NCBI GenBank assembly: GCA_000320545.1
Contig: ADNK01000984.1
Coordinates: 1 to 35,099 of the forward strand
Direction: 5' to 3'
Origin: Bigelowiella natans CCMP2755
Taxonomy: Eukaryota > Protista > Cercozoa
DNA: 35,099 nucleotides
Part shown: positions 1-35,099 of the stretch, piece after piece
Numbering within the stretch: position 1 is the first letter of the stretch
Layout of the letters: every line of letters begins with the position of its first letter
Notes under the pieces: generated by a model
Databases searched by the model: none
Told to the model about the DNA's origin: nothing
Seen by the model: the letters and a program-made list of their open reading frames with translations, nothing else
Position numbers and translations under genes: made by a program

Positions 1-300
1 GTCGGTGACCGCCGCTGCTGCTAATGCCGGCTTCTGCGTGTCTTTCCCATCCTTCGCAGTGGAGGTTGGTGGTGGCGGCGAGGCTTGCTTCTCCGACGGC
101 TGCAGCACAGCACGAACTCCACCTGCCACGACGGGAGCGATGATAGGCCCTCTCATCGGTAGTTGCTGCTGCTGCCGCTGCCGCTGCCGCTGGTGGTGAT
201 GATGGATAGCAGCGACGTGCGCAGCTGCGGCCGCGGCCGCAGCTGCCTTCTTGCCAGTACCCCCCTTCTTCATGGCGGTGTCACATGCATGGAGAAGGGC
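1..300 (-). CDS. Internal exon of a low-complexity host protein (partial, runs off window start)
   Basis: Minus-strand acceptor ...ccgcaatcctcag| at 301, then an open frame ALLHACDTAMKKGGTGKKAAAAAAAAHVAAIHHHHQRQRQRQQQQLPMRGP...AAAAVTD to position 1. No upstream exon is visible. Confidence 0.55.
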
Positions 301-418
301 CTGAGGATTGCGGTGATAATAGGGACGGAAGGAGGGGGGGGGGGGATTTGGTACTTTTCTCGTCGCCACGAAGACGCTGAAAATTAAAAGAGTCCGTGTA
401 ACTAAATGGTACCACACA

Positions 419-2362
419 GTGTTTAAGTTTCCTTCGCTGAAGAGAAACAAAGTTAGTGATTCGGCTTTGGCGTACCTTTATCCAGAAGGTCCTGCCGACG
501 CGGACGCCCCCGAACCATCCAGTGCAACTGACGAGTCGCCAGAGGATGGTGGGCCTGAAACAAAAGCAAAAAGTAAGCCTCGAAGGTCGAATAGAGAAAA
601 TAGGGGAGTACCTGGTATTCGTTACGGAATACTTGGTAGCTATTACGACCGCCTGATGAATATAAAAGCTCCATCAGTACATGAGATCGAGGACCTTCCT
701 AAGACGTATGACGATGCAATCACAGGAGATGATAAGAAGCATTGGATACCTTCTACGGAAGAGGAACTGCACCAGCTTCGAAAACTTGGAACGTTTACGC
801 TGGTAGTGCGACCTAAGGATACAAATTTCGTTACATCTAAATGGGTATTCAAGAAGAAAATAAATGTAGACTATACCATTCGGTATAAGTCAAGGCTGGT
901 CGCGCGAGGGTTCACGCAGATCCCGGGAGAAGACTCCTTCTTCTCTTATTCCCCGACGTTGTCCCTAAATAGTTTTCGGATAATGTTAGCCATAGCATCT
1001 ATCCTCAAGCTAAAACTACACGGGATAGATATACTTACAGCTTTCCTAACTGGAAAGATGGACTGTAAAGTATACATGGAAATACCTAAAGGGTGGAAGC
1101 CGAAGACACCTGATGAAATCCGGCTATACAACAGTGGCCTTCCACTAGCCCTACTGGTAAATAAAAGCATTTATGGGCTGACACAAGCAAGTGCAATATT
1201 CAGCCTTACCTTGCTCGAGCATCTCAACGCCATTGGCTTCGTCCAGCTTTACTCCGATCCTTGCCTAATGATAATGCACAGACAAGGAAGAATCATCATA
1301 TTGTCATGTTTCGTGGATGACATATGCATAGCATATCAAGATAAGAAAGACCTGGACTTTGTCATGAAGCGAATAGGCGACAAGTTTGAGTTTCGCGATG
1401 AAGGCGAGCTAAAGAAAACACTGGGCATAAGAGTTGGTAGCGACAATGAGGGAAACTATTGGATATCGCAGGAAGATTACCTCACCAGACTCGCCCAGAA
1501 GTATGATATCACGCCTACGAAAAGAGCAAAAACACCAATGATAACAGGATCAAAGTTAGACGAATACGTGGAACATGAAAAAGTAGATCAGAAGGCATAC
1601 AGATCCATCATAGGAGCAGCAATGTATGCAGCGGTGGCTACTAGGCCAGACATCTGCTACACTCTATCTCGTCTAGCTTCCTACAGTCAAGATCCTAGAA
1701 CTATACACTACATCGCTGCAGTGCGCTTACTACAATATCTGGTCAACACAAAGGACAAAAGAATTACCTTTAAAGCAGCGTCCAAACCTGAGCTTAAAGC
1801 CTACGTCGATGCTTCCTGGAAGACCTGCAAGAAAACGGGTAAATCATATTCAGGATATTTCATATCGCTAAGCAACGCACCTGTTGTCTGGAAGAGCAAC
1901 AAGCAAAAGGTCGTTGCTATGTCCAGTGGCGAGGCTGAGTACATAGCATTATCAGATATATGCAGAGAGTTAGTGTATGTCACTCAGTTACTACAGGAGT
2001 TAAAAATGAAAATACCGAACCCTGTACCTGTGTATTGTGACTCTCAAGCAGCTATCTCCATTGCAGCCAAGCCTGGATTCACACAGAAAGGCAAGAACAT
2101 AAGGATAGAATATCACAATGTTCGTGATAACTATCAAACCAAGCAGATCTGCATAAACAAAATACCTGGGGAGGACAATCCCGCTGATATACTTACCAAG
2201 GCTCTACCAGGACCTAGCAACAAGAAACACTGTGATTTCTTGTTCCCTATATCATACAGAGAAAAACTAACCATCATGCTACAAGGCACCAGAAAAAGAA
2301 AAATAACAACAAAGGCTCTACCTTACAAGCTCCCTCGCCTTGTCGGCCCCACGTCCGCTTAG
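419..2362 (+). CDS. pol: Copia pol fragment: post-integrase linker, RVT_2 reverse transcriptase, Ty1/copia RNase H
   Basis: RT motifs SKWVFKKK, RYKSRLVARGFTQ, DILTAFL, KSIYGLTQA, FVDD and TRPDI. RNase H acidic residues in YVDASW, SSGEAEY, YCDSQAA and NPADILTK. No stops or frameshifts. The annotated GTG start is not a true start. Confidence 0.97.
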   Translation: MFKFPSLKRNKVSDSALAYLYPEGPADADAPEPSSATDESPEDGGPETKAKSKPRRSNRENRGVPGIRYGILGSYYDRLMNIKAPSVHEIEDLPKTYDDAITGDDKKHWIPSTEEELHQLRKLGTFTLVVRPKDTNFVTSKWVFKKKINVDYTIRYKSRLVARGFTQIPGEDSFFSYSPTLSLNSFRIMLAIASILKLKLHGIDILTAFLTGKMDCKVYMEIPKGWKPKTPDEIRLYNSGLPLALLVNKSIYGLTQASAIFSLTLLEHLNAIGFVQLYSDPCLMIMHRQGRIIILSCFVDDICIAYQDKKDLDFVMKRIGDKFEFRDEGELKKTLGIRVGSDNEGNYWISQEDYLTRLAQKYDITPTKRAKTPMITGSKLDEYVEHEKVDQKAYRSIIGAAMYAAVATRPDICYTLSRLASYSQDPRTIHYIAAVRLLQYLVNTKDKRITFKAASKPELKAYVDASWKTCKKTGKSYSGYFISLSNAPVVWKSNKQKVVAMSSGEAEYIALSDICRELVYVTQLLQELKMKIPNPVPVYCDSQAAISIAAKPGFTQKGKNIRIEYHNVRDNYQTKQICINKIPGEDNPADILTKALPGPSNKKHCDFLFPISYREKLTIMLQGTRKRKITTKALPYKLPRLVGPTSA

Positions 2363-2595
2363 ACGCCCTATAAAAGCCCCACGTCCATCTAGAAACCTAC
2401 AACATATGAACATATAGGCTGCAAGGTTTTAATGGCACACATCTTTATATGTGTGTACCTTTCCTTGCGTATCTTACTATGGACTATATGCACAGCTATG
2501 TGCACAGCTCCGATGGGGGCGAATGTAAATTACGCTATGGATTATATAATTGCACAGTGTCTGTCTTCCAGACACTGCACAATCATGGGGGCGAA

Positions 2596-2916
2596 TGTGG
2601 AACAAAGACAGGATACCTACAAAACAAGAACAAGATATAAGGCTATATACTACGAGATACCTACGAAATTAAAAATAAATAAGACAGAAAAAAACTGCCT
2701 TCCCTGTGTGGAGGTGTGGAAGAACAATGTCGCTATGACCAGAGTATGATGCCTTCAGACCCACGAAGGCAGACTGTATTCTCTTCGGCATTCCTTCTCG
2801 ATCTGGCATGGCTGCAACCCAGCCAGCCAACAGTATTTGGAGCCCAGCCCGCAATTTCGTCTCTCAGGGAAGAGCTCCATTGGGGGACGTGGACGTGTAC
2901 GTAGCTCGCCTCATCA
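2596..2916 (+). repeat. Probable 3' LTR (TG...CA), preceded by PPT at 2585-2595
   Basis: TG immediately follows ATGGGGGCGAA. TATAA near 2636, AATAAA near 2674, ends ...CTCATCA. With no 5' LTR in the window the ends are unconfirmed, and 2524 is an alternative start. Confidence 0.5.
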
Positions 2917-3003
2917 CAAGAGGTGGGGCAAGGTGAAGAGTTAAAAGCACGGTCGATCGAAGTTCCTAAATTTGGGGACCTGACTATGGGAAACCAGATC
3001 GGT

Positions 3004-3086
3004 GTTCCAGAATGTTCCAGAATGTTCCAGAATGTTCCAGAATGTTTTCTGGAAGCACGTGAGGGATTCCAGAATTTTTTCTGGAA
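3004..3086. promoter_or_regulatory. Short HSE-like array: (GTTCCAGAAT)x4 plus three further TTCnnGAA units
   Basis: Read directly. Matches the alternating nTTCn/nGAAn HSF consensus. Function untested. Confidence 0.5.
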
Positions 3087-3091
3087 GCACA

Positions 3092-3846
3092 CTGGTGTCG
3101 TTTAAAAAATTAATTTTTTGGACAAGTCCCAGTTCGTACCGAAATGGTGGCACCTTGCCCAGTCAGGCAAGAATTTTTCCTGCCGATTTCGGAGTGCACC
3201 ATGCCCATGGCACCTTGCCCAGTTGCAAGCCTGGGAATTTTGTGCCTCTGCACAGAGTTTCAGGCGTCTGGTGGTGCGATGTTTGGTCGGCAAAATTTTG
3301 CCAACCATTCGGACTCCGAAACCTTTGGGAATGGCGTCCATGTGCAGCACCGTGCAAAAGTTCTGTCACCATGGCAGAAATGGCACGTGCACATCAGCAC
3401 TCTGATCGTGGTCACCACGTCCATGGGGGCGTGTCAGCGGTCTGGCCGCGCCACCCACGATCAAGGAGCTGTCGCAGCATGCGCACGTCCACTCGTGCTG
3501 CACGCTGCGCTGCGCACATGCGCATGGAAGTTCTCAGAACTTCGGGAATCTTCGAGAAGCTTCGAGAATCTTCCAGAAGCTTCGAGAACATTCCGGAAGA
3601 TTCGAGAATCTTCCAGAATCTTCGAGAGCATTCCGGAAGCTTCGAGAATCTTCCAGAGAATTCGAGAGAATTCTGGAAGATTCGAGAATCTTCGCGAATG
3701 CGCCGGAACCCAATGCGCACATGCATGCAGCGCAAGTCACAAGTCATCAAAGAATTCAAACGCACACAGGACCGCGTGTTGACACTCAGTGACATCAGCA
3801 CAGTCCCGCGCACAAAAGCTAAGCAGCTACCGCAAGCCCGCTAAAA
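3092..3846 (+). repeat. Left copy of a long inverted repeat (TIR-like; true end probably further left, about 2917-2925)
   Basis: Reverse complement of 34401-35099. Near-identical in the outer part and more diverged over the inner ~110 bp. Confidence 0.95.
3541..3700. promoter_or_regulatory. Phased heat-shock-element-like array of 16 x 10 bp TTCnnGAAnn
   Basis: Sixteen consecutive in-register decamers: 13 perfect TTCnnGAA and 3 TTCnnGAG. Confidence 0.65.
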
Positions 3847-4189
3847 GGCAATGTGAGCAATTGCACAATTGCAACGGACGCGTGACAGCGATGTGTGGCT
3901 TGATCAACCCGGCGGCGTGCACGCACGTGCACTGCGCAATTTGCATGCATTGCTCAATCGGTCCTGCTGCCGTGCACAATGCTGATCATACGGTCTCCAG
4001 CACATCGTTTGACTGTGGACACTCAGCGCTGGCTGGCTCCAGGGCTGGCTGAAGTGACTTTCATGCATGGTGGACGTTGTCATCACGTGCACGTGTTTTT
4101 GCGCGTGCGTGCATATGTGGGGACTTGTGTCCCCACAACGATGGTCCATGGTCGGATGATCCAAAGGAGCACCCACAACGCTTTGGTGA

Positions 4190-4980
4190 ACAATGGACAA
4201 TCAATGAGCAACAGAATGAACAATGATGACGAACTGCACGCCCAAAGGCATTGGTTTTGAAGGTCTGAACAATGAGCAACGAAGAACGTGACAAACTGCG
4301 TTTGCAGTGCACGAAATGCAGTGCCTCGAACTGATCTGAGTGAATGATGAGGATCGTTGGATCTCACAATGAACAATGAACAATGATGATGAACTGCATT
4401 TCCAAAGTGTTGCAAGACACTTGCAGTGTGCGAAACGCAGCGCCTCGAACTGACTTCAGTGAGGACCAACTGAACAATGAACAATGAACAACGATGAAAA
4501 ACCACGTTTCCAAAGTGTGACAAGACACTTGCAATGAGAACAATGAGAACAATGATGAAAAATCACATTTCCAAAGTGTGACAAGACGTTTGCAGCGTGC
4601 GAAGTGCAGTGCCTCGAACTGGCTTCAGTGAGGACTGACTGGCAAGCTTATGATGTGCGAAACACAGTGCCTCGAACTGGCAATGAACAATGAACAATGA
4701 ACAATGATGAAAAACTGCACCTCCAAAGTGTGACAGGACACTTGCAACGTGCGAAGTGCAGTGCCTCGTGAGGACTGACTGGCAAACTAGCTAGCTAGCG
4801 GGGTTCGTGCAAATTGGCACGAACTGAAAATTGAATGCATCACAACTGACAGCTAAGTGACGACGACGCAAAGCATCCATCCTCAGCAAGAACTTCCTGA
4901 CATGACAGCCACGTCCACACGGAGATCAACGTTGGGGACAGCCACTGTCTTCAGTGAGGACTGACTAGCAAACTACCGGT
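4190..4980. repeat. Degenerate subterminal tandem repeats (unit about 110-140 bp, with an AACAATG sub-repeat)
   Basis: Recurring blocks aacaatgaacaatgatga, tccaaagtgtgacaagacacttgca, gcagtgcctcgaactg and cttcagtgaggactgact in about 5 full or partial copies. Confidence 0.85.
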
Positions 4981-5063
4981 AGTGAACCAGCAAGGTTTTT
5001 TCACATTGTTCAATTCTTGCAGGTCGCACAACAAAAAACACACATCTTCTTATTTTTCATTGA

Positions 5064-7004
5064 ATGCAGTCAATTATTGATCAACGTCAATATTCTCACC
5101 AAGTCGCATTTTCGAAATTGTCATTGCAACAACCGCCGCAACAAACAGTACAGCACATCGCACCGACCGCCGCCCCACTCATGGGGCAAGTTCGGCCGTT
5201 CTGGATGCGTAGGGCTGGGGTGGGTTTGTGCATTTTTGGGGCCTTGTTGATGGCCTCGTCCTCGATGGATTACAAGTTGGAACGAAGTGGAAGTTTCCTG
5301 TTCGCGACACGATGCGGCAGAAGAAGCAGTGTGGACGATGATGGCGGCATCATGAGATGTGGTTTACAGAAACATCGTTTCAATATGCTGAGGGGAGGCA
5401 GAGTTCCGGATGACAATGGATCAGAGATTGTATATGGGAGTGAAGATAAGGGTGATGATGAGGGTGCTGGTGACGACTACGACATGCACAACTGTGATGA
5501 AGGTGATGGTGATGCTTATGAGGGGGACGGAATGGCGGGGGAGTATGTAGATACAAATCCTCCCAAAGACCGAAACGGCAGGAATCAGAGAGCGTATAAT
5601 GACGAAGATGAAGCTCACATAGAAGTGGAGGAAGAAGATTGGACAGATAAGCAAGGTGGAAGAGACGATGGTGAAGGAACTTCTCGTCGCAGACCAAACT
5701 ATGCAAATGAGGCAGCAGGAGAAGAAAGAGAAGATTCTTCTACTAGACCATCCTCTCAGTATCACCAACGGAGAGGAAGTCGGCTAGGTGGTGGGCAACA
5801 GCAACGGCGACAATGGGTTTCTCGAGGAGGAGGAGGAGGAGGAGGAGGAGGAGGAGGAGGGGCTGTTAGTGGCACCAATCGCTGGGGCGGTGGATATAAA
5901 AATAGACGAGGAAAGTTCATGTATAGGCGCATGAGAAGAAATGCACAGCCACCTAGAATCAGGACGAGACCACCAATGAAAAGAAGAATACCAGGGGTAT
6001 ATAATATTTTTTTTTTCCGTATTATCATCGTGATACACTTTTTATGATAGTTAGAGCTTTTTGGATGATTAATTGTAAAGGGCAGCAATACGAAGAGCTT
6101 TTTGGATGATTATTTATAAAGGGCAGCAATACGAATAATGATGCTTCATCAGGTTTCTTCGTATCTAGATCCATCCATAACAAAAGAAGTTTTAAAGAAT
6201 AGGAAAGCTCAGATAGATGCAAGGTATCAACCTGATTCGTTTTGTTTCCTTGCAAACATCATAGAAATACGAAATTGTCTAAGAGACACGGGAGAAAGAG
6301 AGAGATAAGTGAAATCAATGCACAATTGAAGCATCAGTTGTGATAGCACACATCCTGCAAATAGTAATGGAATCCATTAGTTTGCCTTACAGTAGACAGA
6401 GAATGTTTTTCGAAAATATTACTGGTCTGGCCATAATATCGGTTTAATTTGTTCAGGGCTGCCAAAATTGAGGCAGAGATGATGCAACTGAAAGCTGAAA
6501 TGCTAAACAAAACAGAGGAAATTTTGAAATTGAAGGTTACTCTTTTACCTTAATACGAATCAAAGCACTTACTAATTTTGTTCCAGGGTATTAAACTGAG
6601 ACTTATTGGAGATCCCGTTGCTGCACATATCGCTGAACTCAAGCAACAAGAAAAGGTGATGATTGATGATCTACTTATTTACGGTGCCATGGAATGGAAG
6701 CGTTGCCTTCCCCCGCAATCATAAGAGGATATGATTCATGATAAAGTTGACGATATTAAATACTAATTATAGTAAGTCATCAATCTCTTTGGGTAACACC
6801 ATTTTATTACCTTAGGATGCCGTTGGGTCAAAAGATTATTTAACAGCACATAAATTGCAGAAGGAAATCAAAGAACTTGAACAAAAACATATGAAAACTT
6901 CTCCAATTCAACACTCTCATGCCAATTCTTCAGCAACTTCCTTTCCAAAAGATGTTTCAGCTGAGAATCAAGTGGCCCCTGTAGAGGCAGAAATGCTCAC
7001 ATAA
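5064..7004 (+). CDS. Spliced gene: hydrophobic leader plus MLRGG, acidic and RG-rich disordered region, coiled coil with a UVR (UvrB/C)-like motif
   Basis: Phase-consistent exons at about 5064/5181-5996, 6153-6223 (VSSYLDPSITKEVLKNRKAQIDAR), 6457-6535, 6588-6655 and 6817-7004. The last two join as IAELKQQEK|DAVGSKDYLTAHKLQKEIKELE. Stop TAA at 7002-7004. Confidence 0.75.
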
Positions 7005-7076
7005 AAATGTTGAGGTGTAGGAACCCTCAGATAATGTTACAATATATGTACACAAACACACACATATATAATATAT

Positions 7077-7113
<37 letters not shown>

Positions 7114-7440
7114 ATGAGCACGTAAGGTTGAAAATGTGTGCCGAATAATTTTGTGTAGCTCAGCTGCAACAGCAGTATAGTTTCTTCTTGAGTTGATTCG
7201 AATCTTCGTCTTTTCACAAAGTGAGAGTAATCATGCAGATCTCACCACATCTTGATTGATGGTAAACATGCATGGAAGTATGTGCATGTATGGCTTGCAA
7301 AACATGAAAACTTATTACCATGCACGTGCATGCGTGTTTGTTCGTGCGCTTTTGTCTGTATGTTTTGTGTGCGTGCGTGCGTGTGTGCAAGACGGTTGTA
7401 TTTAATCAATTAAGTTTGTTCAATGGTCATCCGTATGTAG

Positions 7441-7475
<35 letters not shown>

Positions 7476-7746
7476 GTAATTGGATACTGTGCCAGCGGGT
7501 GTATCGTATGTACAGGTGCGAAACGTGCCTGTCACTTTGCTCAATCTTCTTGTGTGTGTAATGACGTGTGACTCGTGTGACGCATCTAGGCATGCTTGCT
7601 GCATGTGTCATGCAACCATGGTAGATGGGATGCATGGAACATGCGGCAGTGCATATCCTCTCAAGAATAACTAGACAAAGGCACGATGTGTGTGATGAAG
7701 AGCACACGAAGGCGTGTTACAATGCAAATGATGGCTGCACTGTGTC

Positions 7747-7978
7747 CACAGTGACGGACAACTAGAGCGTAGCATGTGACAAGCAGTGGCAACGTCTAAT
7801 GTCTACCAGACTTTCGCATTTCAGCTGTCAGCAGCTCACGTGATCGGATCACTTCAATCGTGTCAGAACACAGTGACGGACAACTAGAGCGTAGCAGTGG
7901 CAACGTCTAATGTCTACCAGACTTTCGCATTTCAGCTGTCAGCAGCTCACGTGATCGGATCACTTCGAATCGTGTCAG
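7747..7978. repeat. Tandem direct duplication of about 110-120 bp
   Basis: cacagtgacggacaactagagcgtagca...gatcggatcacttc(g)aatcgtgtcag occurs twice; the copies differ by an ~11 bp and a 1 bp indel. Confidence 0.95.
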
Positions 7979-8758
7979 CGTTCTGGACTGATGCCACACG
8001 TGCAGATCGATCCAGAGCGAGACGTACGTCTAGGACATGCTGGTCCACAATGGAACTGACACAATTGAAAAAAATTAAATATTTTATTACATCGTACATC
8101 CGTCTCACAATGGACAATCCGCCATCGCACTCAGCACTTGTCAAAATGAATCATTGAATCAATCACTGTGCGTTCGTCATTGAATGTTCCCGATCTAGCG
8201 ATTGTGATGAGCACACGACAAATCAAAAGATGCACTGCATGAGTGCGCGCGCATGACAGCAATGGGCCGCAGCGCGCACGGACCTTGCTAGCTTGTTTGA
8301 GCTGCAGCTGTTTTGCAACTTGCAACTCCTGTGAGCATGATTGAAGTGAGAAAATGAAACGTTTTTGACCTGACATTCTTCTCTTGAAGACATCTCACAA
8401 AAAATGTGTCGCCGGCTTTTTGACAATTGCTAAAAGCACTTGAGCACTAACGCTTTTTCCTTTTCGAAGACGCTAGAACTAAACACGATTTCCGCATGCA
8501 AACTCTTCAGGGAAAGACACTTCGTAATGTTCGGTGTTGCGATTTCAAATTTAAAGTGTGTCACACAAGTGTTCATGCTTGTCACGGCAGCGATGCCAAC
8601 GCATTGCTGTGGCATGAGGACATTCACAAATGCAACAAATGAGTATCTTCCCTTTCACTGTTGCAGATTTACACCATGATGCGCAACTGTTTTCCGCATG
8701 GATCGTTTGTAACATAAACCTCGTTTTATTAATTTGAATTCTTGCTTGTATTGTGCAC

Positions 8759-10366
8759 CTATTTTTGCTTATGTCGCCATGTCCCAGCAAATTGATGCAT
8801 CAAGATGGTGTGATTAGTGACCTAAGTAAATAATTTAGGAATAAAAATGAGACTAATACGAACTATGTGACAAAGTCTTAATAATAAGACCGGAACACAT
8901 AGACCACTTCCCGCACAGAAATATTCACATGGGAGAATCAATGTAGAGAGTTTCCCAGGATCATGTCGCGCTTTCCATTGGTTGATAACTTGTGTCCACA
9001 TAACTGGCCCAGTGTTTGATATCACATCACCCCATGGTCGATCCTTCATATTTCCTAACGCTTTTCAAATAATCGAGAAATTAATATGGCAACAATCCAT
9101 AATATAGAGGGACTAGTAGTCGATTATTACGCTTGCCTTACCACACAGAAATGCATCGAGGAGGGCAGGATGACGGGGTTTTGCTAAAATACACCATTGA
9201 CAATACCTAAAATGATAAGACATTACATTCAGTTCAAGTCCAGCAGTGTGGATAGTCGTCGTCATTTTTCGTTTAACTGCAGCTTTTCATGCGGATAGGA
9301 AACTGGATCAAATTCCAGGCCGATCACTAGTTTTTTCCTGATGAGAAGACGATATCATCATGACTGACGTGCTCGGCATCATCATCCCTCTTGAAGCATC
9401 ATCACCAGTTTGTTGCAGCAGTAAGTACCACCTTAGCATATAATCTGGAAAACGTCTATGTGGAACGGTATCGATATCGACGTAAACTCCGCCTTCGATG
9501 TACAGTACAGCATATCTAAAAATGTCTGCCAATGCCCCCCCATTTCGTATTGTTCGAGTGAACTAAAAACAGCAGCAGCAGATAAGAGAGAGGGGAGGAA
9601 GTATCTCCGACTGAGGCTAGTGATCACTTACGTAATAATAGCCATGGACGAGTAATACCTCAGCATATGTAGGAAAATGCTCATCAAACCACTTGAAAAT
9701 CATTGAATCATTGTAGAACCTACATATACACGACAAAAGAGTTAGAATAGGTCTCAGCAGCAGCAGCAGCAGCAGTCTGACGGGAAGATATTATTATTAT
9801 CATTATTATTACTGAACAACACCAGTAGCTTCCTACCTGTACTCATAATCAGGAAGCACCTTTCTCCACATCCTTTTCATCATAGAGTTTTTAGTGAAAA
9901 ATAGTGTTTCTGCGTTTGTTTTTCATCCTAGTTGGATACAACTAGTTGGATACATCTCATACATTCAATAAGTACTGTACGATTGGACTGCTAACGGCAC
10001 TAAAAAAAAATTCTCATGTCAACCTGGCATTTCGCTCGAATCTTTCTGTCAAAGCACTTGATTTCCATGTTTGATGGAGGATCTTTGGGATTTGGTTCTT
10101 TGTGTTCTCCTTCAACTTGATTGTGTTGGTCTCTCTGCATGTGTCGCTGTCTGTATATCATTGAAAAACAATATTTGTTCCATTGTACTTACAAAATAAC
10201 ATATCTTCCGATGGAAATTAAATGCGGAGTAGTACCTAACGAAATGATGCGTACGTTGGAACCAGAGGACACTATACTCCAATTTCTATCGCATGCGATG
10301 ATCGTTATTACTGCAACAAGAACAAATATACTAATGCTTCCCAGCGTTCTGGGCCTCCTCCTCCAG

Positions 10367-10397
<31 letters not shown>

Positions 10398-10413
10398 GAA
10401 CTACTCTTTGCAT
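8759..10413 (-). CDS. GT32-family DXD glycosyltransferase (OCH1/SUR1-like), type II membrane protein, about 8-9 exons
   Basis: N-terminal TM segment SISIFVLVAVITII. Motifs in canonical order across GT-AG exons: IPKILHQTWK, PDYEYR|FYND, ADIFRYAVLYIEGGVYVDID, QWCILAKPRHP, TGPVMWT, HQFAGTWRHKQK*. Confidence 0.92.
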
Positions 10414-10961
10414 CTTAGCGATCGTAATCTATTGTGGTAATGATGACAATACATAGTGAATCGAGCAATGTAGAAGAACTTCACCTCCCACCAAGGATAT
10501 TACAACAAGGTAGCAATGAATATTAGGTATCCGACACAGATCTGATTCTCCTCCTCCTCCTCCTCCTCCTCCTCCTCCTCCTCCTCCTCCTCCTCCTCCT
10601 CCTCATCCTCCTCCGTGTGTGTGTGTGTGTCATCTATTCTTCTTATTCTAAATAATAATACCCGATCGATCGATCGAACACCATGCGCAAGGCAAGGTTG
10701 GTGGTGGTGCTCACTGATCGGTGATAAATAATCATCATAATATGATAGCAGTACTCTTCTTTTTAATGTTTGTACTTTATCCTTTTTTCATAAATTGTTG
10801 TATTTCTTGATGTCGCAATCTGTAATTTCCCTTTCCCCTCTAATAATCATAGTACATACTCTCCTCCTTTGAGTATGAAAGTAAGTTTCTCTGTTCTTTT
10901 CTAGAAGAAAATAGCAGCGCCTGCCCTCCCTCCCACGGTTGGGTTTGCATGAAGAAGGAGA

Positions 10962-12747
10962 ATGCAACCTAGTAGGAATAATAGTGAGCGGCTGCCTGGA
11001 TGCAACAATAATAAACTCCTTAGGAAGAGGCAGATCGACAAAAATAATAGAAGAAGGCAGACAAATCAAGAAATCATCACATTTGATCACGGATGTGTTC
11101 CAAAAGACTACGTCGATAAGGCAATGCGATGTGCTGATCGAGTCGATCAGTGCTTGTTCCGAGCATTTTGCTGCTGCGGCAAAGGAGGAGGAACTCAAAA
11201 GAAAAGGGAGAAACGTCGCAATGGAAGAAAAAGTTACTGGAATGATCCCTTCGTTGTTTTCTTTTGGGCATTTGTGGTAAGCAAGTATCTATCATTGCTC
11301 TTCTTGTGCATTATTGAAAGGGGGGGAACTTATGGAACTTCATTTATTTGAATACCTACAGACATGCTCAGCAACTTTCACAGGACTGCAAGCATATCCA
11401 GAGTACTACTATAATAGTGGATCTGAACCATCGGTCTACTACTACAGAAAACAACTGGGACATCAAATACTTCATTACTACTTCCTCTTCATGGTTGTTC
11501 GTGATTCATTGCTATCCACTGAGAACCTAGATTCTTCTTTTGCTACCTTTACAAACCACATTACCATGCTTTGAACAAGTTTTGTAATTATTCCTTCCTA
11601 AATGATGCGATAAAGATTTTGGGAAATTACTTCTTCATTCGAAAACTATCACGGAAAAACATCGTTAAGCTTGAGGTATTACTATTTGAGTTGGAATAAC
11701 GTTATCTGTCAAAATTTATAGTACAAATGTGCAATAAATCAAGGTGGAAGGAGGAACACAGAGAACAGGGAAAGAAGGTTCCTGGTGCAGTATATGCCAT
11801 ACACATCGACCAACCAGAAGTCATCACTGCCGATTTTGTGGACGGTGAGTGCCATGATGTGTTGAGACGATACTACTCGATTCATCCAGATATTAGATTC
11901 ATATACCATTCCCGAATTGTTATTTTTAAGATGCATTCTTAAGAGAGGGCACCATTGCTATTTTACGCAGGTCGTAGATACACTCAATAATATACTGTGT
12001 ATTTTTGAGTAATTTCTTCAACAAACCAAAATTGTTTTTCTTAGACATGTATCGGATTGCACAACCAGAAACACTTCGCAGCATTAATTCTGCATCAGTT
12101 CATGGGAATTTGGACGCAAGTAACAAGCTTTAGTTCGTACAAGAGATTCCTTAAATCTGACGATTCCTTGTCTAAATCATGTTAGAATTGGATTTTGACG
12201 AAAACAGCACGGAATTTGAGAGCAAATCCTTCTGTGTTGCTCTGGTGAGTTATTCGAGGTTTCAAATTGTTCATTTGTCATACAATGGAAAATTTTCAAA
12301 TAAACGACTTCGCATCAGGTGGATGTTCTATATCAGCTCCTTATTTTCTGGCATCTTCATTACATACGTAAATTGTATTTTAATTTATATTCAATCTAGA
12401 TTGATCTAATAATAACCTAAAATAGCTCTTCATCCGGCTGTGGGGTTCTCTGCTTCTGGGTGCAACTGAGACTGAAATGGCAAAATTTGTAGGAAATTTC
12501 TTGGATGTATTCAAAATTAACATTATAAAGAATTCATTCCCATGATTTAGGAAATAGCTGAGGTTTGGAAGTCGAAGACAGCCCAGGAAAGAATCGAAGA
12601 ACTGAAAGCAGTGTTTGGTAGGTATGTATCAGGTGCAGGTTGACTTTGAATTTTATGAACGTAATGACTAATTTTTTATCGGTCTTTAGGTTGGGAGTTC
12701 TCCATCTCATTTGGCCACTCGAGGGAGCTAATGTAGATGCTGCTTAA
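10962..12747 (+). CDS. DHHC-family protein S-acyltransferase with a variant GHHC motif, about 11 short exons
   Basis: Spliced cysteine-rich domain WCSICHTHRPTRSHHCRFCGR|CILKRGHHCYFTQ|TCIGLHNQKHF. Later TM exons, TTxE-equivalent GATETE, and PaCCT-like ELKAVFGR|LGVLHLIWP. Stop TAA at 12745-12747. Frame unresolved within 11321-11492. Confidence 0.88.
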
Positions 12748-12899
12748 ACAAGCTCATCAGCATGGATAGTAGTGATTTACTAGAGAGGCCATTCGCTACA
12801 ACTACAGTTAGTTTAACGTACATGACTATGTTTCTTCGTAAATTTTTGAACACATGTACGACGTAATTTGCGCAAGAGACCTGTGAAGAGGTACGGCCT

Positions 12900-13990
12900 A
12901 CACCTACGGTTGCCTCACTACCAAAAGCCCACATGCACGTTGTAGATGTTGATGCTCATTGCTCATACTCTAGTGCTGTGCCTGTGTCAAATGTGCGCAA
13001 GCTTGCATCGCGTTGCAATGCCATGCACTCAAACTCAAACTCGATGGCCAATCGCATCTTGTTAGCAGCGAGGCCGATCTAGCCGATGTGCCATGTCCAC
13101 TGGTGTCAACATCAGTGCCGCATCCGCGCACTCTATCTCTGCATGTAACAGCTAGGTCTAGCATGGAGTGTGTGGCTAGACAGGATTAGAGGGTCGCATG
13201 CTAGCATCTATAGGCATGTGCACGCGCGGATCTACGATGTAGTCCTAGCCTCCCAACACACATTGCGCTCGCGCGCCCCCTAGCTAGCAGCTAGCCCCCT
13301 CGATGCGGCATATGTGATCCCACACTAGCGTGCACGCTTGCGAACACTAGAACAAGTCCCGTCTGTCACACTGCAATTTTCGCTTGCATCAGAGTGAACG
13401 ATGAGTGGTTATTATAGACATGTAATATCATATATATGCTATTACTGTGTCTATTATGGTTGCCTGCAGCGCCACATCTAGACATGCGGGGCTGTGCCAG
13501 TGTGTGAGAAAGTTCAAAGTATTGATCATTGTGAAAAATAAGACTGTAAGCGGCTGCGATGCATCTGATGTGGTGTATGCACTACTCTAAACGAACAAAG
13601 GTTGAATTGATCGAATAATTGCGATGACAAGATGACGGCAAACCCATATCGGAGCTAATAAATGTCTCTGATGGATGGGCAACATCCGATTGCTGACGAA
13701 ATGGCCTTTGCTCTCTCAATCCACACTCTCAAAACACGTAAATCTTTCCAACAAGATACACTGAACAAGTTTCTGAATAACTAAAGGTGGTGGTGCATTA
13801 TGGTCCGACATGCTTCAGTTTTGATTCGACAGGCGACATTGAGCACAGCAGGCGGCACCGGATGATGTGCTAGATGTGGCTGGCTGCATTGTCGTTCGTG
13901 GAATTACAAGTGCAACTTGGATTGATCATTATTGTGCGAGTGAATGCATGAAAGATAGAAGCAAACTCAATGATTCTGGGATACCTCAAG
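12900..13990. other. Intergenic island of probable degenerate repeat or TE remnant
   Basis: Rich in TGCA, CATG and CTAG, like the inverted-repeat arms. No exon chain found. Contains a short imperfect inverted pair. Confidence 0.4.
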
Positions 13991-14569
13991 TAGTAAGGAT
14001 TTCAACGGTTTTACCATTTTGTTTTTATCCTCCTAGTAAAAGAATGATAATTACATCACATGAGGAAAAATTAGGCGGATCTATGGCATTACAAATCGAA
14101 AATCTGTGAACAGAGGGTGCACCATAGGATCCATCAGAATCTAGCTAGTACTGCTACCACATGTCAGCATTTCGTTAATAACATGCATTAGTGCACACGA
14201 TCATCATGTTTGTGTATTAGTGAGGTGATTAATAATGATAACAACCAGAGTGTCAAAGAACAGAAGCATGTACACTTTCTTCCTGAATATGCATATGTAA
14301 TGAGTCAGTATGTGTATGATGTCCGCATTAAAGGAAGAATCTGAGAATAACACGTATCACTAACAACGTAAGAGAAAGAGAGAGATAGAGAGAGGGTGAG
14401 AGAATTCACGATATTATTATTATACAGCAGTCACCACTCTACTGCACCGTCACCACGAAATATATGAATACTACACAGCAGCCATCACTGCACCACTACC
14501 AAATATATGATGATGATGATGTATACCAATGTCTTACAATAGTACGACTACGACTACTACTACTACTAC

Positions 14570-15951
14570 TACCACTATATGGTTTCTTTCAAACAATTAA
14601 TAATGAAAGGTTCGTAGACGACGAATCCGTATCACCACCAGGCAATTAACAGATACCTTCTTCTTCTTCTACTTCTTCTTCTTCTTCTTCTTTTACTACT
14701 GCTACTACTACTACAACATTACTACATGCTACTACCTCTTCTTCCCGATTTCCGCTTGTTCCTTGAAATACCTATGATGATGATGATATAGGAGGAGGAG
14801 GTCGTTCAATTTACAACCAACGTCATCGTGATGTACTCGTCTCTATCAATTATTCGCTACTACTGTTGAGTAGTACGAGATGCTTATGGAACGCTCTTTG
14901 GGGCCACAGTCTTTGCAATTCCATTGCTTTGAATCATAGATCATCTTGATAGATAATAATTGTAGCAGTAGGGATATTGTTTATTGTATGTGCACTGTAA
15001 TCATCACTTATTATTATTATTTTTATCATCATCATCATTATTATCACAATTGACCAACAACTAACTGACTGCGACAAAACGATCCTCAAATATGTCATTG
15101 TTGTAAATAGTAAACATCTCTCCCTTCTTTCGCTCTCGATCTATATTTTTACTCGATCCATTTTATTCTCACAATCATTCACAATATCATTATTCGTAAT
15201 GTTTTTGCTATTACTGCTATTCTTCTTATTATTTGTATTATTGTTATCATGAATACAACTTGAGGCATAGGATCATATAAATTTGGAAAGTATTCCAATT
15301 GGAGATTGATTTGGCCGCTCGAACGAGGAGGTTTCTTTGTGTTACGTGCCTATTATTGCGGTGCACGTGGCAGTGGCAGTAGTAGTACGTGCGTTGTTAT
15401 TCAATCACACATTATTAACATCCACCCGGAAGAAGGATGATTATTTTGCAGCATCAGGCCTTAGAATCATCAATCAATGCTTTTTTATTTATTCGATTTT
15501 ATTGCAGTTAGAGACAGAAAAATAACTAATCAATAATCATCAGCACCAAAATAATAACAATAACATCCTCATCATCATCATCATCATCATCATCATTAGC
15601 ACAAGCAGGCAAGTAGTAGCACCATTGGTGTCTGTCTTTCTGTCCGTCTGTGGCTGCTACATAGCCATAGTAGCGTGTTATTACCTACCTACCCACCTAC
15701 CTCTTTGACATGACTTGCCTTGTAAAGCAGCAAAATTCTGCCCTCAGTGAATAACTTTAATAAGAATGTGAAGTAGTAGTAGTAGTAGTAGTTGTTGTTG
15801 TAGTAGGAGTAGTAGCAGGAGTAGGAATAGTAGCAGTAGTAAGAGAATGAATAAAATCCCATCGTCATCAATATGGAAAAACAACAGCATGTACACAACT
15901 AAGTATCTTCCCCCCCCAAACCAGTAGTACCCAACGTAAAAATACTACACA

Positions 15952-15992
<41 letters not shown>

Positions 15993-17341
15993 GCATAATA
16001 AGCAACGAAGCAACAATTTGGTGGTCAATATGCAATATTAAGACTTATCATGTATTGACATAATTATGGTGGTGATTAGTTCGTCGTTGTGATCATCGAT
16101 CATCGATCATCGTCACAAGAATGAATCAAGGAATGAAGGAAGGAAGGTAAAAATGACAAGCACGCAAGTATACAGCAGCAGCACACAATAGATAGATAGA
16201 TAGATAGATAGATGGATGGATGGATAAGACGGCAGCATAGAACCTCTTCTTCTTCTTCTTCTTCTGTCATCTATACCCTGTCTTTTATTACATTCTCTCC
16301 TCTCTCTGCCATTATTATTATTATTATTATTATTATGAGTCATGTCGTCGTATTTGATCACCCACCTCAAGTACTGAACGTTTTGCTTTGGTGCGAGATA
16401 TTCTGGATACTTCCACTCGAATCTGCAGCAGTAGTAGTAGTAGTAGTAGTAGTAGTTGTGATGATGATGGTAACTTATTAGTTACGTTACTATTGCACTA
16501 TTCATTACCACACGGTGATCTTGTTCCCATTCATCATAGTTTTTATACTCCTCACGACGATCACCACTACTACTATGACGTTGAGCATTAGTAGGAGTAT
16601 TCCTCTTCATTCCAGCTGCTGTGTGTGTATATGGAATCATCATATAATATCACTCAAGTCTCTTCCCCCCTCTCCTTTCCTTAGAGAGATGAGCATGAAA
16701 GAGGATGAGCAGGAAGGAGGAGAACAGCTAACAACGAATCCTTTTCCAGCGTCTTGCTGCCTTCTCCTCCTTCCGTGTTTGCATTATCATCAGTATCATC
16801 ATTTAATTTTTGGTATCATTATAAACATGATCATCATCATCATCATCACCACCACTACCATTCTGCTATTGTAGAATTATTACCACTTGCTGCTGCTGCT
16901 AATGCTTCTATATCTTGAATTGCTCCTCCAGTTGATCGATGACGATGATGATGTTGTTGGCTATCATCGTCGTTGTCACGGTACTTATCGTCACTATCAT
17001 CTTGCCTTCTTCCGTTGATGATGTTGATGCTGCTGCTTTGATGAGGCTGTTTCTCTGGTTTTGGTGAATTAAATAATTGCTTTGTCATTGGTGACAGCAA
17101 AGCCGTACTACTGCTACTAATACTACTATTATTGCCAGAAGGCGTGGCTGCTGCTGGTGGTGCTGGTGATATAATCGGCGAAGAGGATGATGGTCCACTG
17201 TAACAACACACACACACACACACACACACAACAGAGATGATTATAGGAAGAAGCAACAACAACATCATCGCCTAATCAATAGTAGGTGTAAGAGTTTATC
17301 AAATAGATATAAAATTATAACCATATGCTGCACTATTTGAA

Positions 17342-17378
<37 letters not shown>

Positions 17379-17630
17379 CGCGTTCATGAATCATACCATC
17401 ACCACCACCACCATCATCATCACCATCCGTCTCATCATCATCATCATCATCATCATCATCGGACGTACATGTTGATATGGGGCGATTTGGGACTAGATCC
17501 TCCTCCTCCTCCTCCTCCTCCTCCTCCTCGGTTTGCTAGTACTGGTGACCTTGGGCTAGTATTATTACCGGTCACAATTGATGGAACCTGAGAATAATAA
17601 TGAACGATCGACCAATATGCATATATATAT

Positions 17631-17704
<74 letters not shown>

Positions 17705-17932
17705 AGGAGAGGGAGTGCATAAAATATTTCAATAGCACTTCCAGCATTAAGGACAAACACCATAAATTACGAATATTTTTTCTTCTATCATCCTGTGCTA
17801 AACCGGTATGTTTATCTCCATTGGATGATATACCCGCCACTACCTCTTCCTCCTCCTCCTCCTTCTTCTTCTTCTTCTTCTTCTTCTTCTTCTTCTTCTG
17901 ATCTTCTGTCTCTCCTCCTCCTCCTCCTCCTC

Positions 17933-17965
<33 letters not shown>

Positions 17966-18474
17966 TATTCAAGTAGTACTTGGCTGTTTCCGCCGGTCCT
18001 CCTTCCTGATTGCACACTGCTATCGTCAGATTCCCCTCCCCCTCCTTCTCCTCCTCTTTCGCCTCCTTCTACTACATTAGTTGGTATAATAGTTGTTTTA
18101 GTAATGAATATACTGAGAATTCTGTAGTAGCTATGAGATTTTGATTTGGTCCTCATCGTCCTCATCATGATCATCATCGTCGTGATCATCATGACTGCAT
18201 TATGCATAGAGGCAGCACCACCAATCGCTACTACTACCTACCTACCTACCTACCTACCTCTAAGTAGTGCAGCAGTATTAGCTTCAAAGTCTATAGATCT
18301 ATTTCTTCGCTTCTTTTCTTGTAATACCTGTTGTTATTGTTGTTGGTGGTGGTGGTCGTGTTGGTGTGTATGTGCGGTGTGTTGTTTAACGATATACAAA
18401 CACAGTAGCACTACACATTACTTAGGAGGGTAGTAGGTACAAAATCCATCAAAATATTATAATACACATTGTAG

Positions 18475-18512
<38 letters not shown>

Positions 18513-19029
18513 AATACATAAACGCACCATCTTCCATACGACAAACAAATTTGGAGATAGACAGACAGAAGAGAGTTGCACCACACATGACTCAAGAGAC
18601 TACTTTGATACTTCGACGTGAAAATAAGAATATCTTCACTAGTCTTTAATCTTTAATCATTAATAACGGGTCATCATACATCCATACATACTTTATGAGC
18701 GGTGTGGTGTGTATCATACTCACTAAAAAGTTATTCTCACTAACACACTGATAGATATGCTAAGTTACTAATCGGATGATGATGATTATGATGATGATGA
18801 TGATGATGGCGAGTATATGCCACTACTGATCATGGTAAGTAGTTGCACAACTTCTAGTATATCATGAGAGATGGTTAGCCTTACTACTACTACTACTGCT
18901 ACTACTACCAAATCTCTTCCGCTGCGACGACTATGGGGAGACGATGAGGGAAGTAGTTGCTGCTGCTGCTGTAACGATGGTGATAATGATGGATCTAGGT
19001 CCACAGAAGGACCCAAAGGAGAGGTAGAT

Positions 19030-19065
<36 letters not shown>

Positions 19066-21074
19066 TTCTTCTCCGTTTTTATTTTATTAGGTGACTTGAT
19101 TTGTTTTGTCGACGTTGCAGGAGGGAGAATAGGATTGATATTAATGGATTCTCCGCTGCTTTTCTCCTTTTGCACAGCATACCTTGTGCCATTATTACTA
19201 CTACTCGTAGTGCTACTCTGATCGTTGGGGTTATTCACACTAGAATAATGATCTTTATTGCTGTTATGCTTCGTATCCTTGCAGTGACTACGAGCAGCAG
19301 TAGCAGCAGTAGCAGCAGCAACAGCACTGATGGTTTCCCCCTCCCTAGTTTTGCTTCTTTCTTTCAATTGCAGACTCTTGACGCCGGGTTGATACTCGGA
19401 CTGCAGAGGCACAGAAGGAAGAGGATTTAGAGAAGATGGTAGTTGTAGGAAAATAAAAGAAGAGCATCAAATGCATGCATGATGGGAGAAAACAACTGCC
19501 ATAGTTGATAGAGAGCAGCGATCGATGATGTGATTGATGATTTGTTCTTCGTTCGATAGTTATTTGTTACCAGTCTATCGTCCAGCTGATTATCAAGGTG
19601 TGTTCCAAGGTGCGCCATGATTTCTTTAGCCTTGATGCCTGACCCGTGCACTGAACTAATCTCGAGATACACGACTAAGATTTTCCCTCCGACATCGCTG
19701 ATCACGCGGCTCACATCAACTGGCTGCGTCCGACACACACGCACTACTTCAATCTTAGGTGGTTTCTTCTCCTTCTTCGCTATTTGACTGCCAGGTTCGA
19801 TAATATCCTCCACTTCCTCCTCCCAGCAGCTCTTAACAGTTTCTATATATTTTCCTTCGAGAATCTTCAACATTTCATTTTCTTCCCTCTGATCTGTGTC
19901 CTGTGGAATATTTAGATAGCGGTGGGAGGATTGTAGACAGAAAAGCAACACCCACTTCAAACAACTAATAATACTTTGCCAGAAAAGCAGCACCCACTTC
20001 AAACAACTAATAATACTTTGTGAAAAACAGTAGCAAGGAGGGTAAATAATGATACAATTGAGTTCAAGTCCTACTTACTTTTGGCACAGTGATGTGCATA
20101 ATGCCTTCAAGATAAACAGATGATTGGGGAACGTCCTCCTCCTGCGTCCGTCTGGTGGTGGTACTGTCCACATTGTGGTATACAGAGCACTCTTGCCCCC
20201 TGTAAACGGTCAAAGACCCAGCATACAGTCATCCTCACCACCTTCAAATTTTATTCGTTAAAGTATACATAGAACGTGCACAGATTTATGAGCCTTTATC
20301 TTCTCCGTAAATGTGGACCATCATCACCGATCAAACCTTGTATAAAAGATGGGTTTTAAAACTTGAGGAAGCCACTTGTTTGTAAGCTAGCTAAAGCTAC
20401 GGGTAAATCATCCTGTTAGATGCTGTAAGTGGAGTACCAGTACACCTTTTCCTATTTGTGATTGTTACTACCCTCTTTGTGCTTGGTTGACTGCTGCTAC
20501 TGCTGCTACGAAGAAGAAGAAGAAGAAGAAGAAGAAGAAGAAGAAGAAGATGATGATGATGATGATGCTTCTTCTTCTTCTTGCACTTGCACTTGTTCTT
20601 CAAATAAGATAAAACTGCTGCATCGTGATCACGATGACCGTCGTATAAATATTTATCCACTGAACAACTTAAACTCAACTTAGGTTCCACGAACGAATCT
20701 GATGCACTCACTAATCCTATTTGGTCAAGAATGTATAGCTAATATATCATAAATAAATACACATAGTGTAGCAAAAAACTACTTGTGTAATAATAAGTAG
20801 ATCTAGTTAACTTAATAATTAAAGTATCAACTGAGACAACAACAGCAACAACTCACCATGAGACAAACAACGCGACAATGATCACATGGATATCTTTTGG
20901 TCTTTCTTCTGGATCTACGTAGGTACGAGATCATCAGCATTATCCATGGTTATCATCAAGCTTTCAGATTGGTAACACATCTTTGCCCGACAACTTTAAA
21001 AATAAAAGGATGTGGAAAGGTTGACGCAAACAACTGATGTCATACACTCTAAAAAATGTTACCTTTTTAACCAT
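14570..21074 (-). CDS. Large multi-exon gene or genes of unknown function with long low-complexity segments
   Basis: AG/GT-bounded minus-strand exons, e.g. ~19570-19930 (EENEMLKILEGKYIETVKSCWEEEVED...), ~18860-19410, ~17465-17588, ~16860-17198, ~16365-16421 (IRVEVSRISRTKAKRSVLE), ~15700-15755 and ~15260-15349 (SGQINLQLEYFP). Ends and continuity uncertain. Confidence 0.55.
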
Positions 21075-21459
21075 CTTGGGAAATCTGAAAGAATGAATGT
21101 TCAAATATTAGGATTTTCTTTGTGTATTTTTAATGTGCGACATCCCGAATGTCATGTCTCATCATAAAATGAATCCTGAAACAGCTTCAGAGATACGAAC
21201 GCTCCTTCGATCAGGCTGTTTGTAGCGACCCGTGTTTGGGGTTCATCCTAGAGACTGAGGGTGCGATATGATAGGAAAGGAGATGTTGCGATCTCTACTC
21301 ATCTTTGAGTTTCGGAATAGATCGTGTGTTTCGAATGCCACCCCATTGTTAAAAGTTTCCGAGTCATCAAATAATTTTCATGAATGATTTTTGTTAAATC
21401 ATTTCTTTGGGCTTGTGTATCTTAGTTGTTTACTTAGGAAGATAGTGGTTTGTACCTAG

Positions 21460-22147
21460 ACGGGGAATTTACTACCAGGAAGGAAATATTATGTCGGATG
21501 CATATTCGTATCACTCGGGTGTTTCTTCTGAAGTTCAAGAAGTCGATGGTAGGTCACAAATGAATGAATGCTTAGTAGCTAGCTCCTCTTCAACAAACAT
21601 TAGTTTAGAAACAATGCTCAACGAAACCAACCGAGTAACTTTGTCTACGCATCGTACATACACTACGGTTTCCTAGCTCACACACAAGAATTAAGGATAG
21701 TGCATACACCACCACCACCACCAAGTGTTCGAGAGTAGGAAAGGGATGATTGGTGCTTTGTCGTTCGTCGTCGTTTTCGCATTACCATCCCTATGTCATT
21801 GATGATAATGATGATGATGATGATGATGGTGTGTGCTGCTGCTATGTTCCTTTATCTCTTATCAGGTGTCGAAGAGAGCGAAATTCCCCTTGTTCACCCA
21901 AAGCTCTAGTAATAACCAAAAGGAACCATCATCATCACATCAAACAACTATGAATTATCCAACAAAAAGGAGCCATCATCATCACATCGAACAACTATGA
22001 ATTATCCAACTCTCATTTTAATTATCACCCCTCTAACTTGCTTCAGCCCATGGCCCAAGATTGATATTCTTATCTTTTTATTGGAAGAGATAAGCGAAGA
22101 ACACCCACAGGTTAATTATATTCGTATAAATACGTAAATACATTCTC

Positions 22148-22190
<43 letters not shown>

Positions 22191-22536
22191 TGTTTTGGCG
22201 ATGGTCCATTACTGTTAAATGAGATAATCCATATTATTTCCTTTTATTCGGTTGCTGCTGTATGTACCAATGTAACTATCGTCATACATTCATTCAACTT
22301 TGTATGTAGATCGATTTACTTCTGCTCCTAACTGCCGAGACCAACGACCCTTTCATCGAACGTAGAAACCCACCACACAATCGATTTTCCAATTTTAAAA
22401 ACGCACCTCTTTTTTCCCAGTATTACAGATAGCGGTATTCACTACTTTGTATTATTTTGTAGATGTCCAAGTAGTTGAAGGCAAGCTTATTAAAGGTATG
22501 CTTTTTTATTGAAGATGTAGCAACAAACAACAAATC

Positions 22537-22567
<31 letters not shown>

Positions 22568-23005
22568 TGTTCACCACCTTCTTATTCCAAAGTTACGGAA
22601 AAATACAAGGGATGGAGGGCTGGAAAGCTAATATGGCAACGGTTTTGGTGGGATTTCCTCCGAGAGGTATGAACGAAGGAACAAATATTCTTGCTTAGTA
22701 ACATATCTTATGGTAGAAGTTGAACAAGAGTTAGAAGAAGAGGAAGAAGAAAGTACCTCTACTTTTAATCGAATTTGATTCTTAATCTGTTGCAAACCAA
22801 TAGTAATTCCTGGTCGTGGTCGTCCTCGTCGTCCTCGTCTCTTCTTTGTTGTGTGCTGCTGCTAGGAATCTGCCAACGACTATGGTTTAAACGCCGACGA
22901 GCTACCAAGAGTTGAATTGGTTGGTGGTGTAACACCTGCACTTCATCTTACCCAGCAGCAGCAGCAGCAGATCCCAGACACCATAACCTCCTGCCACTAC
23001 ACTAA

Positions 23006-23038
<33 letters not shown>

Positions 23039-23344
23039 GCTGTTGGTACTACAAGTGATACTACCGCTCGTTGCTCATCTATGCTCTGTCAATCTTGTTG
23101 TTGTTTCTGTTCTTCTTCTTCTTTTTCTTCTTCCTTCTCTTTCTCATCACCAAATTCAGGAGTATGTTGGTGGTAATTCACCACCAAAGATTGGGATGAA
23201 CTTCCATGGATCAACGTAATAACAATATCAATACTATAATTTAGAAATATATTGATTATAGTAGTAATAGTAATATGAGTGCTGTGCTACTTTCTATTGC
23301 ATACCTTTAAGCATTGTTGATTCTACCATTGGCAGCATATTGTC

Positions 23345-23379
<35 letters not shown>

Positions 23380-23405
23380 ACCCTGCTCACAACCACCACC
23401 ACCTA

Positions 23406-23439
<34 letters not shown>

Positions 23440-23933
23440 GCATACACATGCACACCACCAATTCTCTGCCTTACAACATTAATACACATATGCAGGGCTG
23501 CTACTGCCTACTATGATATGAGTCATCATCATCACCATCATCATATTCATCATCATTTACTTCCTTATCATGATCTGAACAAACAACGTTATTTTCATTG
23601 TACCTACAACAACAACAACTGCTACTACTACTGTTACTTAAAATTTACAAAAAATGCACCATTCCCACTCCTTGTTCTCTTTTTCTTCTCAGCATAGAAA
23701 GACATGTGGAGAATTGTATGCTTGCTGCTTGGCTTGGACCTGAAAGGTTCCGAAGAGAGGTACTATCATCTATCATTATCATCGTCCTCGTCATCTTCAA
23801 TAAGCTCATCATTTCCTTCAGGTTCTTCAAAAATGGCCGGATCTTGATGAGGACTTCAACAATATTGTCGGAAATGGTGGCGAACTCAAAAAGTAATATT
23901 ATCATCATTATCATCATCATCGTTAACAACAAT

Positions 23934-23964
<31 letters not shown>

Positions 23965-24016
23965 CAGCTGATTTGATGCTGTTCAGTAGACTGTACGTGT
24001 GTGCATCTGTGTACAA

Positions 24017-24056
<40 letters not shown>

Positions 24057-24127
24057 CTTCGCGCTGCTACTCGTATCATATGGTTGCGTGCGCTTCGTCG
24101 TTTCCATAAGTCATGTGACATGATCCA

Positions 24128-24162
<35 letters not shown>

Positions 24163-25318
24163 CTTCACCATCTCATCATCTAGATTTCAACTTGGGAATA
24201 AACTCAAAAGTCTCCTTGGAATTCGCCCCTCCCGAGTAAGTAAATAGATAGATATTTGTTCAAGCACAATCTCTTAAGAGTAGAGCCAAGAGAATACTAC
24301 TATTACTACTACTACTACTACTACTTCTATTAATGAGAGAGAAAGTGATACCACCTCACTACCATGATGATTACGACCGAAGCAGTGAGTCAGTCAGTCA
24401 GTCAGTCAGTCAGTCAGTCGCTTGTAGTAAGTAATAGTGTCAGTCAGTCAGTCGCTTGTAGTAAGTAATAGTGCTACTATGTGCTGATCAACTATTACTT
24501 TGCCTACCTACTACTGGCGTGTTTCTCTTCTGAGTCGTCATTATTGTTCCATTGTGTTGTTAAATCGTGTCATACAACAACTGCCTCTATGAAATATATT
24601 CTTTTCTCCATCACCACCACCACCATGTAACAACAACTGGTAATCTGATTGCAATTATTATTATTACTAAAGATCGAGCAATTGGTTGATGCATTTTCAA
24701 AAGATCTCGAGGTAGTCTTTATTTGTGCTACTATGTTCTTTTTTTGGATGATTGTATGAGTATTTCCTGATAATAATAATAATAATAATAGGAGAATGGC
24801 GGAAGATTCTTAAGACCTGGAAGGCATTTTAAGAAAACGTATGCGACACTTGAAAAAACATGGAATCAAGAGTGGAAGGAAAGGGTTGCAAGAGTTGAGC
24901 AGATTGCGGTAATAACTCGTTAGCAAAAGTAGCAGCAGCTTTAGAAATGATGAAAATAATAAAATGAGTGGTGTTCTAATGTAGGGACCTGACGTGTATT
25001 GGCCTACCGACTACAACATCTTCACTGACGAAGTAGATGAAAACGAGACCAAGTTTTGCAGAATGCAGATGCAAAACGATAATAATTCACACTGGTAGTA
25101 TATATACTACTCTTTTTATGATAATTGAATAGTTATAAAGAACAAGTGTAGAAGTGAGTGATAACGATGATGATGATGATGGTGATGAGCTCACATATAC
25201 ACGTCAGATGCCATATATCTAGCTTATTTTGTATGCTTTTGCGAAAAGAAAAGAAATGCAGCTAAGGAGTCTCATTCACCCCATCCACCCCGCCCGCGCC
25301 TCTCTCTGAATTATAAAC

Positions 25319-25354
<36 letters not shown>

Positions 25355-25487
25355 CTACGTGTGCGTGTGTGTGTGTATGTTTATAAAAGATAACAGCATT
25401 GCCACCATTTTCGGTACTACCACTTCTACTACTACTGCCAGCTGCTAGTTGCTAAAAAATGAGTTACTGTTTTTGTTTTGTTCATCT

Positions 25488-25523
<36 letters not shown>

Positions 25524-25784
25524 GCACTAACACAACATTCTTACTTACTCACTTACTTGCTAATAGGGGGACCTTAAACATATCGTATAACCCATTTGTT
25601 GCTACTTGGGAGAGTTTACGTGGAGAAGATGGAACAACGATGGTGAGAATCTTCGACTACCGGGTGAGTAATTACTTAGTAAAAATTGACTGAGTGGGAT
25701 GGTCAGTAATCACGTAGTTCAGTGAGTGGGTGCTGTATTTATAATGAGAATTAGTGAGTGTGTTTGTGTGTGTTTGTGTGTGTA

Positions 25785-25817
<33 letters not shown>

Positions 25818-26243
25818 GGTAGTGTGTTGGGGGAGATATCATGATGGGCTACTTACTCTCTTCTTCTTACATTTTATTTATATTCAAATGATCGCACCAC
25901 CACCACCACCACCACCACCACCATAAAAATCAATTATTTACATTACGAGTTTAATGGAATCTAATACTAACATATACCTGCACACAAAAATGAGTTTAAT
26001 GGAATCCAATGCTAACAACTACAGGAGGCCGCTCTGTTGGACGAGTTGCTATATCTTAATTGCGAGGATATCCCTAACAACGAATTGCTCAACAAGTAAT
26101 TAGATGATGATGATGAGGTGGATGAGGATGGGGATGAGATCAGATGATAAGAAGATCAAAAAGAGGCTGATACTACGAGGGATATGTTACGACATTGTAT
26201 AAAAAGAACAATAACGTCAACAATAAGAATACTTACTACTACT

Positions 26244-26279
<36 letters not shown>

Positions 26280-26389
26280 GCACGCTCCTGAAACAAGCTG
26301 CCACAAAACCTGGCAAGGACGGCAAGAAGCTCAAAGGCGGGCGTCTTAGAGAACGGGTATGATGCTCATGAGCAGCAACTAGAATCAAA

Positions 26390-26459
<70 letters not shown>

Positions 26460-26826
26460 ACCATGATTATGTACAACTATGAAAAGAGCACCACTCACTG
26501 AGCAGTATTAAATAATATGTCTTCTGTCCTCCTCCTCCCCCTCCCCCTCCTCTTCCTCTCTTATCAAAGATTCTAGCTCAACGGAAAATGAGGCTCAAGA
26601 TCAGGTCTCTGCACGGGCAGGAGATTTCTCTCAAACTTGATAATATCGAGAAAACTACCGGTATTTATGATGAAAATGAATTATTATCGTTATTGTCATT
26701 ATTAGTTTTATTATTACAATTATCACTTCTTTTGCAACTGATCATGTAGTATCATCAATCACGTTACACAGATATCATGATGATGATGATGATGATATCA
26801 TATGTTGATTCTTTCGACCGGCCCAG

Positions 26827-26857
<31 letters not shown>

Positions 26858-26961
26858 GTTGTTGTGGTTGATTCTTTCGACCGGCCCAGCACTACTACTA
26901 CTACTACTACTACTACTGTTGTTGTGGTTGATTCATCGACCGGCCCAGCACTACTACTACT

Positions 26962-26995
<34 letters not shown>

Positions 26996-27075
26996 TGTTG
27001 TTGTGGTTGATTGATCGACCGGCCCAGCACTACTACTACTACTACTGATACTACTACTGTTGTTGTGGTTGATTC

Positions 27076-27109
<34 letters not shown>

Positions 27110-27624
27110 GGTGGTGGTGGTGGTGCTACAAGGTACATTCTACGTCTCTGAGGATACTCCAACAACTGTCCAAAATAAAACCACTCCAAGGGTGGAACGG
27201 TCATACTCATAATCAGAATCATGATATTGAGAAGAAGAAGAAGAAGAATAAACAGAAGAATCATGATGATGATGATAATTTCTACGAATACCTACTTCTC
27301 TATACGTTAGAGAATATGAGAGAGAAAGAGAGGGTATTATATATTATAAATCCTCTTCCTCCTCCTCCTCCTCCTCCTCCTCCTCCTCCTAGACTGTTAC
27401 CATGGGACCAAAGGGGCAAAATGGATCATATCAAGATAAGGTAACAACACCAACAACACTGCTGCTGCTGCTGCTACTTCAAATGTGTGCTGCTGCTGGG
27501 TTTAGTTGTCAATTTACCATCGCGAGAAGATTATGTATGTGTGTATGATGATTGTTGTGTCCTCCTCCTCCTCCTGTTGTTTGTCTGTTTCTTTCTTTCT
27601 TTCCTTAAATGTAATCAAATAATA

Positions 27625-27659
<35 letters not shown>

Positions 27660-29681
27660 CATGAGGGTGAGAAGCATCACCATCGTCATCATTATCATCA
27701 TCATTATCATCATCCATATGTTGTTGTTGTTGTTGTTATTGTTGTTGTTAGGCTTCAGAATCTCGGATTTAACTATGAGTTACACGTCGAGGGGAAAACG
27801 TTTGGGAAGAAGAAAGGGAGAAATAAGTTGAAGGCTGAGAAAGAAATGAAGATAAAATCCAAACACCTTGACAATCCAGAGCACAAAATAGTCTCACAGC
27901 TCGATTTTTTGGGTATTATTACCACTACTACGTCGTCTACTACTGCTACTACTCTACTCTACTACTACTAGCACTAATAATGAATAATAGTAATAATCTA
28001 GATCATCATAAGCAAATAGCATTTTTTTCTTCTTGGTCGAATGAAAAGATAATAAAACATAAAAATCAACAGCCCTATCTTGAGCTCAATGTTCATCTAT
28101 TTTATGCAATCTGTCTTCTTCTTCTTCTTCTTCTTCTTCTTCTTCTTCTTCTGCTCTTTCCTCAAGGCCGAGCTCAAAAGAGATTTGAAGCAAAGAACAA
28201 GAAGGGGGGTTACAGTGATAGTGTTAAACTGAATTCTATCGAAGAAGATGTCAAGAAATGGACCAATGTATGTATGTATGTATGTATGTATATATAATGA
28301 TCAAGAACAATAAGAGAACAAAAAGGGGGAAGGGGATTAGAATTATTGAGCATAGTCGTAGTCGTAGTCGGTGGATATCGTAGCGATGAAGATCATAGCA
28401 TACTGATGATGATGATGATGATGATGATTATGAAATGATTTTAATTCTACTTCTACTACTATTACTACTTACTACTGCTACTACTACTTGTTTTATTCAT
28501 TGTTAATTATATAAAAAACAACACGACTGTCTGACAATATATCAGGTGGAGGAGGCTTATCTGAAGAAGGTTCGTTGGGACAAAATCAAGCTGCAGAAGG
28601 CTTTAGAGGCTAGAAAAGAGAAGGTTAGTACTACTTATTTGCTGCTGATGCTAGTGCCTTGATACATCGTAATAGTAGTAGTAATGATAAAGATGATAAT
28701 GATAATGACATTGATGATGATGTGGGTTGTAGGATATTACCTCTCTTCACCACAACACCACCATCGTAACTATTGTTGATCGCTATTGATTTGTACTAGT
28801 TGAGTAAACATGATGTGTCGTTGCTACCTTCCTTCTCCATACCAACAACCTTACACTGCTAGTAAAAATTGCTAATAACAATAATAACAATAATAATAAT
28901 AATTGTACTTGCTGATGATAGATCCTATCGTACAAATTCCACTGGGAAATATTCGAGGAAATGACCAACATACCTATCACTAGCACAAACGTGAGTGATG
29001 AGATGACTTGATAGCACAGATGATTGGAACACCTTCTTGAAGAAGTGAAGACGATGAATTTATTTAAAACCGAAATAAGACAAAAATAATAATGGCACAA
29101 TTATGATTATGATTATTATTATTATGATCATTATGCTTATAATTATTATTATGATATAATTTTGAGGTGCATGAGCTGTTACTATCATCATCATCATCAT
29201 CATTATTATTATTACATCATAATTCTCAGGTCCATGAGCTGGTGGAAGTTCTCAAGGAAAGGCTATTGAGGATAGGTAGTAGTAGTAGTAGCAGTAGTAG
29301 TGTATGTAGTTTTCTTAGTTGTAAGTAGTAGTGTTATTTGCCAATTACATCATATATAATATCAACGACGACTAAATGTGTAGACGACAACAACTATAAA
29401 TAGAAATAGGAGTAGAGTATTTAGTAATCTAAGATATCATTTCTTGGTTTGTTTCTAGTTGTTCTCTAGCGGTCCTCTTTCTTGAATTGTTGTTCTCATA
29501 CTACTCGTTTATATATTTTAAATATCACGACTATACTCCTCGGTGACTGACTGACTCACTCACTCACTCAGGGGATAAGAGTCTCTATACACGTATGTTT
29601 GAGCAATGTTTCATGATGAAGCAACTGCGTCGTGTTTTTGGCAGGTGCTGCTACAAGTGGTGGTGCTGGTGCTGGTGCTAG

Positions 29682-29712
<31 letters not shown>

Positions 29713-30786
29713 AGTTGTTTAGGCTAATAGTAGTAGTAGAAATGTCAATTAACGAATTATAAAGGGGGCATTTATTTCTATTTACTATCGACTGTTTTTT
29801 GATTCAATAATTAATAAAAGGCTAATAAATCTCAAGAAGATTCACGAGAAATGGTGGTTCGTCTTCTGGTTCCATCACCGGGTGATCATGATCATGATGA
29901 TGATGATGATGATGATGATGATAATTATCAAGTCACAACAGAACAACTAAAATATATCTCACCACCAGCACCAACTACTAACTTAACTTACTCCTCCTAT
30001 TCATTCATCATATGGATTGCTGTTGATGATTCTAATCGTTAGATTCTTCAACTTCGAATCTGCGACTCTTCTGATATCCCCAAGGAGAAAGTTCTTTTAG
30101 ATCCTGCAAAGTAGTAGTAGTACTTACTTATTGCTTGGTTCATGAATAGCAAACAGAACAATAGCAGCCTGCCTCGAAGTGATGATAGAAAGCCATCAAT
30201 TTGTAGTACAAAACAATACATTACATATGTGTATATAATAATAATAATATATACATATATATATATACTATCATTTGTAGGACCCCTTTCGATAAGATTC
30301 CTTGGTTGCAACACGAGAAAACGGTGGTGTAAAACCTCCTCCTCCCCCCCCCCCCCTACCTACTGTGCCTGTTCCACACCAGTCTCAACTTATATAGATA
30401 TAATATTGATGCATCATGTAAATCGAAATGCTTTAAGTATATGGTAATATCTCGTAATAGCAAGGTTAAATTCTCACACTTGACAAATGATTCTTGAATA
30501 CAAATAGAAAATAATTGACCAATAACCAACCACCACTGATCATAATACTGATGCTATTATAATTATTGTTGTTGTTATTGTTGATGTTGTTGCTGATGGA
30601 TCATTATCATCATCATCATCTTCATCATCATCATTAGATTGACAGGCAAGCTCTGACCCATATTTACGAGAAGTATATACAAAACTTTTACAAAAATCTT
30701 CGAGTACCAGCTGGAGAAAAATCGTGGGAAATTCCATCTGTTAAAGTGGAAGTAGAAAAAATTGCTGAGACGGTGCGTTCCATGGC

Positions 30787-30821
<35 letters not shown>

Positions 30822-30920
30822 AGTGTTACGCTGTGCCTTTCTTGTTTTCTTTCTTTTTTTCTTTCTCTTCCTAAACGTTAGTTCTACTATTTCATCATCA
30901 TCATCATCATCATCGTCATC

Positions 30921-30962
<42 letters not shown>

Positions 30963-31617
30963 GATTGAAAAATACAAGACCGAAAACGATGTGTACGACT
31001 TCAAGGCTAAGTATAAGATGCATAGTGACGGAAAGTGGTCAAAGGTGAGGAGGAGGAGGAGGAGGAGTGTGAGTCTTTCTATTTTGCGGCGATAGCGTGT
31101 TATTGTTGTTGTCGTTGTTATTGTGTTGTTGTTGTAGTAGTTGTTGTTATCACGTTGGATGTCCGTTCGAGTGTTCATTCGTTACCATTTTTACCATTTT
31201 AAGTTTATACACTTCTTGTCTATTGCGACAACTATCATAGTGATAGTGATGATGATGATGATTGATGATGATGATGGTAGTTATTGTTATTATTTATATA
31301 ATTTTCCTTTCAAAATATATCATCCATCATCATCACTTTCTTCTCCCTCCCTCCCTCCCTCCCTCCCTCCCTCCCTCTCTCCCTCCCTCTCAACAGCGGG
31401 TGGTATCCAAGGGGAAGATCCGAGAGGAGATAGTTGAAATAGAACTCGTAAAGCGCATCATCCCGGAGCGTCTACTAGAGGAGTACTTTGGTATTGATGG
31501 AAGAACACGATTGGAATATGCCTCTGCGAAATCTGTTGCAGTTGAGAATCTTAGTATTGCTGATCGTATTCAGGTGATGATGATTGATCATAGTGTGTCT
31601 GTCGACGGTGTATAATA

Positions 31618-31662
<45 letters not shown>

Positions 31663-31940
31663 CTATGTATGTATGATGTTTATGCATCTCTTGCTTGGTC
31701 TCAAAGCTACTGCTATGTGTGTTTTTGTGTAGTTGATGAAAGTCGTCATTATTATAATTATTATCATCATCATTACTATTTATTATCTATAAATTATTAA
31801 TATTATTATTAATACTACTAATAATAATATACTTGCTGCTTGTAACAGGCTGAGTTAGAGAAAACCAACATGGAAGATGACTATGTTGATCCTGAATTCG
31901 AGGACGATGGCGAAGGCTTTGATGGCAGCAGCACGAGAGT
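21460..31940 (+). CDS. Very large multi-exon gene (about 30 short exons), uncharacterised protein ending in an acidic segment
   Basis: Largely phase-compatible exon chain: PWPKIDILIFLLEEISEEHPQ (~22048), VLQKWPDLDEDFNNIVG (~23822), ENGGRFLRPGRHFKKTY (~24792), GPDVYWPTDYNIFTDE (~24985), EAALLDELLYLNCED (~26025), VEEAYLKKVRWDKIK (~28546), IEKYKTENDVYDFKAK (~30964), AELEKTNMEDDYVDPEFEDDGEGF (~31849). The start may lie near 21150. Confidence 0.75.
26804..27075. repeat. Intronic minisatellite of 4 units, each containing a variable (ACT)n tract
   Basis: gttgatt...tcgaccggcccagc-(act)n-gttgttgtg repeated four times. Confidence 0.95.
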
Positions 31941-32716
31941 AATAATAATAAGGATAATCATAATCATCATCATAATCATCATCATCATTAGTTGTCACCA
32001 ACAGTTAATTTACATTAGCTGGTACTACTACGGAGACTATGATAGCTAATTACATATCATAACGCATGATATACTACAAATGACAACAATAACATTGATA
32101 TTAGCAAAATAAGAATAGAGAGGAGGAAGGTAGTCGTTGTAGCTAATTAATCCTATTAATAGTGTATTATTATCCATAACCAGTATATCTCATCTTCGGA
32201 AATGAAAGCTAAAGCAGCAGCAGCAACAGGAGGAAGTGGGGGAATATTGTGTGCCTTGGGGAGGTAGTAATTATCGATAATAATAATAATAATAATAATA
32301 ATAATATGCCATATGTCTGTGCCTTGGGGGGGAGGTAGTTGTAATTATCAAATATATGCCAGCATATGTCGACTCTAATTGTCATATTTCTGCTTCTTCT
32401 TCTTACTATTATTATTATTAATATTCTTCCGGATTGCTATCTTTCTCTCTTTATATTTTATGATGGCGTCTGCTGCTGCTCTGCATGGTTCATATGTCTA
32501 TTGCTAAGTACTACATGCTGAATAATACTTGACGATATCTATGAGCGAACGACGTTTCGCTTTGGTTTGCATTTCATCGAAGAAGACTGATTCATCAGCA
32601 GCATCCAACAGCAACCCATTTTTCTTGATTTGATTACTGTTACTACTATTACTTCTACAACAACAACTACTACTGCTGCTACTACTAGTTACTAATGTAA
32701 TATTATGTATGGTCAG

Positions 32717-32838
32717 ATCACCGGTCGCCTCGAAATCATCATTATCAGCCCGTATTCCTGGGCCTAACGCAAAGCAAAGAACAACCACCACATGGAAAGC
32801 CTCTCCCCTTCCTATGGGTGGGTAGTAATTGTACATAG

Positions 32839-32871
<33 letters not shown>

Positions 32872-33737
32872 GCGTGTATGCATCCATCCTGCCACTGCTT
32901 AGATGATAGATAACGAGGAGAGGGTAAAACCCAGTTTTCCAAACGATTTTTTTTTCTTTAGCATCAACACTAAGGAATCATATGAGATGTTGTTGTTGCT
33001 GCTGCTGTTATCGTTATTGTTCAGGAGAGAGACAATAGAATATACTATCATCCCTGTGCAACAACATGTATAATTATATAGGAAAATCAAAAGCATCATC
33101 GTCTCGTCGTGAGTCAAAACGCAACGGTAAGAAAACAAGCCGCAACAGTTGTGTACCGTGCCAGCCTGGAAGAGGTGAGCTAGCCTGCTGCAGCTTTTTG
33201 TCATCACAGTGATGAAACACTTGCAAGAGTAGTAGTGCCTTTGTTTATGATAAAGGAGGGGGGAGGAGGAGGGATGATGGATATTAGATGCTACCATTAC
33301 TTTCGAGAGGAGAGGGAGAGGCTAACTATCGTCGTACAATATAACGCAATAATGACCACAGTCGCTAATCATATTCTTTATGCTCAAGCATGAGTGACGG
33401 GTCGGTGAATCATTGGTTTGAAATCTTTCATTCATCATGTTATTACATATTCTCAGAGTTGAAAACTATTCACGAAAACGAAGAGAATGAGGATGAGGAC
33501 GAGGATGAGAGATTAGATGGAGAAGACGAGGACGAGGAGGAATATGACGAAGATGAAGATTACGATGAGGATGAAGATGAAGATGGTTCCGATTATGATG
33601 AAGATGAGGATGAGTATGAGGAGGAGGACTATGACGAGGATGAAGATGAGGAATATGCAGAGGAAGAAGGGAGTTTTCACTCAGAAGATGACAAGGAACT
33701 CAGTGATCAATCCACACAACAGGTACAGCTGCAGTGA
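32717..33737 (+). CDS. 3' exons of a protein with an extreme D/E(Y)-rich tail (separate gene or end of the preceding gene)
   Basis: Phase-1 chain: ~32717-32817 (SPVASKSS...SPLPM), 33082-33174 (GKSKASSSRRESKRNGKK...), 33458-33737 (ELKTIHENEENEDEDED...QVQLQ*). Confidence 0.65.
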
Positions 33738-34400
33738 GATGCTGATTCTTCAACATTCATCCTGTTGCTTAATGCGTAAATGACAGTGATTTTTTTTATT
33801 TTTTGTCAGAATGGCGATTGTGTAGTTAGTTAAAAAGTCAGCTCTGAATGCCGGCCTGGGCTATGTGCTCACACAAAGTCTGACAATGGTTAAGCGACAT
33901 GGAGGACTTGAGATTAATGAGACCTGAAAACAAATCGCAGTCTGCTTCATGGCCAGTCACCTCAAACAGCATGCATGTGAAATTGAGATGTTTGATTGAA
34001 GATGTGGATGGTATTTGGATCACAAAGGAAGTGTGGATCACGTGCTTCGCAGCTGCTACTTCACAGACAGGCACAGAGGCGGTGCAAGTGTGTGTCATGC
34101 ACGTTCTGCCTGCTTGTCTTCAATTCACATTTGCAACAGGAATGTGAGACAACCTAGCAATGCCAAATCGAATGCCCTGTTGCCAAGTTGTCCAGAAGTT
34201 CATGTGTGCACGTGTCGTGCGTGATGCATTGTGCAAACGAGGGGAGTGTCCAACTGTGCTGGAGCAAGCTAGGCCCTCACATTGCGTGCAAGCACGCACA
34301 GCATGACATGCATGGCGCTTGAATGATTGACAAATGCTGTGCGCTGTGTTGCACCGCGCGCACGCGGCATGCAATCGAAGGAACATCCGTGCGAATAGCA

Positions 34401-35099
34401 TTTTAGCGGACTAGCGGTAGCTGTTTGGCTTTTGTGCGCGGGACTGTGCTGTTGATGTTGGAAAGTCAACACGCGGTCTCGTGTGCTTTTGGATTCTGAT
34501 GATGACTTGTGACTTGCGCTGCACGCATGTGCGCATTGGGTTCCGGCGCATTCGCGAAGATTCTCGAATCTTCCAGAATTCTCTCGAATTCTCTCGAGTG
34601 TTTCTGGAAGGTTCTCGAAGCTTCCGGAATGTTCTCGAAGATTCTGGAAGTTCTGAGAACTTCCATGCGCATGTGCGCAGCGCAGCGTGCAGCACGAGTG
34701 GACGTGCGCATGCTGCGACAGCTCCTTGATCGTGGGTGGCGCGGCCAGACCGCTGACACGCCCCCATGGACGTGGTGACCACGATCAGAGTGCTGATGTG
34801 CACGTGCCATTTCTGCCATGGTGACAGAACTTTTGCACGGTGCTGCACATGGACGCCATTCCCAAAGGTTTCGGAGTCCGAATGGTTGGCAATGTTTTGC
34901 CGACCAAACATCGCACCACCAGACGCCCAAAAACTCTGTGCAGAGGCACAAAATTCCCAGGCTTGCAACTGGGCAAGGTGCCATGGGCATGGTGCACTCC
35001 GAAATCGGCAGGAAAAATTCTTGCCTGACTGGCAAGGTGCCACCATTTCGGTACGAACTGGGACTTGTCCAAAAATTAATTTTTTTTGAACGACACCAG
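34401..35099 (-). repeat. Right copy of the long inverted repeat (cut off by the window end)
   Basis: Reverse complement matches 3092-3846. It is about 56 bp shorter, mainly because it has fewer decamer units. Confidence 0.95.
34551..34650. promoter_or_regulatory. HSE-like TTCnnGAA array in the right repeat (about 10 units, one 1-bp register shift)
   Basis: ttcgcgaaga ttctcgaatc ttccagaatt ctctcgaatt ctctcgagtg t ttctggaagg ttctcgaagc ttccggaatg ttctcgaaga ttctggaag. Confidence 0.6.

Follow-up and report, generated by a model that had tools for sequence, protein, structure and literature searches.

Ty1/copia copies in the window and their family in the genome

The window, that is, the whole stretch of 35,099 nt that was analyzed, contains parts of two Ty1/copia retrotransposons, one on its left side and one at its right end (Table 1). 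The left copy corresponds to positions 3012–6515 of the 6515-bp full element (99.9% identity over 3504 nt, blastn) and has a 3′ long terminal repeat (LTR) only. Its coding remainder is 100% identical to residues 809–1480 of the 1480-aa polyprotein of the family. The DNA at 1–344, located 5′ of the left copy, is unique and has a G-run at the junction; RNA depth is low at 1–303, as unique sequence would look. The run itself (13 G at 332–344) separates unique DNA from the truncated copia fragment and may be either the real truncation point or an assembly artefact. The LTR termini are TG...AG/AA and not TG...CA. Comparison of LTR contexts revealed a conserved GGTTATGAGCCTCAAGAGG directly after the 5′ LTR, where a primer-binding site would lie, and a short G-run before the 3′ LTR; in the left copy this G-run (3425–3429) may be the polypurine tract.

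Table 1. Features of the window and of the full-length family member, with the evidence for each.
Feature	Position	Strand	Evidence and remarks
Ty1/copia copy, subfamily A, 5′-truncated	345..3847	+	blastn vs full copy L033:1439-7953
Pol remainder (reverse transcriptase + RNase H part)	419..2362	+	Pfam RVT_2, E=1.7e-45
Antisense intron region	402..2737	-	at least 14 GT..AG introns, 56-253 nt; contig joints in 4 runs of 4 studies
Internal 3′ non-coding region	2363..3431	+	1070 nt; 5′/3′ LTR context alignment
Array #2	3003..3086	.	TGTTCCAGAA x4.4 at 3003-3046, TTCnnGAA phase perfect; degenerate tail to 3086
3′ LTR	3432..3847	+	416 bp, TGTCAGCGG...CCGCTAAAAG; direct repeats on sibling copies
Heat-shock-element array #1	3526..3699		U3-like upstream part of LTR; letters, Tandem Repeats Finder, unit parsing
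Second copia insertion, subfamily B, 3′ part	34401..35099	-	87% identity to element positions 5759-6514
Heat-shock-element array of subfamily-B LTR	34550..34664	.	115 nt, two phased blocks
Domains of the 1480-aa frame (residues)	Retrotran_gag_2 105-223; Pol_BBD 374-457; rve 608-703; RVT_2 958-1208		Pfam

The genome (91.4 Mb) was searched for further copies. The 750-bp repeat was found many times, and many contigs contained two same-strand copies located about 6.1 or 6.7 kb apart. Counting with an anchor next to the array gave 65 LTRs and 19 same-strand LTR pairs genome-wide. Sibling copies have 416-bp direct repeats spaced 6.1 kb apart in subfamily A and 6.7 kb apart in subfamily B. In the full copy L033, the 416-bp direct repeats enclose a 1480-aa frame with the domain order of Ty1/copia elements (gag, protease barrel, integrase, RVT_2); the rve match (28.8 bits) lies under the Pfam cut-off of 32.6. 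Target-site duplications of 5 bp were found on four full copies (CGCTG, AAGTC, GTGAC and TGGTG), the LTR pairs of these four copies differ by 0–1 bases, and many copies of the family retain an open 1480-aa frame with 98–100% identity. The number of LTRs and LTR pairs, the nearly identical LTRs within pairs and the target-site duplications allow us to consider the family young, and it looks recently active. No heat-shock element (HSE) is present in the LTR of a distantly related copia lineage from this genome (reverse transcriptase 45% identical).

The right insertion belongs to subfamily B. Its LTR occupies 34401–34758 (358 bp), and the internal region extends to the contig end, where the copy is cut. 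The LTR pairs of this subfamily are 6.73–6.74 kb apart (contigs C319, C1145, C1239, C1810, C2162, C2862, C3477 and others) versus 6.10 kb in subfamily A, although the LTR is 58 bp shorter; subfamily B must therefore have about 0.7 kb of extra internal sequence.

A search of the whole window against Rfam revealed no family. Tri- and dinucleotide microsatellites are very abundant in the region 5000–34300, and about 90 of the 105 tandem-repeat rows of the window are located there. In addition, a separate dispersed repeat of about 260 bp was found at 4370–4945. A first look gave 669 candidate copies, and dozens of contigs have copies of about 80% identity. The dispersed repeat includes (CAATGAA)n and a tandem duplication of 61 bp, and it is transcribed (depth 100–700), with odd back-joints in the RNA contigs.

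Phased arrays of heat-shock elements inside the element

Array #1 was detected by Tandem Repeats Finder with a period of 10 (16.5 copies, 3536–3699) and also with periods of 20 and 40, the 40-bp higher-order repeat having an 89% match. Parsing from position 3541 divided the segment 3541–3700 into 16 TTCnnGAAnn units, in which TTC is present in 16 of 16 and GAA in 13 of 16, the other three having GAG. The spacers vary, so that 13 of the 16 decamers are distinct. The same segment can be read as 32 nGAAn units, 29 of them perfect, in 5-bp phase; with an HSE defined as at least three contiguous inverted units, the array qualifies, and 22 perfect three-unit HSEs were found within 160 bp when overlapping ones were counted. 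The initial annotation had described 16 consecutive decamers with fixed TTC and GAA (13 perfect, three with GAG) and about 32 alternating nGAAn pentamers at this place, and the letters, Tandem Repeats Finder and unit parsing all confirmed this description, including an exact 5-bp phase. Three extra pentamers with shifted spacing (3527–3540) are located 5′ of the regular units.

Array #1 is part of the LTR of a Ty1/copia retrotransposon. It occupies LTR positions 95–268 of 416, and 148 bp of the LTR remain downstream. The base after TTC is mostly G, and half of the pentamers are therefore CGAA, a flank that is not known to be preferred by animal or yeast heat-shock factor (HSF). A CCAAT motif is located at 3710–3714, 11 bp past the array and within the LTR. 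It may be due to chance; CCAAT together with HSEs in one LTR is reminiscent of HSP70-type promoters.

Two other readings of the array were considered and rejected. As for protein coding, the open frames 3002–3844 and 3144–3782 contain no Pfam family, the period of 10 nt is not divisible by three, and the 59-nt difference found in subfamily B breaks the frame. As for nucleosome positioning or bent DNA, the AA/TT steps recur every 5 bp and not every 10 bp, so that by reasoning alone the bends would cancel.

A second array had been noted in the initial annotation at 3004–3086, and array #2 was indeed found there, with phased units followed by a degenerate tail. It is located within the element but outside the LTR and contains 8–9 phased pentamers. 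In subfamily A it consists of 3–4 units, and subfamily B does not have it. In the low-copy lineage C, whose protein is 86% identical, array #2 is TTCCAGAACG x3, with the spacer changed in every unit and the cores kept.

The LTR arrays of the three lineages also differ. The array includes 16 units in lineage A, 10–11 units in two blocks in lineage B and about 17 units, several of them with broken cores, in lineage C, and at least 10 perfect phased pentamers are retained in each of the three. The mirror array that had been placed at 34551–34650 belongs to lineage B. It is real, but it is shorter than array #1, and between its two blocks the phase is broken by 1 nt and one core reads CTC.

HSF-type sites, chaperone genes of the host and RNA of the copia family

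Two HSF-type genes were found in the genome, one of them on contig C1696. The better-matching one retains the recognition helix SFVRNLNMYGF and is similar to the DNA-binding domains of human HSF1, HSF2 and HSF4 (E=1e-18 to 1e-21). In order to compare the LTR motif with that of the host, the 1.2 kb upstream of 19 HSP70, HSP20 and HSP90 genes were scanned against a background of 110 kb. This background pooled the central 30 kb of the window, host DNA flanking transposon insertions and, from the chaperone loci themselves, coding and downstream sequence. HSE-like sites with one mismatch occurred at 1.54/kb upstream of the chaperone genes vs 0.35/kb in the background (P about 1e-12), an enrichment that is seen only in the one-mismatch scan. 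Clusters of several pentamers were found eight times upstream of chaperones and once in the background. A perfect three-unit HSE within 1.2 kb upstream was found at none of the HSP70 or HSP90 genes and at three of the 11 small-HSP genes. Several small-HSP genes have 4–6 phased units, for example TTCGGGACAGTTCTGGAATGTTCCCGAA. Judging from these sequences, the motif of the LTR appears to be the one that the alga uses at its own heat-shock genes.

A similar cluster of 4–6 units of the type TTCTGGAATGxTCCCGAA is found at four small-HSP genes, namely those at loci L057 (C1679), L060 (C688), L058 (C1597) and L061 (C977). The clusters are located about 720–870 bp upstream of the alpha-crystallin domain and are likely the native heat-shock promoters of the alga.

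The genome scan bore out the expectation that HSEs are enriched in this repeat family. Runs of six pentamers were found 383 times vs 0 in the reversed control, and all the places listed belong to the copia family. Runs of four pentamers were found 612 times vs 5 in the control, with 46 of 50 among the places listed belonging to the family. About 90% of the perfect four-unit HSEs of the genome are thus located in the copia family, and about 50 four-pentamer sites lie outside it in the host, which is about ten times the number expected by chance.

Transcription was evaluated using RNA contigs from four runs of four studies without known heat treatment, and the part of the window at 1–6000 was compared. 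The records do not label these runs as RNA, but at least 14 joints skip GT..AG introns on the minus strand, and the runs therefore represent RNA. All these introns, which are antisense to pol, are GT..AG on that strand and have pyrimidine-rich 3′ ends. The exons of the antisense RNA extend rightward to at least 3032, and in one run the spliced antisense form had about 20 times the depth of the unspliced contig over the same place. The antisense RNA must therefore start on the right side of 3032, either close to array #2 or within the LTR.

The word depth was hundreds to tens of thousands for the copia family vs 13–86 for the neighbouring gene; this value sums all copies and both strands and is no measure of expression. 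Array #1 itself is present in RNA contigs (3514–3684). Some contigs continue past the end of the LTR into the putative primer-binding region, with a loose end at 3848, and low-depth contigs span the LTR into the flank of the locus (3819–4333). The family is transcribed without known heat treatment, and its transcription is not confined to heat. These data are neutral with respect to heat induction, being neither for nor against it. Much of the RNA of the family is antisense and spliced, so that promoter activity of the LTR on the sense strand is putative.

Proposed function of the array and comparison with known systems

The phased array in the U3-like part of the LTR is probably an HSF-binding module, either an enhancer or a promoter, which would recruit the HSF of the host. 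An HSF trimer occupies three adjacent pentamers, and about 32 pentamers would therefore give room for about 10 adjacent trimers. According to the proposed mechanism, binding of host HSF to the LTR array would drive transcription of the element, with a transcription start placed downstream of array #1, and heat or proteotoxic stress would boost this transcription in an ONSEN-like manner. The array may have grown as units of 10, 20 and 40 bp were duplicated, and the copies with intact cores would be the ones that multiplied. Counting against this reading are the CGAA flank in half of the pentamers, the scarcity of perfect three-unit HSEs at host chaperone genes and the RNA of the family in studies without known heat treatment.

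Another possibility is that the enhancer is bound by a non-HSF factor, or constitutively by HSF, and provides steady two-way expression with no heat switch. The good representation of the family in the RNA of four studies without known heat is consistent with this, as are the symmetry of the array and the abundant antisense RNA that starts right of 3032, on the array side. TTCnnGAA half-sites also resemble the sites of STAT-type factors. However, STAT sites have the form TTCN3-4GAA, unlike the array with its 2-nt spacing, and this spacing together with the strict 5-bp alternation over 32 units fits HSF. In addition, the enrichment of the phased motif upstream of host chaperones ties it to the heat-shock regulon. 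We therefore consider such an enhancer unlikely, though not far-fetched.

The array could also be a neutral minisatellite, in which a 10-bp TTCnnGAAnn unit that arose by chance was expanded by slippage and has no binding function. The 40-bp higher-order repeat indicates that a part of the array was recently duplicated, and the array length varies among subfamilies (174, 125 and 115 nt). Neutral decay, however, is expected to be equal in cores and spacers, whereas deviations from the column majority in array #1 were found at 3 of 96 core positions and 27 of 64 spacer positions (Fisher P=4.6e-10). The units are not independent, as part of the array arose by a recent duplication of 40 bp; the contrast is large nonetheless, and it was unchanged when the 13 distinct units alone were used. 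The comparison between lineages A and C gave substitutions of 2.2% in cores, 6.8% in spacers and 5.6% in the rest of the LTR, a difference that is not significant (P=0.21–0.25) and to that extent agrees with neutrality; copies within a subfamily are 98–100% identical, which leaves a test of core conservation across them with no power. The initial annotation had taken the fixed cores as suggesting selection for binding. The contrast of cores and spacers is statistically strong within the array, but between lineages it does not reach significance: cores changed less than spacers between A and C, and the broken cores of lineage C are to be set against a strict conservation. Against slippage alone also stand array #2, which has a different unit with the same cores and phase, and the identity of the motif with the one upstream of host chaperones. 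A neutral origin of the whole array is thus rather improbable.

A structural role, namely a long hairpin in the RNA or cDNA that serves in packaging, dimerisation or as a source of small RNA, is very unlikely. The single-strand fold has an energy of −42.7 kcal/mol (z=−4.6 vs shuffles), and the match between the array and its reverse complement is 73%. Such self-complementarity, however, follows automatically from the TTC/GAA cores. Complementarity of the spacers is 23–48% in the best registers vs 24% by chance, being close to chance in most of them, without a consistent compensatory design, and in subfamily B, where the array is 59 nt shorter, most of the predicted stem is lost.

Practically out of the question is the reading of the two arrays as terminal inverted repeats (TIRs) of one large mobile unit, or as transposase-binding sites, around 31 kb of genes: the arms (3159–3749 and 34500–35032) are complementary at 96–100% in blocks, but each is the 3′ internal region and 3′ LTR of a copia element, the subfamilies differ (LTRs 80% identical with gaps counted; arrays of 174 vs 115 nt), the arm sequence elsewhere in the genome forms direct repeats around a gag-pol frame, and a transposase is not involved. 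The TIR-like repeat of the initial annotation is accordingly replaced by two copia insertions of different subfamilies. The suggestion of a single mobile enhancer on either side of the enclosed genes falls with it, since the arms are two independent, tail-to-tail insertions and not the bounds of one element. The facing 3′ LTRs are a coincidence of these insertions, and nothing ties the intervening 31 kb to the elements. As a lesson for annotation, inverted repeats at contig ends may be simply two insertions of LTR elements.

An HSF-binding module in the LTR would have known counterparts. HSEs in the LTRs of ONSEN and its relatives confer heat induction (PMC3907296, PMC5059998), and the analogy with ONSEN drawn in the initial annotation is apt. 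The array is transposon-borne, perfectly phased and of the HSE type. ONSEN/COPIA78, TERESTRA and COPIA37 of the Brassicaceae are likewise Ty1/copia elements with HSF sites in the LTR that form young multi-copy families. The HSF site of the ONSEN group originated by duplication of a proto-element, and ONSEN contains four adjacent nGAAn units and TERESTRA up to six (PMC3907296, PMC5059998). The present element differs in having about 32 units in one phased run and a second array inside the element. For ONSEN, the heat response and HSF binding have been demonstrated, while the present family is known from its sequence. The host is a rhizarian alga, which means that the HSEs were acquired independently of the Brassicaceae.

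Independent acquisition of HSEs has also been described for Ty3/Mdg4 and copia LTRs of Macrostomum lignano, in which mutation of the HSE abolishes the heat response (PMC12801592). Those LTRs have 1–4 three-unit HSEs each, in comparison with 22 in the present LTR by the same overlapping count. In Caenorhabditis, one family of Helitrons holds a large share of the HSEs of the genome; dense clusters are found only there, and they are bound by HSF-1 according to ChIP (PMC6927752). A Helitron is, however, a rolling-circle DNA transposon and not an LTR element, and HSF-1 ChIP there stands against sequence evidence here. HSF1 is also recruited to the (GGAAT)n arrays of human satellite III, which are transcribed during stress (PMC2241877, PMC7889540). 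They resemble the present array in being long tandem arrays rich in GAA-type pentamers, but they are megabase-sized and pericentromeric, are not a mobile-element promoter and do not follow a strict alternating TTCnnGAA phase. The principle of HSE-bearing mobile elements is thus known. New are the lineage of the host, the separate origin and the array itself, which is extreme and exactly phased. This array is far longer than those reported for the LTR elements above; no such claim is made with regard to the Helitron clusters.

The family might also act as a genome-wide sink for HSF that sets the heat-shock threshold, with symmetric arrays that would fire both ways and yield genomic and antisense RNA in a self-limiting circuit. 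This idea builds on the 65 LTRs with room for about 7–10 HSF trimers each, on the share of about nine-tenths of the strong sites and on the two HSF genes; we regard it as quite improbable.

To our knowledge, validation of retrotransposons that use HSF sites and so escape silencing under stress is limited to Brassicaceae and one flatworm, and Caenorhabditis offers a parallel among DNA transposons. If the proposed function is true, the independent case of a chlorarachniophyte would add a third eukaryotic supergroup, Rhizaria, to those with this convergent strategy, and with about 32 phased units vs 4–6 it would mark the upper extreme. As a transcribed and apparently recently active family, it offers a practical system for asking whether array length tunes the heat response. 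A second question that can be addressed with this copia family is whether owning most of the HSF sites of the genome feeds back on the stress response of the host.
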